This document shows positions 1 through 64,000 of a stretch of 64,000 bases of DNA, piece after piece. The notes below the pieces were generated by a model, which was not told the origin of the DNA, searched no databases, and saw only the letters and a list, made by a program, of their open reading frames with translations. The DNA comes from a bacterium (GTDB taxonomy: Bacteria; Patescibacteriota; Dojkabacteria; SC72), in assembly GCA_021107795.1 (NCBI GenBank), contig JAIOSB010000027.1, forward strand, positions 290 to 64,289. The letters run 5' to 3'. Numbering within the stretch: position 1 is the first letter of the stretch; the number at the start of each line of letters is the position of its first letter. A program made the translations under genes and the position numbers.

Positions 1-1148
1 ACACCTTTACCTACTGTTTGTCCTCCTTCTCTAATTGCAAATGTTTGACCATCCTCAAGAGCTACTGGAGCAACTAAGGTAACGCTAAACTGTGTATTAT
101 CACCAGGAGCCACCATTTCAGTACCTTCTGGGAGTGTTACATCACCAGTTACATCTGCAGTTCTGATGTAGAACTGTGGCTTGTATCCACTTACAAATGG
201 AGTATGTCTTCCACCTTCTTCTTTGCTTAGGATATATACCTCAGCTTTAAATTCGGTGTGAGTTTTTATAGATCCTGGAGCACAGAGAACTTGACCTCTC
301 TCTACATCCTCTCTCTTAAATCCTCTTAAAAGAATACCTACATTATCACCAGCTTGAGCATCTTGCATGCTCTTGTTGAACATCTCAACACCAGTTACTG
401 TAGTTTTCTGATCTTTCCTACCCATTCCGAGAACCTCTACCTCTTCAGTTAATTTGATAGTACCTCTGTCAATTCTTCCTGTTGTTACTGTACCTCTACC
501 TTCGATAGAGAAAACATCCTCGATAGCCATAAGGAATGGCTTCTCGACATCTCTTTTAGGAATCTCAATGAATGAGTCTACAGCTGCCATAAGTTCTTTT
601 GCTGCAGCAAGGCCTTCTTCTTCACCTTTCTCAGCTGCTAATGCACTACCTACAACAATTGGAGCTTTCTCATCAAATCCATACTTCTTGAGAAGATCCC
701 CAACATCTGCTTTGATAAGTTCTATAATTTCCTCATCAGCACCAGGGAATTTGTTGATGAAAACAACAATCTTAGGAACACCAACCTGCTTTGCAAGCAA
801 TAAGTGCTCTTTTGTTTGTGGCATTGCACCATCATCAGAAGATATAACTAAAATTGCACCATCCATTTGTGCTGCACCTGTGATCATATTCTTAATATAA
901 TCTTTATGACCAGGACAATCTACTAATGCATAATGTCTGCTCTCTGTCTCAAACTCTACGTGTGCAACAGAAATTGTCAATGACTTTGCTCTTGAATCTG
1001 GATCCTTATCAAGCTTGTCAATCATTTTACTAGCCTCTTCTGAATGGGCATTTAGGATACCTCTAACCAAAGTAGTTTTACCGTGATCTACGTGTCCCAA
1101 TGTACCGATATTCATATGGGGCTTTGTTCTTACGAATACATCTGCCAT
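1..1148 (-). CDS. tuf: Elongation factor Tu, divergent; 3' end runs off the window
   Basis: Manual minus-strand translation from ATG 1148: [26 protein letters not shown]...[24 protein letters not shown]...[16 protein letters not shown]...EGGRHTPF...[14 protein letters not shown]. Absent from the ORF track because there is no stop in the window. Confidence 0.97.
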
Positions 1149-1228
1149 GAATATTAAAATAAATAATTTATATATATAATATGTTTATTAACATACTTTA
1201 AGATTCTCAAACTGAGAACCTGCGCTGA

Positions 1229-1257
1229 ATGTTATCAAAAAGTTGGTCTTTTTGCAA
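1229..1257 (-). promoter_or_regulatory. Putative sigma70 promoter for tuf
   Basis: Minus strand TTGCAA (1257-1252), 17 bp, TAACAT (1234-1229), with TGn extension. A small hairpin TTCTCA/TGAGAA (1204-1218) lies in the 5' UTR. Confidence 0.6.
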
Positions 1258-1446
1258 GAGGTTTCCTTATTTTACCAAGAAAAGATTCTCTCTAGAAACC
1301 CTCCAAGCATGGCATGGTCTGTCCTATAATATAGTTTTTGCAAACAAGAGACCTAATTATCACCATACCTAAGGTGTTATATCTCCTTTCTGGTGTGCAC
1401 GGACTTGTAAATATGTGGAATTAAGAAACCCTGTCGTAAAGCCTAT

Positions 1447-2088
1447 TTAAGAAGTTTCTGAGATTTTGAATTTCTCGTATTTTTTAATCTCAAACAATTT
1501 TCCGTTGTCTATCATCAAACCATACAGTAAACCAAAAGCACTTGGATTTAAAACATGGAAGTTCTGATTAGTAGCTCCATAGTGTGTATGACCACAGATT
1601 AGGAATCTCTTTTCCCCTGCCCAATTCCCCTTAATATCATCTATCTGACATTTAAACATATTGAGGAAACTCTTCCCTACAATTTTAAAACCGTAATATT
1701 GAATCCAATACCCATATTTTTTTAGAAACTCCAAGTTCAAATCGTCTACCAGTCCATGCCCATGTTCAAAATGTAGATTTAGCCCATCTAGATCTAAGTC
1801 TATTGCTTCTGACTGAGTTTCGGAGAACAGATTTGCGTTATTATCAGAGCGTTCTTTGGAATCATGATTACCAAAGATGTAATGTGCACCTTTTGACTTT
1901 AATAATGGGAAAAGCTCTTTCTTCCAGTCAGAATTAATAAATTCTTCGAATGTACAAAGTTCACTGTCCCAGAAATCTCCACATATTATTACTTTATCTG
2001 CTTTCTCACACCAGTATTTTACCCAATCGAAAAACTTTTTATCGTACTTTACTCGAAGATGACTGTCGGAGAATACAAAAACTTTCAT
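1447..2088 (-). CDS. Calcineurin-like metallophosphoesterase (LpxH/YfcE-like)
   Basis: Motifs DSH, GDFWD, GNHD, HGH and GHTH in canonical order. Confidence 0.9.
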   Translation of the reverse strand: MKVFVFSDSHLRVKYDKKFFDWVKYWCEKADKVIICGDFWDSELCTFEEFINSDWKKELFPLLKSKGAHYIFGNHDSKERSDNNANLFSETQSEAIDLDLDGLNLHFEHGHGLVDDLNLEFLKKYGYWIQYYGFKIVGKSFLNMFKCQIDDIKGNWAGEKRFLICGHTHYGATNQNFHVLNPSAFGLLYGLMIDNGKLFEIKKYEKFKISETS

Positions 2089-2112
2089 AGGATTAATATA
2101 TATTGTAGAGTT

Positions 2113-4209
2113 CTATACATCACTTCCTGAGAGTTCTTCTGTTACACTCTTTGGCACTTCTGAGTATTTCTCAAACTCAACATTTGCACTACCCCTACCA
2201 CTAGTAATTGATCTCAGTTCACTTGTATATCCGAAGAGTTCTGCTAGAGGGACAAATGCTTTAACTAGAGTAATTCCATTCCCAATACTCTCAGACCCTT
2301 GGATTTGACCTCTCTTACTACTCAAGGATGCGGTTATATCTCCCATATTAGCATCTGGCATTTCTACTTCTACCTTCATCAAAGGCTCAAGGAGTATAGG
2401 TTTTGCTCTCTTACATCCAGATTTGAAGGCCATAGATCCTGCAACTTTAAATGCAGACTCTGAAGAATCTACTTCATGGTAAGAACCATCATATACCGTT
2501 ACCTTTATATCTACTACTGGATATCCAGCGACTACACCAGATTTCATAGATTCTACTACACCTTTTTGTATAGAAGGTATGAATTCTTTAGGGATAGATC
2601 CTCCTTTAATAGCATTAACAAATTCGAATCCTTTACCGGCCTGATTAGGTTCCAATTTAAGCCAACAGTGTCCATATTGTCCCTTACCACCAGACTGTTT
2701 GACATACCTACCTTCACTTTCCTCACATATATTTTTAATTGTCTCTCTATATGCTACCTGTGGTTTCCCTACATTCGCTATTACATTAAATTCTCTCTTC
2801 ATACGGTCTACCATAATTTCGAGATGCAATTCACCCATTCCAGAAATAATAGTTTGTCCCGTCTCATGATTAGTTTCTACTTTAAATGTAGGGTCTTCCT
2901 TTGCAAGCTTAGCAAGTGCTGTACCCATCTTCTCTTCATCAGATTTAGTGGCTGGTTCAACAGCTTGAGATACAACTGGTACCGCAAATACAATTTGTTC
3001 AAGAATAATATGCTCTTTCTCATCACAAAGTGTATCTCCCGTTGTTGAATCCTTAAGCCCTACAATTGCTCCAATATCTCCTGCTCTCAACATATCTACT
3101 TCTTCCCTGTCATCAGCATGCATTAATACAAGTCTACCGACTCTTTCTCTTATCCCTTTAGTTGAGTTGTAAACATAACTTCCTGCCTTAAGAGTCCCTG
3201 AGTACATTCTAAAGTAGGATAATGTCCCAATATGTGGATCACTTACAATCTTAAATACTAAAGATGAGAATGGTTCATTTTCATCTGGTTTTCTTTCAAT
3301 CTCTTCTTTAGTTTTAGGATCAATACCTTTAATAGCAGGAACATCAAGTGGAGATGGCAAACAGATAGTGATGTAATCAAGAAGTGTCCGAGCCATTGCA
3401 GATCTACCATCGCCTCCCATTACAGGGTACATATCTCCTGCAATAGTAGCTTTCCTAAGTGCACCATATAACTCATCTACTGTAATTTCTTCTCCTGCGA
3501 AATATTTCTCCATCAAACTGTCTTCCTGCTCTACAAGTTTCTCAAGCAAAATCTCTCTATATTTCTTCACCATATCATTCATTTCCTCTGGGATTTCTCT
3601 CTCTACTAATTCTGGAGAGTCTATTCCATCATATTGATATGCCTTCATCTGTATCAAATCTACATATCCATTAAGTTCTGTCTCTCTTCCAATTGGGAGA
3701 TTAATAGCAGTTGCTTTTGGACTTAACCTCTCCTTAATTGTACCAAAACTCTTTTCGAAATCTCCACCAATTAGATTTATCTTGTTCATAAAACAGATTC
3801 TAGGAACATTATATTTGTTTGCTTGTCTCCAGACTGTCTCTGATTGTGGTTCTACACCTTTCCTCCCATCAAAAAGAACAACAGCACCATCTAATACCCT
3901 AAGAGATCTCTCAACCTCTGCTGTAAAATCTACATGGCCAGGGGTATCTATAATATTGATTCTGTGATCCTTCTTTTTATACTCCCAAAAACATGTAACA
4001 GCTGCTGACATAATAGTAATCCCTCTCTCTTGCTCTTGCTCCATGAAGTCTGTAGTTGCAGCACCATCATGTACCTCTCCAATCTTGTGTGTTTGTCCTG
4101 TAAAGAAAAGTAGCCTCTCAGTAGTAGTAGTCTTTCCAGCGTCGATATGAGCAATGATACCAATGTTTCTCACTAACTCTAAGGGCATCTTAATATTGTA
4201 GGTTTCCAT
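2113..4209 (-). CDS. fusA: Elongation factor G
   Basis: [57 protein letters not shown]; 698 aa. Confidence 0.98.
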
Positions 4210-4271
4210 AAAAATATAACTAAATTATAAGTAAATCACTTTTCATAAACAGAAAATAGTGTACGATACGC

Positions 4272-4300
4272 ATTATATCAAACTATTCTACCTGTGCCAA
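4272..4300 (-). promoter_or_regulatory. Putative sigma70 promoter for fusA
   Basis: Minus strand TTGGCA (4300-4295), 17 bp, TATAAT (4277-4272), with TGn extension. Confidence 0.65.
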
Positions 4301-5728
4301 CAATTTCTCAACTTCAATAGAGACATTTCCTTCTAAATCATACTCCAAAGCACTCTCAAAATTGCTTTTTGCCGACACTTCATCACCACTATCTAGATCA
4401 AATACCCCTTTCATCCAGTAGTACTGGGGATTGAATCTGTCTAAAGATAGAAGTATTTCTAAATCAGAACTTACACTCTCTAACTCCCCTTTATCAAGAG
4501 CATTCCTTATACTCCAGAATAGATATTCTTTTTTCTCACTATCCTGCAGACTCATCTCAGAAAGTTTCCCAAGATAGTAGTTTAACTTAGCATCATTTTG
4601 TGCATTGTAATATAATTCCACCCCTATTAAATACAACCAATCCTCTTTGATATCCTTAACAATATTAGAGTACACTTCTTGAGACTTGGTGGTTTGATTA
4701 GATGAAATAAGGATGTGTAAATACTCTTTAATCAAGTCTTCTTCTAAATCTACTCCTGAGTATCCCACAGCCCTATCGTAATATATGATGGCATTAACTA
4801 AATCATCTTGATGGTAGTAAGCTCTACCCAACATCCAGTATTTCTGATTTTCATATCCAATTAAACTTACAGATTGAAGTAAAACCTCCACTGCTTTTTC
4901 ATAATTACCACCATCAAGATACGCTTTCCCTAGAATATACAATCCATCTACATATTGTGCTAATCCTTCAATCTCTGACTCCAGTATAGAGATAGTTAGT
5001 GTAGGATACCCATTATTAATATATATTCTCCCCAACTTCGCCTTGTTAAATAGTTCATCCTCATCAAGAGAGGTAAGTACAAACATATATTCATCAAAGT
5101 ATCCACTCCATTCCGTATTTATTACAGTGTAATCATCTAATATATTTACAGCTTTTGTATTATCCTGAGAACCTACTATATATGCGTAAAGAAGAGTTGC
5201 TTCGTCAGAGGTGACATCATCATATTTTTTCTGTAAGAGGTCTTTTGCCCTATCTATCTTCCCATTGAGTACACAAGATTTCGCTAGACCTAGATTAACA
5301 GTAGGATTACTATTTAAAGATGCTGCCAGTTCATAGTTGATATTTGCATTGTAGTAGTCCTTGCTATCGTAATATTTCTCAGCAATACTTGCATATATCA
5401 GGCTACAATCAGAAGAGGATAATGAATTCTGAGATTTGTTAGCAACTTCTAAGGCTGAATCAAAATCGTTTTTTGCTAAATATATGTCTATAATTCTCGA
5501 GTATGCTTTACCGTCTGTATGCACTATCTTTATCGACTCATTGTACTTTGATATCGCTTCTGAGTATTCTTTGGCACTCAAAAGAACATCTCCCTGTTCT
5601 ACTATTTGTTCATATTGTTCAAGCTCAGCTTGTGTAGGAGGTCTGAAGTAAAAATATGCAAATACACCACCTGCTACAAGGAGTATACCCATTATTATGG
5701 AAACTATTACCAGAACTTTCTTTTTCAT
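4283..5728 (-). CDS. Membrane-anchored TPR-repeat protein
   Basis: N-terminal hydrophobic helix, then TPR-like repeats (GLYILGKAYLDGGNYEKAVEVL, KYWMLGRAYYHQDDLVNAIIYY). Confidence 0.8.
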   Translation of the reverse strand: MKKKVLVIVSIIMGILLVAGGVFAYFYFRPPTQAELEQYEQIVEQGDVLLSAKEYSEAISKYNESIKIVHTDGKAYSRIIDIYLAKNDFDSALEVANKSQNSLSSSDCSLIYASIAEKYYDSKDYYNANINYELAASLNSNPTVNLGLAKSCVLNGKIDRAKDLLQKKYDDVTSDEATLLYAYIVGSQDNTKAVNILDDYTVINTEWSGYFDEYMFVLTSLDEDELFNKAKLGRIYINNGYPTLTISILESEIEGLAQYVDGLYILGKAYLDGGNYEKAVEVLLQSVSLIGYENQKYWMLGRAYYHQDDLVNAIIYYDRAVGYSGVDLEEDLIKEYLHILISSNQTTKSQEVYSNIVKDIKEDWLYLIGVELYYNAQNDAKLNYYLGKLSEMSLQDSEKKEYLFWSIRNALDKGELESVSSDLEILLSLDRFNPQYYWMKGVFDLDSGDEVSAKSNFESALEYDLEGNVSIEVEKLLAQVE

Positions 5729-5737
5729 ACTATTTCT

Positions 5738-5766
5738 AGCATAATTTAGAGCTAGATAATTGTCAA
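5738..5766 (-). promoter_or_regulatory. Putative promoter for the TPR gene, in a divergent promoter region
   Basis: TTGACA (5766-5761), 17 bp, TATGCT (5743-5738). The opposite strand has TGaTATACT (5788-5796) ahead of 5807. Confidence 0.55.
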
Positions 5767-5806
5767 ATTTAACTTACAAAGTAATCATGATATACTCGTA
5801 CACATT

Positions 5807-6730
5807 ATGAAAACTTCAAAGTTAGTAATCCTAACTTCTACAATCTGTCTTTCCCTGCTACTTCCAATTATTTTAATAGGTGTTAATCCTAAATATACCT
5901 ATGCGCATGATACAAAAGATGTTGTTGATATTCCTACTGTTTTGTTTGATTTGAATACTCAAGAGGTAAATCATGTGTTTGATTTGAGTCTAGTCACTGT
6001 AGTTATCAATGGAAGGCCTACACAGGTATTGACAAAGAGAACAGATGTTTTTGATTTGTTGAGGGATCTTGGGGTAGTGGTAGATAATAGTAAGAGGATT
6101 GTGAGTATTTCTCAAGAGGTGCAATCAGGGAGTGTAATTAGGGTAATAACTGTGGGGACAGTTGTAGAGGAACTAAATATTGACATACCTTTTGAAACAG
6201 AAAGAATTAATACAAAGGATATTCCATATGGTGATACTTTGGTCTCACAAAAGGGTGTACTTGGTATACGTACACAACAGATAGAGAAGGTTTATGAAGA
6301 TGGGAAGTTGGTATCAGAGGTTATTCTCTCTGAGGTTATTACTAGAAAGGCTAAGGGAGAAATCATTAAGGTCGGAGTATTAAGTTATGGTATTGCGGAT
6401 TTAGAGAAGACTTATGGGTACAATTGTACACATTGGAGGGGAGTTGTTAATAGTGGGAACTATACAGAAAGGGAGAAGGAGTGGTTAAACTTTGTAATGT
6501 ATTGTGAGTCTGGTTGTAATGCAGAGAGTGATAAAAACTCCGTATACAAAGGTCTTTACCAATGGAACCCAAGATATTGGAATATATTCTATCCTAAGGA
6601 TAATATTTATGATGGTTATGCTCAAATTGAAAACACTATAATAAAAATTAGAAAGGGTGCAAAGCTTTACTCATACTGGCCTGATTGTCATAGAAAGTAT
6701 GTAGCTAAGTATGGGGAGTATGATAGATAG
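5807..6730 (+). CDS. RpfB-like exported protein (DUF348/ubiquitin-like + G5 + lysozyme-like domain)
   Basis: Signal peptide ending TYA, G5 motif (IPFETE..QKGVLG..YEDGKLV..IIKVG), C-terminal CESGCN...GLYQW resembling the Rpf/lytic transglycosylase catalytic-Glu motif. Confidence 0.75.
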   Translation: MKTSKLVILTSTICLSLLLPIILIGVNPKYTYAHDTKDVVDIPTVLFDLNTQEVNHVFDLSLVTVVINGRPTQVLTKRTDVFDLLRDLGVVVDNSKRIVSISQEVQSGSVIRVITVGTVVEELNIDIPFETERINTKDIPYGDTLVSQKGVLGIRTQQIEKVYEDGKLVSEVILSEVITRKAKGEIIKVGVLSYGIADLEKTYGYNCTHWRGVVNSGNYTEREKEWLNFVMYCESGCNAESDKNSVYKGLYQWNPRYWNIFYPKDNIYDGYAQIENTIIKIRKGAKLYSYWPDCHRKYVAKYGEYDR

Positions 6731-8743
6731 CTAAGAATTCCAACTAAAGTACTCACAAATATCCTGTGGTATTTCTCCTAGAAACCTAGACGGTATTTGA
6801 TCGGAATAACCTTCTCTACTCCTTCTCCTCTCTGCAAATATCATATACAGCTTCTCCCTTGCCCTAGTAATCCCTACATAACAAAGCCTTCTCTCTTCTT
6901 CCAACCCCTTCTCATCCGTAAAAGATCGTGAATGAGGGAGTATTCCCTCCTCTACTCCTATCATAAAGATATAATCAAACTCCAAACCCTTAGATGAGTG
7001 TAATGTCATAAGATTAACATTCATACCACTCCCATCCTTATTCTTATCCTGCTCCTGTTCAATCAGCGCTATCTCTTGTAAGAAAATCTCCAGTGATTTA
7101 TCACCATACTTAGTTACATAGGTATTAGCCACATTCTTTAGCTCTTCAATATTCTCTATCTTGTACTGTGCTTGTTCAGTACCATCATCTATAGATTGTA
7201 TATATTTTGTTTGAGATAGGACTCTCTCTATTACCTCTAAGGCATCTTTGCCTTGTGAACTCACATATATACTACCAAATACAACCACTACAGACTGATA
7301 TTTATTTATATCCTCTATATATGGCTCTACACTCTTAATTATCGTCTTATCAAAACTCGTACTCTCTCTAAACTCAGGATTATTCACAAGATATGCACCA
7401 ACCAGTAACTCTCCAAGAGTACACTGCACCATCTTAGCAATATCATGTAACTTAGCCACACTCTTCGGACCCATCTTACGACTTGGTACATTAATCACTC
7501 TACTTAGACTAAGTTCATCCTTTAAATTCACTACACACCGGAGGTAACTAAGAACATCTTTTATTTCCTGCCTATCATAGAATCTAAAACCTCCAACCAA
7601 CTTGTAAGGCAATCCATTACTCAAAAGCGTCTCCTCTATCATTCTCGATTGGAAATTGGTACGGTAAAGCACCGCTATAGTTGATAGGTTGACTCCTTTT
7701 CTTCTTAACTCATTTATTTCATCTATGACATACTCGGCTTCTTCCTCCTGATCCCTTGCCTGATATACCGTTATCTCATCACCATTCCCTTTGTCCGTCC
7801 ACAACTCCTTCTCTATCCTTGTATTATTTTGTCCAATTACAGCAACTGCAGCCTCTATTACATTTTTCGTAGATCTATAATTCTGTTCTAGTTTAACAAC
7901 TTTCACATTTTTAAAATCTGTTTCAAATGATTGAATATTTTTAATATCAGCACCTCTCCATGTATATATACCTTGATCGTCATCTCCTACTACACAAAGA
8001 TTTTTGTACTTTGCAGATAGTAATTTAATAAATTTATACTGTACTGCATTAGTATCTTGATATTCATCTACCATGATATATTTGAATTTCTCTTGATATT
8101 TGCTTAATATTTTCTCATTCTCATCAAGTAACTTCACACAGAGGTAGAGTAGATCACCAAAATCAACACTATTTTGTGCAAGTAATTGTTTTTGATACTC
8201 CGGATATATTTGTGCAACAACATCTTCGATGTAACCACCATAGTGATTAGGAAATTGTTCTGCAGATATGAATTCGTTCTTTGCACTAGATATGAAATAT
8301 GCTATCGATTTAGGCTTTATCTGTTTTATATCTATATCTCTTTCTAAAAGCAATTCTTTTACTAAATTCTCTGAGTCGGATGAGTCATATATTGAAAAGT
8401 TTGATGTTAGTCCTAATTCTTTCGCATTCTGCCTTAGAATCATAGCCCCTATTGAATGGAATGTACCTATTACAGGTTGCAAACCTTCTTCCACCCCTAT
8501 ATCTTTTAGCATTTCAGCTACTCTTTCTTTCATCTCTCCAGCGGCTTTCTTAGTGAAGGTTACTGCTAGTATATTTGTTGGATTGATAGATTTTTTTGAT
8601 ATGAGGTATGCTATACGGTTAGTGATAACTCTGGTTTTACCAGATCCTGCTCCAGCAAATACAAGTAGTGGTCCTTCCGTATGTTGTACTGCAATCTTTT
8701 GTTGTGGATTAAGCCTAGACAGGATTACATCACCATTGTTCAT
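6731..8743 (-). CDS. pcrA: ATP-dependent DNA helicase PcrA/UvrD
   Basis: AGAGSGKT, VDEYQDTN, VGDDDQ, LEQNYRST, TLHSSKGLEF, EERRLCYVGITRA. Confidence 0.96.
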   Translation of the reverse strand: MNNGDVILSRLNPQQKIAVQHTEGPLLVFAGAGSGKTRVITNRIAYLISKKSINPTNILAVTFTKKAAGEMKERVAEMLKDIGVEEGLQPVIGTFHSIGAMILRQNAKELGLTSNFSIYDSSDSENLVKELLLERDIDIKQIKPKSIAYFISSAKNEFISAEQFPNHYGGYIEDVVAQIYPEYQKQLLAQNSVDFGDLLYLCVKLLDENEKILSKYQEKFKYIMVDEYQDTNAVQYKFIKLLSAKYKNLCVVGDDDQGIYTWRGADIKNIQSFETDFKNVKVVKLEQNYRSTKNVIEAAVAVIGQNNTRIEKELWTDKGNGDEITVYQARDQEEEAEYVIDEINELRRKGVNLSTIAVLYRTNFQSRMIEETLLSNGLPYKLVGGFRFYDRQEIKDVLSYLRCVVNLKDELSLSRVINVPSRKMGPKSVAKLHDIAKMVQCTLGELLVGAYLVNNPEFRESTSFDKTIIKSVEPYIEDINKYQSVVVVFGSIYVSSQGKDALEVIERVLSQTKYIQSIDDGTEQAQYKIENIEELKNVANTYVTKYGDKSLEIFLQEIALIEQEQDKNKDGSGMNVNLMTLHSSKGLEFDYIFMIGVEEGILPHSRSFTDEKGLEEERRLCYVGITRAREKLYMIFAERRRSREGYSDQIPSRFLGEIPQDICEYFSWNS

Positions 8744-8770
8744 GTGACTAGTATTCTAATTAAGATACAA

Positions 8771-9925
8771 TTATATTTCTTTGGCATATTTACCATATAC
8801 CCAACCCTCTTTATCTTGCCCAAAGAGTATTTGATACCAACCTTCCTCTTCTTTTACTACAATATATACCTCCCCATCGTTCGCAACATCTATTTTCTCG
8901 CAGCTATACCACCTACATTCCCTTATATTCACGAACCCAAACTCTGGAGAGACCATTTTTACTAATGTATTATCACCTTTGGTTACAGTAAACTCAACCA
9001 CAAATTCAGAGTCTGAGAAGACTTCCTTCTTGAATTTGTAAATCTCGAATGTTTCTACATTTTCTCCGGGTAATACCTTAGGATCTAACTTAAATGTCAT
9101 CTCTATACTTTCTCCTGGTAGTACATATCTGTCAGAAGAAATATGTGTTGGTTTACTAAAACTGTCCCACTCCCCATTAAGAGCATATATACTTTCTTTA
9201 GAATCTTTCACTGATATATATATTGGGTATTTATCAGAAAGCCATACAAAGTCATTTCCATTCTTTATAGTTACTTTAACTTGCAGTGTATTCCCTATCT
9301 CTACAGCCTCTTCATATTCTACACTCTCAATCTCAGCTACATACTCCAAGTGTTCTCTCTCACTAACCTTCCATTCTTCTAGGCTATCACCAATTGATGA
9401 CTTAAACAGGTTGTTGGATTCCACTAGCTCAAGTTTTGAGAGAGTGGCTTCTGATTCTACGATATTGAAAGAATGGCTGTCATATTGAGTAATTCCATAT
9501 TTGTGAGATAGGTCATTCGCAAGTTCTAGAATGGAGGATTTTGCTTTACTACTTACTTGTGCATTATTCGATAGATATGCTACTACAATATATTTTGCAT
9601 CTGTAAGTTTTAAAGTATCTACATTTTGTGTACTGAATATATCTCCATTTTCATCAATTGCGTAGTGGAAAGGTATATTTCCTAGTTTCAGTTTTGTAAT
9701 TGAGTAGTAATATGTTACATCAAGGTAATCTTCTGTACTTAGGTTTAAGGTGTCGTAACTTCCCTCAACTTGCGTAAAGAGGATTTTAGTTGGTTGTTGG
9801 TATTGATATTCTACACCAGCGACTAGAGAAGTATCAAAATCGGAGTATGATTCTTCATATCCTAATATTGGAGTAGTAAATATTGCAAGGAAAAGGATTG
9901 TTAGTAAGATATTTTTAATTTTCAT
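8771..9925 (-). CDS. Exported protein: degenerate amidase_2/PGRP-like domain + Ig-like domain + C-terminal SH3b
   Basis: Signal peptide from ATG 9925. NIPFHYAIDENGDIF resembles the amidase DIGYHFLID motif. The C-terminal VNIREC..EEGWYQI..EGWVYGKY is SH3b-like. Confidence 0.65.
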   Translation of the reverse strand: MKIKNILLTILFLAIFTTPILGYEESYSDFDTSLVAGVEYQYQQPTKILFTQVEGSYDTLNLSTEDYLDVTYYYSITKLKLGNIPFHYAIDENGDIFSTQNVDTLKLTDAKYIVVAYLSNNAQVSSKAKSSILELANDLSHKYGITQYDSHSFNIVESEATLSKLELVESNNLFKSSIGDSLEEWKVSEREHLEYVAEIESVEYEEAVEIGNTLQVKVTIKNGNDFVWLSDKYPIYISVKDSKESIYALNGEWDSFSKPTHISSDRYVLPGESIEMTFKLDPKVLPGENVETFEIYKFKKEVFSDSEFVVEFTVTKGDNTLVKMVSPEFGFVNIRECRWYSCEKIDVANDGEVYIVVKEEEGWYQILFGQDKEGWVYGKYAKEI

Positions 9926-9940
9926 ATCACATTGTACCAA

Positions 9941-10882
9941 TTATTCTACACTTTTGACATATTCAGGATCAATTGCATTCATGAATCCTACAAAAGGTAC
10001 ACTAAAGAGTTCTTTTTCATATTCAACATCACATACTCCTGAGATTTCGTAGGAGTAGTATAGGTAGTTTTGATTACAATTGACAAAGTAAAGGACTGGT
10101 TCAACCGTATTGATAGAACATTTTTCATATTTTAATTCCACATCCATTGTCTCATATGAAAACTCGTCAACTTCTATCATTCCAGTTGCATCAATGGTTA
10201 TACTTTTAGGATATTGAGGAGAGGAGAGATATAATTCTAAAACATTGGTTTCCGCTATCATGGGGACTATATATTCCGATTTCTCAATTTGTGCTAGTAA
10301 TACTCTCGCAGTACTTAAATATCCGTTTGTTAAATAGAAATAGTCAGAGCTACCCGAGCCTACTTTCACCTCTTTTTCATCGATAATTCTATTAACCCTA
10401 TACATCCTAAAATTTTCTCCTTCGTCTATGATAGGGGTAGTATATTTAATTGAAGTGTCTAAGTAAGTCGATATGAATTCTTCTATGGTGCCAAATCTTA
10501 TCGCTTCAGGATATTTCGTAAGATTTATCATAAGGACTGTAGTGTCAATATCATATCTTAATACCTCCGCATTATCTTTCTCCCATTTTACAAAATTCAT
10601 ATCAGAGGTCTTTTGCAAACTACTATCTATTTCAAATGCAAATTGGTCTAGATATTCTGGGATTGTGTTAGATTTACAAATATAGAGGGGGGAATCTCCT
10701 GATTCAAGTTCCACATCTATTCTAAGATTGTATTCCTTGTAATCACTGAGGTAGGGATTTGCATCTACTAGCTCACTTTCTAATACGTTTGGCTGGAGTA
10801 AAGAGTAAAGAAGGAATATTCCTGCAAGAAGCATTGTTACTACACCTACCACTATTAAGATTTTTAATGTTTTTTTATTCAT
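9941..10882 (-). CDS. Membrane-anchored hypothetical protein
   Basis: 313-aa ORF, N-terminal TM helix, tightly packed in the operon. Confidence 0.75.
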   Translation of the reverse strand: MNKKTLKILIVVGVVTMLLAGIFLLYSLLQPNVLESELVDANPYLSDYKEYNLRIDVELESGDSPLYICKSNTIPEYLDQFAFEIDSSLQKTSDMNFVKWEKDNAEVLRYDIDTTVLMINLTKYPEAIRFGTIEEFISTYLDTSIKYTTPIIDEGENFRMYRVNRIIDEKEVKVGSGSSDYFYLTNGYLSTARVLLAQIEKSEYIVPMIAETNVLELYLSSPQYPKSITIDATGMIEVDEFSYETMDVELKYEKCSINTVEPVLYFVNCNQNYLYYSYEISGVCDVEYEKELFSVPFVGFMNAIDPEYVKSVE

Positions 10883-10897
10883 AATTTTTATTAATTA

Positions 10898-13807
10898 TTA
10901 AGGACGACAAGGTGGACATTTTGATTCTGATTGAACTCCATTTACACAACCCATATCCACTAAGAAAGCGATAGGGTCAATATATTGACCGTTATGTGTT
11001 ATTGTAAGGTGTACATGAGCTCCTGTCCAGCAATAGAAAACCCCATTCTTATTAGGCCTGGTTGTCCCCAAAGGATCATCAGCAACTATCTCAGCTGCAT
11101 ATTGGTAGATATATGCGACTGGCTCACCAGCTTTGTAGTTACGACCATTTCCTGGAGGTATTAGTTTGGTATGCATGAGATTAAACACATTTCCCTGACC
11201 ATCACTGAACTCTATATTCCACCCAGTAAAACCACCGTCAGTACATCTCCATGCAGCCATGCTTGATAGTTTTGCTGTACAGGTAGAGGTGTCACAATAT
11301 TGTGGAGCGAAGAAAAACTTCATTCCTGCTAAGTCTACTGGGTATAGATTTGTAATATTCTTGTGAGAACACTTTGTATTACTAAATCCCTGAGTACAAC
11401 GATATTTGACATCACCAAATGGACAGCTAGAATTGGTTGGTGCAGGGATATTGATAGGAGGAGGAACAAAGTTACCACTAGAATACAGATAGCCAGAGCT
11501 AAATCCTCCATATCCTCCAAAACCTTTATTTTCGTATATGGTACCTGGTATTTCTCTAGAATATGAATCTACTGAGGCCCTATTGCTATACTCACTTGAA
11601 GCTCCAATTAACAATATTAGTCCAAATACCCCGACAAAAGCATAAACAATTACCTTTATCGACAACTTCGTAACTCCTTCCATAACCCAAGCTACTACCA
11701 CTGTCACGGCTGTACCCAAAGGACCTGCAATTGCAGTACCTGCAAGACCAAATGCTGCGACAATACCTTGAGATATAGCACTTGATAAGGCAGCTCCTCC
11801 TGTTGCCTTCCATGATGTCAATAAAGCCATAGCAGCTTTGTCTTTTGTAAAGAATTTAAGCTTAGAGAGAACAGAGAATACACCCTTTCTTATACCCGTT
11901 TGTACTTTCCCCAAGGTTTTTTCTTGAAATAGACTCAACATCCTTGCAGGTGTGCTAAATATAGCTGTAACTTTAGACCATTGTTCAAGTGCATTTGATA
12001 TTTTCTCAGCTTTAAAAAATTTTTTAGCAAAAGCACTGTTTTCATCCCCTAAACCTTTTAGAACATAGCCCAATATATTTCTGTATTTAGGTTCTTTGGC
12101 AAGCAATTGGATTTGTTCCGTAGAATTAAGTTTTTTGTATTTTTTATAAAATTTCCAGAATTTAGGATCTTGCAATTCTTTGAATACTCCAGACTTAACA
12201 CTCCACATTTTCTTGATTTCTATTTTTTTATTATCTGCCACCCATGCAAACCCTTCTCCTGTAAACATAGATTTTACCCAAGTTGCTGGGTTCATATAGT
12301 AAAATCGAACCATACCATCGTTGTATGCATCTCTTAAATTTCGCTTATATGAAATCTCTGCTGATTTTGATTTCACAAATTCTACTTTATTCCACTTCCC
12401 CTTGCCAATTAATATTGTACCCGCATTATCTACTGGGCAGCCATAATATCCTTTAATAGGGTTGTAGAAATCCCCATTGAGAATAGCTTCAATTCCTCCT
12501 GGTCCAAAAGTCTGTTTCACCCCATAATAAAGACCCTCAGCTGCTCCAATTCCACTCCACAATTGAACACTATTCAAAGATCTTCTCGTCGATCTTAATT
12601 GTTTAATATTCTTTTGAGCTACAGATATCTCAGCTCTCTTCTGTGATTTTGACAATTTGCCATAATCTATAAGATTACTACCTGTACCAAATGTCTTCCC
12701 ACTTCTAATAGCTTTTAATCGGTCTCTTAACTCTTCCTCGTTAGATCGGATATTGCTCTTTGCTCTCTTCAATTTAAAAAGTATTCCCTCATCTTTACTT
12801 CCATCAAGACTCTCTGCTCCCTTCATAGCCCTAGCATCGAGAGTGTCATACTTTTTCCATAACTCTAAGATATTATTCGAACTTTCTAGCTTATTATATT
12901 CCACCAATTCTTTTGCTGTTAGTTGAGACTTCGTCCTGTTACCTAACAAATCGTTTTGCCTTTCTTCAAACTCCAGACCTAAAAGGCTCCTAAATGTTTC
13001 AGCACTAGAAATTGTGTCGGTAATCTTATCTATATTATCTTGAGTGTCTTCCCACCGTTTACTATCCGTTTTCTTGTTCAAATTCTTCAAAGAGGCTTCT
13101 AATGCATTAATACCTTCCATACCATTAAGAGAATTAATCTGATTGGTTAACTTCTCCTTCAGCTCCTTTCCTTTCCTTGTATTTTCATCCACCTTGTTCT
13201 TTCTTGCAATTAATTTTCTAACGTCAGTCCTACTCACATATCCATCTTTTCTTAATTCTTCAGAGGCTCGTACAATCCATTGCCTATCTCTAGGACTTCC
13301 CGAATCTTGGGCTGCCTGTCCTACTGCTCTCTCAAGGGTATTTTTAAGATCCCCATACCCCTCGAATAGCCCCATCTTTTTGGCATATGTACTCCCTGCT
13401 AAATATCTCATAGCCTCACCAGCCCATCTGATATTCTCCATTTTAGATATGGTTTTGTTTGTCTCAAAGAGTTTGTCTATGAATTCATCAGGCTTCTCGA
13501 AGAAATCGGGTAACCCACTTGCTGTCAGCTTGACTACAGGTATACGACTAGTCTGTACTCCCACTTTGATAGTCGGATCAACCAGTCCTTGCATAGCTCC
13601 TAGGAATTGATCTCCCACAAACATCCCTGGCATAGCCAATGCATCTACCAAGGTTTGTACATACTCAGAACTTGCTTGACTATCTGCTGTTGGTGGAGGT
13701 CTTACTGGTTTCCTTTGCTCTGGAGGTAATTCAGATTGTTCCAGAACAAAACCTAGGATATCTGATACAGATGATATTGTTTTATCCTTACCCTTATATC
13801 CAGCCAT
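10898..13807 (-). CDS. Large membrane protein with C-terminal M23-peptidase-like domain
   Basis: Basic/coiled N-terminal region, Gly/Ala-rich TM segments, C-terminal TQGF..H..VDL..LMH..GEPVA..TGAHVHL..IDP. Confidence 0.7.
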   Translation of the reverse strand: MAGYKGKDKTISSVSDILGFVLEQSELPPEQRKPVRPPPTADSQASSEYVQTLVDALAMPGMFVGDQFLGAMQGLVDPTIKVGVQTSRIPVVKLTASGLPDFFEKPDEFIDKLFETNKTISKMENIRWAGEAMRYLAGSTYAKKMGLFEGYGDLKNTLERAVGQAAQDSGSPRDRQWIVRASEELRKDGYVSRTDVRKLIARKNKVDENTRKGKELKEKLTNQINSLNGMEGINALEASLKNLNKKTDSKRWEDTQDNIDKITDTISSAETFRSLLGLEFEERQNDLLGNRTKSQLTAKELVEYNKLESSNNILELWKKYDTLDARAMKGAESLDGSKDEGILFKLKRAKSNIRSNEEELRDRLKAIRSGKTFGTGSNLIDYGKLSKSQKRAEISVAQKNIKQLRSTRRSLNSVQLWSGIGAAEGLYYGVKQTFGPGGIEAILNGDFYNPIKGYYGCPVDNAGTILIGKGKWNKVEFVKSKSAEISYKRNLRDAYNDGMVRFYYMNPATWVKSMFTGEGFAWVADNKKIEIKKMWSVKSGVFKELQDPKFWKFYKKYKKLNSTEQIQLLAKEPKYRNILGYVLKGLGDENSAFAKKFFKAEKISNALEQWSKVTAIFSTPARMLSLFQEKTLGKVQTGIRKGVFSVLSKLKFFTKDKAAMALLTSWKATGGAALSSAISQGIVAAFGLAGTAIAGPLGTAVTVVVAWVMEGVTKLSIKVIVYAFVGVFGLILLIGASSEYSNRASVDSYSREIPGTIYENKGFGGYGGFSSGYLYSSGNFVPPPINIPAPTNSSCPFGDVKYRCTQGFSNTKCSHKNITNLYPVDLAGMKFFFAPQYCDTSTCTAKLSSMAAWRCTDGGFTGWNIEFSDGQGNVFNLMHTKLIPPGNGRNYKAGEPVAYIYQYAAEIVADDPLGTTRPNKNGVFYCWTGAHVHLTITHNGQYIDPIAFLVDMGCVNGVQSESKCPPCRP

Positions 13808-13817
13808 ATATTTTTAT

Positions 13818-15266
13818 TTACTTTATTAATTTCCCTAACAATGGAATTCCGCCCAAAGCCTGTTTTGCAGCTTGTGCTGCATCCCCTGCATCTTTTGAGG
13901 TCGTAGGTGGTAGTAAAACTTTAGCGTATACATCTGCTTTAGAAGCTATAAAGATGACGAAGATTTGTAATACAAAAATTAATAATCCACCAAGCAAGTC
14001 TTGACTCTGATCAATTTGCGCTGTTGTTTGAGGAAGTGTGAGCTTATCCGGTCCTGGTAGCGATAAACCACCATCGCTTACAGCATAAAGAACTCCTGGG
14101 ATATTAAGAATTGCAAATGTAATCGGATATACTAACACATTTCTCATAATACTTTTCATCCAATTGATAAAACTTGCACTTTGACCTGGAATAGCTGACA
14201 TAGCAATTTGGAAAGGACCTGTTATTACAGCAATTAGAATACCAATATATGCCTTTATTAAAGTTAGAAAAACCTTAAAAACACCGACTGTCACTACAGC
14301 TAAAATAGCCAATACCAAGATTAATCCTACAAGTCCAACGACGACACCTGTAAGAGGGGCTGCAATAAATCCAACGACAACACCTATAGCTGCAGTTCCA
14401 CCAACAAGACCCAGTAACCCACCCTTACCTCCAAAGTCTGCAAATTGAGTCATTTCTTCAAAAAGGCCTTCCGGTGTAAACGCCCTAAATATACTACCCA
14501 AACTTTCCAGTGTAATAGGGTCACTATATTCACTACTACTAAAAATATCTACTAGAAGGACCATCATGAGCCCTCCAATATCTATTATCACTCCCGCTAT
14601 TGCAAAACTAAAGGTAACCCCTATTAACGCAAGAATAATGTTTGGTAGAGTATTCCCAAGAGTCACTAATGTCTGTCCTCCTAGTTTACTTCTAAACATG
14701 ATCATGAATCCAACAACTATCATGATTAATATGAAGAATACATAAGTAATATTCCTAACCTGTGACCATAATCCACTGATACCAGTATTAACCAACTCAT
14801 CATATCCTGAGTCAAATCCACTAGTTGTAATACTTGCATACACAGAACTATCTGCCTGATAACCAGGTACCCACTCTTCTGCCAAATGCGCATATACATT
14901 AACAAGAGGTTGTGATTCGTATAAAGCATATACTCCATCGGATGTCATACCATATATACCTCTTTTCATGTCAGGCGATATCGTATCTGAGTCCAACATT
15001 GCTTGATAGTCTGAAGATATTTCTGGTGCTAGATAAATAATTGCATTAACCACTGCGGTATTGGCACTAACAGCCTGTGACCTAGCAGAGTTATACTCAT
15101 CTCCCTCTGCCCCCTGCCCCACATTCACAGCTTCTACAGTAGATCCATATGATCCACTAAGGTCTAAACCTGTGTATTCTTGAGCATACGCATTAGTAGA
15201 TAAGAAGAAGAAAGCTATAACAAGTACTGACCAAAACAAATCTTTATTAAATCTATTTATTTTCAT
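13818..15266 (-). CDS. VirB6/TrbL-like polytopic membrane protein of CPR T4SS-like loci
   Basis: LWSQVRNITYVFFILIMIVVGFMIMFRSKLGGQTLVT..LPNIILALIGVTFSFAIAGVIID; multiple TM helices. Confidence 0.65.
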   Translation of the reverse strand: MKINRFNKDLFWSVLVIAFFFLSTNAYAQEYTGLDLSGSYGSTVEAVNVGQGAEGDEYNSARSQAVSANTAVVNAIIYLAPEISSDYQAMLDSDTISPDMKRGIYGMTSDGVYALYESQPLVNVYAHLAEEWVPGYQADSSVYASITTSGFDSGYDELVNTGISGLWSQVRNITYVFFILIMIVVGFMIMFRSKLGGQTLVTLGNTLPNIILALIGVTFSFAIAGVIIDIGGLMMVLLVDIFSSSEYSDPITLESLGSIFRAFTPEGLFEEMTQFADFGGKGGLLGLVGGTAAIGVVVGFIAAPLTGVVVGLVGLILVLAILAVVTVGVFKVFLTLIKAYIGILIAVITGPFQIAMSAIPGQSASFINWMKSIMRNVLVYPITFAILNIPGVLYAVSDGGLSLPGPDKLTLPQTTAQIDQSQDLLGGLLIFVLQIFVIFIASKADVYAKVLLPPTTSKDAGDAAQAAKQALGGIPLLGKLIK

Positions 15267-15290
15267 AGGATAATTAAAAAATATTAAATA

Positions 15291-16631
15291 TTACATCTTA
15301 TATACAGGATCTGTTCTATTCTCACTCTCCCATACATGAAAATTCATATAATCCATTCTATCAGGAAATACCTCCTGAGGCATATTATCATGTGACTGAA
15401 ATTCTAATTCTTGAGTAATATAGTCAATATCCCAAGCACAAGAAAGAGCCTTATTACCATATCCTCCAATATTTGCATAACAAGTTGTTAAGACATAAAT
15501 CTTCTGTGACTCATCAGCATTTGGAATTGAAAAACTTCCATTTCTTAACTTATTGAACTCCGTTACACACTTTCCATCAATACAATCTGCTTTACTACCC
15601 CAAGGAGACTCCATAATTACAACAATACTTGCAGTATTTATACAATTCTCATCTGCACCACTTATGCTAGAACACCTATCTGCATCAAAGATATTCATTA
15701 TTTCCTTAAAAAACGATATTACAATTTGCTTAAGACTTGGAGTACAACCTATCATCTCTGTATCTAAATCCATATTGATAAATGTAGTGTTCGTATCACA
15801 ATCATCTATACCATCATCTTCTTGCTCTGGAATATTTTCATAATATCCTGGATAATTCTGTGATTGACCCAATACATATGATCCAGACAAATATTTCTCT
15901 GGTGTCGGGTTAGAATAGTTTCTACAAGCTGCTCCACAATCATTAACTTGATACTTAGAGATAGAGATTTCACTTGTACCTGAGCCTTTGGCATTAGCAG
16001 TACCTTCAATGGAATAATTAATACCAAAAGATTTCGTTTTAGAAGCTTCCCCAGCATCTATAATAGCTTGTGTCTGAGTCTCTCCTGGGTACATATTCCC
16101 TGCAACCACTTCTTTATTAATCATCTCTCCCGCAGGTCTTAGTGTCCAGTGTTCAGTACCATCTTCTTCAGTAAATATTTGCCTAACAGATGAGTCCATA
16201 GTTGGAGATCCATTCAAAAGAGGTGGTACTTCGATACTAGTAAGAGAAATCGAAGCCTTTCTATCTACCATATCCCCTATACTCAGTTCTCTATCTTCTT
16301 TACCCATGTCCGCATCGAAAGAGAAAGTCCTAGCACATACTTTCTCGGAGGAATAGCTGTAGAAAGGAGTTACACATACATCCTGTTCTCCTAAAACCAT
16401 TCCTGGTTTAACCTCTCTAATCGGTTTGAAATTTTCATCTATTTCAAAGAACAAAGCTTGTTCCAATTGCCAGTCCTCTTCATTGGCCTCTACTTTCTCA
16501 CGAAGTACATACTCTTGAGTATCAGCTTGGATATGAGTAACCCTTTGTGTCTTGTTTATAACAAAAACCCCAAACAAAATAAGGAAAGATAAAAGAAGGA
16601 CAGGTTTTCGCGAATACAATTTCTTTGACAT
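15291..16631 (-). CDS. Exported Cys-rich hypothetical protein
   Basis: N-terminal signal/TM, paired Cys residues, acidic composition. Confidence 0.75.
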   Translation of the reverse strand: MSKKLYSRKPVLLLSFLILFGVFVINKTQRVTHIQADTQEYVLREKVEANEEDWQLEQALFFEIDENFKPIREVKPGMVLGEQDVCVTPFYSYSSEKVCARTFSFDADMGKEDRELSIGDMVDRKASISLTSIEVPPLLNGSPTMDSSVRQIFTEEDGTEHWTLRPAGEMINKEVVAGNMYPGETQTQAIIDAGEASKTKSFGINYSIEGTANAKGSGTSEISISKYQVNDCGAACRNYSNPTPEKYLSGSYVLGQSQNYPGYYENIPEQEDDGIDDCDTNTTFINMDLDTEMIGCTPSLKQIVISFFKEIMNIFDADRCSSISGADENCINTASIVVIMESPWGSKADCIDGKCVTEFNKLRNGSFSIPNADESQKIYVLTTCYANIGGYGNKALSCAWDIDYITQELEFQSHDNMPQEVFPDRMDYMNFHVWESENRTDPVYKM

Positions 16632-16669
16632 AGTACAATATACATCGAAAAGAAGATGTATTCAATTGA

Positions 16670-18283
16670 TTAATCTATAAGAATGCCATAATCAGAAAGT
16701 AATGGGATTGAACTGTATGCTGAATTACTTGAATCAGAGACAGAGACTTCTACTTCTTCAGAAACAGCTTCTCCAACAGTCATTTCTGTAGCTGAAGGGT
16801 TTGTGAAATATTTAGAACTAAAGTTAACGATATCATCATTACTTTTATCGAAATATCCGCCCTCTGCATCTCTTGCTCCACCAATTGTCAAAATCCAAGA
16901 CCCTTCACTATCTACTAAGGTAGATATCGGGTAGCTTGTACCACTAGAACCAATACCGTCATTGTCCGTAAAGGTTGCAACAACAAGAGCATTTTTATAA
17001 TCCACAACCTCAAGAATACCTACAATGGTCTCAAACTGTGGAGGGCTGGATTGTGTAGCAAAAGTTTTTACTTCACCTTCATATTCATATACATCTTCTC
17101 CCGAGTATATTTCAAAAAAGTATGTTGTCTCTGGTTGTAATTGTGCAATCTCAATACTATGCAAGAAATATTCTCCTTGAGACGCTATACCATCTCTCTC
17201 ATCTCTCCCTTTATTAGACAAATCTGATGTAGTAGTTCCATACATTACATAGCCTTGTTGTGATTCCTTAGAGAACCATATTATCGAACAACTAACATCC
17301 GTAAGATTTGTAATCATTACACTCTCTACTCCATATACCTCCGGTTGAGAAGGCACTACTCCACTATTTGATACCATATCAATCCAAGCTAAATCACTCT
17401 TAAGTTCGTATAGGTTATCGGGAGTTTCATCTTCAATTTTCTCTTCTTCTTCTACCACAGGTACTACATATGAGTCTTTTTCTTCAATTATCATATCAGG
17501 TTTTTCACCTTCTTCTGTAGCTACAAGTTTCGTAGCGTCAGAGATATAGGTATCATATGGACTTCCAAAGATTACAAGCGTTTCCGTTAGTTTCATACTA
17601 GAATCAAAGATTGTCCCATATTGTCCTTCTACCACACCTGCATTCCCAACACTTGACACTCCCAGTATTACTAAGTCTGTTGAGTCTAACAGTGTATACA
17701 TACTCTTATCCTCAATACTTCTTAACGATGAGAGATCCACTAACCAGTTCCCATTGCTAGATGGAACAGTTGCTACTGGGTATGTCGTTTTGTCCTTGGG
17801 GAATATATATATTAGGGCATCGTCATCACTTATATCAGAGAGTTCTCCATGTACGGGTGTAGGGGTTGGAATATCTGCACTAATATTGGCTGTAGTAAAA
17901 CTAAACTCTTCCCCTTCTATATCTGTGTACATATCTTCTCCTGATATGATTTTAAAATCATATTCTGTATTTGGTTCTAAACTTTGAATTTCAACGTAGT
18001 GAGTATTTCTCTTCTCATTTCCCCTCTTATCTATCACTGGATTTTTCTCAGTTCCATTGAGTACAGGGATTACCGACCCTATTACTTCACTTTCAGTAGT
18101 CCATGTTACTGTGATGGAATTGGTAGTAAGGTTTGCAAGTATTGCATCTTTGGGTTGTGTATTTACTCCTGCATTTGTAAACCATCGTGCACCACTGTAT
18201 ATGGCAAAGAGTGTAAGAGGAATACCTAGTACCAGCGTAATTATTGTAGTTAGTTGCTTCTTTTGGTATGGAGTTATGTACAT
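16670..18283 (-). CDS. Membrane-anchored protein with two FN3 (purple-acid-phosphatase-N-like) + beta-sandwich repeats
   Basis: Two repeats: NLTTNSITVTW..HYVEIQSLEPNTEY..NGNW and NLTDVSCSIIW..HSIEIAQLQPETTY..EGSW. Confidence 0.8.
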   Translation of the reverse strand: MYITPYQKKQLTTIITLVLGIPLTLFAIYSGARWFTNAGVNTQPKDAILANLTTNSITVTWTTESEVIGSVIPVLNGTEKNPVIDKRGNEKRNTHYVEIQSLEPNTEYDFKIISGEDMYTDIEGEEFSFTTANISADIPTPTPVHGELSDISDDDALIYIFPKDKTTYPVATVPSSNGNWLVDLSSLRSIEDKSMYTLLDSTDLVILGVSSVGNAGVVEGQYGTIFDSSMKLTETLVIFGSPYDTYISDATKLVATEEGEKPDMIIEEKDSYVVPVVEEEEKIEDETPDNLYELKSDLAWIDMVSNSGVVPSQPEVYGVESVMITNLTDVSCSIIWFSKESQQGYVMYGTTTSDLSNKGRDERDGIASQGEYFLHSIEIAQLQPETTYFFEIYSGEDVYEYEGEVKTFATQSSPPQFETIVGILEVVDYKNALVVATFTDNDGIGSSGTSYPISTLVDSEGSWILTIGGARDAEGGYFDKSNDDIVNFSSKYFTNPSATEMTVGEAVSEEVEVSVSDSSNSAYSSIPLLSDYGILID

Positions 18284-18390
18284 AGCTCTATATTACATTT
18301 ATTATTTCTATTAGACAATGGGGAGGGATCTTTGACGATGTGGATAATCGAGTTCATCTTTTATTCATAATCAATATGTAGAATATTAGT

Positions 18391-18879
18391 ATGAGTCAAG
18401 AGGATATTACATATGTATTTATAGATGCTCAGAATCTATATCTGGGTATAAGAGATCTAGGCTGGCATATTGATTATAGAAAACTCAATGTTTACCTGAA
18501 GGAAAAGTATCAAGCTCAATGTCTTTATATGTATATTGGATATCTGAAAGGAAATCAAAAGCTCTATACCAAACTTACACAGGCTGGTTTCGATATTATA
18601 TTCAAGGATACAGTGCGATATGGAAGAAACCGGGTTATTAAAGGTAACGTTGATGTAGATCTCACAGTAGATGTAATAAGAAAAGCATCCCTATACAACA
18701 AAGCCATTTTTATAAGTGCGGATGGGGATTTTTGTGCACTTTACAACTACCTTCTCAAAGAAAAAGGGAAAGAAATTTTAATACTAATCCCCAATATTTA
18801 TAAATATTCAAAGTTACTATTAAAATATAAGGGTAGACTAAGATTTATGAATGATTTGAGAGCCAAGATTGGGGAATAA
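18391..18879 (+). CDS. NYN-domain (LabA/DUF88, PIN-like fold) putative ribonuclease
   Basis: YVFIDAQNL, KGNVDVDL and FISADGDF, with the acidic catalytic residues retained. Confidence 0.9.
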   Translation: MSQEDITYVFIDAQNLYLGIRDLGWHIDYRKLNVYLKEKYQAQCLYMYIGYLKGNQKLYTKLTQAGFDIIFKDTVRYGRNRVIKGNVDVDLTVDVIRKASLYNKAIFISADGDFCALYNYLLKEKGKEILILIPNIYKYSKLLLKYKGRLRFMNDLRAKIGE

Positions 18880-18933
18880 AAAGGGGGAGTGTTGCTTGTA
18901 AGACGAAACTTACAACCTTCCCTCCCTCGTGAT
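18878..18933 (-). ncRNA. Candidate ~55-nt structured small RNA convergent on the NYN gene (strand not certain)
   Basis: Nested stems GGGAG/CTCCC (18885-89/18922-26) and TTGTAAG/CTTACAA (18896-902/18909-15). On the minus strand it follows a consensus promoter and ends in a U-run (18882-18878). Confidence 0.55.
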
Positions 18934-18938
18934 AGCTC

Positions 18939-18967
18939 ATTATAATAAATATCTACGATAATTACAA
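18939..18967 (-). promoter_or_regulatory. Sigma70-type promoter pointing into the NYN 3' element
   Basis: TTGTAA (18967-18962), 17 bp, TATAAT (18944-18939). No minus-strand ORF directly downstream. Confidence 0.6.
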
Positions 18968-19014
18968 CACGAGCAACACTAATTCATATCATGTTCACAA
19001 TCAGAAAAGGCTTT

Positions 19015-19329
19015 TTACTTCTTCATCCCTGAGAGAAACTCTGTAAGCGTAGTTAGTAATCCTGATATTTGTCTAACAGGTTGTATTACTGCTTGGTTTA
19101 CTTCTTCTACAGTCCCTTTTGTAGTACTTACCATTGCTTGAACATCATCAAGTATCACATTCGTCTTAATTAGTGTTTTGTTTGCTTCTTCAATGATCTT
19201 TGTACTACCCTGAACTACTCCTCTGGTATCTTTGGTAACCATACCTAGTTGGTAGAGTATGAATGTAAAGAATGCTACAGGTATCCCCATAAGTATCATC
19301 CAGTATATTGATGGTATTGTGTCGAACAT
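19015..19329 (-). CDS. Small membrane-anchored coiled-coil protein (DUF948/YoxC-like)
   Basis: N-terminal TM helix followed by heptad-like repeats. Confidence 0.65.
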   Translation of the reverse strand: MFDTIPSIYWMILMGIPVAFFTFILYQLGMVTKDTRGVVQGSTKIIEEANKTLIKTNVILDDVQAMVSTTKGTVEEVNQAVIQPVRQISGLLTTLTEFLSGMKK

Positions 19330-19375
19330 ATGTATAGTGTTTTAATTAATCTATACCTTAGAATATCAGATATCC

Positions 19376-22300
19376 CTAGTTATTACCACATTGACCATCT
19401 AATTCACCATCTGGATGCCATATTAATGATTTGCATGTACTGTCTTCTGGTTGAAAGCTAGATATTCTCACAAAGTAGCCATTTGATGTAGTTATTGGAT
19501 AATCAAAACCATATTCTGTTCCCTCAGAGACTTGCAACCCCTCAAACATACCTTTTGATACAGGCCACCATGTTATATTATCTGCAGTTAAGCCTGAGAT
19601 TCTATTCACTGAGTCAATGAGTGTACGTGCTGTAAATGCTTTAGTATACCCACTTACTCCGATTAAGTTCCAACCAGGTATAAAACTTACAGGTACATTC
19701 GTATTAATATCAAATCCAGGAATAGGTATTCTACTATTCCTAGTAGCTACTATCGCATATCCAAAGCCTGGTAGTAGAGGGAAGTCAGAGCCGGCAGGAG
19801 TTCCTGATTCTGTAGACTTACTCATAATCCCTCCCTTCCACGATCCGTTGGAGAAGTATGTTATCTGACTGATTACTTCAAATTGGCTATTAGCTTCTTC
19901 CAATAGTTGTTCTGCAGTGTAGGATTCCCCGACATTCAGTGCAGGATAGAAATCGAATGATACTAGGTTTAAGCCCTCTTTCAGCACTATATCATACGCA
20001 TTAGATACTTGATTGACACTTAGTTCCAGCACACTAGATGATACTAAGTAGTCTCCATTTGCCACATCAAATTTCCCGTCATTGTTTATATCTTTATAAT
20101 ATATATATTTATAGTCAGCATTATAGTATTGCACGACGTTCTCACTATCTGGTCTAATTACTTCATAGTAACCATCTTTAGTCACACTTAAAAACAGCTC
20201 TTCCGTCTCTTGGGCCGACACTTTAGGTGCTGAGAAAGAGGCGATTTCCTGGAGGATATTATCCAAATTTAATGTACTAGTTTCAGAACATTCTCCAAAC
20301 GGTACAATTTTATATCCAGCTACACATCCTTTACCAACTTCTTGTTTTTGTTTTACTCCAAACCCACTATCACAACAGACATACCCTTCTTTAACATACT
20401 CTGTATCGAATGTAGCTGTACCACCTCCTGTTTTTATAACTGTATTAAAACTCTCACCATATATGGTTTCTAAATCAGCTTTCTGACCACAGGCATTAAA
20501 TTGAACCTCTATATCCCCTTTTGAGGTCAGGCAGTAATATTGAAGACCCTCAATTTCCTCCAAAGGTAGTAACCAACGATCGTCAAAAGAATCTTTATTA
20601 AAATCTCCGAGACTTTGCTTTGTTGGAGTCGCATAAGGAGTCTCGACTGATGGCCCAGAATAGTAATAATAATCTCCATCATCATCCAGATATATGTAAT
20701 CTCCATTCCAAGTAGGACTACCAACGTCATTTGCTATCACAAGATCCTCCGTTATAGTCTCTCTTAAAAAGTACGAGGCAGAGACACACTCTTTATTACC
20801 GCACTCATCACAATTGATAATATTTCCTTCATCCTTATTGAAACAGTACATCTCGTTTTCCAAATTAACAGATTTCACTACCTTATCAGCACAATACTCA
20901 TAAAAGTCTACCGTTTCATACTCACATTGACCAATTCCAGTTGGGTAGTAATTAGGGATATATACATAGCTAGATTCCTTTTTTACATTATGACAACACT
21001 CTAAGGCAATCACTTCTCCACTATCATTAGTTACAAGAGGTGCGAAATCTTCTGCAGACAGATTCCCTGATAATGAAGATTCCTCACCCTCCTCATTTGA
21101 GACGCTAGGTTGGCACTGAAACCAGAAGGATTCGCAGGGTGTGCCGTAATCGTCCTGGCTGGGACAGTTTATGAGATCATAGTCTGTAGTATAGTCTGAG
21201 CAGCGGAGTTTTCCCTCCTCCTCTTGATCTACACTTTCCTTCGGTTTAGGAGAAGGTAGTCCAGGATTATTACCCATACACTCGCTTTTCTCTTTATCCC
21301 AATAACAACCTCCATAATAATTCTCATTACAAACAGTTTCTGTAGTATAACCACTACAACCAGTTATCTCAGGACCCTCTACTACAAGTTCTATCTTGTC
21401 CTCAAGAAATCCCATAATCTCAGCACTCCCCTGCAAATCTCCAATAATATCTTCATATTCCGACGAATCTACAACGTCGACATTACCTGATACACTGTTT
21501 TTAACAAGTTCTCCATCTAATAAAGTATAGAGATTCCCTGCAGCATCTACTACTTGATCCTCTCCTATAACCTTCTTTTCTCCATCAACCTCAACCATCT
21601 GCCTACCCCTCTCCATACACCCCGCAGGCTTTGGACAAAGAGCTTGCAATCGGATATTAAATTGGCGAACTCCATTCCATAGACAAGTCTTGTAACAAGG
21701 ACTTGTTGGTGCACAACCACCAGCAAGAATAGGTCCATAAGAGACTGTTTTCCCTTCACTGTCCTCACACCTTGCCTCATCCCATGCAGCATTGACATAA
21801 GGTATAAAGGATTCTAATAAATCCTCTGCATTATTCTCAAAATCTATATCCTCTTCACTATTACCCAAGATACTCTCTACAGGAATATCATCTGTTCCAA
21901 AGGTTATCATATAGCACTGCTTTGGAGTAAAAGACTCATATTGATAACAAACCTCACCATTCATACCATTTATATCATCAAATACAGAACCATTTAAATC
22001 TCTAAAAGCCCCCTTATCAATACTCCACCCACCCTCACTATTAGTAGAAGCTGAAAGTAAATTAGAAATCAAAACATTACTCTCATCTACTACCCCTACA
22101 AAAACCATAGAATCTTTAGAGTCATCCTCATACAACAATCCTCCCGTATCAAGCTTCATACCATAAATCTTCCCATACATTGGATTAGGGACCACCATCT
22201 CGACAACATCCTGTATAACAGTTGTAACAGAAAACTCACTGAGAGTATCAAAAGCATATTCATATGAGTTTGTCTTACTACTAGACCATAGGAGTGAACC

Positions 22301-22708
22301 ATTTGATAATACAAAATTGTAAATCTTTCCTTCTTCAAGACCTGAAACAGTAACATGATGAACGTAATATTTATTATTCTTTACCTTGTATTCATTCAAA
22401 CAGTCAATACTATCTACACCACTCTCAAGTGCATCATTATTCAAATCTTCAACACAACTGGCCTGGGCTAAAACAACATCTCTATCATCATATGCAAACC
22501 TAACACCATTACTCCAGTACATTACAAATCCCTGTGTAGGCTGATGTGTTAGCCAGGATATAGTTGCAGAAGATGCAGTAATATTGGTAACCCTGACATC
22601 ATATGCTTGGAGCTTATTGCCCTGTACAATATAGTAAACTAGATAAGAGAAGGATATTAGCACAATAACTGTTAAGAGTCCCAATCCAAACATCTTGCTT
22701 CTTTTCAT
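19376..22708 (-). CDS. Large surface protein: N-terminal TM + FN3, Cys-rich central modules, DxNxDG motif, C-terminal GxNL repeats
   Basis: VTNITASSATISW..HHVTVSGLE; many Cys clusters; YKDINNDGKFD; LKEGLNLVSF and FIPGWNLIGV. Start ATG 22708 preferred over TTG 22714. Confidence 0.8.
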   Translation of the reverse strand: MKRSKMFGLGLLTVIVLISFSYLVYYIVQGNKLQAYDVRVTNITASSATISWLTHQPTQGFVMYWSNGVRFAYDDRDVVLAQASCVEDLNNDALESGVDSIDCLNEYKVKNNKYYVHHVTVSGLEEGKIYNFVLSNGSLLWSSSKTNSYEYAFDTLSEFSVTTVIQDVVEMVVPNPMYGKIYGMKLDTGGLLYEDDSKDSMVFVGVVDESNVLISNLLSASTNSEGGWSIDKGAFRDLNGSVFDDINGMNGEVCYQYESFTPKQCYMITFGTDDIPVESILGNSEEDIDFENNAEDLLESFIPYVNAAWDEARCEDSEGKTVSYGPILAGGCAPTSPCYKTCLWNGVRQFNIRLQALCPKPAGCMERGRQMVEVDGEKKVIGEDQVVDAAGNLYTLLDGELVKNSVSGNVDVVDSSEYEDIIGDLQGSAEIMGFLEDKIELVVEGPEITGCSGYTTETVCNENYYGGCYWDKEKSECMGNNPGLPSPKPKESVDQEEEGKLRCSDYTTDYDLINCPSQDDYGTPCESFWFQCQPSVSNEEGEESSLSGNLSAEDFAPLVTNDSGEVIALECCHNVKKESSYVYIPNYYPTGIGQCEYETVDFYEYCADKVVKSVNLENEMYCFNKDEGNIINCDECGNKECVSASYFLRETITEDLVIANDVGSPTWNGDYIYLDDDGDYYYYSGPSVETPYATPTKQSLGDFNKDSFDDRWLLPLEEIEGLQYYCLTSKGDIEVQFNACGQKADLETIYGESFNTVIKTGGGTATFDTEYVKEGYVCCDSGFGVKQKQEVGKGCVAGYKIVPFGECSETSTLNLDNILQEIASFSAPKVSAQETEELFLSVTKDGYYEVIRPDSENVVQYYNADYKYIYYKDINNDGKFDVANGDYLVSSSVLELSVNQVSNAYDIVLKEGLNLVSFDFYPALNVGESYTAEQLLEEANSQFEVISQITYFSNGSWKGGIMSKSTESGTPAGSDFPLLPGFGYAIVATRNSRIPIPGFDINTNVPVSFIPGWNLIGVSGYTKAFTARTLIDSVNRISGLTADNITWWPVSKGMFEGLQVSEGTEYGFDYPITTSNGYFVRISSFQPEDSTCKSLIWHPDGELDGQCGNN

Positions 22709-22784
22709 ATTCAAAACCCTAAGATTATTACTCTAAAGATATAAAGAAACAGCCAATATGTCAATATAATGATATAATCCTCCT

Positions 22785-23519
22785 ATGCAAACATATTACA
22801 TACCACATAAACTAAAAATTGGAGATATCACTCACCTATCCGATAGTGATAGTGAAATGATTATTTCTCAACAGAAGCTACATGAGCAAGACCTTGTAGA
22901 GATAGAGACATACGACAAGGTATTCATTGCACAAATTACATACATTGAAAAAGGGAGTGTAGAGATAGAGATTGTAGAGGAAAAGGGGGAGCGAGTTACA
23001 AAGGAATATCCAACTACCACTATTTTACAATCACTCTCCAACGATTCTAAGTTTAATTACTTCATAGAGAAGTGCGTAGAGATAGGGGTAGGGAGAATAA
23101 TACCAGTAGAAAGTCAATATTCGCTTAAGAAGAAGAAGAAGGCAGTTAAGAGTATAGGACTTTGGAATAAGATTGTGAGTGATGCTACAGAACAGTCTAG
23201 AAATACAAGACCTACAATAGTGGAGAGTCCAATCAAGATTTCTGAGCTTAGTAACGATCAACTGGGAGATTGCATTAAGATATGTTTAGCTACTGAGAAT
23301 GTGGAGTCAATATATCTGAATGAATATATCCAAGGTATAGATATTAGGAAAGATATTGTAATTGCCATTGGTCCTGAGAAGGGGTGGTCTTCTAGTGATA
23401 TTGAAATATTTAAGAAGTTAGATTTCGATTTTGTTAAACTAAGGGGTAATATATTAAGAACAGAAACTGCGGGGATAGTGATAGGGAGTATAGTTAAATA
23501 TTTGAAGGGAGAAATATAA
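22785..23519 (+). CDS. rsmE: 16S rRNA m3U1498 methyltransferase
   Basis: EKCVEIGV, ATEQS, IGPEKGWS, GNILRTETA (SPOUT fold). Confidence 0.92.
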   Translation: MQTYYIPHKLKIGDITHLSDSDSEMIISQQKLHEQDLVEIETYDKVFIAQITYIEKGSVEIEIVEEKGERVTKEYPTTTILQSLSNDSKFNYFIEKCVEIGVGRIIPVESQYSLKKKKKAVKSIGLWNKIVSDATEQSRNTRPTIVESPIKISELSNDQLGDCIKICLATENVESIYLNEYIQGIDIRKDIVIAIGPEKGWSSSDIEIFKKLDFDFVKLRGNILRTETAGIVIGSIVKYLKGEI

Positions 23520-24559
23520 TGAAGAAGAAGAGAAGGCGTAGTCCTAAGAAAACACATAGGAAGAATTACAAGAAGTCTAGGACTCAGACTTTTGATAGGA
23601 AGTTTTACTCTAAGGAGGATATATTTATATCTAGAATGGCTAGTATATTACAATTACCTAAGGGAGAGACTAAGCATCTTTTCTATCATAGGGCTAGGAC
23701 TACCATTAGGTTAAATCATCTCATAGCTGATCCTAGAAAGACTTTTAGGTTTCTTACTCAGACTAAGGGTTGGGAGCTTCAGAAGATTAATGGTTTTAAG
23801 GATACATATTTTGTGAATGGTATAGATAAGTCTGTAGTGTCTAAGACGGAGGAGTATTTGCATGGGGATTTCTATATCCAAGATTTAGCTAGTATGTTAT
23901 CCGTATATGTTTTAGATCCACAGGAGGGAGAGAAGGTTTTAGATTTGTGTGCTGCTCCTGGGAGTAAGACTACTCTCATTTCTGCATTGACGGATAATAA
24001 GGCAGAGATCACGGCTAATGATTCAGATCTTTCAAGGGTTAGTAAGTTAAAGAATGTTCTTCATCAGTTTGGTAGTAAGAATGTTAAGGTTACGAATTTA
24101 GAGGGTATGTTGTATGGTAAAACTTTGCCTGATCATTACGATAGGGTTCTTCTGGATACCCCTTGTAGTGGTGGTGGTAGGGTTTATTTAGCTAGTAATA
24201 AGCCTTTGCGTTTTTGGAGTATTAAGAGGGTTAACTTTTTTACTACTATACAGAAAGGGTTGCTTGATTCTGCGTTTAGGGCTCTTAAGCCTGGTGGTAC
24301 ATTGGTGTATTCTACTTGTACTTTAGAGCCTGATGAGAATGAGGGTGTAGTTACACATCTTTTGAAGACTTTTAAGAATGCGAGGGTAGAGAGTATAGAT
24401 TTTGTAGAGGGTTTAGATGTATTACTATCTAAGAACATTATACCTGGGATTACTAAGTGGAGTGGTAAGGAGTATCATCATTCTTTAATAAAGAGTTTAA
24501 GGACTGTACCATCTCCAGAGATGATGGGTTTTTATGTTGTTAAGATTGGGAAGGGGTAG
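23519..24559 (+). CDS. RsmB/RsmF (NOL1/NOP2/Sun) RNA m5C methyltransferase
   Basis: YIQDLASM, VLDLCAAPGSKT, LLDTPCSG, VYSTCT, ENEGVV. Confidence 0.93.
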   Translation: MKKKRRRSPKKTHRKNYKKSRTQTFDRKFYSKEDIFISRMASILQLPKGETKHLFYHRARTTIRLNHLIADPRKTFRFLTQTKGWELQKINGFKDTYFVNGIDKSVVSKTEEYLHGDFYIQDLASMLSVYVLDPQEGEKVLDLCAAPGSKTTLISALTDNKAEITANDSDLSRVSKLKNVLHQFGSKNVKVTNLEGMLYGKTLPDHYDRVLLDTPCSGGGRVYLASNKPLRFWSIKRVNFFTTIQKGLLDSAFRALKPGGTLVYSTCTLEPDENEGVVTHLLKTFKNARVESIDFVEGLDVLLSKNIIPGITKWSGKEYHHSLIKSLRTVPSPEMMGFYVVKIGKG

Positions 24560-24621
24560 AAGGAAAAAGCTTTTAGCTTCTGAGTATAGATTTGAATTAA
24601 TTAAAACATAATCCATTACTT

Positions 24622-24951
24622 TTATATCTTTTTAGACAGTTTTTCTATTCTTTTAAAATACCAGTCCGTATTTATTCCCCATTTATTTGCCTCTTCACAC
24701 ATTCTAATCGCATCTTTATAACGTTGCTCATATTCAAGTAACATAATTGAGCGTTGAAAAGCAGGAACCGTTTTAACCATAGAATATCCATTCCGCCTGT
24801 CACTTATTGCCATTTGCCAGAATAGCTCTTGACCCTTCATACAAAGCCCCCAGAATTCATCTCTCAACTTTTGAGAGAAACCTTCGTGTTTCAAATTCCT
24901 CCATTTATTTTCTATTTCATCCAAATTGTCAAAATATGTTTGGTGTTCCAT
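24622..24951 (-). CDS. Hypothetical helical (TPR-like) protein, accessory
   Basis: 109-aa ORF (PAFQRSIMLLEYEQRYKDAIRMCEEA..KRIEKL), co-oriented with the DUF4145 gene. Confidence 0.65.
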   Translation of the reverse strand: MEHQTYFDNLDEIENKWRNLKHEGFSQKLRDEFWGLCMKGQELFWQMAISDRRNGYSMVKTVPAFQRSIMLLEYEQRYKDAIRMCEEANKWGINTDWYFKRIEKLSKKI

Positions 24952-24971
24952 AGTTCCATAATTCCCTTTAT

Positions 24972-25628
24972 CTATTTGTTTGGTGGTTTATTAGCAGATT
25001 TTAATTTCTCATCTAATGCCTTCTTTTTCAATTTTGTTAGAGTAGGTTGGACATAATAAAAATCAAATAATTGTTCAAGAACATCTAATATCCACTCAGT
25101 TTCTCCCTTTTCTACATCTATAATTTGACCACTATTAGTGGATTTTATAGGATGTGATGCGAAATTCCCAATATTTCTGACAGCATCAATAGCTTCACTG
25201 AGATGGCTTGGCAGTGTCTCCATAGCTTTCTCAATTTCTTGACTAAGATTATTTTTTGATATACCTTGTTCATGCAACATACTCTGCAAACATCTTCTCG
25301 CAAGTGCTGCTGATGCTTTTGAACTTAAAGGTTCTATTAACGAAGCCTCATTGAAATCCTGACTTATATCTGTTGGAACTTCTTTTGGAGCAGATGGTCT
25401 CATTGCACCTAAGGGACAAATCATTTGTTCACCAAATAATATTATAATTTCTTGACAAGCAGTACACCTGCAAGTTCGAAGCAATTTGGTTTTATCTTCC
25501 ACCCCATTTATTAACTCTCTATTAGGAAAATCGTAATTATGTGGGTACTTATAATATTGAACACCTTCAAAACGATTTGAATTTTTACAATATGGACATA
25601 TTCCTGTCTGATTTCTTGCAACTACCAT
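24972..25628 (-). CDS. DUF4145-domain protein with N-terminal Zn-ribbon
   Basis: CPYC..CTAC, then ASAALARRCLQ..L..EI..AVRNIGNFASH (HEPN-like RxxGNxxxH). Confidence 0.85.
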   Translation of the reverse strand: MVVARNQTGICPYCKNSNRFEGVQYYKYPHNYDFPNRELINGVEDKTKLLRTCRCTACQEIIILFGEQMICPLGAMRPSAPKEVPTDISQDFNEASLIEPLSSKASAALARRCLQSMLHEQGISKNNLSQEIEKAMETLPSHLSEAIDAVRNIGNFASHPIKSTNSGQIIDVEKGETEWILDVLEQLFDFYYVQPTLTKLKKKALDEKLKSANKPPNK

Positions 25629-25697
25629 AATACTAACTCATAAATATATCTAATATAATCCTTCTTAGATTACCCCCATCTTACCAAATTCCCCTTC

Positions 25698-25732
25698 AAA
25701 AGAAAAAGAACCCCACATGTATGAGGTTCTTT
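25698..25732 (-). terminator. Intrinsic terminator after pnp
   Basis: Minus strand AAAGAACCTCAT-ACAT-GTGGGGTTCTTT followed by TTCTTTT. The G-U wobbles pair on the minus strand. Confidence 0.75.
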
Positions 25733-25756
25733 CTATCTTACTACTCTGTAAGAACT

Positions 25757-27826
25757 CTACTCCTTAGCCTGTTTCATACTAAGCTTTATCTTCCCATCCC
25801 TTGCTATCTCTACTAACTTTACCTTTACCATATCCCCTTCCTTTACAACACTGTTTACATCCTTTACAAAATCATCTGCCATCTCTGAAACATGAACTAA
25901 ACCAGAAGTACCAGGATTAATATCTACAAATGCACCATAAGGCATTACTGAAGCTACCTTACCCTCATAGATTTCTCCCTCTTTTGGTATAAAGTTGTAC
26001 CTAGCGATATATGACATAGCTTTCTCCAGCTTCTCCTTGTTATCCGCATAGATATTCACTGTACCATCATCCTCAATACTAAGCTCTGCACCACTCTGCT
26101 CTGTAATCTCCTTAATATTCTTACCCCCTGGACCAATTAATTCCCCTATCTTATCTACAGGAATCTTTGCACTAGTAACCTGTGGAGCTGTTGCTGAAAC
26201 CTCTGGTCTAGGTTCTGATATTGCTTCCTCTATCTTATCTATCACCTGTAATCTACCCTCTTTACACTTCTTAAATGCCTCTTCTACAATCTCCATACTT
26301 AAACCCTTCATCTTGTTATCCATCTGTACAGCAGTAACACCATCCCTTGTACCTATTACCTTGAAATCCATATCACCGTAGAAGTCTTCTACTCCTTGCA
26401 TATCTGTAAGGATATTGATAGATTCATCATCTCCTAGTACAAGACCACAAGCTATACCACCTACAGTCTTCTTTATTGGAACACCAGCTGCCATTAAAGC
26501 TAGACTAGATCCACATGCAGAAGCCATAGAGCTTGAACCATTCTCACCTTGAACTTCAGATACAATGATAATGGTGTATGGGAATTCTTCTTTGGTAGGT
26601 AATACAGGAATTAGTGATTTCTCAGCTAACATTCCATGACCAACACCTCTTCTACTTGGTATGAGCCTAATTCTACCTGCTTCACCATATACATATGGTA
26701 AGTCATTGTAGAAATGCATGTAGTTCTTCTCCTTGTTTCCAAGCATATCATCTACTAATTGTGCATCATCCAATGTACCAAGTGTAGCTACTGAGAGCAC
26801 TTGCGTGAGTCCTCTTGTGAAAAGTCCTGTACCATGTACTTTAGGAAGTAAGTCTATTTGAGTGTCCATTTCTCTAATCTCATCTAATGCTCTACCGTCT
26901 ACTCTAATGTTTTCTTCTTTTACAATTCTTCTAAGTCCCTTCTTCTGCAACTTATCATATGCTTCTGAGAGATCTTTCTTAGAAAATTTTCCTTCAAATT
27001 TAGTGAAGACTTCTTTCATAGTTTCTTGGTGTTGACTCTTCTTTGCATCCTTAAGATTTTTCTCTGCTTTCTCACCCAAGAATTCCTCTAGAGATTCTAA
27101 AAGATTTTCTGGTAGTACTTTAGGAGTATATATTTTCTCCTTTGGACCACCTACTAGTTCTACAAATTTGTTCTGTGCTTCTAACCATGGTTTCATATCC
27201 TCTAAACCTCTTCTCATAGATTCTACTACTGTATCATCTGCGATATCGTTACATGCTCCATCGATCATGGTGAATACTTCTCCATCTCCTGATACGATGT
27301 AGTTCATTGGGTTTTCATCTGATACTGTAGCCATACTCTTGTATACTGATCCTTCAAGACCAACATTTACACCTGCTACTGGACCTTCAAATGGGATATT
27401 TGACATCACTAGTGCTGCTGATGCTGCGTTGATTGCAAGAAGTAGAGGGTCGTTTTCTTCATCATATGACATGACTGTGATGATTATGTTTACTTCGTCC
27501 ATGTAGTCGGAAGCAAATCTAGATCTAAGAGATCTGTCTATCATTCTAGATTTCAGTACTGCTTCATCAGATGGGAATCTTTCTCTTTTTACAAATCTAG
27601 AACCACTGATTTTCCCTGCAGCGTAGTATCTTTCAATATATTCTACAGAAAGGGGGAAGTAGTCCATATCACCAGTGGATGGGTTACTATTTACATTTAC
27701 TGTAATTGTGGTGTCTCCCATTTTGGCAAATATGGAATTTTGTGACTTTAAGGCTAATTTACCAGTAGAGAAACTACATTTCCTACCGTCAATCTCAAAC
27801 TCGTGTAACTTTTCGTTAAAAAGCAT
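25757..27826 (-). CDS. pnp: Polyribonucleotide nucleotidyltransferase (PNPase)
   Basis: FPLSVEY, RMIDRSLR, HGTGLFTRGLTQ, NGSSSMASACG, DFYGDMDFKV, plus KH and S1 domains. Confidence 0.97.
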   Translation of the reverse strand: MLFNEKLHEFEIDGRKCSFSTGKLALKSQNSIFAKMGDTTITVNVNSNPSTGDMDYFPLSVEYIERYYAAGKISGSRFVKRERFPSDEAVLKSRMIDRSLRSRFASDYMDEVNIIITVMSYDEENDPLLLAINAASAALVMSNIPFEGPVAGVNVGLEGSVYKSMATVSDENPMNYIVSGDGEVFTMIDGACNDIADDTVVESMRRGLEDMKPWLEAQNKFVELVGGPKEKIYTPKVLPENLLESLEEFLGEKAEKNLKDAKKSQHQETMKEVFTKFEGKFSKKDLSEAYDKLQKKGLRRIVKEENIRVDGRALDEIREMDTQIDLLPKVHGTGLFTRGLTQVLSVATLGTLDDAQLVDDMLGNKEKNYMHFYNDLPYVYGEAGRIRLIPSRRGVGHGMLAEKSLIPVLPTKEEFPYTIIIVSEVQGENGSSSMASACGSSLALMAAGVPIKKTVGGIACGLVLGDDESINILTDMQGVEDFYGDMDFKVIGTRDGVTAVQMDNKMKGLSMEIVEEAFKKCKEGRLQVIDKIEEAISEPRPEVSATAPQVTSAKIPVDKIGELIGPGGKNIKEITEQSGAELSIEDDGTVNIYADNKEKLEKAMSYIARYNFIPKEGEIYEGKVASVMPYGAFVDINPGTSGLVHVSEMADDFVKDVNSVVKEGDMVKVKLVEIARDGKIKLSMKQAKE

Positions 27827-27918
27827 AAATAAAAATATAAAATTTATATATCAAAATATAGCTTACTTAAAAGCTGTGTTCTGTGAAAGTTATATCAAGA
27901 AAGAGGAGAAAAAGAAAG

Positions 27919-28182
27919 TTAAATCTTTATCTTCTTTGTGAAAGTCTTGAATCTGTCAGCTTCATTGACCTCAAGATATTGAAGCAGTCTTCTTCTTTTT
28001 CCTACTTTTTGGAGTAAACCTCTTCTAGAGTGGTTATCCTTCTTATGATCCTTGAGATGTTCGGAAAGTTTCTGAATTTCTGATGTGAGGATTGCAACTT
28101 GAACCTCTGGGGATCCTGTATCTCCTTTATGAAGTGCGTATTTCTTTATTATTTTTTGCTTGTCAGTTGTGGTAAGGGACAT
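27919..28182 (-). CDS. rpsO: 30S ribosomal protein S15
   Basis: [35 protein letters not shown]. Confidence 0.98.
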
Positions 28183-28280
28183 AGTTATCTCTAGAGTAAC
28201 ATGATATTAAACATATTACAATGACAAAAAGTCATTGTACAAGAACTCGACATTGTACTTTATTATAGGCTATCTGTCAA
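28183..28280 (-). promoter_or_regulatory. rpsO promoter and structured 5' leader
   Basis: TTGACA (28280-28275), 17 bp, TACAAT (28257-28252). The leader has a perfect 9-bp hairpin (28217-28239) and a second hairpin (28184-28200) next to the ATG. Confidence 0.7.
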
Positions 28281-28293
28281 CAATATTGGTATA

Positions 28294-29910
28294 TTATTTC
28301 ACTATCTTGTAACAATATATCTCATCTCCTTCTTCTGCGTCAACTGAGACATCCAAAATCACTCCACAGTCTGTGCCTTTGTCTACTTGTGTAAGGTCCT
28401 TTTTATTAATCTTTAATGACTTAATTCTTCCTTCAGCAAGGATGTCGTCGTCGCGGACTATATAGCATTTACAGCTTTTCTTCAAAACACCTTCTGTGAC
28501 CCTATTACCTAGTACTGTCTGACCATCGGAGAGGGTAAAGATTGCTTTGATTACAGCCTTACCTATTTCTTCTTCAGTTTCTCCTGGCTGAGAGAGTAAA
28601 TTCAATGCTTCTTCAATTTCATCTATTAGTTTGTAGATAATGGCGTAGGATCTTACTAAGACTTTGTATTTCTTTGCTAATTCCTTTGCATTTCTTTCCA
28701 TTCCTACTTCAAATCCTAGTATTATTGATTTCGTGACATGAGCTTTCTCGATATCTTTGATGGTTACATCCCCAATTCCTTGGTCTATGATATTTAGTTC
28801 TGCTCCTTCTACCTTAATTTTGGCTAATGATTTCTGAAGTGCCTCAAGAGATCCTTCTGAACCACTTTTAATCATTACAGCTAGTAATTTCACTTCATCT
28901 TCTGGTTCATTGCTGTCCATCTGAAAGAATTCTTCAAAGGACACTTCTGGATCTGGTTCTGCTCCTTCTTCAGTTGGCTTCTCTTCTACAACAGTTTCTT
29001 CTTCTACTTCTACGACAACTTCAGGAGTTTCTTCATCACTTTGAATGGGGTGTAGTATTTTCTTGTCGTTTTCTTCTAGTATGTATATTTCAGAACCAAG
29101 TGGTAGTATATTTGAAAGTCCTAATATCTTTCCTCCACATCCTGTTTCGAACCCTTTTATATGTTCACCTTCTTCCGAGATGAGGCCTTTTACTCTTTCG
29201 ATTACGATTTCTTTGTTAGCTTCATAGCCTATGAAATCTCCTTTTTTGATAGAGCCTTGGGTAACAACTACTGTTGATACATTCCCTCTAGATTTCTCCT
29301 TTACAGATTCTAATACAAATCCTTTAGCTAAAACTTTGTCTAGTAATTTCCCTCTGTTTTGTAATCCTTCCACTTCTATTACTAAATTAATCATATCTAA
29401 AAGGTCTGGTATTCCCTTGCCTGTCTTACCAGAGACTTCTACTACAGGGATTTCACCTCCCATTCCTTCTACTGAGATACCTTCAGATGCTAATTCTCTT
29501 TTTATCTTTTCAATATCGGTATTTGGTAAATCGCATTTGTTGATAACGACAATTGGTTTAGCTGTAGAGTCTTTGATAATTGCAATGGATTCTTTTGTTT
29601 GGGGTTTCACACCATCATTAGCGGCTACAATTAGTAAAACAATGTCTGCAATACTTCCCCCTCTTAGTCTCATCAAATCAAAAGCTTCATGACCTGGAGT
29701 ATCTACAAAGGTAATTCTTTCGTCTTTCTCACAATCTGGTGCTACGGTAAATACTGAAATCTTTTGTGTAATACCTCCAGCTTCACATTCTTGGACATTA
29801 GCTTCTCTAATTTTATCAAGTATTGTTGTTTTACCATGGTCTACATGACCAAGTATTGCAACAATTGGTACTCGCTTATTTTCATTTTTCTTCTTCTTTG
29901 TCTTACCCAT
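28294..29910 (-). CDS. infB: Translation initiation factor IF-2 (short, no long N-terminal domain)
   Basis: [36 protein letters not shown]. Confidence 0.96.
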   Translation of the reverse strand: MGKTKKKKNENKRVPIVAILGHVDHGKTTILDKIREANVQECEAGGITQKISVFTVAPDCEKDERITFVDTPGHEAFDLMRLRGGSIADIVLLIVAANDGVKPQTKESIAIIKDSTAKPIVVINKCDLPNTDIEKIKRELASEGISVEGMGGEIPVVEVSGKTGKGIPDLLDMINLVIEVEGLQNRGKLLDKVLAKGFVLESVKEKSRGNVSTVVVTQGSIKKGDFIGYEANKEIVIERVKGLISEEGEHIKGFETGCGGKILGLSNILPLGSEIYILEENDKKILHPIQSDEETPEVVVEVEEETVVEEKPTEEGAEPDPEVSFEEFFQMDSNEPEDEVKLLAVMIKSGSEGSLEALQKSLAKIKVEGAELNIIDQGIGDVTIKDIEKAHVTKSIILGFEVGMERNAKELAKKYKVLVRSYAIIYKLIDEIEEALNLLSQPGETEEEIGKAVIKAIFTLSDGQTVLGNRVTEGVLKKSCKCYIVRDDDILAEGRIKSLKINKKDLTQVDKGTDCGVILDVSVDAEEGDEIYCYKIVK

Positions 29911-29932
29911 GGCGAGTATTAAATGAATTAAA

Positions 29933-31180
29933 TTACTCTTTCTTCTTTACTACTTTCTTCTTTTTCACTTCTTTTTTCTTCTTCACTACTTCTTCTTTTA
30001 CATCTTCTTCTTTCTTAACTTCTTCTAAGACTTCTTCTTTCTCTACTACTTCCTCTTTTACCTTTTCTTCTTTCTTAGCTTCTTCTGATGTTTCATCTTT
30101 CTTGACTTCTTCATCAGCCTCTTCAACCACTTCTTCTCCTTCAGGACTCTCTATATCAATTTTCATCTCAGTTAGCTTCCAAGCTAGTCTTACATTCTGT
30201 CCTTCTTTACCAATTGCTAATGACAACTGATCTGCATCTACTATGACTGTTGCAGTTTCATCATCAATACTTACATCATTAACCTTGGCTGGACTCAATG
30301 CATTTGCAACGAACCTTTCTATATTCTCATCCCACTCGATTATATCAATTTTCTCTTCACCAACCTCGTTCATAATGTTTGCAATACGAATACCTCTTTG
30401 ACCTACACATGAACCAATTGGATCAACACCCTCTTGGTGAGAAACAACTGCTATCTTACTTCTAGTACCTGCTTCTCTTGCAACAGCTTTAATTTCTACA
30501 ATACCGGATTCAATTTCTGGGACTTCAAGTTTAAAAAGTTCTACTAAGAAATCTGGGTCAGCTCTAGATACTAAAACTTCTCCATCTTCGATACTCTTGA
30601 GAAGCACTTTATATCTCTCTCCTATTTTGTAATATTCATTACTAAGTTGCTCTTCTTGTGGCATCATTGCAGTAGCTTTACCTATTTCAAAGATTACTTG
30701 ACCTCTTTGCATCCTTTGCATTAGTGCAGTAAATACCTCTCCAACCTTATCACTATATTCGGCCAATACTGCATCTTTTTCAAATTCACTCATTTTCTGG
30801 AGAATAACTTGCTTTGCAGCTTGTGCAGCAATTCTACCCAATTCCTCAGAAGGAAGTTCAATTTGAACAGTATCACCTACTTCTACATTAGGAGAAATTA
30901 GCTCAGCTTCAACAAGAGCTATCTCTATCTCTTCATCTTCTACACCCTCCACAACAGCCTTGTTAGCAAAGAGTTTAAATTCTCCAACCTCTCTATCTAC
31001 CTCCACTGAGAGATGCTCTGCTACAGTATTTCCCTCATCATCTCTGGTTAAACCATATTTATCCTTTTTGTAAGCTGCTAAGATTGCAATCTCTAGTGCT
31101 TCAAAGATTTTTTCTTTGTCTAATCCTCTTTCTGCCGCTATCTGGCTTATTGCGGATATAAAGTCGGTAGTCATTGCCAT
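29933..31180 (-). CDS. nusA: Transcription termination/antitermination factor NusA
   Basis: GRIAAQAAKQVI, AREAGTRSKIAV, GSCVGQRG, LSLAIGKEGQNVRLA. Confidence 0.97.
   Translation of the reverse strand: MAMTTDFISAISQIAAERGLDKEKIFEALEIAILAAYKKDKYGLTRDDEGNTVAEHLSVEVDREVGEFKLFANKAVVEGVEDEEIEIALVEAELISPNVEVGDTVQIELPSEELGRIAAQAAKQVILQKMSEFEKDAVLAEYSDKVGEVFTALMQRMQRGQVIFEIGKATAMMPQEEQLSNEYYKIGERYKVLLKSIEDGEVLVSRADPDFLVELFKLEVPEIESGIVEIKAVAREAGTRSKIAVVSHQEGVDPIGSCVGQRGIRIANIMNEVGEEKIDIIEWDENIERFVANALSPAKVNDVSIDDETATVIVDADQLSLAIGKEGQNVRLAWKLTEMKIDIESPEGEEVVEEADEEVKKDETSEEAKKEEKVKEEVVEKEEVLEEVKKEEDVKEEVVKKKKEVKKKKVVKKKE
29936..30140 (-). repeat. Low-complexity E/K/V tail of NusA
   Basis: EEVKK / EEVVEK / KKVVKKK repeats; TCT/CTT-rich on the plus strand. 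Confidence 0.7.
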
Positions 31181-31223
31181 ATCTATTTATCATCAAAATT
31201 TAGAATTCTAAGAAAAGTTTTAT

Positions 31224-31306
31224 AAAAAAAAGGTGAGACTTTCATTCCTCACCTCTTTCCTCATAACTTTCAAGGAAAGTATAGCAGAATACGATATTCA
31301 AATCAA
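31224..31306 (-). promoter_or_regulatory. nusA promoter plus leader terminator (attenuator-like; may also end dnaJ)
   Basis: TTGATT (31306-31301), 17 bp, TATACT (31283-31278) with TGn. Downstream hairpin AGGTGAG/CTCACCT (31254-31231) followed by a T-run, upstream of the nusA ATG. Confidence 0.7.
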
Positions 31307-32385
31307 ATAGCACCAAGCTCTTCCCACAGCTTCTTTTCGCTCCTAGACAACTTTTTAGGTATTTCCAGCTCAATTCTTACATATAGGTCTCCCTTCATAC
31401 CATCTTTGCCTAGTATCGGAACACCCTTTTCACGAATTCTAAATATTGATCCACTCTCCGTACCCTTAGGGATCTTAAGCGTCACTTTCCCATATGGTGT
31501 ATTAACCTTAATATTCCCTCCGAGCACTGCTACATGAATTTTAATACCCTCCTTCGTATATATATCACTACCCCTTCTCTCAAACTCTCTTGACGGCTCT
31601 ACTTCGATTTCAATATACAAATCCCCAGAAGGAGTACCCTTAGGACCTGCATTCCCCCCACCTCTGAATCTAAGCACCATACCATCATATGCACCTGCCG
31701 GTATCTTAATCTTCTCATTCTCGCGATTAATCTTAACACCTGTACCACCACACTTTGAACAATTCTCTTCTGGGACTTCACCACTTCCCTCACAGTCATT
31801 ACAAATACCATTAACTGCAATTGATCCTAATATTGTTCTCTGTACTTTCTGAATCCTCCCACTACCACCACAAGTCTTACATACTTTCATCTTCTTTGTC
31901 TTACTGCCTGTACCACCACAATATGAACAGGAGATATCTCTCTCAATATTTACTCCAAATGCACCTCCCCTGATTGATTCATCAAAATTAAGCTTTATCC
32001 TATATTTAATATCTGAACCTCTAACCCTAGTTTGCTGTTGACTACCACCAAAATCAAACCCTCCACCACCTCCGAAGAAAGTATTGAAGATATCTCCCAT
32101 ATCAAACGGTGTACCTTGGGCGTATCCATTAAAACCACCATATCCACTACTACCACCAAAACCAGCAGTTCCTGCATGACCATATTGATCATATGCCTTC
32201 CTTTTTGATTCATTAGAAAGAATCTCATACGATTCCTGCACCTCCTTAAACTTGTCTTCAGCACCATCCTCCTTGTTGACATCAGGATGATACTTCTTAA
32301 CAAGCTTTCTGTAAGCTTTCTTAATTTCATCTTGTGTAGACCCCTTATCCACTCCAAGTGTTTTGTAATAATCTTGTTTTTCCAT
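31303..32385 (-). CDS. dnaJ: Chaperone DnaJ
   Basis: J-domain with HPD, G/F-rich linker, four CxxCxGxG repeats. Confidence 0.96.
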   Translation of the reverse strand: MEKQDYYKTLGVDKGSTQDEIKKAYRKLVKKYHPDVNKEDGAEDKFKEVQESYEILSNESKRKAYDQYGHAGTAGFGGSSGYGGFNGYAQGTPFDMGDIFNTFFGGGGGFDFGGSQQQTRVRGSDIKYRIKLNFDESIRGGAFGVNIERDISCSYCGGTGSKTKKMKVCKTCGGSGRIQKVQRTILGSIAVNGICNDCEGSGEVPEENCSKCGGTGVKINRENEKIKIPAGAYDGMVLRFRGGGNAGPKGTPSGDLYIEIEVEPSREFERRGSDIYTKEGIKIHVAVLGGNIKVNTPYGKVTLKIPKGTESGSIFRIREKGVPILGKDGMKGDLYVRIELEIPKKLSRSEKKLWEELGAI

Positions 32386-32445
32386 ACGAAAACCATTTTA
32401 GCAGATAGGAGAGGTAGTTGCCAAGCCCGTGTGTTAGAATAGGTT

Positions 32446-33240
32446 ATGCAAAGCGAGTGGAATATTCCAGAAGAACAGCCCAAGAAGGTCAGGAGAGCAA
32501 AGATTATCATATCAGTAGGACTTTCAATCCTTGGAGTAATAATAATACTTTCCCAAGCAATACCTCTCACTAAATCATATCTAGATGGTGTCATTGAACA
32601 AACTCGAGTAAAACTTATGAAAAACCCAGTACCTGATTCATACAAAGCATATATTGAAGAGGAATTTGCCTACTACGATCCAAGTAAGAGTTACTTCGCA
32701 AATTTAGAGGATAGGATAGAGGGGCTAACGTTTGAAGGTATATATACATACGATCCAAATACAAATACACAAAAGGAGATCATTATTGATGATGAATACT
32801 CAAAAGATATGTACATATTGATTGAGAGCGTAGGAATTGAAGATATCATAATCACATCAAATGTAGAAAGTACCGAAGAAAAGGTATATGACCAATATCT
32901 TAAAAGAGGTGTAGCACATTTCAAAGGAACACCCTTACCAGGGGACGGGGGAAATTCATTCATATATGGGCATAGCTCAGTAGAAAGCTTCTTCACTAGA
33001 CATCAGAATTTAGCAGAAACAATATTTACTAGACTTGAGGATGTTGATATTGGAAATGATGTATATATCAAAAGAGATGACAACCTTCTACACTACATCG
33101 TAAGGAAAAAGAAAATTGTCGAATCAGACGATTTCTCCATACTGAGCAATCAAGGAGACAAAGAGACAGTAACACTAATGACCTGTTGGCCTCTTGGAAT
33201 TGGAACAAAACGACTAGTAGTAGTGGCAGAAAGATATTAG
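32446..33240 (+). CDS. Sortase (class D/E-like)
   Basis: N-terminal TM; GVAHF..PG..GNSFIYGH; TLMTCWP..KRLVVVA (His-Cys-Arg triad). Confidence 0.92.
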   Translation: MQSEWNIPEEQPKKVRRAKIIISVGLSILGVIIILSQAIPLTKSYLDGVIEQTRVKLMKNPVPDSYKAYIEEEFAYYDPSKSYFANLEDRIEGLTFEGIYTYDPNTNTQKEIIIDDEYSKDMYILIESVGIEDIIITSNVESTEEKVYDQYLKRGVAHFKGTPLPGDGGNSFIYGHSSVESFFTRHQNLAETIFTRLEDVDIGNDVYIKRDDNLLHYIVRKKKIVESDDFSILSNQGDKETVTLMTCWPLGIGTKRLVVVAERY

Positions 33241-33259
33241 TTTGTGTACAATAGTAGCT

Positions 33260-34588
33260 ATGAGCCAGAAACAAAAAAGGATAATCACGATACTAGGGAT
33301 TGTTATGGTGTTTTTGATCCTCTCTTTAATCATAGTAGTCATCATGGACAACCAAGAGGATGATCTTACAGATCCTAATGACGTACAGATAAGTACAGAG
33401 CTCACATATTGGGGGCTTTGGGAACCAGAAAGTGTCATACAACCAATAATTGAACAATATGAAGCATTACATCCAGATGTAAAGATTGAATACTCTCAAC
33501 AATCTTTTACAAACTATGAAAGCAGACTTTACACAAGACTTCAACAGGCCTCTACTTCTGCTGAACCTGCACCAGATATTGTCCGGATTAATAATAGTTG
33601 GACACCTAAATATTACAAATATCTCTCACCCTTACCCACCTCTACCATGGATAGTACAACATACTCTGAGAAATTCTACCCTACAGCAATATCAGACTTC
33701 ACCGCAAAAGACGGAAATATTTACGCAATGCCTTGGGAAATAGATGGTTTGGCAATATTCTACAACAAGCAACTTCTCTCTCAAGCAGGTGTTGAAGAGC
33801 CACCAACAGATTGGGACTCTTTTATAGAACTTGCAAAGGAACTTACAACTAAAAATAGTACAGGACAAATATCACAATCCGGACTTGCAATTGGTACATC
33901 CAGAAATATCACTCATTCTGCAGATATTCTTTCTTACCTAATGCTACTCAACGGAGCAGATATCATAGACGAGACATATACCTCTACCAACCTTGTTAGT
34001 AACAATGTAGTTACCGCAACATATATCTATACTAATTTCGCACTCGACAAAGACCCCCTATGGAGTTCTGATTTAAGAAATGATTTGGAAATGTTTTACG
34101 CTGGCAACCTCGCAATGATGTTTGCTCCAAGTTGGAGAGCATTCGATATCATCCAATCAGCACCAAGTATTGAATTCGGGATTGCACCACTACCTCAGCT
34201 TGAGAATAATAATCAGATTTACTACTCCATGTACTGGGGAGAAGCTGTCACCAAGACTTGTTCCAACCCAACAGTTGCATGGGACTTCATAAGTTTCTTA
34301 GTTGATCATCAACAAGACATCTTCTCAGCTTCATCACAAGTTAGAGCTTTTGGAAAACCTTACTCACTGACAACTTTAAATAGCTCTCTTGACAGTAATC
34401 CATATTTGAAAGCATACACAATAATGGCTCCACATATGGAATCTTGGGGGATGGGTGATCAAATGTTTGTAGAGAAGACCTTAAACAACGCTATCACAGA
34501 AATTGTAGAAGATGGTTCAGACATTCAGAATGCCTTGGGAAATGCGCAGGTCGATATTAACGATCAACTTGCACAAACTAATGAGTAA
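33260..34588 (+). CDS. Extracellular solute-binding protein (sugar SBP family), TM-anchored
   Basis: LTYWGLWE, PDIVRI, GNIYAMPWEIDGLAIFYNK, PPTDWD, FYAGNLAMMF. ATG 33260 preferred. Confidence 0.88.
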   Translation: MSQKQKRIITILGIVMVFLILSLIIVVIMDNQEDDLTDPNDVQISTELTYWGLWEPESVIQPIIEQYEALHPDVKIEYSQQSFTNYESRLYTRLQQASTSAEPAPDIVRINNSWTPKYYKYLSPLPTSTMDSTTYSEKFYPTAISDFTAKDGNIYAMPWEIDGLAIFYNKQLLSQAGVEEPPTDWDSFIELAKELTTKNSTGQISQSGLAIGTSRNITHSADILSYLMLLNGADIIDETYTSTNLVSNNVVTATYIYTNFALDKDPLWSSDLRNDLEMFYAGNLAMMFAPSWRAFDIIQSAPSIEFGIAPLPQLENNNQIYYSMYWGEAVTKTCSNPTVAWDFISFLVDHQQDIFSASSQVRAFGKPYSLTTLNSSLDSNPYLKAYTIMAPHMESWGMGDQMFVEKTLNNAITEIVEDGSDIQNALGNAQVDINDQLAQTNE

Positions 34589-34603
34589 CATTAATATATA
34601 CAT

Positions 34604-36466
34604 ATGAATAAAAACTACTCCCCACAATCTGCCAAAAGAAATTTCCTCATGCTTTCATTCTTCTTGGTACTTTGCCTTCCCCTAATTGTATGGCAAGTCG
34701 TTAATGAAAACTTCGATATTCGAAACATGGCCTTCGAACAAATAGAGGTAAGTAAAGAGAACCCTTGCGTCATATCCTTTCCAAATGTAAACCCATATAC
34801 CATAGAAGTAAATAAAACGGTGCGAATGCAAGTAGAAGGAATTGCACAAGGAAGTGGGATAACCTCCATCCTCATTACAGACTCTACCGGAGAAGAAATC
34901 TTTTCTAAAACATATGAAAACGAAAGTAGTGAAATAGCGGAAACTTTCGAATTTACACCAACCACTTCCAAATCATACGAGATAATAGGGACACTCTCAG
35001 AAGGAAGCTACACCAGTGCATGTGTGATAAGTAGCCCATACGATGTAAAAGGAGTTCGTGTAGTAGCAAGTAACAGTGCACCCGAATTCACATCTACCCC
35101 CATAGACTCTACTCCATCACAAGATATCGATACAGATATAGCCTACGAATATACCCTAACCGCAACAGACCCTGAAGGAGACATGATTAATTACGTATTC
35201 TCATTCACTCCAAACGAAGATTGGATGAAGTACACAGTAATAAATGATGGAAGTAATGGAAACCTCAAAATACAATTTAAAGGAAGCACATCTCAACCTG
35301 CAAGCTACCTAGCAAACGTGTTCATACACGACGGATACAGTAAACACCTCAGATCACAATCATGGATAGTAAGCGTAAACCCTGCAGAAAATGATGTCCC
35401 ACGAGTAACAATACTCTCACCATGGGAGGCCCTCTCAGTGACACAAGGGAAAAACCTTACTGTAAAATGGGCAGCATCAGACCAAAACGCCATTACACAC
35501 TACGAACTTTACTTAGCACAAAGTCTCCAAGACGAAACTAAATGGCAGAGCATAGACAAAGATATTGCGTACAATATTGAGGAATACACCCTTAACACAG
35601 AAAATATCTCAGGAGGTATTTACCAAGCGATAATAAAAGCACCAGACAATCAAGACCCAGTACTTATAGGACAAGGAATCTCACCACCAATAACCATCAT
35701 AGGTAAAGAGATTGATACCCCAGATGACAGTGTAACACTACCAGAACCACAAATCATAAATATCTCACCAACAAGTGAAGATAGCATTACTAATGCTCTA
35801 GTTACAATCAGAGCATCATTACTCTCAAGCCAAGATTCTCAAATTGATGAAGACAGCATTCTATTCAAGATCGACAATAAGGACCTAACCTCCAATATTA
35901 AATTCAACAAGATCTCAGATTCTGAATACACACTAATATTCCAAACAGAGGAAGAATTCGATATAGGACTACATAAAGTAGAAATTTCCTTCACTGACAG
36001 CGAAGACCTACAATCCAGTAAAAGTTGGACATTCACAATCGAAGGGAAACAAACTGATCCAGACAAATTCTACTTCTTTGACTACGGTATAACAAAATCA
36101 ATAGTATATGTTGTAGGAGGAGGACTACTACTAATCATTCTCGCACTAGCAATTCCATTAATCCTCGTACAAGTATGGAAAGACGATGAGGAAACATCTG
36201 GAACAGATGATACGCTTACACCACCTACACATACCAATACTGTTGAGAATATTGTTAATAAAAACCAAACAATTGATACAGAACAAAAATTTTCAAAATT
36301 ACAACCCCTCACACAGCCAGAAAAGGATACTCCTCCACCAACAACCTTACAACCACAACCAAAGACAGAAAATACAGAAGAAGACCTTGAAATTCTTTAC
36401 CAAAAAATAAAAGATGAAAAAAACATCAGTACCGACAACGATACGCCTCCAGAACCAATCCTCTAG
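34604..36466 (+). CDS. Membrane protein with cadherin/Ig-like domains and Pro/Thr-rich tail
   Basis: NSAPEFTSTP..YEYTLTATDPEGD; N- and C-terminal TM helices. Confidence 0.8.
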   Translation: MNKNYSPQSAKRNFLMLSFFLVLCLPLIVWQVVNENFDIRNMAFEQIEVSKENPCVISFPNVNPYTIEVNKTVRMQVEGIAQGSGITSILITDSTGEEIFSKTYENESSEIAETFEFTPTTSKSYEIIGTLSEGSYTSACVISSPYDVKGVRVVASNSAPEFTSTPIDSTPSQDIDTDIAYEYTLTATDPEGDMINYVFSFTPNEDWMKYTVINDGSNGNLKIQFKGSTSQPASYLANVFIHDGYSKHLRSQSWIVSVNPAENDVPRVTILSPWEALSVTQGKNLTVKWAASDQNAITHYELYLAQSLQDETKWQSIDKDIAYNIEEYTLNTENISGGIYQAIIKAPDNQDPVLIGQGISPPITIIGKEIDTPDDSVTLPEPQIINISPTSEDSITNALVTIRASLLSSQDSQIDEDSILFKIDNKDLTSNIKFNKISDSEYTLIFQTEEEFDIGLHKVEISFTDSEDLQSSKSWTFTIEGKQTDPDKFYFFDYGITKSIVYVVGGGLLLIILALAIPLILVQVWKDDEETSGTDDTLTPPTHTNTVENIVNKNQTIDTEQKFSKLQPLTQPEKDTPPPTTLQPQPKTENTEEDLEILYQKIKDEKNISTDNDTPPEPIL

Positions 36467-36487
36467 ATTTCTGATATAATCTCCCAT

Positions 36488-38236
36488 ATGGAAAACCTTA
36501 CATACACAGAAATTAGAGCCCGATACATACAATTTTTTACAGACAATGACCATACAGAAATTCCAAGCTCATCCTTAATCCCAAAAAATAACCCCTCTGT
36601 ACTTTTTGTAAACGCAGGCATGCTCCCCCTTGTACCATTCTTAAAAGGAGAAAAACACCCCAAAGGCCCAAGACTAGTAAATTCACAAAGATGCCTTAGA
36701 ACAGGTGACATAGACGAAGTCGGAGGCAACTTCCACTGCACCACCTTTGAAATGTTAGGTAATTGGTCTCTAAATGATTACTTTAAGAAAGAAGCTCTGA
36801 ATCTAACTGTAAAATTCTTCGTAGAAGATCTCGGCTTAGATATTAATAGGATATATGCAACCGTTTTCACAGGAATGAAAGATATCCCACAAGACGACGA
36901 CTCTATTCAAATCTGGAAAGAGATATTTAAATCATACAATATTGACGCAAAAGTTGGAAAAGGAGAAAGAATAGAACCACTAGGACAAGACGATAACTGG
37001 TGGGAATTACCAACTGGAGGACCATGCGGACCAGACAGTGAAATATTTTACAAACTAGACAACGGAGAACTAGTAGAAATTGGAAACAATGTATTCATGG
37101 AATACCTTCTTGACAACAATAAATATAAACCACTAGGGATACACAATGTGGACTTTGGTGGTGGATTAGACAGATTATCGGCAATACTACAAAAAACAGA
37201 CTCTGTCTTTGAAATAGACATATATAAACCAATACTTGAAAAAGTCAAAGAACTCTCAAACAAAGATGTTTTAGAATCCCAAAGAGTCATAGTTGACCAT
37301 ATTAAAGCAGCTACATGGATTGTAATGGACGGAATAACACCTAGCAAATCCCAACAAGGATATATACTTAGAAGACTCATCAGAAGAGCAATAAGACATG
37401 GAAAGAAATTAAATATAGAAGGGCTCTTTACTAAAAAAGTCGCCGACATATCGATAGAACAATTCAAAGAAATATGGCCTCAACTAGAAGAGAAAAAGGA
37501 ATATATCCTCAATACAATTGAAGATGAAGAAAAGAAATTTAATCGTACAATTAAAAATGGCCTGCAAATACTTGAAAAAATACTCCAACATAAAACTCAA
37601 ATTACTGGGGAAGATGCCTTCACCCTCTACGAAACATACGGATTTCCAATAGAGATTACACAAGAGATATTAAAAGAGAGAGGACTTAAATTAGTAAATC
37701 CTAAAGATTTTGAAAAAGCAAAACTTGCACACCAAGAACAATCCCGATCCTCATCCACAGGGATATTTAAAAGTGGACTCTCAGACTCCTCAGAAATGTC
37801 TACTAAATACCACACGGCTACTCATCTACTCCTAAGTGCTCTACAACAAGTCCTAGGAAATCAAGTGTGCCAAAAAGGAAGCAATATTACACCAGAAAGA
37901 TTACGATTCGATTACCCTAATGACAACAAGCTAACTCCAGAACAGATACTAGAGGTAGAGAATATTGTAAATAATGCAATAAACAAAGGACTAACAATAT
38001 CCTTCGAAGAAGTATCCAAGGAAAAAGCTCTAAAACTTGTACCCTCTGCAGCCTTCAGTGAAAAATATGGAGACACAGTAAAACTCTACTACATAGGACC
38101 AAAGGAAAACCCCTTCTCAATTGAAATATGTAATGGCCCACACGTTGACAACACAAAAGAACTTGGGAAATTCAAAATAAGCAAACAAGAAAATGTTGGA
38201 GCAGGTATAAAAAGAATTAAAGCAATACTACAATAA
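36488..38236 (+). CDS. alaS: Alanine--tRNA ligase (short form lacking C-Ala)
   Basis: LFVNAGM, HCTTFEMLGNWS, GPCGPDSEI, GYILRRLIRR, HTATHLL, EICNGPHV. Confidence 0.96.
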   Translation: MENLTYTEIRARYIQFFTDNDHTEIPSSSLIPKNNPSVLFVNAGMLPLVPFLKGEKHPKGPRLVNSQRCLRTGDIDEVGGNFHCTTFEMLGNWSLNDYFKKEALNLTVKFFVEDLGLDINRIYATVFTGMKDIPQDDDSIQIWKEIFKSYNIDAKVGKGERIEPLGQDDNWWELPTGGPCGPDSEIFYKLDNGELVEIGNNVFMEYLLDNNKYKPLGIHNVDFGGGLDRLSAILQKTDSVFEIDIYKPILEKVKELSNKDVLESQRVIVDHIKAATWIVMDGITPSKSQQGYILRRLIRRAIRHGKKLNIEGLFTKKVADISIEQFKEIWPQLEEKKEYILNTIEDEEKKFNRTIKNGLQILEKILQHKTQITGEDAFTLYETYGFPIEITQEILKERGLKLVNPKDFEKAKLAHQEQSRSSSTGIFKSGLSDSSEMSTKYHTATHLLLSALQQVLGNQVCQKGSNITPERLRFDYPNDNKLTPEQILEVENIVNNAINKGLTISFEEVSKEKALKLVPSAAFSEKYGDTVKLYYIGPKENPFSIEICNGPHVDNTKELGKFKISKQENVGAGIKRIKAILQ

Positions 38237-38240
38237 ACAG

Positions 38241-38681
38241 ATGACTCAATATCCAATACTAGCCATAGACTACGGCACAAAACACATAGGACTAGCAATA
38301 TCAGACTTCAAAGGAATAATTGCTACACCACTAGAAGTATTACATATCACACAAAAAAACGGATACGAAAAAATAGTAGAAAAAATCTCCGACATATGCG
38401 AGAACAATAAGGTACAAACAATACTCTTAGGGAAACCTCAGATTTTTCACATTTCACACCAAAAAACAATAAAGAAAATAAATCAATTTGAACAAATCTT
38501 AAAAGACGGTATCAAATTACCAATCCTTTTCCATGATGAAAGCTACTCTACAATTACCGCCCAAGATATGCTACTATGCACAAGCCAATCAACCAAGAAA
38601 AGCAGAAAGAAAATCGACAGTGTAGCTGCCGCTGTATTCTTACAAGAATTCTTAAATTCAAAATCACAAGACAATGTTTAA
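38241..38681 (+). CDS. ruvX: YqgF/RuvX nuclease (pre-16S maturation / resolvase-like)
   Basis: ILAIDYGTKHIGLAISD, DESYST, IDSVAAAVFLQ; downstream of alaS. Confidence 0.93.
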   Translation: MTQYPILAIDYGTKHIGLAISDFKGIIATPLEVLHITQKNGYEKIVEKISDICENNKVQTILLGKPQIFHISHQKTIKKINQFEQILKDGIKLPILFHDESYSTITAQDMLLCTSQSTKKSRKKIDSVAAAVFLQEFLNSKSQDNV

Positions 38682-39684
38682 AAGCTTAAAATCCCTCATA
38701 AAGATATTCACACTCGCATTAATAACAGTAATCATTGGAGGAATATTCATCAAACTTAAATACAACAAGATAATTGAAACTCCAAATAGTGACTCTAGTG
38801 AAAAGATAACAATAACAATAAATGAAGGTCAAGCTGTAGACCTCATTATCGATGAACTCATTGATGCTGGAGTTATAAAAGAAAGCTGGAGAACATACCT
38901 TAAAACATACCTCAAACTAAATGACCTTTCATCAAAAATTCAAGCAGGTACGTACAACCTACCACTCAATCTTAATATAATAGAACTCATAGAATCACTC
39001 CAACATGCAGACAGCCAAGACATATGGATCACCATCCCGGAAGGTCTACGAAAAGATGAAATTGCAGATACTCTCGCAGAAGAATTTCTACCATATAGTA
39101 CTATCGATTTCTCCTCAACAGAATTCCTCTCACTAACAACAGACTCTGAATACATTTCTCAATTTGAATTTAACGACGAGGTGAATAATCTTGAAGGATA
39201 CATATTCCCAGATAAATACGCATTCTCAGTAGATAGTACTACACAATCCATACTAACTAAAATGATAACTACCTTTGTAACTAAAGTTGGCACTAATGAT
39301 ACATATGAAGACATCATCATTGCCTCAATGGTAGAACGAGAAGGATACAACAGCACAGATAGAGCAATCATTGCAGATATCATTAAAAGGCGATACAGTG
39401 AAGGATGGCTACTACAAATAGATGCAACACTACTCTACCCTGTCAAGGACTGGAAACATGTAATTACACAAACAGACAAGAACTCTGAAAACCCATATAA
39501 TACATATAAGTACCCTGGACTCGTACCAACACCAATATGCAACCCAGGACTAGAAGCTATTAATGCAACAAGAAATCCAAAGCCAAATAATTACTACTAC
39601 TACATACATGAAGATAATGGGACACCACACTACTCAACAACCCTAAATGAACACAATGCAAATGTAAATCAATATTTAAGATAA
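38674..39684 (+). CDS. mltG: Endolytic transglycosylase MltG
   Basis: ITIPEGLR, LEGYIFPDKY, IIASMVERE, LQIDAT, PYNTY..GL.PTPICNPG. Confidence 0.95.
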   Translation: MFKSLKSLIKIFTLALITVIIGGIFIKLKYNKIIETPNSDSSEKITITINEGQAVDLIIDELIDAGVIKESWRTYLKTYLKLNDLSSKIQAGTYNLPLNLNIIELIESLQHADSQDIWITIPEGLRKDEIADTLAEEFLPYSTIDFSSTEFLSLTTDSEYISQFEFNDEVNNLEGYIFPDKYAFSVDSTTQSILTKMITTFVTKVGTNDTYEDIIIASMVEREGYNSTDRAIIADIIKRRYSEGWLLQIDATLLYPVKDWKHVITQTDKNSENPYNTYKYPGLVPTPICNPGLEAINATRNPKPNNYYYYIHEDNGTPHYSTTLNEHNANVNQYLR

Positions 39685-39695
39685 AGTCTGCCACC

Positions 39696-41159
39696 ATGAG
39701 GATTACCTTAGATGACAAAGAAATAACACAACATAAAAAACACCGTCCTCCTAAAGATATAAAACAACCAAAAACTCCCAAACCACCACTTACAACTAAA
39801 CGTAAAATTACAAAAGCAATTCTTCTAATCCTTGCCGTAATTACTGTAGCAGTCATTAGTTACATAGGATACTTTGTTTACAAAGCATACAAAACAGGAA
39901 CAGCAATAGGATTCAAATTCAGACCAAATGACATCATAGCTCAAGACAATCCAGAGCTTAAAAAAGATAGTACAGGTAAATACACAAACATACTAGTTGT
40001 AGGAGTAGACACAAGAGAAAACGGGAATCTTCTAAATACAGACTCGCTCATACTCATCTCCTACAATTACGATACACAAGACATTACAATGACTTCCATC
40101 CCTAGAGATCTACATGTACAAATCAAACCAGACATATATTGGTTTAGTAGGATAAACGCTGTCTACTCCACATTTGAGCAAAACAATGATGGACAGGGAA
40201 TGCCTAGACTCTGCGAAGTAATCACAAAAGTTACAGGACAAGAAATACAATACAACGCAATGATAGACTACAAAGGATTTGTAGAATTAATAGATGCAAT
40301 CGGAGGAATAGATGTAAATGTAGAAAACAGTTTCACTGACTACATGTACCCTAGCGGATTCGGATATAAAACTGTAAGATTTTCAGAAGGAGTACAACAC
40401 ATGGACGGCTCTACTGCGCTTGAATACGCAAGATCCAGACATTCAATGCACAACGGAGAAGGATCTGACTTCGCTAGAGCAAAGAGACAACAAATCGTAA
40501 TATCCTCAATCACCGAAAAGGTAACATCAGGATCACTCCTAGATCCAAGAGCTCTCATGAACCTCTTTAATGTAGTACAAGACAATATACAAATCTCAGA
40601 ATTCACACTCGACGATATTGGAGTAGGAGTAGACCTACTCAGTGAGTTTAAAGAAACTGGAAACAGCTACTCCTTCATCCTCGATCCAAGTGCAGGAGCA
40701 GGCAGACTCCTCACAAGCCAAAACGTCATAAATACAGGAGCATATGCAATTGGACCAGTAGATGGACTTGGACAATATGACGACATACATGAATACATGA
40801 CCCTCCTACTAACCGACCCACAACTTTACAACGAAAACCCTGTAATAAAGATTTACAATACAGGACTTGGATACAATGAAACTATGCAAAGATACAATGA
40901 CCTTGTAGAACAATTCCCATACCTCAAGATTGGATATATGGGAACACTCTACAATGACAAAGATGGAGTTACCATATACATAAACAACGACAAAGACTTC
41001 GCACACTCATTGGAATCCATAAACCGATACCTCAAACCAGATAATACAACCAAACCAGAATATCTTACTACAACACTAAACGCAGAAGATATCACAATCC
41101 TCTTTGGAAAAACAGTCGGAGAAGTCTTAGAAGAAGATACTACCCAAACAACACCTTAA
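39696..41159 (+). CDS. LCP (LytR-CpsA-Psr) family protein
   Basis: NILVVGVD, NTDSLIL, SIPRDL, RINA, ALEYARSRH, SDFARAKRQQ. Confidence 0.93.
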   Translation: MRITLDDKEITQHKKHRPPKDIKQPKTPKPPLTTKRKITKAILLILAVITVAVISYIGYFVYKAYKTGTAIGFKFRPNDIIAQDNPELKKDSTGKYTNILVVGVDTRENGNLLNTDSLILISYNYDTQDITMTSIPRDLHVQIKPDIYWFSRINAVYSTFEQNNDGQGMPRLCEVITKVTGQEIQYNAMIDYKGFVELIDAIGGIDVNVENSFTDYMYPSGFGYKTVRFSEGVQHMDGSTALEYARSRHSMHNGEGSDFARAKRQQIVISSITEKVTSGSLLDPRALMNLFNVVQDNIQISEFTLDDIGVGVDLLSEFKETGNSYSFILDPSAGAGRLLTSQNVINTGAYAIGPVDGLGQYDDIHEYMTLLLTDPQLYNENPVIKIYNTGLGYNETMQRYNDLVEQFPYLKIGYMGTLYNDKDGVTIYINNDKDFAHSLESINRYLKPDNTTKPEYLTTTLNAEDITILFGKTVGEVLEEDTTQTTP

Positions 41160-41160
41160 G

Positions 41161-42081
41161 ATGCAAAAACTCTACCATGGTAAAAACAAATACCTCTCAC
41201 TACGATCCATACACGAATTACTCAATACAGAATTCCTGAACCACGAAATTATCACCATAGATGCAGACAGCACTAAAGCAGAAAAAATAATTGACACCCT
41301 CTACTCCCCATCCCTCTTCTCTACATCCAAAACATATTTCCTCAAACGAGTATACAAAAACAAAGAAAAAGAAATTTTGATTAAGAACCTTTTCGAAATA
41401 TTAGACAACAACTCTTCTACAATACTCATTTGGGAAGACCAGAAAATCAGAAGTAATACAAACTATTTTAAATTCTTTAAAAATCAAAACTCCGTAGAAG
41501 AATTCCCCGAGTTAAATAAGCGAAGCTTCCTAACATGGGCAAAAAAAGAAATAGAAGAATTACCATTTACAATACCACAAGATATACTCAACACACTCTC
41601 TCAAAGATCAAACTACGAACCAGAACGATTCAACAACAACATCGAAAAACTTAAACTCCTAGAAACAGACACCATTGATACAAAGAAACTAGACCAAACC
41701 GTAGCAGACACACTTGAAACAGATATCTGGAAACTAATGGATTACATTAATATCTCAGACCATACGGGTATAAATAATACACTAGAAAAACTCCTTGAAT
41801 ATAAAACTGACCCTCATTACATCCTCGCTATGATAGCCAGAAACCTAAGAATTGCAATACAGATAAAACATTTACTAGAGAACAACACAAATGAAAGATC
41901 AATTGCATCGATACTCAAACTCCCTCCATTTGCAATATATTCAATAATGAAAAGTGTCAAAAAGGTTAACAAAGGAAGACTCCTCCTACAATATCAAAAA
42001 CTTTGTAACCTTGACTATGAAATCAAGACAGGAAGAATAGAATCCACGCTAGGACTCTCTCTCTTCACCCTAATACTTTAG
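41161..42081 (+). CDS. holA: DNA polymerase III delta subunit
   Basis: LYHGKNKYL, SPSLF, NIEKL, IWKLMD, LDYEIKTG; typical size and context near rpsT. Confidence 0.8.
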   Translation: MQKLYHGKNKYLSLRSIHELLNTEFLNHEIITIDADSTKAEKIIDTLYSPSLFSTSKTYFLKRVYKNKEKEILIKNLFEILDNNSSTILIWEDQKIRSNTNYFKFFKNQNSVEEFPELNKRSFLTWAKKEIEELPFTIPQDILNTLSQRSNYEPERFNNNIEKLKLLETDTIDTKKLDQTVADTLETDIWKLMDYINISDHTGINNTLEKLLEYKTDPHYILAMIARNLRIAIQIKHLLENNTNERSIASILKLPPFAIYSIMKSVKKVNKGRLLLQYQKLCNLDYEIKTGRIESTLGLSLFTLIL

Positions 42082-42141
42082 TTGACATTTATCCGTATAA
42101 TAACCTAAACTGTATCAACATTGTAATATTACTGCCTAAAT

Positions 42142-43863
42142 ATGGACCAGCAGAAGAAAAAATCCAAAACAATAACAAATATCCTTTTTACACTACTAGG
42201 AATACTAATCCTAGCCTTAGTCGGAGCAATAATATACTTCTACCTCATTGGAGATATTTTTCAGAAAGAGGAAGATCTAATAATAACCTGTGGATGTTAC
42301 TACATAGACCCTCAAGTTACTGACACATGTGGTGATACAAAAAGAGCTTTCAAGTTCAATACATCTACTGGCACATTAAACGAATGTTCTGCTTCCTGCC
42401 CACTTACAGAACTATCACCCAATATGCTTAACAGTACAACTCTACAAGAAGCTTACATAACTTGTACCACAAAGAATGTACCAAGTACCAAATGTAATGC
42501 AATGGAGATTAAAACAAAGGAAGGTCTAACCGTTACTGGAAAGATTAATCCAGAAGAAACAATAACTATTACTGCAACCTTTGATTCAACACAATATACA
42601 GATCACAAATTCCTAATAAACAATGTCCCCTCTCAACCTGATGAAACTACAGATACTACCATATCCAAAACACTTGCAGGTTTCGGAGACGACAGTACAC
42701 TACAAATCTCTGCACAAGCAGTAGACAGTACAGGAGATACAGTAAGTTCAATCATATGTAACAGACTAATCGAGATAACTACAACTACAGAAACTGGTGT
42801 AAGTGCACTAACACTTGATACATATACATCAAGTGGAAAAACAATAGTACAATCAGCACTCATATCTGCAGGAGGACTCAAAGACACATCCACTACTATA
42901 AAATTCTCTTTCAAGGATGAAGTACTTACAATGATAAACGGTTTTGAATTGGACCCAGACAAAGGACGAATCACAATCACAGAAAGTAATCTCTACAATT
43001 CTCTTAACTTCGTAGAAAGCAAATCATTTTCTGCTCTCGATACATATCAAGGAGATGTAACAGTAACAGCAGAAGTACTCCAAGACAATATCAGTCTAGG
43101 AACTGCGACTGAAGAAATAATTCTTTCAACCACTCAAGACGATCAAACACAAGAAGAAGATGAAGACGACACTACGGCAACTAAATCACAATTTAATGTG
43201 ACAAAAGCTTCTTCAGAAACATGTGTAGAAAGAGTCTCTCCAGATAACAGCTCCACATTTACAATAACTATTAGAAATAATGGAGAGGAGACTGACACCA
43301 TAGAATCAATAAAGGATAAACTCCCTCTAGGATTTGAATATGTAGCAAGCTCCTCTACGTTGAATGGAAACCCAATTGCAGATTCTGTGTTTGTAACGAC
43401 ATCAGACATAGGACAATCCCAAGAAATTGTATGGGAGCCACAAAACTCTTGGTCAATAGATACAGGAGAGACATTGATAATATCATTCAATGCAATTGCA
43501 GGAAGCGCATCTTTAACTGGTACAAACCTAAACGAAGTAATTGTAACACCATCTGAAATACCAGAAGACCCCGCAACACTAAGCTCCTCCATAGAAATAG
43601 TCGTTGCTCAAGACTGTGACGACATAGACACCACCGTACCTCAAACAGGGATATTTGACAGTATAGTTGGAAGAATCTTCTTCGGTATTGCTACCATCAT
43701 GATTGGGATAATAATATACAACACAAACAGAGGGACTCAGTTAGCCACAATGGTTATAAACTCAAATACATACAGAAACGCAGAAATGACATCCTACAAG
43801 ATATTCTCCCCTAAACGCTACTTTGAGGAAAGATTACTGGAGAGAAGAGAGAGAGAAAGATAA
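42142..43863 (+). CDS. Surface protein with DUF11-like domain and LPXTG-like (VPQTG) sorting signal
   Basis: FTITIRNNG..IKDKLPLGFEYV; C-terminal VPQTG + hydrophobic helix + charged tail; also an N-terminal TM. Confidence 0.8.
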   Translation: MDQQKKKSKTITNILFTLLGILILALVGAIIYFYLIGDIFQKEEDLIITCGCYYIDPQVTDTCGDTKRAFKFNTSTGTLNECSASCPLTELSPNMLNSTTLQEAYITCTTKNVPSTKCNAMEIKTKEGLTVTGKINPEETITITATFDSTQYTDHKFLINNVPSQPDETTDTTISKTLAGFGDDSTLQISAQAVDSTGDTVSSIICNRLIEITTTTETGVSALTLDTYTSSGKTIVQSALISAGGLKDTSTTIKFSFKDEVLTMINGFELDPDKGRITITESNLYNSLNFVESKSFSALDTYQGDVTVTAEVLQDNISLGTATEEIILSTTQDDQTQEEDEDDTTATKSQFNVTKASSETCVERVSPDNSSTFTITIRNNGEETDTIESIKDKLPLGFEYVASSSTLNGNPIADSVFVTTSDIGQSQEIVWEPQNSWSIDTGETLIISFNAIAGSASLTGTNLNEVIVTPSEIPEDPATLSSSIEIVVAQDCDDIDTTVPQTGIFDSIVGRIFFGIATIMIGIIIYNTNRGTQLATMVINSNTYRNAEMTSYKIFSPKRYFEERLLERRERER

Positions 43864-44232
43864 AGGAACTCCACTGTCACCATAATCCATACCCCCTGAA
43901 CTAATCACAAAATAGTAATACTTTGTACTAAGTAACTTCTCAAGAACTACTGTATGTATCTCAGACGAGAGATCTTTAGTATCAATACTTACCAAATCTA
44001 AATTCCCCATATCATCCCCATATATTACATAACCCAAACACTCCTCCTCCGTCTTCCAATCAATTACAACCTGATGATCATCCTCCCCCTTAGACAAAGA
44101 AACATTGTACGGCACACAACCAGACACCATATCTAAATCACTAGAACCTTGAGCCTTGAAAACAAATACAACAAGTGCCCCAACAAGACATACCAAAACT
44201 CCACCAAATATATAGATCAACTTTTTACTCAT
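43834..44232 (-). CDS. Small TM-anchored FN3 protein
   Basis: VVIDWKTEEECLGYVIYG..HTVVLEKL..YYFVISSG; start ATG 44232. Confidence 0.75.
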   Translation of the reverse strand: MSKKLIYIFGGVLVCLVGALVVFVFKAQGSSDLDMVSGCVPYNVSLSKGEDDHQVVIDWKTEEECLGYVIYGDDMGNLDLVSIDTKDLSSEIHTVVLEKLLSTKYYYFVISSGGMDYGDSGVPLSFSLSSLQ

Positions 44233-44626
44233 AAACCTCAACTAAAACATAATTTACTACAGAAGAAGAACTCTCCCCATCTGAAACTGTCACAACATAC
44301 TTGTAAGTACCACTCTCAAACGGAATCCCTCTAATTTCATTCCCCTCTATCTCCATCCACAAAGGTTCCTCTGTTAAAGATATAACTACATCCACCCCCT
44401 CAGTATCTAAATCACTTACCTCTACAATATACCTAAAAAGTTCTCCAACATACAAAGACCTCATAGGAACAGATGAAATATATGGTACCCCCTGGTAATT
44501 AACAACACTACTACCCAATACACCCTCATCCAAAGTATCTCTACCATCCAAAACAGAATGACCCACAACACCAACTAAGGTAACAATAAGAACAACCAAA
44601 ATCCAAACTCTAATCCTTTGTTTCAT
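44225..44626 (-). CDS. Small TM-anchored Ig (He_PIG/cadherin-like) protein
   Basis: PYISSVP..YIVEVSDLD..PLWMEI..IRGIP..VTVSDG. True start is likely ATG 44626; the longer track ORF overlaps rpsT. Confidence 0.75.
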   Translation of the reverse strand: MKQRIRVWILVVLIVTLVGVVGHSVLDGRDTLDEGVLGSSVVNYQGVPYISSVPMRSLYVGELFRYIVEVSDLDTEGVDVVISLTEEPLWMEIEGNEIRGIPFESGTYKYVVTVSDGESSSSVVNYVLVEVYE

Positions 44627-44654
44627 ACAATATAGTGTAACAGAAATTTTGATG

Positions 44655-44683
44655 TTTACAAATACCTTAAATACCGATATAAT
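44655..44683 (+). promoter_or_regulatory. Putative rpsT promoter
   Basis: TTTACA (44655-60), 17 bp, TATAAT (44678-83). Confidence 0.6.
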
Positions 44684-44717
44684 TACCGACTTCAAATTAA
44701 TATATTTCGATAATTGA

Positions 44718-45014
44718 ATGCCAAATTTAAGAACATCAATAAAAGATCTCAGACAAACTAAGAAGAGAACCATTTTTAACGACAGACTAAGAAATCGAGT
44801 AAAGAAAGCTACCAAAAGATTTAACACTCTAGTAGAAGAGAAAAAGCTTGATGAAGCAACAAAAGCACTCCCTCAAGTAAATAAGGTACTTGACAAAGCG
44901 GCCAAGAAACATATTATTAAGAAAGGCAACGCAAGCAGAAATAAATCAAGACTTGCAGCTAAACTTAATAATCTTGCCCAAGAGAATGTCAAACCTTCTA
45001 AAAAAAGCACTTAA
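44718..45014 (+). CDS. rpsT: 30S ribosomal protein S20
   Basis: MPNLRTSIKDLRQ..LDKAAKKHIIKKGNASRNKSRL. Confidence 0.95.
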   Translation: MPNLRTSIKDLRQTKKRTIFNDRLRNRVKKATKRFNTLVEEKKLDEATKALPQVNKVLDKAAKKHIIKKGNASRNKSRLAAKLNNLAQENVKPSKKST

Positions 45015-45540
45015 ACTCTCACTACTTCCAGCAATCCTCATGATTGCAGGTAAATTCTTTGGTCTCTTTGTACTAATCGCATTTTACAGTATCCAATTTA
45101 GTGTAGGAAATGAAATTTCTGGAATCTTCTCTACACAAATCTTTCTTCCAACTTCTGAAACCACCCTTTTTGTTAACTCTCTCTCAGACTTAGCAATGAT
45201 CTCAATACTAGGCATCTCCACCATATATATGATCCTCCAAACAACCCTACTACAAAGTACGAAGAATAATCCAAGAACAATAGCGAAGGTTGTAAAATTT
45301 AATATGCTCAAATGGATAACAAGCAAGACTTCTACATTTCTCCAAATCTTCATATGGACAACATTTGTTGTGATATCCTCAATAATTACCATTACAAACT
45401 CCCTCCAAGGAGATACATACCTCTGGGTAGGCATTAGTGCAGGAGTAATATCACTCCTCTGTATATGGGGACTAATTAAAACATTTGAAATTGAAACAGA
45501 GAAGATATATCCTAGTAGTAGTAAGCATTCATACTTCTAA
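44986..45540 (+). CDS. Hypothetical multi-pass membrane protein
   Basis: About four TM helices; likely start ATG 44986 (MSNLLKKAL), overlapping the rpsT end. Confidence 0.7.
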   Translation: MSNLLKKALKLSLLPAILMIAGKFFGLFVLIAFYSIQFSVGNEISGIFSTQIFLPTSETTLFVNSLSDLAMISILGISTIYMILQTTLLQSTKNNPRTIAKVVKFNMLKWITSKTSTFLQIFIWTTFVVISSIITITNSLQGDTYLWVGISAGVISLLCIWGLIKTFEIETEKIYPSSSKHSYF

Positions 45541-45542
45541 AA

Positions 45543-46109
45543 ATGATAACAAAGAACAATCAATCAAAAGTAAGATCCTTCTCAGGCAAGATTCTTGAGC
45601 CACTTGCACTTGGTTTACTAGCACTACTCTTCATAATTCCAGCACTCACGGTAATGAATCTTAAACCACTTACAAAGGATACCAAAGATTTCTCAAATGT
45701 CTTAGGTGTAACTACCAATTCTCAAATCATTGTAGATCTAATAGGAGGTACACACGAGATCTTAAGCGTAGAGAAGATATATAAGGATGGGGAGAGTGGA
45801 TATAGATATGGTACATTACTTGCACAAAGAGATTCTGACTTTTACTCCAAACCAATATTACAAATTACAAACAATACAAACGAAGAAAAGATCTTAACCT
45901 TCCTAGGTAGTACACTCCATCCTACGCAATCAAAGATAGGGTTGATAATAAATGACCAAGCATATGGCTTGCAAGATAGTACAGGTCAATCAGAGCTCGT
46001 AGAGATACTACTTAAACCAAGGGTCGCATATGATATATATCTAACAGTAGAGAATACAGTTGATATACAATTCAGTGAAGAATTTGAGATGAAGATAGGG
46101 ATTAAGTAG
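45543..46109 (+). CDS. TM-anchored hypothetical protein
   Basis: 188-aa ORF with N-terminal TM and a VLG linker. Confidence 0.7.
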   Translation: MITKNNQSKVRSFSGKILEPLALGLLALLFIIPALTVMNLKPLTKDTKDFSNVLGVTTNSQIIVDLIGGTHEILSVEKIYKDGESGYRYGTLLAQRDSDFYSKPILQITNNTNEEKILTFLGSTLHPTQSKIGLIINDQAYGLQDSTGQSELVEILLKPRVAYDIYLTVENTVDIQFSEEFEMKIGIK

Positions 46110-46149
46110 TCACTATCAAAAAATCCCTTTCCTTTGTATAATCCATACT

Positions 46150-47967
46150 ATGCACGAACTCAGTAAAATACGCAATTTCTCAATAATTGCACACATTGAC
46201 CATGGAAAATCTACACTAGCTGATAGGATACTAGAAGTTACAGACACAGATACCAGAAGTGAAAAACACGACGAACGAATCCTAGACAGACTAGAACTAG
46301 AACAAGAAAGAGGAATAACGATAAAACTACAAGCATGCAGAATGAACTACAAAGAATACCAACTAAACCTCATAGACACACCCGGACACGTAGACTTCTC
46401 CTACGAAGTATCCCGATCCCTAGCAGCCTGTGAAGCAGCCCTACTCCTAGTAGACGCATCACAAGGAATACAAGCACAAACAATATCAAACACCAAAAAA
46501 GCCCTAGACCTAGGACTCACCCTCATACCAGTACTAAACAAAATAGACCTACCACATGTCGATATAGAAGAAAGAGAACAAGAAATATGTAACCTTCTAG
46601 GATTTGAAAAAGAAGAGATTGTCAAAGTCTCTGCCAAAACAGGAGAAAATGTAGAACTCTTACTCGACGAGATAATAAAACAATGCCCACCGCCACAAGG
46701 CGACACCAAAGCCCCACTACAAGCCCTAATCTTTGACTCCTTCTACGACGAACACAGAGGAGTAGTCGTTGCTGTAAGAATATTCAATGGATCCATCTCT
46801 CACAAACACGGTAAACCACAAGACCTCTTCATGCTCCAAAAACAAGAAAGCTTCAAACCTACGGAAATAGGGATATTTAATCCAGATCTAAAAGAAACAA
46901 ACTCCCTAGGAACAGGAGAAGTCGGATACATTGCAACCGGACTCAAAGATATTAGATACTTCACAGTAGGAGACACAGTATCAGACCACAAAGAAACAAA
47001 AGCCCTACCCGGTTACCAAACACCAAAATCAAATGTATTCGCAACCTTCTTCCCAACTACCTCAGAAGATTACGAACTCCTTAAAATATCTCTAAACAAA
47101 TTAGCCCTAAACGATGCAGCACTCGTCTTCTCAGACCAAAGATCTGCACTACTAGGATCAGGATTTAGATGTGGTTTCCTAGGACTCCTACACATGCAAA
47201 TTGTACAAGAAAGATTAGAAAGAGAATATGATGTAGAACTGATAATTACAGCACCTACTGTAGAATATCACGTCACCTCTATCAACGATGAGAAATTAAT
47301 CATACAAACACCAAGTGAACTCCCAGACCCAAATAAAATAAAGGAAATCTCAGAACCATGGGTCAGAACAGAAATACTAACACCAGACAGATACATGGGA
47401 GACCTGATGAACCTTTGCCAAGCTCACAGAGGAACATACATAAATACCAAATACCTCTCACAAGGTGATGCCAACATCAAACTAAAAGACCAATACATCC
47501 TACTCGAATACGATATGCCACTAGCCTCTCTGATTTCCAACTTCTTCGATCAACTCAAAAACATCTCAAGTGGATACGCCTCCATGGAGTACGAATTTAT
47601 AGACTTCTTCCCAGTAGACCTAGTGAAAGTCTCTGTACTTGTAAACCACGATGAAATACCAGCCCTAAGCTTCCTAGAAACTAGAGAAGGAGCCAGACCA
47701 AAAGCAACGAAATTACTCGAAGTAATGAAAACAGTAATACCAAGACAACAATTCCCAATACCACTACAAGCCGCAATAGGAGCAAAAATCATTGCAAGAG
47801 AAGATGTAAGAGCATTCAGAAAAGATGTCACAGCCAATCTCTACGGTGGAGACTACAGTAGAAAACAAAAACTCCTCAAAAAACAAAAGAAAGGAAAGAA
47901 AAGACTTAAACAAGTCGGACGGGTCAATATCCCACAAGAAGCCTTCCTTGCAATATTAAAAACATAA
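46150..47967 (+). CDS. lepA: Elongation factor 4 (LepA)
   Basis: IRNFSIIAHIDHGKSTLADR, NKID, GFRCGFLGLLH, YGGDYSRKQKLL. Confidence 0.98.
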   Translation: MHELSKIRNFSIIAHIDHGKSTLADRILEVTDTDTRSEKHDERILDRLELEQERGITIKLQACRMNYKEYQLNLIDTPGHVDFSYEVSRSLAACEAALLLVDASQGIQAQTISNTKKALDLGLTLIPVLNKIDLPHVDIEEREQEICNLLGFEKEEIVKVSAKTGENVELLLDEIIKQCPPPQGDTKAPLQALIFDSFYDEHRGVVVAVRIFNGSISHKHGKPQDLFMLQKQESFKPTEIGIFNPDLKETNSLGTGEVGYIATGLKDIRYFTVGDTVSDHKETKALPGYQTPKSNVFATFFPTTSEDYELLKISLNKLALNDAALVFSDQRSALLGSGFRCGFLGLLHMQIVQERLEREYDVELIITAPTVEYHVTSINDEKLIIQTPSELPDPNKIKEISEPWVRTEILTPDRYMGDLMNLCQAHRGTYINTKYLSQGDANIKLKDQYILLEYDMPLASLISNFFDQLKNISSGYASMEYEFIDFFPVDLVKVSVLVNHDEIPALSFLETREGARPKATKLLEVMKTVIPRQQFPIPLQAAIGAKIIAREDVRAFRKDVTANLYGGDYSRKQKLLKKQKKGKKRLKQVGRVNIPQEAFLAILKT

Positions 47968-49052
47968 TGATTAAGAAGCTCAAATTAAACAACTTTAGGA
48001 AATTCAAAGACCTAGAATTAGAATTCACATCCGATATCATTGTCTTCCACGGTAACAATGCACAAGGAAAAAGCTCAATACTAGAAGCCCTCCACATCAT
48101 CTGTAACGGCAACTCACCATGGTCAAGTGGTAACGAATATATCAATAACAAACAAAATGGAATATCACAACACAGCAGAATTGAAATAACCACAAAAGAA
48201 CATACATATGCCCATTACAAAGACAAAAATCGCAAAACATATATGATAGACGACAGTAAAACCACACCCAAGAAATTCTTCATTAACAATTCCGCAACAA
48301 TCTTTAACCCAGAAAGAATAGACCTACTCATGCTCTCCCCTAACCAAAGAAGAACTTTCTTAGACGAAACCATCTCCGCTATAAACTACGAATACCCCTC
48401 CATACTCTCCAAATTCCGGAAAGTACTTAAACAAAGAAACTCTCACTTAAAGAAATTGGCTAAGAAGTTTTACGAAAAAGGAATAATCTCCAGACACGAC
48501 CCACAACTCAACTTCTGGACACTACAACTCTCAGAACTCTCCTCTATTATCTACATAGAAAGATTAAAGATTTTAGAAAAGTTCTCAGAAGAAAAGTTCT
48601 CACTTGAATATGACTTCTGCAATAAAAACCTACAACCCATTGAAAAGATAAAAAACAAAATAGAAGAAATCCAAAAGATTCTAGACCTTGCTCTGGAAGA
48701 CAACAAGAAACGAGACATAGTAACAGGCTACACCAATATAGGACCACACAGAGACGACTGGAATATATTTACAGACCAAGACATTAAAAAATATGGATCT
48801 CGTGGACAAAAAAGATTGGCTGTAGGCAATCTAGTCTTTAAATCCCATGAGATAATAGCAAAAGAGCTAGGATATCACCCTATCCTTCTACTAGACGATA
48901 TAGCATCAGAATTAGACATTAAAAATACAAAGGAAGTATTCAACAAAAAAGTATTAAACAAACAACAAACATTTATAACCACAGTAGATAAGAAAATATT
49001 ACCAAAACATATTCTAGAAAATGCCCAATTCTTCAATCTTAATAAATATTAG
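47967..49052 (+). CDS. recF: DNA replication/repair protein RecF
   Basis: NNFRKF, GNNAQGKS, RRTFLD, GPHRDD, SRGQKR, PILLLDDIASELD. Confidence 0.93.
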   Translation: MIKKLKLNNFRKFKDLELEFTSDIIVFHGNNAQGKSSILEALHIICNGNSPWSSGNEYINNKQNGISQHSRIEITTKEHTYAHYKDKNRKTYMIDDSKTTPKKFFINNSATIFNPERIDLLMLSPNQRRTFLDETISAINYEYPSILSKFRKVLKQRNSHLKKLAKKFYEKGIISRHDPQLNFWTLQLSELSSIIYIERLKILEKFSEEKFSLEYDFCNKNLQPIEKIKNKIEEIQKILDLALEDNKKRDIVTGYTNIGPHRDDWNIFTDQDIKKYGSRGQKRLAVGNLVFKSHEIIAKELGYHPILLLDDIASELDIKNTKEVFNKKVLNKQQTFITTVDKKILPKHILENAQFFNLNKY

Positions 49053-49840
49053 GTTCTCTCTAAGATATCCCTCCTAAAATCTCTAGGAAAGAACTCTATT
49101 CTCCCCTTCCCAAACCCCCTTAACAACCTCCTCACATCAGGCCTATGCCTCATTAATAGCATAAACACGAACTGTCCACAGAAACAAAAACAGTTAACAG
49201 GAAACAGTAAATAATTTCTTTTACTCAACCCCTTCAACATCCCCATTCTAATATCCTCCTTCTTTAAGAAAGACTCTGATACCAAAAACTTCTCTTTCAA
49301 CCAACTATTCTGAAGAAAGATAACACTCAAAAACTCCTTCTTATAAACCGGCTTCAGAAATAATAACTCATTCAAATTGAAAATATCATCATCAAATACC
49401 AAACTCCTCTCCTCTGTCAAAAGATTAATACACAACTTATCCTTCACCTCCAACCTCTTCTTTTTTAATCTAACTCTCTGTTCAAATATATTCCTAAAAT
49501 ACAAAAACAATCTATACACCCAAACCACATCATTTCTCGTTACAATAAATAGATCGATATCATCCCCATCCTCTACATACTCAGATGCAATAGAGCCAGA
49601 TATTCCAATAAACCGAACAAAAGGTTTGAATACAATCCAAGACAAAGATTTCTCTAACATACCCATTTTTTTCTCCATCATATCCCTCTGCACATCACTA
49701 ATCCCACTATACTCCTCACCATCTACCTCCAATCCCCACACCTCCATCACTTTCTGCTTACTAAGACATGCAGGAATATTCTTCCTGAAATTATACAACT
49801 CCTCCATATTCAAGTACTCACTCTCATTGTTTTTTCCCAT
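49049..49840 (-). CDS. Pol-beta-superfamily nucleotidyltransferase-like protein
   Basis: FIGISGSIA..DDIDLFIV (GS...DxD). Confidence 0.75.
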   Translation of the reverse strand: MGKNNESEYLNMEELYNFRKNIPACLSKQKVMEVWGLEVDGEEYSGISDVQRDMMEKKMGMLEKSLSWIVFKPFVRFIGISGSIASEYVEDGDDIDLFIVTRNDVVWVYRLFLYFRNIFEQRVRLKKKRLEVKDKLCINLLTEERSLVFDDDIFNLNELLFLKPVYKKEFLSVIFLQNSWLKEKFLVSESFLKKEDIRMGMLKGLSKRNYLLFPVNCFCFCGQFVFMLLMRHRPDVRRLLRGFGKGRIEFFPRDFRRDILERT

Positions 49841-49910
49841 ATGTATATATATAGAACAAATATTATCGGTTATTCAAACAATATTAATGCTATGGTAAAC
49901 TAAAAGCAAG

Positions 49911-50732
49911 ATGAAACAACATCCAATACCACAAAACGTGCTAGATGTTGAGTTTAAACTCTTCACTAGATTCACAATCAAGGAATTTGCATACCTAGCA
50001 GCAGGGATAGTTAGTGGGTCACTCTTCCTTGTCCTAAACAAACAACTAGGTCTCCCCAGCCTCATTGCATGGCCATCATTTCTCACTCTCTCAGCCATTG
50101 GAGCATTCTTCGCATTAGTACCAATCAACGACCAAGGAGCAGATGAATTTATAAAAAATTACTTCACTGCGATAAAGAAACCAACTCAACGAGTATGGCT
50201 AAATGAACAAATGCAAAGTCAAAGAGTAAAACCAATAGTGAAAACAGAAGACGAAGGCAAAGGAAAGATCGTAGGAGGTAAAATTACAAAGAAAGAAAAA
50301 ACCTTCATTGAAAAACCGGGAGATGATATCCTTCAAGTACAAACATCCCAAACCACTACTAAGCCAGAACCAACGATACAACCCTCCAATTCTTTACCAC
50401 AAACCATTGTCATCGGACCTCAAAATATTTCTCAATATCAATTCGGCATAAAAAGTGTAAATAGACTACCTGGAAATATGAATATTTGGTTGACAGATAC
50501 AAATGACCGAGGACTTGCAAACATTCCAGTATATCTCAAAGACCAAAATGGGAAAGTCATATTCGCTAATAGAACAGGACAGAATGGATACTTCATATTA
50601 AACAAAATCCTCCCACAGGGTATATACCACATACAATTTGATCAACATACATATAAAATTCCAAATATTCAGTGGATATTAGAAAATACACAAAGTAAAA
50701 ACCCAATTAAAATTACAGCGAAACTCGCATGA
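49911..50732 (+). CDS. PrgI-family (VirB3-like) membrane protein with C-terminal beta domain
   Basis: MKQHPIPQNVLDVEFKL..FTIKEFAYL, two TM helices, PTQRVW. Confidence 0.8.
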   Translation: MKQHPIPQNVLDVEFKLFTRFTIKEFAYLAAGIVSGSLFLVLNKQLGLPSLIAWPSFLTLSAIGAFFALVPINDQGADEFIKNYFTAIKKPTQRVWLNEQMQSQRVKPIVKTEDEGKGKIVGGKITKKEKTFIEKPGDDILQVQTSQTTTKPEPTIQPSNSLPQTIVIGPQNISQYQFGIKSVNRLPGNMNIWLTDTNDRGLANIPVYLKDQNGKVIFANRTGQNGYFILNKILPQGIYHIQFDQHTYKIPNIQWILENTQSKNPIKITAKLA

Positions 50733-51379
50733 ATACAAAAGATAGAGCAAGAGCAACAACCTCTACACAGAGTCACCTAGAGGTAAAAAACATTGTAGAT
50801 GATCTTGTCATCACAAAAAGTGGAAGTGTAGCACTAGTAGTACAAACAAATGCAATAAACTTCGACCTGTTAGCAGAGTACGAACAAGATAGTAAAATAT
50901 ACGCATTTGCGGGACTACTCAACTCCCTTAACTTCCATATACAAATCCTCATCCGAACACAACGAATAGATATCTCTAACTACATTGATCATCTTAAAAA
51001 TCAAAAACAAAAAAACATGTCTGAAGGTCTTAAAGATATGCTCACCACCTACACCCTTTTTGTACAAAACTTAATTGTAGAAAATAATGTTCTTGATAAA
51101 AACTTCTATCTTGTAATACCATACAATCCTGCAGCCATAATGCCAGATGCGAATATCTTTAGTGCAAAGAAAACAAAGGAAGAACAAGAGACACAAAAAG
51201 CCATGAAAAGAGACCACCTACTTGAAAAAGCTAAGATATTTCTTTACCCCAAGAGAGACCATATTATCAAACAACTAGGAAGAATGGGCCTAATGGGGCA
51301 CCAGTTAACAAACCAGGAACTCATAACTGAGTTCTACACAACATATAATCCAGGAGAGGAGGGAAACAGTGGAAGATAA
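50729..51379 (+). CDS. VirB4/TraC N-terminal-like accessory protein
   Basis: STQSHLEV..NFDLLAEYEQ..LLNSLNFHIQI..KNFYLVIPY; lies between PrgI and VirB4. Confidence 0.75.
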   Translation: MNTKDRARATTSTQSHLEVKNIVDDLVITKSGSVALVVQTNAINFDLLAEYEQDSKIYAFAGLLNSLNFHIQILIRTQRIDISNYIDHLKNQKQKNMSEGLKDMLTTYTLFVQNLIVENNVLDKNFYLVIPYNPAAIMPDANIFSAKKTKEEQETQKAMKRDHLLEKAKIFLYPKRDHIIKQLGRMGLMGHQLTNQELITEFYTTYNPGEEGNSGR

Positions 51380-53759
51380 AACATTACAAAACAAACAAAT
51401 TAATTCTCAAGTTACAGATAAAATTGGTAGTAACCCTCTAAATAAATATGCGGATATTGCAAACAAAGTCCAACAAGAGGTGAATACAGTACAGGAAAGC
51501 AAGATTAACAATATCCAAAAAGACAGATTTGAAGACACTGTAATCAAGAAAGACAAAAAAAGCAATATTATATCTAAAATGCTAGACAAATTTACTCCAA
51601 ATCCTAAAAAAACAAAACCTGACACAGAACCCTCCGTAGAAGCTCAATCCAGACCTACTGCCGACTTCTCTGGACTCTCACTAACAGATATTGTAGCTCC
51701 CCTTGACCTTGAAGTAGATTTCAATCATCTCCAGATGGGAGACTATTACTTCAAAACTTTCTTTATCAGTGGATATCCAAGATTTGTAGGTCCGAACTGG
51801 CTCTCACCTATAATCAATTTCGAACACTCTCTTCGTATTAGTACGTTTTACTACCCTGTAGACTCCAAGATTATAATGGAAAAACTAAAGAAAAAGATTG
51901 GGGAAATGGAAGCAACCCTTTACAGTCAGATGGAAGATAGAAAAGTAATTGATGCATCTCTCAAGGTAAAACTCTCTGATGCTCAACAACTTCAAGATTC
52001 AATAGCGGAAGGAAGTGAAAAGTTCTTCCATTTTGCAATGTATATAACAATATATGCTCCAAACAAGAAACTTCTAGAGAAATACTCCAGAAATATTACC
52101 TCTACACTTGCAGCTATGAATGTAACAGCCAAATCTGCAACTCTTCTTCAAGAACCCGGCTTTATCAGTACACAACCACTTGCATTAGACAAAATCCATA
52201 TCACTCGTAATATGGATACCACATCTTTAGCTACCACATTCCCATTTGTCTCCTCAGAACTCACTATGAACCACGGTATCATGTATGGTCTGAACTTGCA
52301 TAATAATAGTTTGGTAGTATTTGACAGATTCGAATTAGAGAATGCCAACACTGTAGTATTTGCTAAATCTGGAGCTGGTAAAAGTTACTTTGTAAAACTA
52401 GAAGCCGTAAGAAGCTTAATGATGGGTACAGAGATAATAATCATAGACCCAGAGCGTGAGTATGAAGACCTCTCTAAGGCCGTAGAAGGATCATACATAT
52501 CCTTCTCACAAGACAAAGGTCATAAGATGAACCCTTTTGAACTCTCCGGTATGGCAGACGAAGACGACGATGAACTCCGAATGAAGATGCTCTCTCTACT
52601 CGGATTCTTCAAAGTCATGTTTGAAGGCCTATCCAACGTTGAATCTTCAGTACTAGACAGAGCATTAATACTCACCTACAGAGAAAAAGGAATCACATTT
52701 GATCCAAGAACTCAAAAGAAAGATCCTCCTCTACTTGAAGACCTTTACAAAGTTCTTAAAGGCATGGCAGAAGACGAAGCTCATAACTTAGCTAGAAGAA
52801 TGGAAAAATACATCATAGGAAGTGGTGCAGGAATATTTAACGAAGCAAGTAACTTTGAGATAAGCAATCCATTTACCGTCTTTAGTGTAAGAGATCTCCA
52901 AGAAGAACTAAAACCCTTAGCAATGTATCTAATGCTTGACTTTATATGGACTAGAATTAGAAAAGTTCGAAAACGACGATTACTAATCGTAGATGAGGCT
53001 TGGTACATGATGGAAAGAGAAGACTCTGCAAAATTTATGTATGCTATGGCCAAACGAGCAAGAAAATACTATCTAGGCCTCACAACTATTACTCAAGATG
53101 TTGCAGACTTTACCAAAAACGAAATGGGTAAAGCCATCATTTCAAACTCCTCTATACAGATGCTAATGAAACAAAGCCCCTCTGCAGTAGAAACCCTACA
53201 AGCAGTATTTAATCTCTCTGATGGTGAAAGAAACTTCCTATTAAACTGTGATCGAGGACAAGGACTATTCTTTGCTGGCTCAAATCATGTAGGAATACAG
53301 GTTCTCTCTAGCCAAGCAGAGCACGAATTAATTACATCTGATCCTAGAGATATTGAGGCGAAAGAAAAAAGAATAGCACAAGGGATTAAAGATACACGAA
53401 CTAGGGAGGAACTTGCAAAGGTTTTTGCCCCACCATCCGCCCAACAACCCATGAGAGATGGAACTACAATTGCAAAACAGCTATCTATGATTGAAAGAGC
53501 TGCACAGAAAAGGAAGGATGATAAGGTGCAGATAGAGGGAGAACGAAGAAACTATGAAGAAGAAGTACGTAGGAAATTGGAAGAAAAAGATAGAGAACTC
53601 AATCCTGATAAATATACTCATCAGAAATCTTTCAACCAGATTATCGAAGAGAATACAATTCCTGGTCAAGTAGTACAAGCTCGAAAAGACACACAAAGAG
53701 GAAGGCAACATGTCACTCCTCAAGGATTGGTCGACTATAACAATAACGATGGGAAATAA
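51369..53759 (+). CDS. VirB4/TraG-like secretion ATPase
   Basis: FPFVSSEL, VFDRF, FAKSGAGKS (Walker A), IIDPERE, IVDEAW (Walker B), KRARKY, ITQDV. Confidence 0.92.
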   Translation: MEDKTLQNKQINSQVTDKIGSNPLNKYADIANKVQQEVNTVQESKINNIQKDRFEDTVIKKDKKSNIISKMLDKFTPNPKKTKPDTEPSVEAQSRPTADFSGLSLTDIVAPLDLEVDFNHLQMGDYYFKTFFISGYPRFVGPNWLSPIINFEHSLRISTFYYPVDSKIIMEKLKKKIGEMEATLYSQMEDRKVIDASLKVKLSDAQQLQDSIAEGSEKFFHFAMYITIYAPNKKLLEKYSRNITSTLAAMNVTAKSATLLQEPGFISTQPLALDKIHITRNMDTTSLATTFPFVSSELTMNHGIMYGLNLHNNSLVVFDRFELENANTVVFAKSGAGKSYFVKLEAVRSLMMGTEIIIIDPEREYEDLSKAVEGSYISFSQDKGHKMNPFELSGMADEDDDELRMKMLSLLGFFKVMFEGLSNVESSVLDRALILTYREKGITFDPRTQKKDPPLLEDLYKVLKGMAEDEAHNLARRMEKYIIGSGAGIFNEASNFEISNPFTVFSVRDLQEELKPLAMYLMLDFIWTRIRKVRKRRLLIVDEAWYMMEREDSAKFMYAMAKRARKYYLGLTTITQDVADFTKNEMGKAIISNSSIQMLMKQSPSAVETLQAVFNLSDGERNFLLNCDRGQGLFFAGSNHVGIQVLSSQAEHELITSDPRDIEAKEKRIAQGIKDTRTREELAKVFAPPSAQQPMRDGTTIAKQLSMIERAAQKRKDDKVQIEGERRNYEEEVRRKLEEKDRELNPDKYTHQKSFNQIIEENTIPGQVVQARKDTQRGRQHVTPQGLVDYNNNDGK

Positions 53760-53976
53760 TACAGACACTACAATAAATGAAAGTATCTATTTGGTCACAA
53801 AGAAATGTGATGTTAAACACCTATCTCAAGACAAACGTGGTAAAGATTTAGGTGCACTTAAAAAGGCAGAAGAAAGGTCAAAGAAGCGCATGGATATTAC
53901 ATTCGGAAAGAAAGACAACGAAACAACCAGAGCTATGAATGCTCTCAGTATAATGAATCCATTTAAAGGAGTTTAA
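53749..53976 (+). CDS. Small hypothetical protein
   Basis: ATG 53749 overlaps the VirB4 stop region; 75 aa; fills the gap to the convergent gene. Confidence 0.5.
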   Translation: MGNNTDTTINESIYLVTKKCDVKHLSQDKRGKDLGALKKAEERSKKRMDITFGKKDNETTRAMNALSIMNPFKGV

Positions 53977-55172
53977 CTCAAAGGCCCTTGGTCTGGTAAC
54001 ACAAAATCCCTCAAGTTCTCAGTTGTAATGACTACCGGTATTGGAGAACCGGTTACTAACTTCCTTGCTACTGTTCTAACCAAAGTATATATATTTCTTT
54101 CTAGTTGTCTAATACCTGCATCAAATCCCACTGGTCTAATTAATACTGGCCATACACTATCTTGTATTTGTAGATATTGTTCACTTAGCCCTGTCTCCTT
54201 AAGAATTTTTGGTAATATATAATTCCTTGCAATTACTCCCTTCTCTTCATCTGAGTAGCTAGAAAAACGAATAACTTCTACACGATCAAGGAGTGCAGCA
54301 GACAATCCTCCCAGATTGTTTGCAGTACATATAAAAAAAACATTGGATAGATCTACAGGATAATCTACATAGTGATCCACAAAGGATTTGTTTTGTTCTG
54401 GATCTAATATTTCAAGTAAAGCAGCCATCACATCATTAAGAAGACCCTCCTGTGCACTAGACTTCTCTATTTCATCTAGCAGTATGACAGGGTTCATACT
54501 TTGTGTTCTAACTAATGCTTTAATAATCTGTCCTGGCTCAGCTCCATCGGAATATCTTGGTACTCCTCTTAATGTTTTTACATCCCCTATTGCTCCAAGA
54601 GAGATTCTTGCAAATTTCCTACCCATAGCTTTAGCAATAGATGCTGCGATAGATGTTTTCCCTACTCCTTGCAGACCAACAAATAGAAGTACCGGAGACT
54701 TAATCATTGTATCTACCCTATTATCAGCTACCGCTGGGATATTATAAGCAGTAGGGAAATCCTTGTTCCTTAAAGTCACTGGTTCTGGTGCTTTTGTACC
54801 TATCCCTTTATTTTGTAACTGCATTACTGCAAGGTAATCAAGAATGATATTCTTAACAGTATTCATACCATGGTGGGTAGAATCCATTGCTTTCCTTGCA
54901 TTTTCAATATCATAATTGTCTGCAGACAGTTTTCCCCAAGGTATTTTTGTTATCCAATCCACATACTTATCTATTGTTTCAAATTCAGTACTATAATTCC
55001 CATACTTAGCCATACGAGAAAGTCTAGATATTGCTTTAAGGATATCCTCTTTGAAATCATAAGGTATATTTACACTATCTAGCTTTCTTTGTAATTCCTT
55101 TATCTCTGCCAGAAAATCATCCTGCACACTTTGTATAGGGTTTGGGGCATTGTTCATATATGATAATAACAT
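53973..55172 (-). CDS. Lon-like AAA+ ATPase lacking the S16 protease domain
   Basis: YVDWITKIPW, HHGMNTVK, GLQGVGKTS, PGQII, LLDEIEK, ALLEILDPEQN, ALLDR, GIRQLER. Ends just after the small AAA subdomain. Confidence 0.88.
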   Translation of the reverse strand: MLLSYMNNAPNPIQSVQDDFLAEIKELQRKLDSVNIPYDFKEDILKAISRLSRMAKYGNYSTEFETIDKYVDWITKIPWGKLSADNYDIENARKAMDSTHHGMNTVKNIILDYLAVMQLQNKGIGTKAPEPVTLRNKDFPTAYNIPAVADNRVDTMIKSPVLLFVGLQGVGKTSIAASIAKAMGRKFARISLGAIGDVKTLRGVPRYSDGAEPGQIIKALVRTQSMNPVILLDEIEKSSAQEGLLNDVMAALLEILDPEQNKSFVDHYVDYPVDLSNVFFICTANNLGGLSAALLDRVEVIRFSSYSDEEKGVIARNYILPKILKETGLSEQYLQIQDSVWPVLIRPVGFDAGIRQLERNIYTLVRTVARKLVTGSPIPVVITTENLRDFVLPDQGPLS

Positions 55173-55174
55173 AC

Positions 55175-56449
55175 TTAGAGAGTTCTTAGCACCCCCTGTT
55201 TAATAATCAGTACAACTCTATCTATATCCTCCTGAGTAGAATATACTCCTAAACTTACTCTCATTGTAGGTCCAACCCCAAATTTGTCATGTAAAGGTTG
55301 TGCACAATGAAAACCATCTCTAATACACACCCCTTGCGAAGAGATGAACTCTAAAATATCTTCCCCTCGAGTATTACTATCTATTTTAGACTCTTTACAT
55401 CCTGCAAAGGAAAAACCTTTAAGATTAAATGTAATAGCACCTACTCTTTCTCTACTTCCAAAAAGTTTAAACCATTCTATACCATCAAACTGTGATATAA
55501 AGCTTTCTACTAAATCTCTCTCATGATTAATTAATACATCATATCCTCCCATGTCCTTGACTGCTTCGCTAAGCCATGATATTGCTGTAGCTAGTGCAAT
55601 ACCATCTGCAATATCTGGTGTCCCTGCTTCAAATCTCCATGGTAATTCATTTAAATCAAAGTCCTTTTTACTAACCTCTCTTATCATCTCTCCACCTCCC
55701 ATATATGGTGGCAATTTCTCTAGTATTTCTTTTTTAATATAGATACATCCACTACCCGTTGGTCCATATGTTTTATGTCCAGAGAACACCAGTGCATCAC
55801 ACCCTAAATCTTTTACATCCATGGGTAATCTAGCAATACTTTGAGCTGCATCTATGAGTACAACTGCATTAGATTTATGAGCTAGTTTAGTAATTTCTTT
55901 TACATCATTTATTGTTCCCAACACATTAGATACATGGAGTATAGAAACAATCTTTATCCTTCCTTTCTTCTTGTTTATCAAAGATTTAAACCATTCTAAA
56001 TCTAGTTCATAGTTATCGGCAACAGGAATATATTCAATATTGAAACCTATTTCTTTCTGAAGCATCAACCATGGAACAATATTACTATGATGCTCCATCT
56101 CACTAAGTACAACAATATCTCCTTTCTCTAGATTATGTTTCGCGTATGTATTTACAAAGAGATTTATTCCTTCTGTACAATTTCTAGTAAATATGATTTC
56201 TTCATATGATGTAGCATTTAAAAACTCTGCTACAATCTTATGTGCCTCAATCCATTTTTCTGTGGCTCTTAAAGCTAGTACATGAGAACCTCTATGAATA
56301 TTCGAATTGTACTTGGTGTAGTATTCACTCAGGCAATCAATTACACATTGGGGCTTTTGGGTAGTAGCCGAACTATCTAGGTATACAATTTGTTTCCCAT
56401 TAATCTTTTGATTAAGTATAGGGAATTGTTTTTTAATATTATTTCTCAT
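55175..56449 (-). CDS. sufS: SufS-type cysteine desulfurase
   Basis: YLDSSATTQKP, EHHSNIVPW, DAAQS, SGHK (PLP Lys), EAGTP, RDGFHCAQPL. Confidence 0.92.
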   Translation of the reverse strand: MRNNIKKQFPILNQKINGKQIVYLDSSATTQKPQCVIDCLSEYYTKYNSNIHRGSHVLALRATEKWIEAHKIVAEFLNATSYEEIIFTRNCTEGINLFVNTYAKHNLEKGDIVVLSEMEHHSNIVPWLMLQKEIGFNIEYIPVADNYELDLEWFKSLINKKKGRIKIVSILHVSNVLGTINDVKEITKLAHKSNAVVLIDAAQSIARLPMDVKDLGCDALVFSGHKTYGPTGSGCIYIKKEILEKLPPYMGGGEMIREVSKKDFDLNELPWRFEAGTPDIADGIALATAISWLSEAVKDMGGYDVLINHERDLVESFISQFDGIEWFKLFGSRERVGAITFNLKGFSFAGCKESKIDSNTRGEDILEFISSQGVCIRDGFHCAQPLHDKFGVGPTMRVSLGVYSTQEDIDRVVLIIKQGVLRTL

Positions 56450-56479
56450 TCTTTTTAAAACTATCCTATCATTTCCAAA

Positions 56480-57820
56480 CTATTTCTTAAACAAAGGATC
56501 TTTCTGAAAGAAAAGTTTATTCCATTGATTAATATATTTAATATCTGAATTCTTTAAATTGAAAATATCCTTAATATCCAAATACATATTAAATTTGGTT
56601 AAGTGACTCAGGGGAAGAAGATATTTTGTAAACTCTTTTGACATTTCATCAGACATATATTCTTTTGACTTCTCTCTCCAATTCTTTATATCTACATATG
56701 TCTCAAGAAGATTCCTATTCATATCCCTTTGAAGCTCTGAGTATTTCTTAAGAGATTTTGGTAGTAAGTAGCACTGAGAGTTCTTTCTTTCAAGTTCTTT
56801 ATCAATATCTATGAAGTCTGAAAGAAGTGGTACATATATTGTGTAGTTTTGATCTAGTATTTCAAAAACATCTGTAAGTGGTAAATATCCAGAAAGACGA
56901 CTACCCTTCTGAAATCCTAAATATCCTATATCTCCTTTGTTAATTGTTTTTCCAATAGAGAGTTGATCTTCGTAATCAAATTCTAATTCTTCTTTACTAC
57001 CCAGAGGATTGATTAGCATTTCAAGATTTGTAAATACTTGTTCTACAATGTCTGTGATATATTCAAACTTAAAAGGTTCGGAATCATCTAAATCAAACTC
57101 CTGCTCTTTAGATACGCACTCTTCTAAATATTCTAATATCTTTATTGTAGTCACTCTTTGAGTGCAGTCTGGTATTACCTCAATATCAGTCTTAAGCAAT
57201 TTTTCTAACATATCACCTAGTTGATTATCTAGTACCATATCGCTACACAATAGAGTGTTAGCTAGTTCAATATTGGAGCTTAGGGAGAGGGAGATAGCTG
57301 CTCGATGTTGTATACCGAGTGGTAGGAGAGATTTAGCAAATTCTTTATATTGATTTCCCCTTTTCTTAGCCACTAACCAGTAATTCCTCATACTATTCAG
57401 TTGAATATTTTCATATTCCTTCCTAATCTCCCTGTTCTCACAAACTTCTGTGGGTATTCTGACAAAGTAGGAGCTATCTCTATTTATATATTTCCAATCT
57501 CTTAGTTTGAAAAATGAGCTTGAGGATAGGGAAGAGAGTTTGAGAAATGTATATATTGGGATATTGTCTACAATATATGTTCTGTTATTTATTTCATACA
57601 TATCATCAAGTGGAAATTCTTTCCAATCGTCAATCTCACAACTTTTGCATATATCAAGAATACTTGCTTTGCTACTAAGAGCTTGTTTAATGATGTAGTG
57701 AGTTCTGAGTTTAGAACTGTAATCTTCATTACTTAGTATTGAGAATATTCGTAGTCTATTCCAATATTCATCAGTTCTAATATCTTCTATATGAAGACCT
57801 TTTCTTTGTATTAATTTCAT
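56480..57820 (-). CDS. Degenerate two-domain ThyX-like protein
   Basis: Two ThyX-like signatures (EFAKSLLPLG, EFTKYLLPLS) and folD-glyA context. The RHRx7S catalytic motif was not found. Confidence 0.5.
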   Translation of the reverse strand: MKLIQRKGLHIEDIRTDEYWNRLRIFSILSNEDYSSKLRTHYIIKQALSSKASILDICKSCEIDDWKEFPLDDMYEINNRTYIVDNIPIYTFLKLSSLSSSSFFKLRDWKYINRDSSYFVRIPTEVCENREIRKEYENIQLNSMRNYWLVAKKRGNQYKEFAKSLLPLGIQHRAAISLSLSSNIELANTLLCSDMVLDNQLGDMLEKLLKTDIEVIPDCTQRVTTIKILEYLEECVSKEQEFDLDDSEPFKFEYITDIVEQVFTNLEMLINPLGSKEELEFDYEDQLSIGKTINKGDIGYLGFQKGSRLSGYLPLTDVFEILDQNYTIYVPLLSDFIDIDKELERKNSQCYLLPKSLKKYSELQRDMNRNLLETYVDIKNWREKSKEYMSDEMSKEFTKYLLPLSHLTKFNMYLDIKDIFNLKNSDIKYINQWNKLFFQKDPLFKK

Positions 57821-57830
57821 AGGTATTTCT

Positions 57831-59066
57831 TTAATTTATACCTGGAACTGGAAAGTCCTTTGTAAAATCTTTTACTTCTAATCTAATCTTTTTAATTAAA
57901 TCCTCATCGTGGGAATTTCTCAGTACACTATATATATATTGAGCTATCTTTTCCATATCTAATTCTTTCATTCCTCTGCTTGTAATTGCAGCTGTCCCTA
58001 TTCTCACTCCTGATGGATCCCATGGTTTTCTTAAGTCATTTGGTACTGCGTTTTTGTTTAGAGTAATATTTGCTTTTTCTAGAGTAAGGCTTGCTTCTTC
58101 TCCACTCATATTAACACTTTTGACAGTATCTACAAGCATTAGGTTATTATCAGTACCACCAGATACAATGGAGTAATTTCTTTTAGTTAACTCATCTGCT
58201 AATTTCTTAGCGTTAAGTACTACTTGTTTAGAATATTGTTTGAACTCATCAGTACTAGCCTCTTTGAGTGCGACTGCGATTGCAGCAATGGTATGGTTGT
58301 GTGGACCTCCTTGAGATCCTGGGAAGACAGCTTTGTCTATTACTTCTGCATACGCTTTGTTACACATAATCATGGCTCCTCTAGGACCTCTTAGTGTCTT
58401 GTGAGTAGTAGTAGTGATAATATCTACATATGGTACAGGAGATGGATAGTGTCCAGTTGCTACTAGTCCTGCAACATGTGCAATATCGGAAACGAGAATG
58501 GCATCCACTTCATCAGCTATCCTTCTAAACTCTTTCCAATCCACTACTCTCGAGTATGCAGAAAATCCACTCCATATTAATTTTGGTCTGTAATTGTGAG
58601 CTATCTTTCTTACTTCATCGTAGTCAATATATCCGTTATTATCTACACCGTAATTGACTGAATTAAAATATTTACCTGATACAGAGACTTTAAATCCATG
58701 ACTAAGATGCCCGCCAGCATCAAGTGACATACCCATTGTCCTATCACCTGGTTTAAGAAAGGCTAGGTGTACCGCAAAGTTCGCAGAAGAGCCAGAATAT
58801 GGTTGTACATTTACATGATCGACTTTGAAGAGTTTCTTTGCTCTATCAATTGCCAAGTTTTCTATCTGATCAATGTATACATTCCCTCCGTAATATCTTT
58901 TTGAAAGATATCCTTCCGAATATTTGTTTGTAAGAATTGAGCCCATTGCTTCCAATACAGGACGACTTACATAGTTCTCAGAAGCTATTAGTTCAATACT
59001 TTCTAATTGTCTTTTGCTTTCTTTCTGTATGAGATCATATATCTGGTTATCTGTGTCTTGTAACAT
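57831..59066 (-). CDS. glyA: Serine hydroxymethyltransferase
   Basis: ELIASENY, NKYSEGY..RYYGG, GGHLSHG, TTTHKTLRGPRG, SGGTDN. Confidence 0.98.
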   Translation of the reverse strand: MLQDTDNQIYDLIQKESKRQLESIELIASENYVSRPVLEAMGSILTNKYSEGYLSKRYYGGNVYIDQIENLAIDRAKKLFKVDHVNVQPYSGSSANFAVHLAFLKPGDRTMGMSLDAGGHLSHGFKVSVSGKYFNSVNYGVDNNGYIDYDEVRKIAHNYRPKLIWSGFSAYSRVVDWKEFRRIADEVDAILVSDIAHVAGLVATGHYPSPVPYVDIITTTTHKTLRGPRGAMIMCNKAYAEVIDKAVFPGSQGGPHNHTIAAIAVALKEASTDEFKQYSKQVVLNAKKLADELTKRNYSIVSGGTDNNLMLVDTVKSVNMSGEEASLTLEKANITLNKNAVPNDLRKPWDPSGVRIGTAAITSRGMKELDMEKIAQYIYSVLRNSHDEDLIKKIRLEVKDFTKDFPVPGIN

Positions 59067-59913
59067 TCTTCTTGTATGTTTGTACTAAATTAGAAAAGAG
59101 AGAAGCTATGGTCATTGGCCCTACTCCACCTGGTACAGGGGTAATGTATTCACACTTGTCTTTCACATCCTCAAAGTCAACATCTCCAACTAAATTCCCT
59201 TCGTAATCACGGTTTGTACCAATATCTATGATAATTGCACCTTCCTTTACAAATTCAGATGTAATATATTGTGGTTTACCAATGGCGACTGCTAGGATGT
59301 CTGCATTTCTACATATTTCTGTAAGATTCTCTGTCTTAGAATGCGCTATTGTCACCGTAGCATCTCTTTTAACAAACATTGCAGCTAATGGTAATCCTAC
59401 GACATTGCTTCTACCTAAAACCACAACATCTTTTCCGATGATTTCAATATCATATTCACGAAGTAGAGAAATGATACCTGTGGGTGTAGCAGAGCCCATT
59501 CCTGATCTTTCATTCCATACCCAACCAAGAGATGCGTATGTTAAACCGTCTACATCCTTAGATACATTTATACTCTCAAGTATTGATTTCGTATTGAAGG
59601 TTTTATATCCCCTAGGTAGTGGTAGCTGAACCATTATGCCATCTACTAGTGAGTCTTTATTTAGTTTCTCTATCAGTTCTATTATCTCTTTTTCCTCTAC
59701 ACTATGCTCGAACCTATTTACTACTACCTTTATTCCAAGTTCCTTACCCTTCTTTTCTTTCATGCTTACATACTCCTCACTTGCAACATCGTTACCTACA
59801 ATTATGATATCTAATCTAGGTATCCTATTACAGTTGTTAATCAGAGTAGAAACCTCATCCTTTATCCTTCCCGATATCTCTTCTGATGTTTTCTTTCCGT
59901 CTAATATTGTCAT
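59047..59913 (-). CDS. folD: Methylenetetrahydrofolate dehydrogenase/cyclohydrolase
   Basis: GIMVQLPLP, KDVDG, TPTG, GRSNVVGLP, TPVPGGVGPMT. Confidence 0.97.
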   Translation of the reverse strand: MTILDGKKTSEEISGRIKDEVSTLINNCNRIPRLDIIIVGNDVASEEYVSMKEKKGKELGIKVVVNRFEHSVEEKEIIELIEKLNKDSLVDGIMVQLPLPRGYKTFNTKSILESINVSKDVDGLTYASLGWVWNERSGMGSATPTGIISLLREYDIEIIGKDVVVLGRSNVVGLPLAAMFVKRDATVTIAHSKTENLTEICRNADILAVAIGKPQYITSEFVKEGAIIIDIGTNRDYEGNLVGDVDFEDVKDKCEYITPVPGGVGPMTIASLFSNLVQTYKKNVTRHR

Positions 59914-59991
59914 TTCTTTTACCCTTCTAAAATATTTACTCCTATATTTTACAGGATATTGACTCCCTTTGTTAATCTAGGAGTATCTCTA

Positions 59992-61806
59992 TCACTTTTT
60001 CTTTTTTGTTCTAGTGCCTTTGTAGGTTCTACCTCTCTTCTTAAGAAGCTCTTTCCACGGGCCGGATTCAACCATATGGCCATTCTCGAAGTAGTATACT
60101 CTATCGAATTTCTCTAAATCTTCTGTACTTCTTGTAATGTATATTAGGATTCTCTTTTTCCCAACAAAATCGATTACACCATTAATTATCTTTGACTTTG
60201 ACTTACTATCAATGAATGTAAATGGCTCATCCATGATGAATATCTCTTTATTCCTATACAACATTCTTGCAATCGCTATCCTTTGCCAATATCCAGGAGA
60301 GAGTTCAAGACCCTCTGAGAAATATCTACCTAAAGTTCTTTTATCTTCTATTCCATCTTTTTTCATTAGCTTATCTAGATTTGTAATCTTGAGAACTTTC
60401 TCATAAAGACCCCTGTCTACATTCTTCCTATCAAGTCCAATGGTAATGTTCTTTTCCAAAGAGAAGTTGTAGTTGATGAAGTTTTGGAAGACAACAGAAA
60501 TGTGTTTCTTAAGTTCTCCTCTCTTAAGCTCCCTAATGGAATATCCACTGATGACGTAGTCCCCTATTAAAATCTCGTACATTCCTGTTAGTAATTTAAC
60601 TAGACTACTTTTCCCTGAACTATCTCCACCTAAGAATGCAACTTTCTCTCCGGAGTTAATTTCAAGGTTAATGTTTTCTAAAATCTTTCTTCCTGGTTGA
60701 TCTGGGTATGCGAAGTCTAAATCATCAAATTTAAGGGTAAGTGATTTTTCTGGTAATTTTTCTGTCCCATATTTAATATCTCCAAATCCTTTCCACTGTA
60801 CTAGTTCGAAAAATCTTGATGCGTATGAAAGCCTATCTGAAAGAAGTGCTACCGTGTTGAATATATTGAATGCACTGTTGTATGCAACCGTAGTGTAGTT
60901 GAAGAGTGCTGAGAAAGTACCTATGGTAAGTCTCTTAACCAATGCATATCCTATGACATATATTATATATCCATATTTAAGTACCTGACCAAATACTGAT
61001 GTCGCTATCGTATCAATGTAGAGATGTTTTCTTCTCTCGAAGAGTCCTCTCTGATATTCATTATCTTCATTCCTTAATGTATTCTTGATATGCCTGAATG
61101 TATTATCCACTCTTAATTCACTAAAGAAGGTATTGTCCCTTGCCAATTTTGAAAGGTAGTTCACAATTTTGAGCCTTCCTACTTCTTCTGCGTTGTATGT
61201 TCTAATCTTTTTCCTCTGAATATATCCCATTATTACCTCAGGTAATACAAAGATTCCAAGAAAGAGGATTGAGAATCGCATATCTATGAACATGATGGTA
61301 AGTGCAGTAATCATCCTTATCCCCTGTGATACGATATTCGAGAATGCTTGATATGAGAGAATCATATTTTCAATTGAGTATTCTGGTACATATGCAACAA
61401 GGTCTTGGAATTTTGGATCCATTATATCCTGCAAATTCGATTTGGATATCTTGTTAACCATTTCTAGATTACAGTCAGACCATACTTCGTCATTCATGTT
61501 TGTGTAAAGATTGGCTCTAATCTTGTTCCCAATATTTACCACTATCCAAAGTAGCAGAATCATCATGAGGAAGAAGAAAGCGTCTGTGAGTATGAATTCT
61601 CGTATATCGAACTTCTCCACTCCTACTTCTAGTAGTACCGACATGCTATCCAGAAAGCTACCCATCACCTTAATGTTGTACATTTCAGCAACAGTAATTG
61701 CTAAAAAGAGAATATCTCTTAGTACTACCCAAAGGGTATATCTTCCGTAGAAGAATCTTACTACTTCTTTTAGTGTTTTTAGTTTCTCCTTGATACGCTT
61801 GTTCAT
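59992..61806 (-). CDS. ABC exporter (TMD + degenerate NBD)
   Basis: N-terminal TM domain; GGDSSGKS, LSPGYWQR, IFIMDEP, ITRST. Start ATG 61806. Confidence 0.88.
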   Translation of the reverse strand: MNKRIKEKLKTLKEVVRFFYGRYTLWVVLRDILFLAITVAEMYNIKVMGSFLDSMSVLLEVGVEKFDIREFILTDAFFFLMMILLLWIVVNIGNKIRANLYTNMNDEVWSDCNLEMVNKISKSNLQDIMDPKFQDLVAYVPEYSIENMILSYQAFSNIVSQGIRMITALTIMFIDMRFSILFLGIFVLPEVIMGYIQRKKIRTYNAEEVGRLKIVNYLSKLARDNTFFSELRVDNTFRHIKNTLRNEDNEYQRGLFERRKHLYIDTIATSVFGQVLKYGYIIYVIGYALVKRLTIGTFSALFNYTTVAYNSAFNIFNTVALLSDRLSYASRFFELVQWKGFGDIKYGTEKLPEKSLTLKFDDLDFAYPDQPGRKILENINLEINSGEKVAFLGGDSSGKSSLVKLLTGMYEILIGDYVISGYSIRELKRGELKKHISVVFQNFINYNFSLEKNITIGLDRKNVDRGLYEKVLKITNLDKLMKKDGIEDKRTLGRYFSEGLELSPGYWQRIAIARMLYRNKEIFIMDEPFTFIDSKSKSKIINGVIDFVGKKRILIYITRSTEDLEKFDRVYYFENGHMVESGPWKELLKKRGRTYKGTRTKKKK

Positions 61807-61846
61807 GTTAATATACAATATCATTTTAATTCATTCTAATCTAGAA

Positions 61847-62302
61847 GTGAGGGACAATATTTATCTTCAAAACTTGTTGTATGATGTCTGGGATGAGTAT
61901 TTTAGTGATGTACCAAGGAAAAACTTCGTACTTGCTAAATTCGGTAAGTATTCAAAAAGACAGCTTGGGTGTATTAAATATGCAAGGGAGAGAACAAAGG
62001 TGAAGGCTTTGTTAAAGAAGTATGAGGATGATATATTGAGGCAGGATGTGCAAAGTGTTTCCATTGTTGTCCTTACAAGGCATTTTCAGAGTGATTTAGT
62101 TCCAGAATATTTATTAATTTCAACAATTGCTCATGAGTTGTGTCATTACACTCATGGTTTTAATTCACCTCTTAAGAGACTTTACAAATATCCACATCAG
62201 GGAGGTATTGTAAAAAGAGAGATGGTAGAGAGAGGTTTGGGCGGTATTTTAAAGCAAAGTGAGGTGTGGTTGAAGGAGAATTGGGTAGGGATTGTTGCAT
62301 AG
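61847..62302 (+). CDS. SprT-like zinc metallopeptidase
   Basis: TIAHELCHY..PHQGG (HExxH + distal His). Start GTG 61847 likely. Confidence 0.78.
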   Translation: MRDNIYLQNLLYDVWDEYFSDVPRKNFVLAKFGKYSKRQLGCIKYARERTKVKALLKKYEDDILRQDVQSVSIVVLTRHFQSDLVPEYLLISTIAHELCHYTHGFNSPLKRLYKYPHQGGIVKREMVERGLGGILKQSEVWLKENWVGIVA

Positions 62303-62376
62303 AGTGATTGTTATTCTATTTTTATGACATCTACATCTATATATCCTTTCGTGAATATTCTTTACAATTCATATAT

Positions 62377-62901
62377 ATGGAATATCATGATATAGGGGAG
62401 AATATACGGAAGTATAGGAAGAGGTTGAAATTAACTCAGGATGAGTTAGCAGATAGGGTGGGTATTACTTGGGAGATGATTTCAAGGTATGAGAGGGGTG
62501 AGAGTTCTCCTATGAATCAGCTTGATAAATTGGCTAAGTCTCTTGGTGTTTCTGCTGGTGATCTTGTGGATAGTGATAGTGTTAATGTTTATCAGATTCC
62601 TTTGTTTACATCAATTCCGAAGGATTTTATTTTTAAGAAAGAGTGTACTTTAACTTACTACAATTGTCCTACATGGGTTACTAAGTTAGATCATGAGAGT
62701 TTTGTAGTTGATATGGGTATTGTAGAGTCTAGTAGTTTGTTGTGTTCTTCAAATGGTTTTTTGTTTGTAAGTCCTAATTGTAAGTTGAGTGTTAATGATA
62801 TTGTTTTAGTAAGTAAAGATAGGAAGTTAAGGATAGAGAGTTATAACAAGAGAGAGAATCATGTTATTGGAAAGGTTGTTATGCAGGAGGTGGGGTATTA
62901 G
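62377..62901 (+). CDS. XRE-family HTH regulator with degenerate S24-like C-terminal domain
   Basis: IGENIRKYRKRLKLTQDELADRVGITWEMISRYERG; C-terminal IPLF...NDIVLV...VIGKVV. Start ATG 62377. Confidence 0.85.
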   Translation: MEYHDIGENIRKYRKRLKLTQDELADRVGITWEMISRYERGESSPMNQLDKLAKSLGVSAGDLVDSDSVNVYQIPLFTSIPKDFIFKKECTLTYYNCPTWVTKLDHESFVVDMGIVESSSLLCSSNGFLFVSPNCKLSVNDIVLVSKDRKLRIESYNKRENHVIGKVVMQEVGY

Positions 62902-62907
62902 GGGTTA

Positions 62908-62943
62908 AGGGGAATTAAAAGGGCAACGTTCCCCTGAGTTTTT
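62908..62943 (+). terminator. Putative terminator between convergent genes
   Basis: AGGGGAA (62908-14) / TTCCCCT (62929-35), then TTTTT. The loop is long. Confidence 0.4.
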
Positions 62944-62952
62944 AAAAAACAA

Positions 62953-63294
62953 TTATTCCACTAGTTTAAATTGCTTAGGCGACCATTTTGGTGAATTAAC
63001 TAAAACAAGTTTAAGTTGTTTTCCCTCAGACCAATACTTCTCACCTTTTCTAAAATGGTAAAGGTCGCCTTCTTCGATATTGAAATCGCCAAATTCTGAA
63101 TGAATGGCTCCAGAACCACTTAAAACATAATAGATTTCCTCACAGCCTGTATTTGCAACCCTTCCTTTATCTGGGAATCTTCCATCAATATATGCTGTTG
63201 CAAAACTTAGATTTTCACTTTGAGAAGCATACTCCCAAACAGAACACTGTTCGGAATTTGTCTTCTTTTTTGCTTGCGACTTTTTAATTAACAT
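62953..63294 (-). CDS. Cupin-domain protein
   Basis: EEIYYVLSGSG..IEEGDLYHF..SPKW. Confidence 0.85.
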   Translation of the reverse strand: MLIKKSQAKKKTNSEQCSVWEYASQSENLSFATAYIDGRFPDKGRVANTGCEEIYYVLSGSGAIHSEFGDFNIEEGDLYHFRKGEKYWSEGKQLKLVLVNSPKWSPKQFKLVE

Positions 63295-63354
63295 AATTTA
63301 ACTTGATCTAATCTACTTCAAATTAAGTATCTGTAATATTTATACAAGTTTCGA

Positions 63355-64000
63355 CTACATCATCCCTGGCATACCACTACCCATTCCTGTATTCATAGGC
63401 ATAGCAGGTTCATCTGTCTTTATCTCTGCTACTACAGCCTCTGTGGTTATAAGCATGGTACCAACTGATGCTCCATTTACTAAAGCTAATCTTGTTACTT
63501 TAACAGGGTCTATAATACCTTCCTTAATCATATCTACATATTCCCCTGTCTTAGCATTGTAACCAGTATTCTTCGAACAATTAGATGCAATTACTGCACC
63601 ATCCTGTCCTGCATTATCTGCAATCTGTTTGAGAGGTTCGCTTAGTACTCCCCTTAATATTTCAATACCAAGTTGCTCATCAACATCTTCTAGCTCAATA
63701 TCATCTAATGCACTCTTCACATTATGAAGTGCTAAACCACCACCAGCTACAACACCCTCTTCTATAGCGGCTCTAGTTGCATTGATAGCATCCTCTACTC
63801 TTTGCTTCTTCTCCTTAGCCTCTATCTCAGAAGCTGCACCAACCTTTATTACAGCTACTCCACCTGAAAGCTTAGCAAGTCTTTCCTGCAATTTCTCCTT
63901 GTCGTAATCTGATGTAGACTTTTTAATATGACTCTTAATCTCAGAAACCCTATCCTTCAAATTCTTCCCAATACCACTACCTTCTACAATGATAGTTTCC
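63355..64000 (-). CDS. groL: Chaperonin GroEL, C-terminal part (5' end outside the window)
   Basis: [48 protein letters not shown]-rich tail. Confidence 0.98.

Follow-up and report, generated by a model that had tools for sequence, protein, structure and literature searches.

The 64,000-nt stretch of DNA analyzed here (the window) belongs to a Dojkabacteria-type genome, G000, of 667 kb in 30 contigs and 98.65% completeness. At its left end, a tuf ORF on the minus strand starts at position 1148 and extends past the window edge; in the genome, the gene is found at G000:C19:1437-268 and encodes an EF-Tu of 389 aa. It occupies the str/S10 position, with fusA before it and rpsJ after it. The features of both elongation factor genes are listed in Table 1, where residue numbers follow the E. 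coli style and were taken from Salmonella EF-Tu with N135 fixed, under which G18, R58-G59, D80-H84 and S173 fell correctly.

Table 1. Features of tuf and fusA in the window (positions in nt; EF-Tu features unless marked EF-G).
Feature	Position	Strand	Remarks
tuf, EF-Tu, 389 aa	1-1148	minus	Final 7 codons and stop just beyond the window, then rpsJ
G5, GSAL	639-650	minus	S173, A174, L175 canonical
Helix D, rewritten	699-716	minus	V149I, E150K, E152D, R154G; lies in the surface contacted by the EF-Ts N-domain
G4, N135 K136 F137 P138	744-755	minus	Guanine-reading Asp absent; followed by a one-residue deletion
Loop SSDDG	828-842	minus	A107S, T108D; Asp108 is a candidate substitute acid
G3/switch II, DCPGH-K-D	900-920	minus	D80, G83, H84, D86 kept; A85K; DCPGH itself at 906-920
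Switch I/G2, rewritten	969-1010	minus	D50 and T61 kept; A52D, E54D, E55S, R58K, G59S
Helix A, KTTLVRGI	1056-1079	minus	T28V, A29R, A30G; R/K at 29 in 56/56 order sequences
G1/P-loop, GHVDHGKT	1074-1097	minus	Canonical; G18, H19, D21-K24 and T26 with 0 changes in 82 rewired EF-Tus
fusA, EF-G	2113-4209	minus	Rewired in parallel with EF-Tu
EF-G G5, GGDG-R	3403-3417	minus	Ser to Asp and a one-residue deletion
EF-G G4, NKIN	3775-3786	minus	Asp to Asn

A gene for a calcineurin-like metallophosphoesterase (1447-2088) lies between fusA and tuf, a slot that is variable and holds only about 400 bp in G002, a genome of the same genus. The tuf leader (1149-1191) consists almost wholly of A/T and contains nothing resembling a Shine-Dalgarno run, and a promoter scan upstream of tuf gave nothing above chance. 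Elsewhere in the window (10898-13807), we noticed an ORF of 969 aa whose N-terminal part is long and charged and which also has hydrophobic segments; its C-terminal part contains Cys and by eye looks M23-peptidase-like.

The encoded protein scored 591 bits against the EF-Tu equivalog TIGR00485 (cut-off 522.4, model positions 4-394), and the EF-1alpha and SelB models scored under their own cut-offs on it. Full-length alignment to EF-Tus in the PDB recovered the G domain and two beta-barrel domains with no SelB-type extension, and the best PDB sequence match was 6I8R (E=1e-159). An AlphaFold model, which is ligand-free and gives no pocket geometry, contained the expected EF-Tu elements (pLDDT 84, pTM 0.80), with the G4 and G5 blocks at 89-96 and switches I and II below 50.

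The original prediction held that this EF-Tu lacks the guanine-specificity Asp of G4 and has a rewritten switch I and an altered helix after the P-loop, with G1, G3 and G5 intact. We found that G4 reads exactly as claimed, that switch I is rewritten, and that the G1 motif and DCPGH of G3 are unaltered; KTTLVRGI is likewise present, outside the range 744..1020 assigned to the finding. Several changes had not been noticed, namely the deletion after G4, A85K, A107S/T108D and the four helix D substitutions V149I, E150K, E152D and R154G.

Compared with the canonical NKxD type, the window EF-Tu retains the G1 pattern GxxxxGK[ST], the G2 Thr and G3 DxxG with the catalytic His, and its G5 follows SA[KL]; it reads KSLTI instead of the G2 consensus RGITI and NKFP instead of NKxD, and is accordingly a variant and not a canonical member. 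In excerpts of PMC6144822 and PMC4286738, the guanine contacts of E. coli EF-Tu are given as N135, D138, S173, A174 and L175, with K136 stacking. Five of these six residues are kept here, D138 being the absent one, and so are all the phosphate, Mg2+ and catalytic residues. Asp138 is invariant in 89/89 aligned canonical EF-Tus. Among the columns conserved in at least 90% of these 89 sequences, 26/107 were changed in the G domain versus 7/93 in domains II/III (Fisher p=0.002), and the changed sites cluster in helix A, switch I, A85, the 107-111 loop, G4 and helix D.

A tuf of this kind could reflect faulty sequencing or assembly, a copy undergoing decay, or a specialized paralog beside a normal tuf. 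G000 is in 30 contigs with no assembled 23S rRNA, so a repeat could be missing, and two of 40 relatives (G002 and G034) have an additional canonical tuf. These extra copies (L048 = G002:C125 and L047 = G034:C37) lie on contigs of 1.2 kb and 2.9 kb, have an identity of about 60%, and fall outside the class on the EF-Tu tree; because of the very short contigs and this placement, they are probably bin contamination. A second rewired tuf in G217 (L177, G217:C64), which is placed among other genera on the EF-Tu tree, is probably of the same nature. Each of the single-contig relatives G003, G023, G027 and G206 gave one EF-Tu match. In G000 itself, an HMM search returned one match above the EF-Tu cut-off, the four weaker ones being TypA, LepA, EF-G and IF-2, and neither HMM nor tblastn found a second tuf, which answers the question of whether this is the only copy. 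Contigs of two sequencing runs from different studies, X1 at depth 10 and X2 at depth 114, cover window positions 1-2520 with 0 differing letters; the comparison uses contigs and not reads, and either run may be the source of the window DNA, so the relatives are the stronger proof against sequencing error. Five further genomes carry an NKFP EF-Tu at 89-96% identity, most of the closest named records (72-81% identity) bear the title WS6 or Dojkabacteria, and the G domain was readable in 39 of the 40 relatives, with the G4 Asp absent in 39/39.

Against the five relatives with 89-96% identity, dN/dS was 0.033-0.063 for the G domain (dS >1 in 3/5 pairs) versus 0.076-0.101 for domains II/III, indicating that the rewritten domain is constrained at least as strongly as the rest. 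The gene thus has the position, the single copy and the purifying selection of a housekeeping tuf, and the specialized paralog offered as one option in the original prediction does not agree with these features or with the TIGR00485 score. Together with order-wide fixation, they largely refute the reading as error, decay or paralogy, to which we give practically no credence. From its sole-copy status, we infer that the window EF-Tu is essential. Among phage records, there were 81 EF-Tu matches, the best 10 of them at 58-60% identity and none close. In G000, no tmRNA was found, and 39 tRNAs were found, including an Ile tRNA with anticodon TAT.

To describe the spread of the trait, we surveyed 130 EF-Tu sequences. 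They come from 129 of the 221 genomes of the class, picked so that all 22 families are represented, and the extra canonical copies of G002 and G034 are excluded from the counts. Canonical EF-Tus (NKxD, S173, A85, RG) made up 15/130 and were found in families f19-f22; another 47/130 read N[IVMLR]F[DE], keeping an acid at 138 and losing K136, and 68/130 had no acid at 138. NKxD was therefore absent from 115/130 sequences, all 115 of which have Phe or Tyr at 137, 113 Lys or Arg at 85, and 106 Lys at the switch I Arg site. Within the order of the window, the acid at 138 was missing from 56/56 sequences (55 genomes), with the G4 types NKFG (30), NTFG (12), NKFP (6), NDFG (3), NQFG (2) and three others, and R58K was present in 56/56. 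The statement that G5 is intact stands for GSAL in the window EF-Tu but is misleading for the order, where position 173 is Asp in 36, Asn in 10 and Ser in 10 of the 56 sequences.

A concatenated EF-Tu and EF-G tree was built from 98 rows, 82 rewired and 16 canonical, with the motif columns removed and a quick IQ-TREE search. In the 82 rewired rows there were 0 changes at G18, H19, D21-K24, T26, T61, D80, G83, H84, D86, D109 and N135, and a small residue at 174 is held across the lineage. Positions 136, 138 and 173 changed 20, 12 and 19 times, respectively, versus 0 for all three in the canonical rows. Phe137 is newly fixed, with a single origin and 1 change in the 82 rows. The trees suggest that NKxD first gave way to N[VI]FD, that the acid was lost after this, and that Lys136 then returned in the order of the window; since deep nodes are only partly resolved, this order of steps is tentative. 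A third form of switch I was seen in L196-L219 and related loci (f8, f13-f16 and one f17); it reads IAKGG(V/I)xR...KIVTV, contains an insertion and has Ala in place of D50. A loop resembling it occurs in one outside-class genome that keeps NKVD (L228).

Outside the class, 368 of 373 other Patescibacteria genomes gave an EF-Tu match, and no rewired G4 appeared among the loci read. Sixteen genomes scored like rewired EF-Tu, all of them through partial matches; in the 30 loci from these and 11 borderline genomes, G4 was readable in 21 and read NKxD in 21/21, the remaining outside-class EF-Tus being judged by score only. Alignment with Patescibacteria sequences bore out NKFP and extended the loss of the G4 Asp to the whole order. 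Two records titled Saccharibacteria with a rewired EF-Tu sit within the class clade, so transfer is not needed. A search of the literature on Dojkabacteria, WS6 or Patescibacteria EF-Tu, NKxD and Asp138, covering titles and abstract starts with subscription papers mostly outside its scope, found no publication on this trait; a paper on Dojkabacteria ribosome biogenesis (PMC12641178, excerpt) treats the subject without EF-Tu, and a term search within PMC4342817 returned nothing on it. By these sequence comparisons, the loss of the G4 Asp is real and lineage-wide, and the protein is a new EF-Tu variant.

The other elongation factor of the window is altered at the same motifs. Loss of the G4 Asp was seen in 63 of 94 class EF-Gs; of these, 62 have Asp and 1 has Asn at the G5 Ser position, versus Ser or Ala in 31/31 that retain the G4 Asp. 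On the tree, each trait changed 4 times, and 3/3 independent pairs agree (p=0.25, the pairs being too few). The EF-G of G000 carries this G5 Asp, a position at which the window EF-Tu has Ser173, and it keeps RGITI. EF-Tu and EF-G changed on different branches: family f21 combines a rewired EF-G (an NKLA/GDA swap) with a canonical EF-Tu, and f13-f16 show the reverse.

We also examined the remaining GTPases. Of 30 genomes searched, 29 gave a match, and in these IF-2 and LepA each carry [NTS]KxD in 29/29; in G000, TypA (NKID) and Obg (TKSD) are canonical. The retention in IF-2 and LepA indicates that the elongation factors alone have changed and that GTP is in use in these cells; general GTPase decay in a reduced genome was rejected on the same grounds. 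The YchF of G000 (G000:C22:23448-24542) has an apparent G4 of NCKE, read by eye without alignment, which is not N(T/M/L/V)xE. In the draft G000 genome, guanylate kinase, GMP synthase (C domain) and the Ham1/RdgB ITP/XTP pyrophosphatase were not found, losses that may be common in this phylum. An Ndk-like gene was found in G000 and 55/65 members of its family, and G000 also has pyruvate kinase; Ndk was found in 0/8 genomes of families f2-f5, 0/1 of f11 and 1/7 of f12. The Ndk-like gene of G000 (G000:C24:6313-6612) matched the Pfam model in two pieces within a frame of about 200 aa, as in most of the class, and a plain full-length match was limited to four f21 genomes. Loss of Ndk as a driver was rejected, since G000 and most of its family have the Ndk-like gene and there is no simple link.

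It had also been suggested that this EF-Tu might be independent of EF-Ts. A tsf gene with the TDFV motif is present in G000 (G000:C27:14047-14775, L006), as that suggestion required to be checked, and tsf was found in 101/101 class genomes searched (at least 93% complete); EF-Ts loss was rejected, and independence is disfavored, with the reservation that a kept gene is no proof of need. In G000, EF-Ts has a tandem N-terminal UBA-like domain and a remodelled linker. This domain is doubled in 18/19 sequences from the order and 0/26 outside it, as counted in the 45/51 loci that could be parsed with a pattern needing the TDF motif. In the M. tuberculosis EF-Tu/EF-Ts complex (PMC9529903, excerpt), an Arg of the EF-Ts N-domain contacts residues that map here to P111 and E152, and in the window EF-Tu these are A111 and D152. 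This suggests that the EF-Tu/EF-Ts interface has been refitted, a pattern of single origin that allows no statistical test; a refitted helix D/EF-Ts interface also argues against EF-Ts independence.

How, then, might this factor work? The reading that we favor, at about even odds, is that it is still GTP-driven, with weak binding, fast exchange and no discrimination between G, X and I. N7 and O6 would still be read by N135 and the G5 loop, so that 6-oxo purines are preferred and ATP is disfavored. The N1/N2 edge would go unread, leaving GTP, ITP and XTP undistinguished, and GDP and GTP would be bound more weakly and released faster. With GTP as the abundant 6-oxo NTP in the cell, the factor would act as a GTPase. 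Phe137, the shortened G4 loop and the helix A changes may repack the pocket, and EF-Ts with its doubled N-domain would have been refitted to the changed helix D and not lost. The relaxed specificity or weak nucleotide binding proposed at the outset fits the evidence, and the hold of this EF-Tu on GTP is probably weaker and less selective than that of any EF-Tu whose description we found. E. coli EF-Tu D138N reportedly switches specificity to xanthine nucleotides. As an analogy, that switch suits the EF-G of G000, with its NKIN, and suits the EF-Tu, with its Pro, less well; a strict xanthine switch of the window EF-Tu is unlikely because the factor would be essential and high-flux. In excerpts of PMC8916776, most substitutions of Ras D119, and those of K117 and S145, are activating via faster nucleotide release, meaning that such proteins still cycle. 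The same source gives a destabilization of about 25 kJ/mol for D119A, and excerpts of PMC2120555 and PMC2120845 report that Ypt1 with G4 Asp changed to Asn (D124N) binds neither GDP nor GTP and that Ran D125N has a greatly reduced GTP affinity. These defects imply that uncompensated loss is perhaps not viable and point to hidden compensation.

Such compensation could come from a relocated carboxylate that still reads N1/N2, placed at 173 in the majority of the order, at 136 in the NDFG proteins and at 108 in this clade, with affinity and specificity near normal, a reading we regard as possible but doubtful. The pairing of G4 loss with a G5 Asp in EF-G argues for it and indicates that the acid matters there; D173 occurs in 43/68 EF-Tus with no acid at 138 versus 0/62 with one. 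The NDFG EF-Tus stand on two separate branches with S173 in 3/3, D108 is present in 6/6 NKFP EF-Tus, and within the order D173 is absent from 13/18 EF-Tus with D108 versus 7/38 without it, a contrast that comes from essentially one lineage. Of 298 guanine-binding structures, 43% lack NKxD and 20.5% use another Asp or Glu (PMC11594714, excerpt). The window EF-Tu, however, has neither D138 nor D173, position 173 is among the restless ones in the 82 rewired rows, and the sequences with D108, which form a single clade on the EF-Tu tree (support 0.87), are unresolved on the concatenated tree. The 25/68 EF-Tus that lack D173 as well as an acid at 138 (13 Asn, 12 Ser), and three (G159, G078 and G081) with no acid at 108, 136, 138, 139 or 173, show that an obligatory acid swap does not fully account for the EF-Tu pattern. 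The swap from G4 to a G5 Asp is thus, in the sequences compared, a feature of EF-G and of those 43 EF-Tus, and not of the window EF-Tu.

A more radical reading makes EF-Tu a promiscuous purine NTPase or an ATPase, with elongation running partly or wholly on ATP; we consider it rather unlikely. It draws on Era, in which loss of the G4 Asp with a G5 acid gives ATP preference, an account that also explains SpoIVA (PMC7952092), on YchF, whose ATP use is tied to G4 N(T/M/L/V)xE (PMC8959515), and on the NTP-promiscuous FeoBs, which are marked by a variable G5 (PMC11406355), all three as given in excerpts. The restriction of the change to two high-flux factors, sparing IF-2 and LepA, the failure to find guanylate kinase and GMP synthase in G000, and the families with little or no detected Ndk would agree with it. 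EF-Tus of f7 (NMFE) and f10 (NLFE), and some of f12, match the YchF pattern in form only, and NKFP does not match it. The acid of SpoIVA stands at Ser +2 in a G5 SxE, where the window EF-Tu, having lost the Asp, has the Leu of SAL, and it keeps K136, S173, A174 and L175. The Ndk-like gene and pyruvate kinase also stand against it, and a coordinated fuel switch would not predict that EF-Tu and EF-G change on different branches. In its fullest form, both elongation factors of the order would have given up guanine specificity to run on ATP or any purine NTP, with initiation and assembly GTPases remaining GTP-specific. That is distinctly unlikely; if true, it would be a natural ATP-powered elongation cycle, suiting a cell with no detected guanylate kinase or GMP synthase. 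The switch I change from RG to KS may instead be a separate adaptation that removes an antiviral or toxin protease site, unrelated to the nucleotide. The protease Lit cuts within RGITI. In excerpts of 10.1101/2024.10.24.620036, cleavage of E. coli EF-Tu by a type IV Thoeris protease falls directly behind the switch I Arg, and the enzyme accepts only Arg at P1. In nearly all rewired EF-Tus, Lys takes this site. The preprint lists 83 sites in 70 proteins for this promiscuous protease, so that one change would not protect; the EF-G of G000 retains RGITI, and G4, G5 and helix D would be left unexplained. We therefore hold this reading to be very improbable.

The textbook-invariant Asp138 is missing from the only EF-Tu of a whole order. 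With neither the G4 Asp nor a G5 Asp, this clade would offer the cleanest natural test of the role of the NKxD Asp, and of whether elongation needs GTP itself or merely a purine triphosphate. The class provides a graded natural series for binding and structural work (NKxD, NxFD, NxFG with D173, NKFG with N173, and NKFP with S173), and may be a source of elongation factors for cell-free translation whose nucleotide use is orthogonal.

Compared with canonical EF-Tu (TIGR00485; E. coli TufA/B, 1EFC/1DG1), the window EF-Tu shares the three domains, the str/S10 position, the P-loop, T61, D80-H84, S173-A174-L175, the domain II/III residues and the EF-Ts partner. It differs in having NKFP and a deletion for NKxD, KSLTI for RGITI, A29R/A30G, A85K, T108D, a rewritten helix D and an EF-Ts with a doubled N-domain. 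With the engineered xanthine GTPases (EF-Tu D138N, Ypt1 D124N, Ran D125N), it shares removal of the G4 Asp, and the EF-G here has exactly their Asp to Asn change. Unlike in those proteins, the EF-Tu residue is Pro, which lacks an amide for reading xanthine; the substitution is a natural one, is fixed and comes with many others, and EF-G adds a G5 Asp. YchF/OLA1, SpoIVA and V. cholerae FeoB share the TRAFAC fold and an altered G4 and/or a variable G5, and the YchF pattern recurs in form in some class EF-Tus; those proteins are not core elongation factors, whereas the window EF-Tu is one, and it keeps K136 and the SAL loop with no SxE acid. Finally, EF-G II (PMC3150367, excerpt) is likewise a translational GTPase with a relaxed RGITI, but it is a duplicate that retains NKxD and gSAx, whereas here the sole copy has changed and NKxD is lost.

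What the first reader, a model, noticed from the sequence alone, without database searches (positions are those of the whole stretch)
18379..18967. NYN/PIN-fold nuclease + convergent small structured RNA with its own promoter: candidate undescribed nuclease-RNA module
Seen: a lone plus-strand NYN gene interrupts a run of minus-strand surface genes. Right at its stop codon begins AAAAA-GGGGGAG-TGTTGC-TTGTAAG-ACGAAA-CTTACAA-CCTTCC-CTCCCTC-GTGAT. On the minus strand a near-consensus promoter (TTGTAA-17-TATAAT, 18967-18939) has no ORF to drive. It would start at ~18933 a ~55-nt RNA, 5'-AUCACGAGGGAGGGAAGGUUGUAAGUUUCGUCUUACAAGCAACACUCCCCCUUUUU, which folds as a two-stem hairpin with an internal loop and ends in a U-tract at the NYN stop. 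This is more elaborate than a plain terminator. Known: NYN/LabA proteins are PIN-like RNases, and RNA antitoxins that inhibit RNase toxins (type III TA) or act antisense (type I) exist for other families. Inference: a compact two-part TA/defence or RNP module in which the RNA inhibits, guides or is the substrate of the nuclease.
Basis: partly seen in the sequence, partly recalled or inferred. Interest (0 to 1): 0.8.

Follow-up and report, generated by a model that had tools for sequence, protein, structure and literature searches.

The report
Mobile nuclease gene with counter-RNA
A small gene for a predicted RNA-cutting enzyme travels through the genomes of tiny host-dependent bacteria together with a facing promoter and a folded 55-base RNA gene that often outlives it, and the pair likely works as a poison and its RNA antidote of a kind we found no description of.

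Summary
A reverse-strand sigma-70 promoter (10 or more of 12 matches) follows 74% of 146 homologous NYN genes, against 8% on the other strand, 4% in shuffles and 3% after 574 host ORF ends. Two later sets gave 32/47 versus 0/47 and 23/39 versus 3/39. The predicted RNA has a conserved 5' leader, covarying stems and a U-tract on its own strand only. The cassette sits at many unrelated sites, and this site is empty in 27 of 28 relatives. The RNA survives beside broken NYN genes and as conserved orphans. Best reading: an RNA antitoxin that binds a NYN RNase, like type III toxin-antitoxins but with another fold and layout (0.5); cis-antisense control is the main rival (0.22). No transcript, binding or toxicity is shown, and 15 intact NYNs lack the RNA. 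No Rfam match, and no description in the papers searched. An earlier scan note saw a NYN gene with a conserved hairpin on other DNA.

The parts
18391..18879 (+). NYN (LabA/COG1432-like, PIN-fold) predicted ribonuclease, 162 aa; acidic residues D12, D88, D111, D113 present; net charge +10
   Evidence: Pfam PF01936; invariant columns; AlphaFold pLDDT 94.5; Foldseek 2qip TM 0.83 and MARF1 NYN
18379..18384 (+). Predicted -10 box (TAGAAT) 6 nt before the ATG; likely a leaderless, weakly promoted mRNA
   Evidence: Sequence; of 128 homologs, 12 have a promoter of 10/12 or better and 11 a Shine-Dalgarno-like word
18878..18933 (-). Predicted small RNA of about 55 nt (subtype A), convergent with the NYN gene; start site inferred
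18927..18933 (-). Single-stranded 5' leader AUCACGA, conserved across subtypes and kept in the inner unit of some tandem arrays
   Evidence: (33 of 47 without selecting for it)
18885..18926 (-). Stem P1 (18922-18926 with 18885-18889), 6x6 purine-rich internal loop (18916-18921 with 18890-18895), stem P2 (18909-18915 with 18896-18902), terminal loop 18903-18908
   Evidence: covariation on 17 subtype-A sequences: 9 of 13 pairs change on both sides, 0 of 500 shuffles reach the score
18878..18882 (-). U-tract after P1, overlapping the NYN stop codon; predicted intrinsic terminator of the RNA
   Evidence: 101 of 117 homologs on the RNA strand, 2 of 117 on the mRNA strand
18939..18944 (-). -10 box TATAAT of the convergent promoter
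18962..18967 (-). -35 box TTGTAA of the convergent promoter; right edge of the mobile unit
   Evidence: flanking repeats start just beyond this edge in several homologs

Best explanation
This is a mobile two-part cassette, a NYN-fold gene followed by a conserved facing promoter and a covarying hairpin, in which the hairpin is predicted to be made as a 55-base RNA that likely binds and restrains the predicted RNase as an RNA antitoxin. The NYN gene has a weak, mostly leaderless start and the RNA a near-consensus promoter, so RNA would be in excess. The protein, predicted to be a basic dimer, would bind the leader and internal loop and be blocked. When RNA synthesis stops or the cassette is lost, free NYN would cut cellular RNA, making the cassette addictive. 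Shown: co-occurrence, promoter and structure conservation, mobility, RNA persistence after gene loss. Inferred: transcription, RNase activity, toxicity, direct binding, any benefit to the host.
For: Promoter on the RNA strand in 74% of 146 loci against 8%, 4% and 3% in three controls; 32/47 vs 0/47; 23/39 vs 3/39. Covariation in subtype A and in subtypes B/C/D, 0 of 500 shuffles on the score. Conserved loop and leader letters, which pairing to a cis mRNA would not require: UAA facing GAN in subtypes C and D, tandem purines in A and B. RNA subtype tracks the protein tree, 20 changes against 88.4 in shuffles (kinship alone can give this), and a distant longer NYN group has the same layout with another leader. 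RNA with promoter persists beside broken genes (L186, L329, L335, L338, L264, L266, L267; 4 of 10 Elusimicrobiota copies). It also persists as full orphans: 5 of 19 subtype-A matches and 10 of the 17 fetched, of 57 B/C/D matches. Orphans at shared or related sites are 85-96% identical while flanks are 47-82%, which points to a function in trans. Two or three units occur at 18 of 151 loci, six of them tandem behind one promoter. Homodimer predicted: score 0.71, best control 0.17, runs agree in at least 93% of contacts, pLDDT at least 85; that mark was reached by 20 of 30 solved dimers and 1 of 23 solved monomers, and the pass may come from memory of solved PIN dimers.
Against: No transcript, binding or toxicity data. 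15 homologs with intact acidic residues have no RNA behind them, in at least 4 and up to 7 separate places on the tree; one group is nearly identical across a genus, which looks like a tolerated gene. Three of those genomes carry an orphan RNA elsewhere, but G026 and G039 gave no match with either model. The RNA overlaps the coding sequence in 96 of 141 loci and the mRNA has no terminator of its own, so sense-antisense pairing is hard to avoid. G-U against A-C counts favour the RNA strand only modestly (85 vs 56). Neighbours are mostly housekeeping genes. A distantly related NYN candidate, HEC-09, gave no phage protection when tested (10.1101/2024.01.29.577857, passages read). Orphans could also be slow-decaying debris, as the gene is a larger target for deletion.
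Confidence: 0.5

Rival explanations
1. Type I-like antisense control: the convergent RNA pairs with the 3' end of the NYN mRNA, and RNase III or transcriptional collision keeps the nuclease low, as RatA does for txpA.
For: Convergent 3' overlap; stem inside the CDS in 96 of 141 loci. No sense terminator. Host has RNase III. RatA pairs at the 3' end of its toxin mRNA (PMC2887945, passage). Size and anatomy (free 5' tail plus terminator hairpin) resemble Sok RNA (recalled). Cross-subtype duplexes of -35 to -45 kcal/mol are computed, against -111 to -118 for own pairs.
Against: A cis-antisense RNA stays complementary whatever its letters, yet the leader and internal-loop letters are conserved. 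Orphans without a cis gene stay conserved. Extra units of another subtype lie beyond the first promoter. Type I toxins are typically under 70 aa and hydrophobic.
Confidence: 0.22
2. A non-toxic ribonucleoprotein or regulator: the RNA is a cofactor, decoy or preferred substrate of a mild RNase, or acts on a host factor, and the pair is a dispensable accessory function rather than an addiction module.
For: Intact RNA-less NYNs are tolerated in several lineages. Orphan RNAs are conserved on their own. No defence-island context. DUF3800-associated terminated RNAs set a precedent of protein-linked RNAs of unknown role (PMC5737381, passages).
Against: Patchy spread (83 of 301 genomes), several copies per genome, frequent nonsense and deletion alleles beside intact RNA, and a strong RNA promoter against a weak gene promoter fit a toxin better.
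Confidence: 0.18
3. A DNA-level or terminator element: the hairpin is a terminator for a convergent neighbour or a recombination signal, and the promoter match is incidental.
For: No transcript seen. The A-tract often doubles as lysine codons. About 11% of loci have flanking direct repeats, so the unit does move.
Against: Fixed promoter spacing and strand in three sets. No convergent gene in 29 of 48 loci. G-U pairs and purine-rich internal loops read best as RNA on the promoter strand.
Confidence: 0.07

Closest known systems
Type III toxin-antitoxin systems ToxIN, CptIN, TenpIN (PMC5086642, passages read)
   Same: RNase-type protein paired with a short structured RNA; RNA made in excess; repeats of the RNA unit occur here at a minority of loci.
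   Different: Known systems are one operon: promoter, repeats, terminator, toxin. Here the RNA lies downstream on the opposite strand with its own promoter, is usually single, folds as a hairpin with an internal loop (no pseudoknot seen) and the protein is NYN/PIN-fold.
AbiF/Abi_2 with AbiFr or RCd22 RNA (PMC12373285 and PMC12737573, passages read)
   Same: Nuclease neutralised by a cis-encoded hairpin RNA through bulge nucleotides, also active in trans; the best working model.
   Different: AbiF is a HEPN protein; RCd22 is upstream and co-transcribed; abiF loci are enriched near defence and mobile genes; the abiF motif RF03085 did not match here. The original AbiFr paper was not held, so its layout was not checked.
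Type I txpA/RatA (PMC2887945, passages); hok/Sok (recalled)
   Same: Convergent small RNA overlapping the 3' end of the gene; free 5' tail plus terminator hairpin.
   Different: The protein is a 162-aa soluble nuclease fold, not a small membrane peptide; loop letters are conserved; orphan RNAs are conserved.
DUF3800-I to XI, drum and skipping-rope RNAs (PMC5737381, passages; supplement unreadable)
   Same: Several different terminated RNA motifs tied to one protein family, sometimes on the other strand, UAA common, function unknown.
   Different: Other protein family; no Rfam match; NYN and LabA do not occur in that paper's main text.
NYN.COG1432 (LabA-like) family, VPA0982 (2qip), MARF1 NYN, HEC-09 (PMC5499597 passages)
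   Same: Fold and acidic active-site residues.
   Different: No RNA partner is mentioned in the passages read; listed as function unknown; HEC-09 has an extra N-terminal domain and showed no defence.

Membership tests
NYN (PF01936, COG1432-like) | Profile match and NYN fold without the helical insert after strand 2 | tested here: met
   61.7 bits over cut-off 24.2; TM 0.83 to 2qip
NYN (PF01936, COG1432-like) | Four conserved acidic residues | tested here: met
   D12, D88, D111, D113 invariant in 16 sequences and 100% in 158
NYN (PF01936, COG1432-like) | Ribonuclease activity | not testable with these tools
   Inferred from fold
Type III TA (ToxIN/CptIN/TenpIN) | Antitoxin repeats upstream of the toxin in one transcript, separated by a terminator | tested here: not met
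   RNA is downstream and on the opposite strand in 170 of 172 element-gene pairings
Type III TA (ToxIN/CptIN/TenpIN) | Toxin of the ToxN family | tested here: not met
   Only NYN in Pfam; fold search gives NYN/PIN
Type III TA (ToxIN/CptIN/TenpIN) | Pseudoknotted, repeated antitoxin processed by the toxin | tested here: inconclusive
   Nested hairpin fits the covariation; pseudoknots were not searched for; tandem units at 6 of 151 loci; processing untested
Type III-like mechanism (incl. AbiF) | RNA binds the protein and neutralises toxicity | not testable with these tools
   Indirect only:
AbiF/Abi_2 | HEPN toxin and abiF RNA motif RF03085 | tested here: not met
Type I TA | Antisense RNA complementary to the toxin mRNA | tested here: met
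   Convergent overlap by construction; inside the CDS in 96 of 141; mRNA 3' end not mapped
Type I TA | Small hydrophobic toxin under about 70 aa | tested here: not met
   162-aa soluble NYN fold; nuclease exceptions such as SymE exist
Type I TA | Repression by base pairing | not testable with these tools
   Needs experiment
Known defence system (PADLOC) | Match to a system model with its partner genes | tested here: not met
   Only a generic NYN model and a weak HEC-09 match; no shared neighbour
Rfam RNA family | Score above gathering threshold | tested here: not met
   Window: best E 2.1, far below thresholds; 12 loci covering most subtypes: tRNAs only

The most novel reading that the evidence does not exclude
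A widespread, undescribed class of RNA-protein toxin-antitoxin in which a PIN/NYN-fold RNase, a fold known to be held by protein antitoxins, is held by a separately promoted convergent 55-nt RNA. Cells keep and collect orphan RNAs of several subtypes as immunity against incoming nuclease cassettes.
Probability: 0.4. Interest if true: 0.88.

Novelty: new variant of a known kind. Interest (0 to 1): 0.74.

Why it matters
It gives a testable function to a large family of unknown role (LabA-like NYN) found in over a quarter of sampled Patescibacteria genomes. If the RNA binds the protein, it adds a new fold and a new gene layout to RNA antitoxins; searches built on upstream repeats would miss it. 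It explains how a one-gene nuclease spreads between housekeeping genes of very small genomes, and suggests orphan RNAs as an immunity memory. The whole unit is about 600 bp and can be tested in laboratory E. coli.

Tried and rejected
Expression: no RNA holder was listed for window 18250-19350; this is no evidence either way, and no reads were laid. Rfam: no match. Phage records: no match. Plasmids: only distant LabA-like hits. Viral contigs: 5 loci, 2 close with an element, 3 distant without. Protein atlas added only NYN clusters. NCBIfam gave nothing useful. Surface-charge test, whether RNA-less proteins are less basic: looked positive but overlapped widely, and RNA-bearing L027/L031 are neutral; inconclusive. 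tRNA-site preference: 11 of 53 loci against 27 of 179 host windows, no clear enrichment. Guide or trans-antisense target in the host genome: none of 13 nt or more. Target-site duplication at this locus: none above control (score 18). Plain terminator and integron attC (recalled consensus, judged by eye): rejected. The careful tree did not finish; quick trees were used and the window's protein sits on a long branch. Literature: 10 searches listed no paper describing this pair. The Weinberg 2017 supplement could not be read. In the Fremin and Bhatt supplement 5 rows name NYN within 5 kb, all in human-microbiome taxa and mostly with LabA_like_C or OST-HTH domains; their sequences were not compared and two files were not searched. 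Subscription papers and bioRxiv supplements are not covered.

Full report
Observation. The NYN gene (18391-18879, +), the hairpin at its stop codon and the minus-strand TTGTAA-17-TATAAT promoter are as described. Alone they are not above chance: 8 promoter-like sites against 10.4 in shuffles and folding z -1.67. Rfam has no match.

Protein. 162 aa, NYN fold (pLDDT 94.5; TM 0.83 to 2qip, then MARF1 NYN), with D12, D88, D111 and D113 invariant and a median net charge of +10 in the family. A homodimer is predicted, score 0.71 against best control 0.17, with an interface that includes active-site positions 88 and 113. That mark was reached by 20 of 30 solved dimers and 1 of 23 solved monomers; runs agree in at least 93% of contacts, pLDDT at least 85; it may reflect memory of solved PIN dimers. 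The window's protein is on a long branch.

The promoter is conserved. From 162 homolog loci, 153 had 200 nt downstream and 146 remained after removing near-copies. With the generic consensus only, 74% have a match of 10/12 or better on the strand facing the gene, against 8% on the gene strand, 4% in dinucleotide shuffles and 3% after 574 host ORF ends. Two sets fetched later, mostly from the phylum sample, gave 32 of 47 against 0 of 47 and 23 of 39 against 3 of 39 (1 of 40 could not be parsed). The logos were anchored with a score or pattern that rewards the leader and are partly circular; one search found the leader after the best promoter in 33 of 47 without that bonus.

The RNA. 141 elements fall into about six subtypes of 50-65 nt with one plan: leader AUCAC(G/C)A, outer stem, internal loop, inner stem, loop, U-tract. 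The window's subtype has 17 members; 9 of 13 pairs change on both sides and 0 of 500 shuffles reach the score, with slid controls lower (related sequences can pass this test without structure, and the MAFFT register is imperfect in the inner stem). 41 sequences of subtypes B, C and D behave alike. A U-tract follows the stem on the RNA strand in 101 of 117 and on the mRNA strand in 2 of 117. Internal loops are purine-rich on the RNA strand; subtypes C and D read UAA facing GAN, a label that the RNA 3D Motif Atlas uses for hook-turn motifs (PMC12034103, passage; the match to it is by eye). G-U against A-C gives 85 to 56. The terminal loop varies in the window's subtype. In the host genome a promoter-leader-hairpin scan gave 8 hits; the only two of this form follow the two small NYN genes.

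Mobility and range. The site between the Fn3 gene and the DUF948-like gene has no NYN in 27 of 28 relatives where both flanks were found; the 28th (G106, same genus) has a truncated NYN with stops and an intact, covarying RNA and promoter. 100 neighbours of 53 loci are nearly all different, mostly housekeeping, 3 defence-like. Direct repeats flank 10-12% of loci against 0.1-0.3% in controls, and several abut the NYN start and the -35 box, so the promoter belongs to the moving unit. Homologs occur in 83 of 301 genomes of the phylum, 10 of 151 Elusimicrobiota, all with an element by eye and 8 by pattern, and 1 of 401 Pseudomonadota, the seed itself. A longer NYN group (194-255 aa) shows the same layout with another RNA in most of the 15 such loci printed; three phage NYNs do not (18 of 24 loci gave a hit).

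Which part survives. Of 19 subtype-A matches in 120 genomes, 12 follow an intact NYN, 1 a broken one, 5 are orphans with a promoter and 1 is doubtful (11 inspected, 8 placed by coordinates). Of 57 B/C/D matches, 17 not next to a full hit were fetched: 10 full orphans, 3 gene remnants, 2 at contig ends, 2 with NYN. Four orphan pairs keep 85-96% identity in the RNA against 47-82% in flanks. Four of 10 Elusimicrobiota genes are broken beside intact RNA. Two or three units occur at 18 of 151 loci, six tandem behind one promoter and the rest with their own promoters, often of another subtype. RNA subtype is clustered on the protein tree, 20 changes against 88.4, which kinship alone can produce.

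Against. 15 intact homologs lack the RNA, at 4 to 7 places on the tree. Some genomes have an orphan in trans (G031, G033, G037), others showed none with two models (G026, G039). Surface charge does not separate the groups cleanly. The RNA overlaps the CDS in 96 of 141 loci and the host has RNase III, so antisense action is open. There is no expression evidence, and HEC-09, a distant NYN candidate, gave no defence.

Mechanism. Most likely (0.5) the RNA is made in excess from the strong promoter, binds NYN through its leader and internal loop and blocks it; the weakly promoted, leaderless gene is then addictive, loses function often, and leaves the RNA behind. Rivals: cis-antisense control (0.22; the two may act together), a non-toxic ribonucleoprotein or regulator (0.18), a DNA or terminator element (0.07). 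Co-occurrence, conservation, mobility and loss pattern are shown; transcription, cleavage, toxicity and binding are inferred.

Comparison and novelty. It would work like type III toxin-antitoxins and AbiF but fails their membership tests on toxin fold and gene order, and it has the layout of txpA/RatA without the small membrane toxin. Papers were seen as search listings, or as passages found by term (PMC12737573, PMC5737381, PMC5499597, PMC5086642, PMC2887945, PMC12373285, PMC12034103, 10.64898/2026.09.22.753630, 10.1101/2024.01.29.577857) or supplement rows (PMC8040213); none was read whole. Ten searches listed no description of this pair; one large supplement and the original AbiFr paper were not available. 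Sok anatomy and the attC consensus are recalled. The label Dojkabacteria comes from earlier scan notes on look-alike DNA, not from a test here. Verdict: real, widespread, new variant of a known kind, interest 0.74.

Noticed in passing
G000:C24:11269-11787 (L008): Second small NYN in the same genome with a subtype-B RNA and its own convergent promoter, next to a tRNA-like stretch.
   Followed up: yes
G000:C23:1461-1976 (L006): Third, longer NYN paralog with a different hairpin and again a convergent TTGAAA-17-TATAAT promoter.
   Followed up: partly
L165-L170, L172-L175, L177-L179, L183: A longer NYN group (194-255 aa) has the same layout with another leader and loop; three of these loci also carry an orphan subtype-C RNA behind it.
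   Followed up: partly
L076, L283-L286 (genus g14); L287, L288, L293; L269, L270, L272: RNA-less NYN lineages with intact acidic residues, some nearly identical across a genus, some with long low-complexity tails; candidates for tamed nucleases.
   Followed up: partly
L115, L059, L111, L096, L024, L129: Direct repeats of 20-70 nt flank the cassette, suggesting integration by homology; no mobilising enzyme was seen.
   Followed up: partly
L273-L278: A further RNA subtype with a conserved CCUAAGG arm tied to one long-branch NYN clade.
   Followed up: no
L243:2143-2982: A DUF3800 gene directly behind a NYN-RNA cassette.
   Followed up: no
L195, L204 (site between Fn3 and DUF948-like genes): The same intergenic site holds other inserted sequence in some relatives, so it may be an insertion hot spot.
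   Followed up: no
window 24622-25628 (-): A 109-aa orphan ORF and a DUF4145 protein sit between a methyltransferase-like gene and pnp; possibly another accessory insertion.
   Followed up: no
L002 and L004 (G407, G409): Records titled Gammaproteobacteria have genomes of only 0.7 and 1.0 Mb, so the label is doubtful and they were not counted as range outside CPR.
   Followed up: partly
window 8771-22714 (-): Block of secreted and membrane genes that the cassette interrupts; earlier notes read look-alikes as a type IV secretion envelope module.
   Followed up: no
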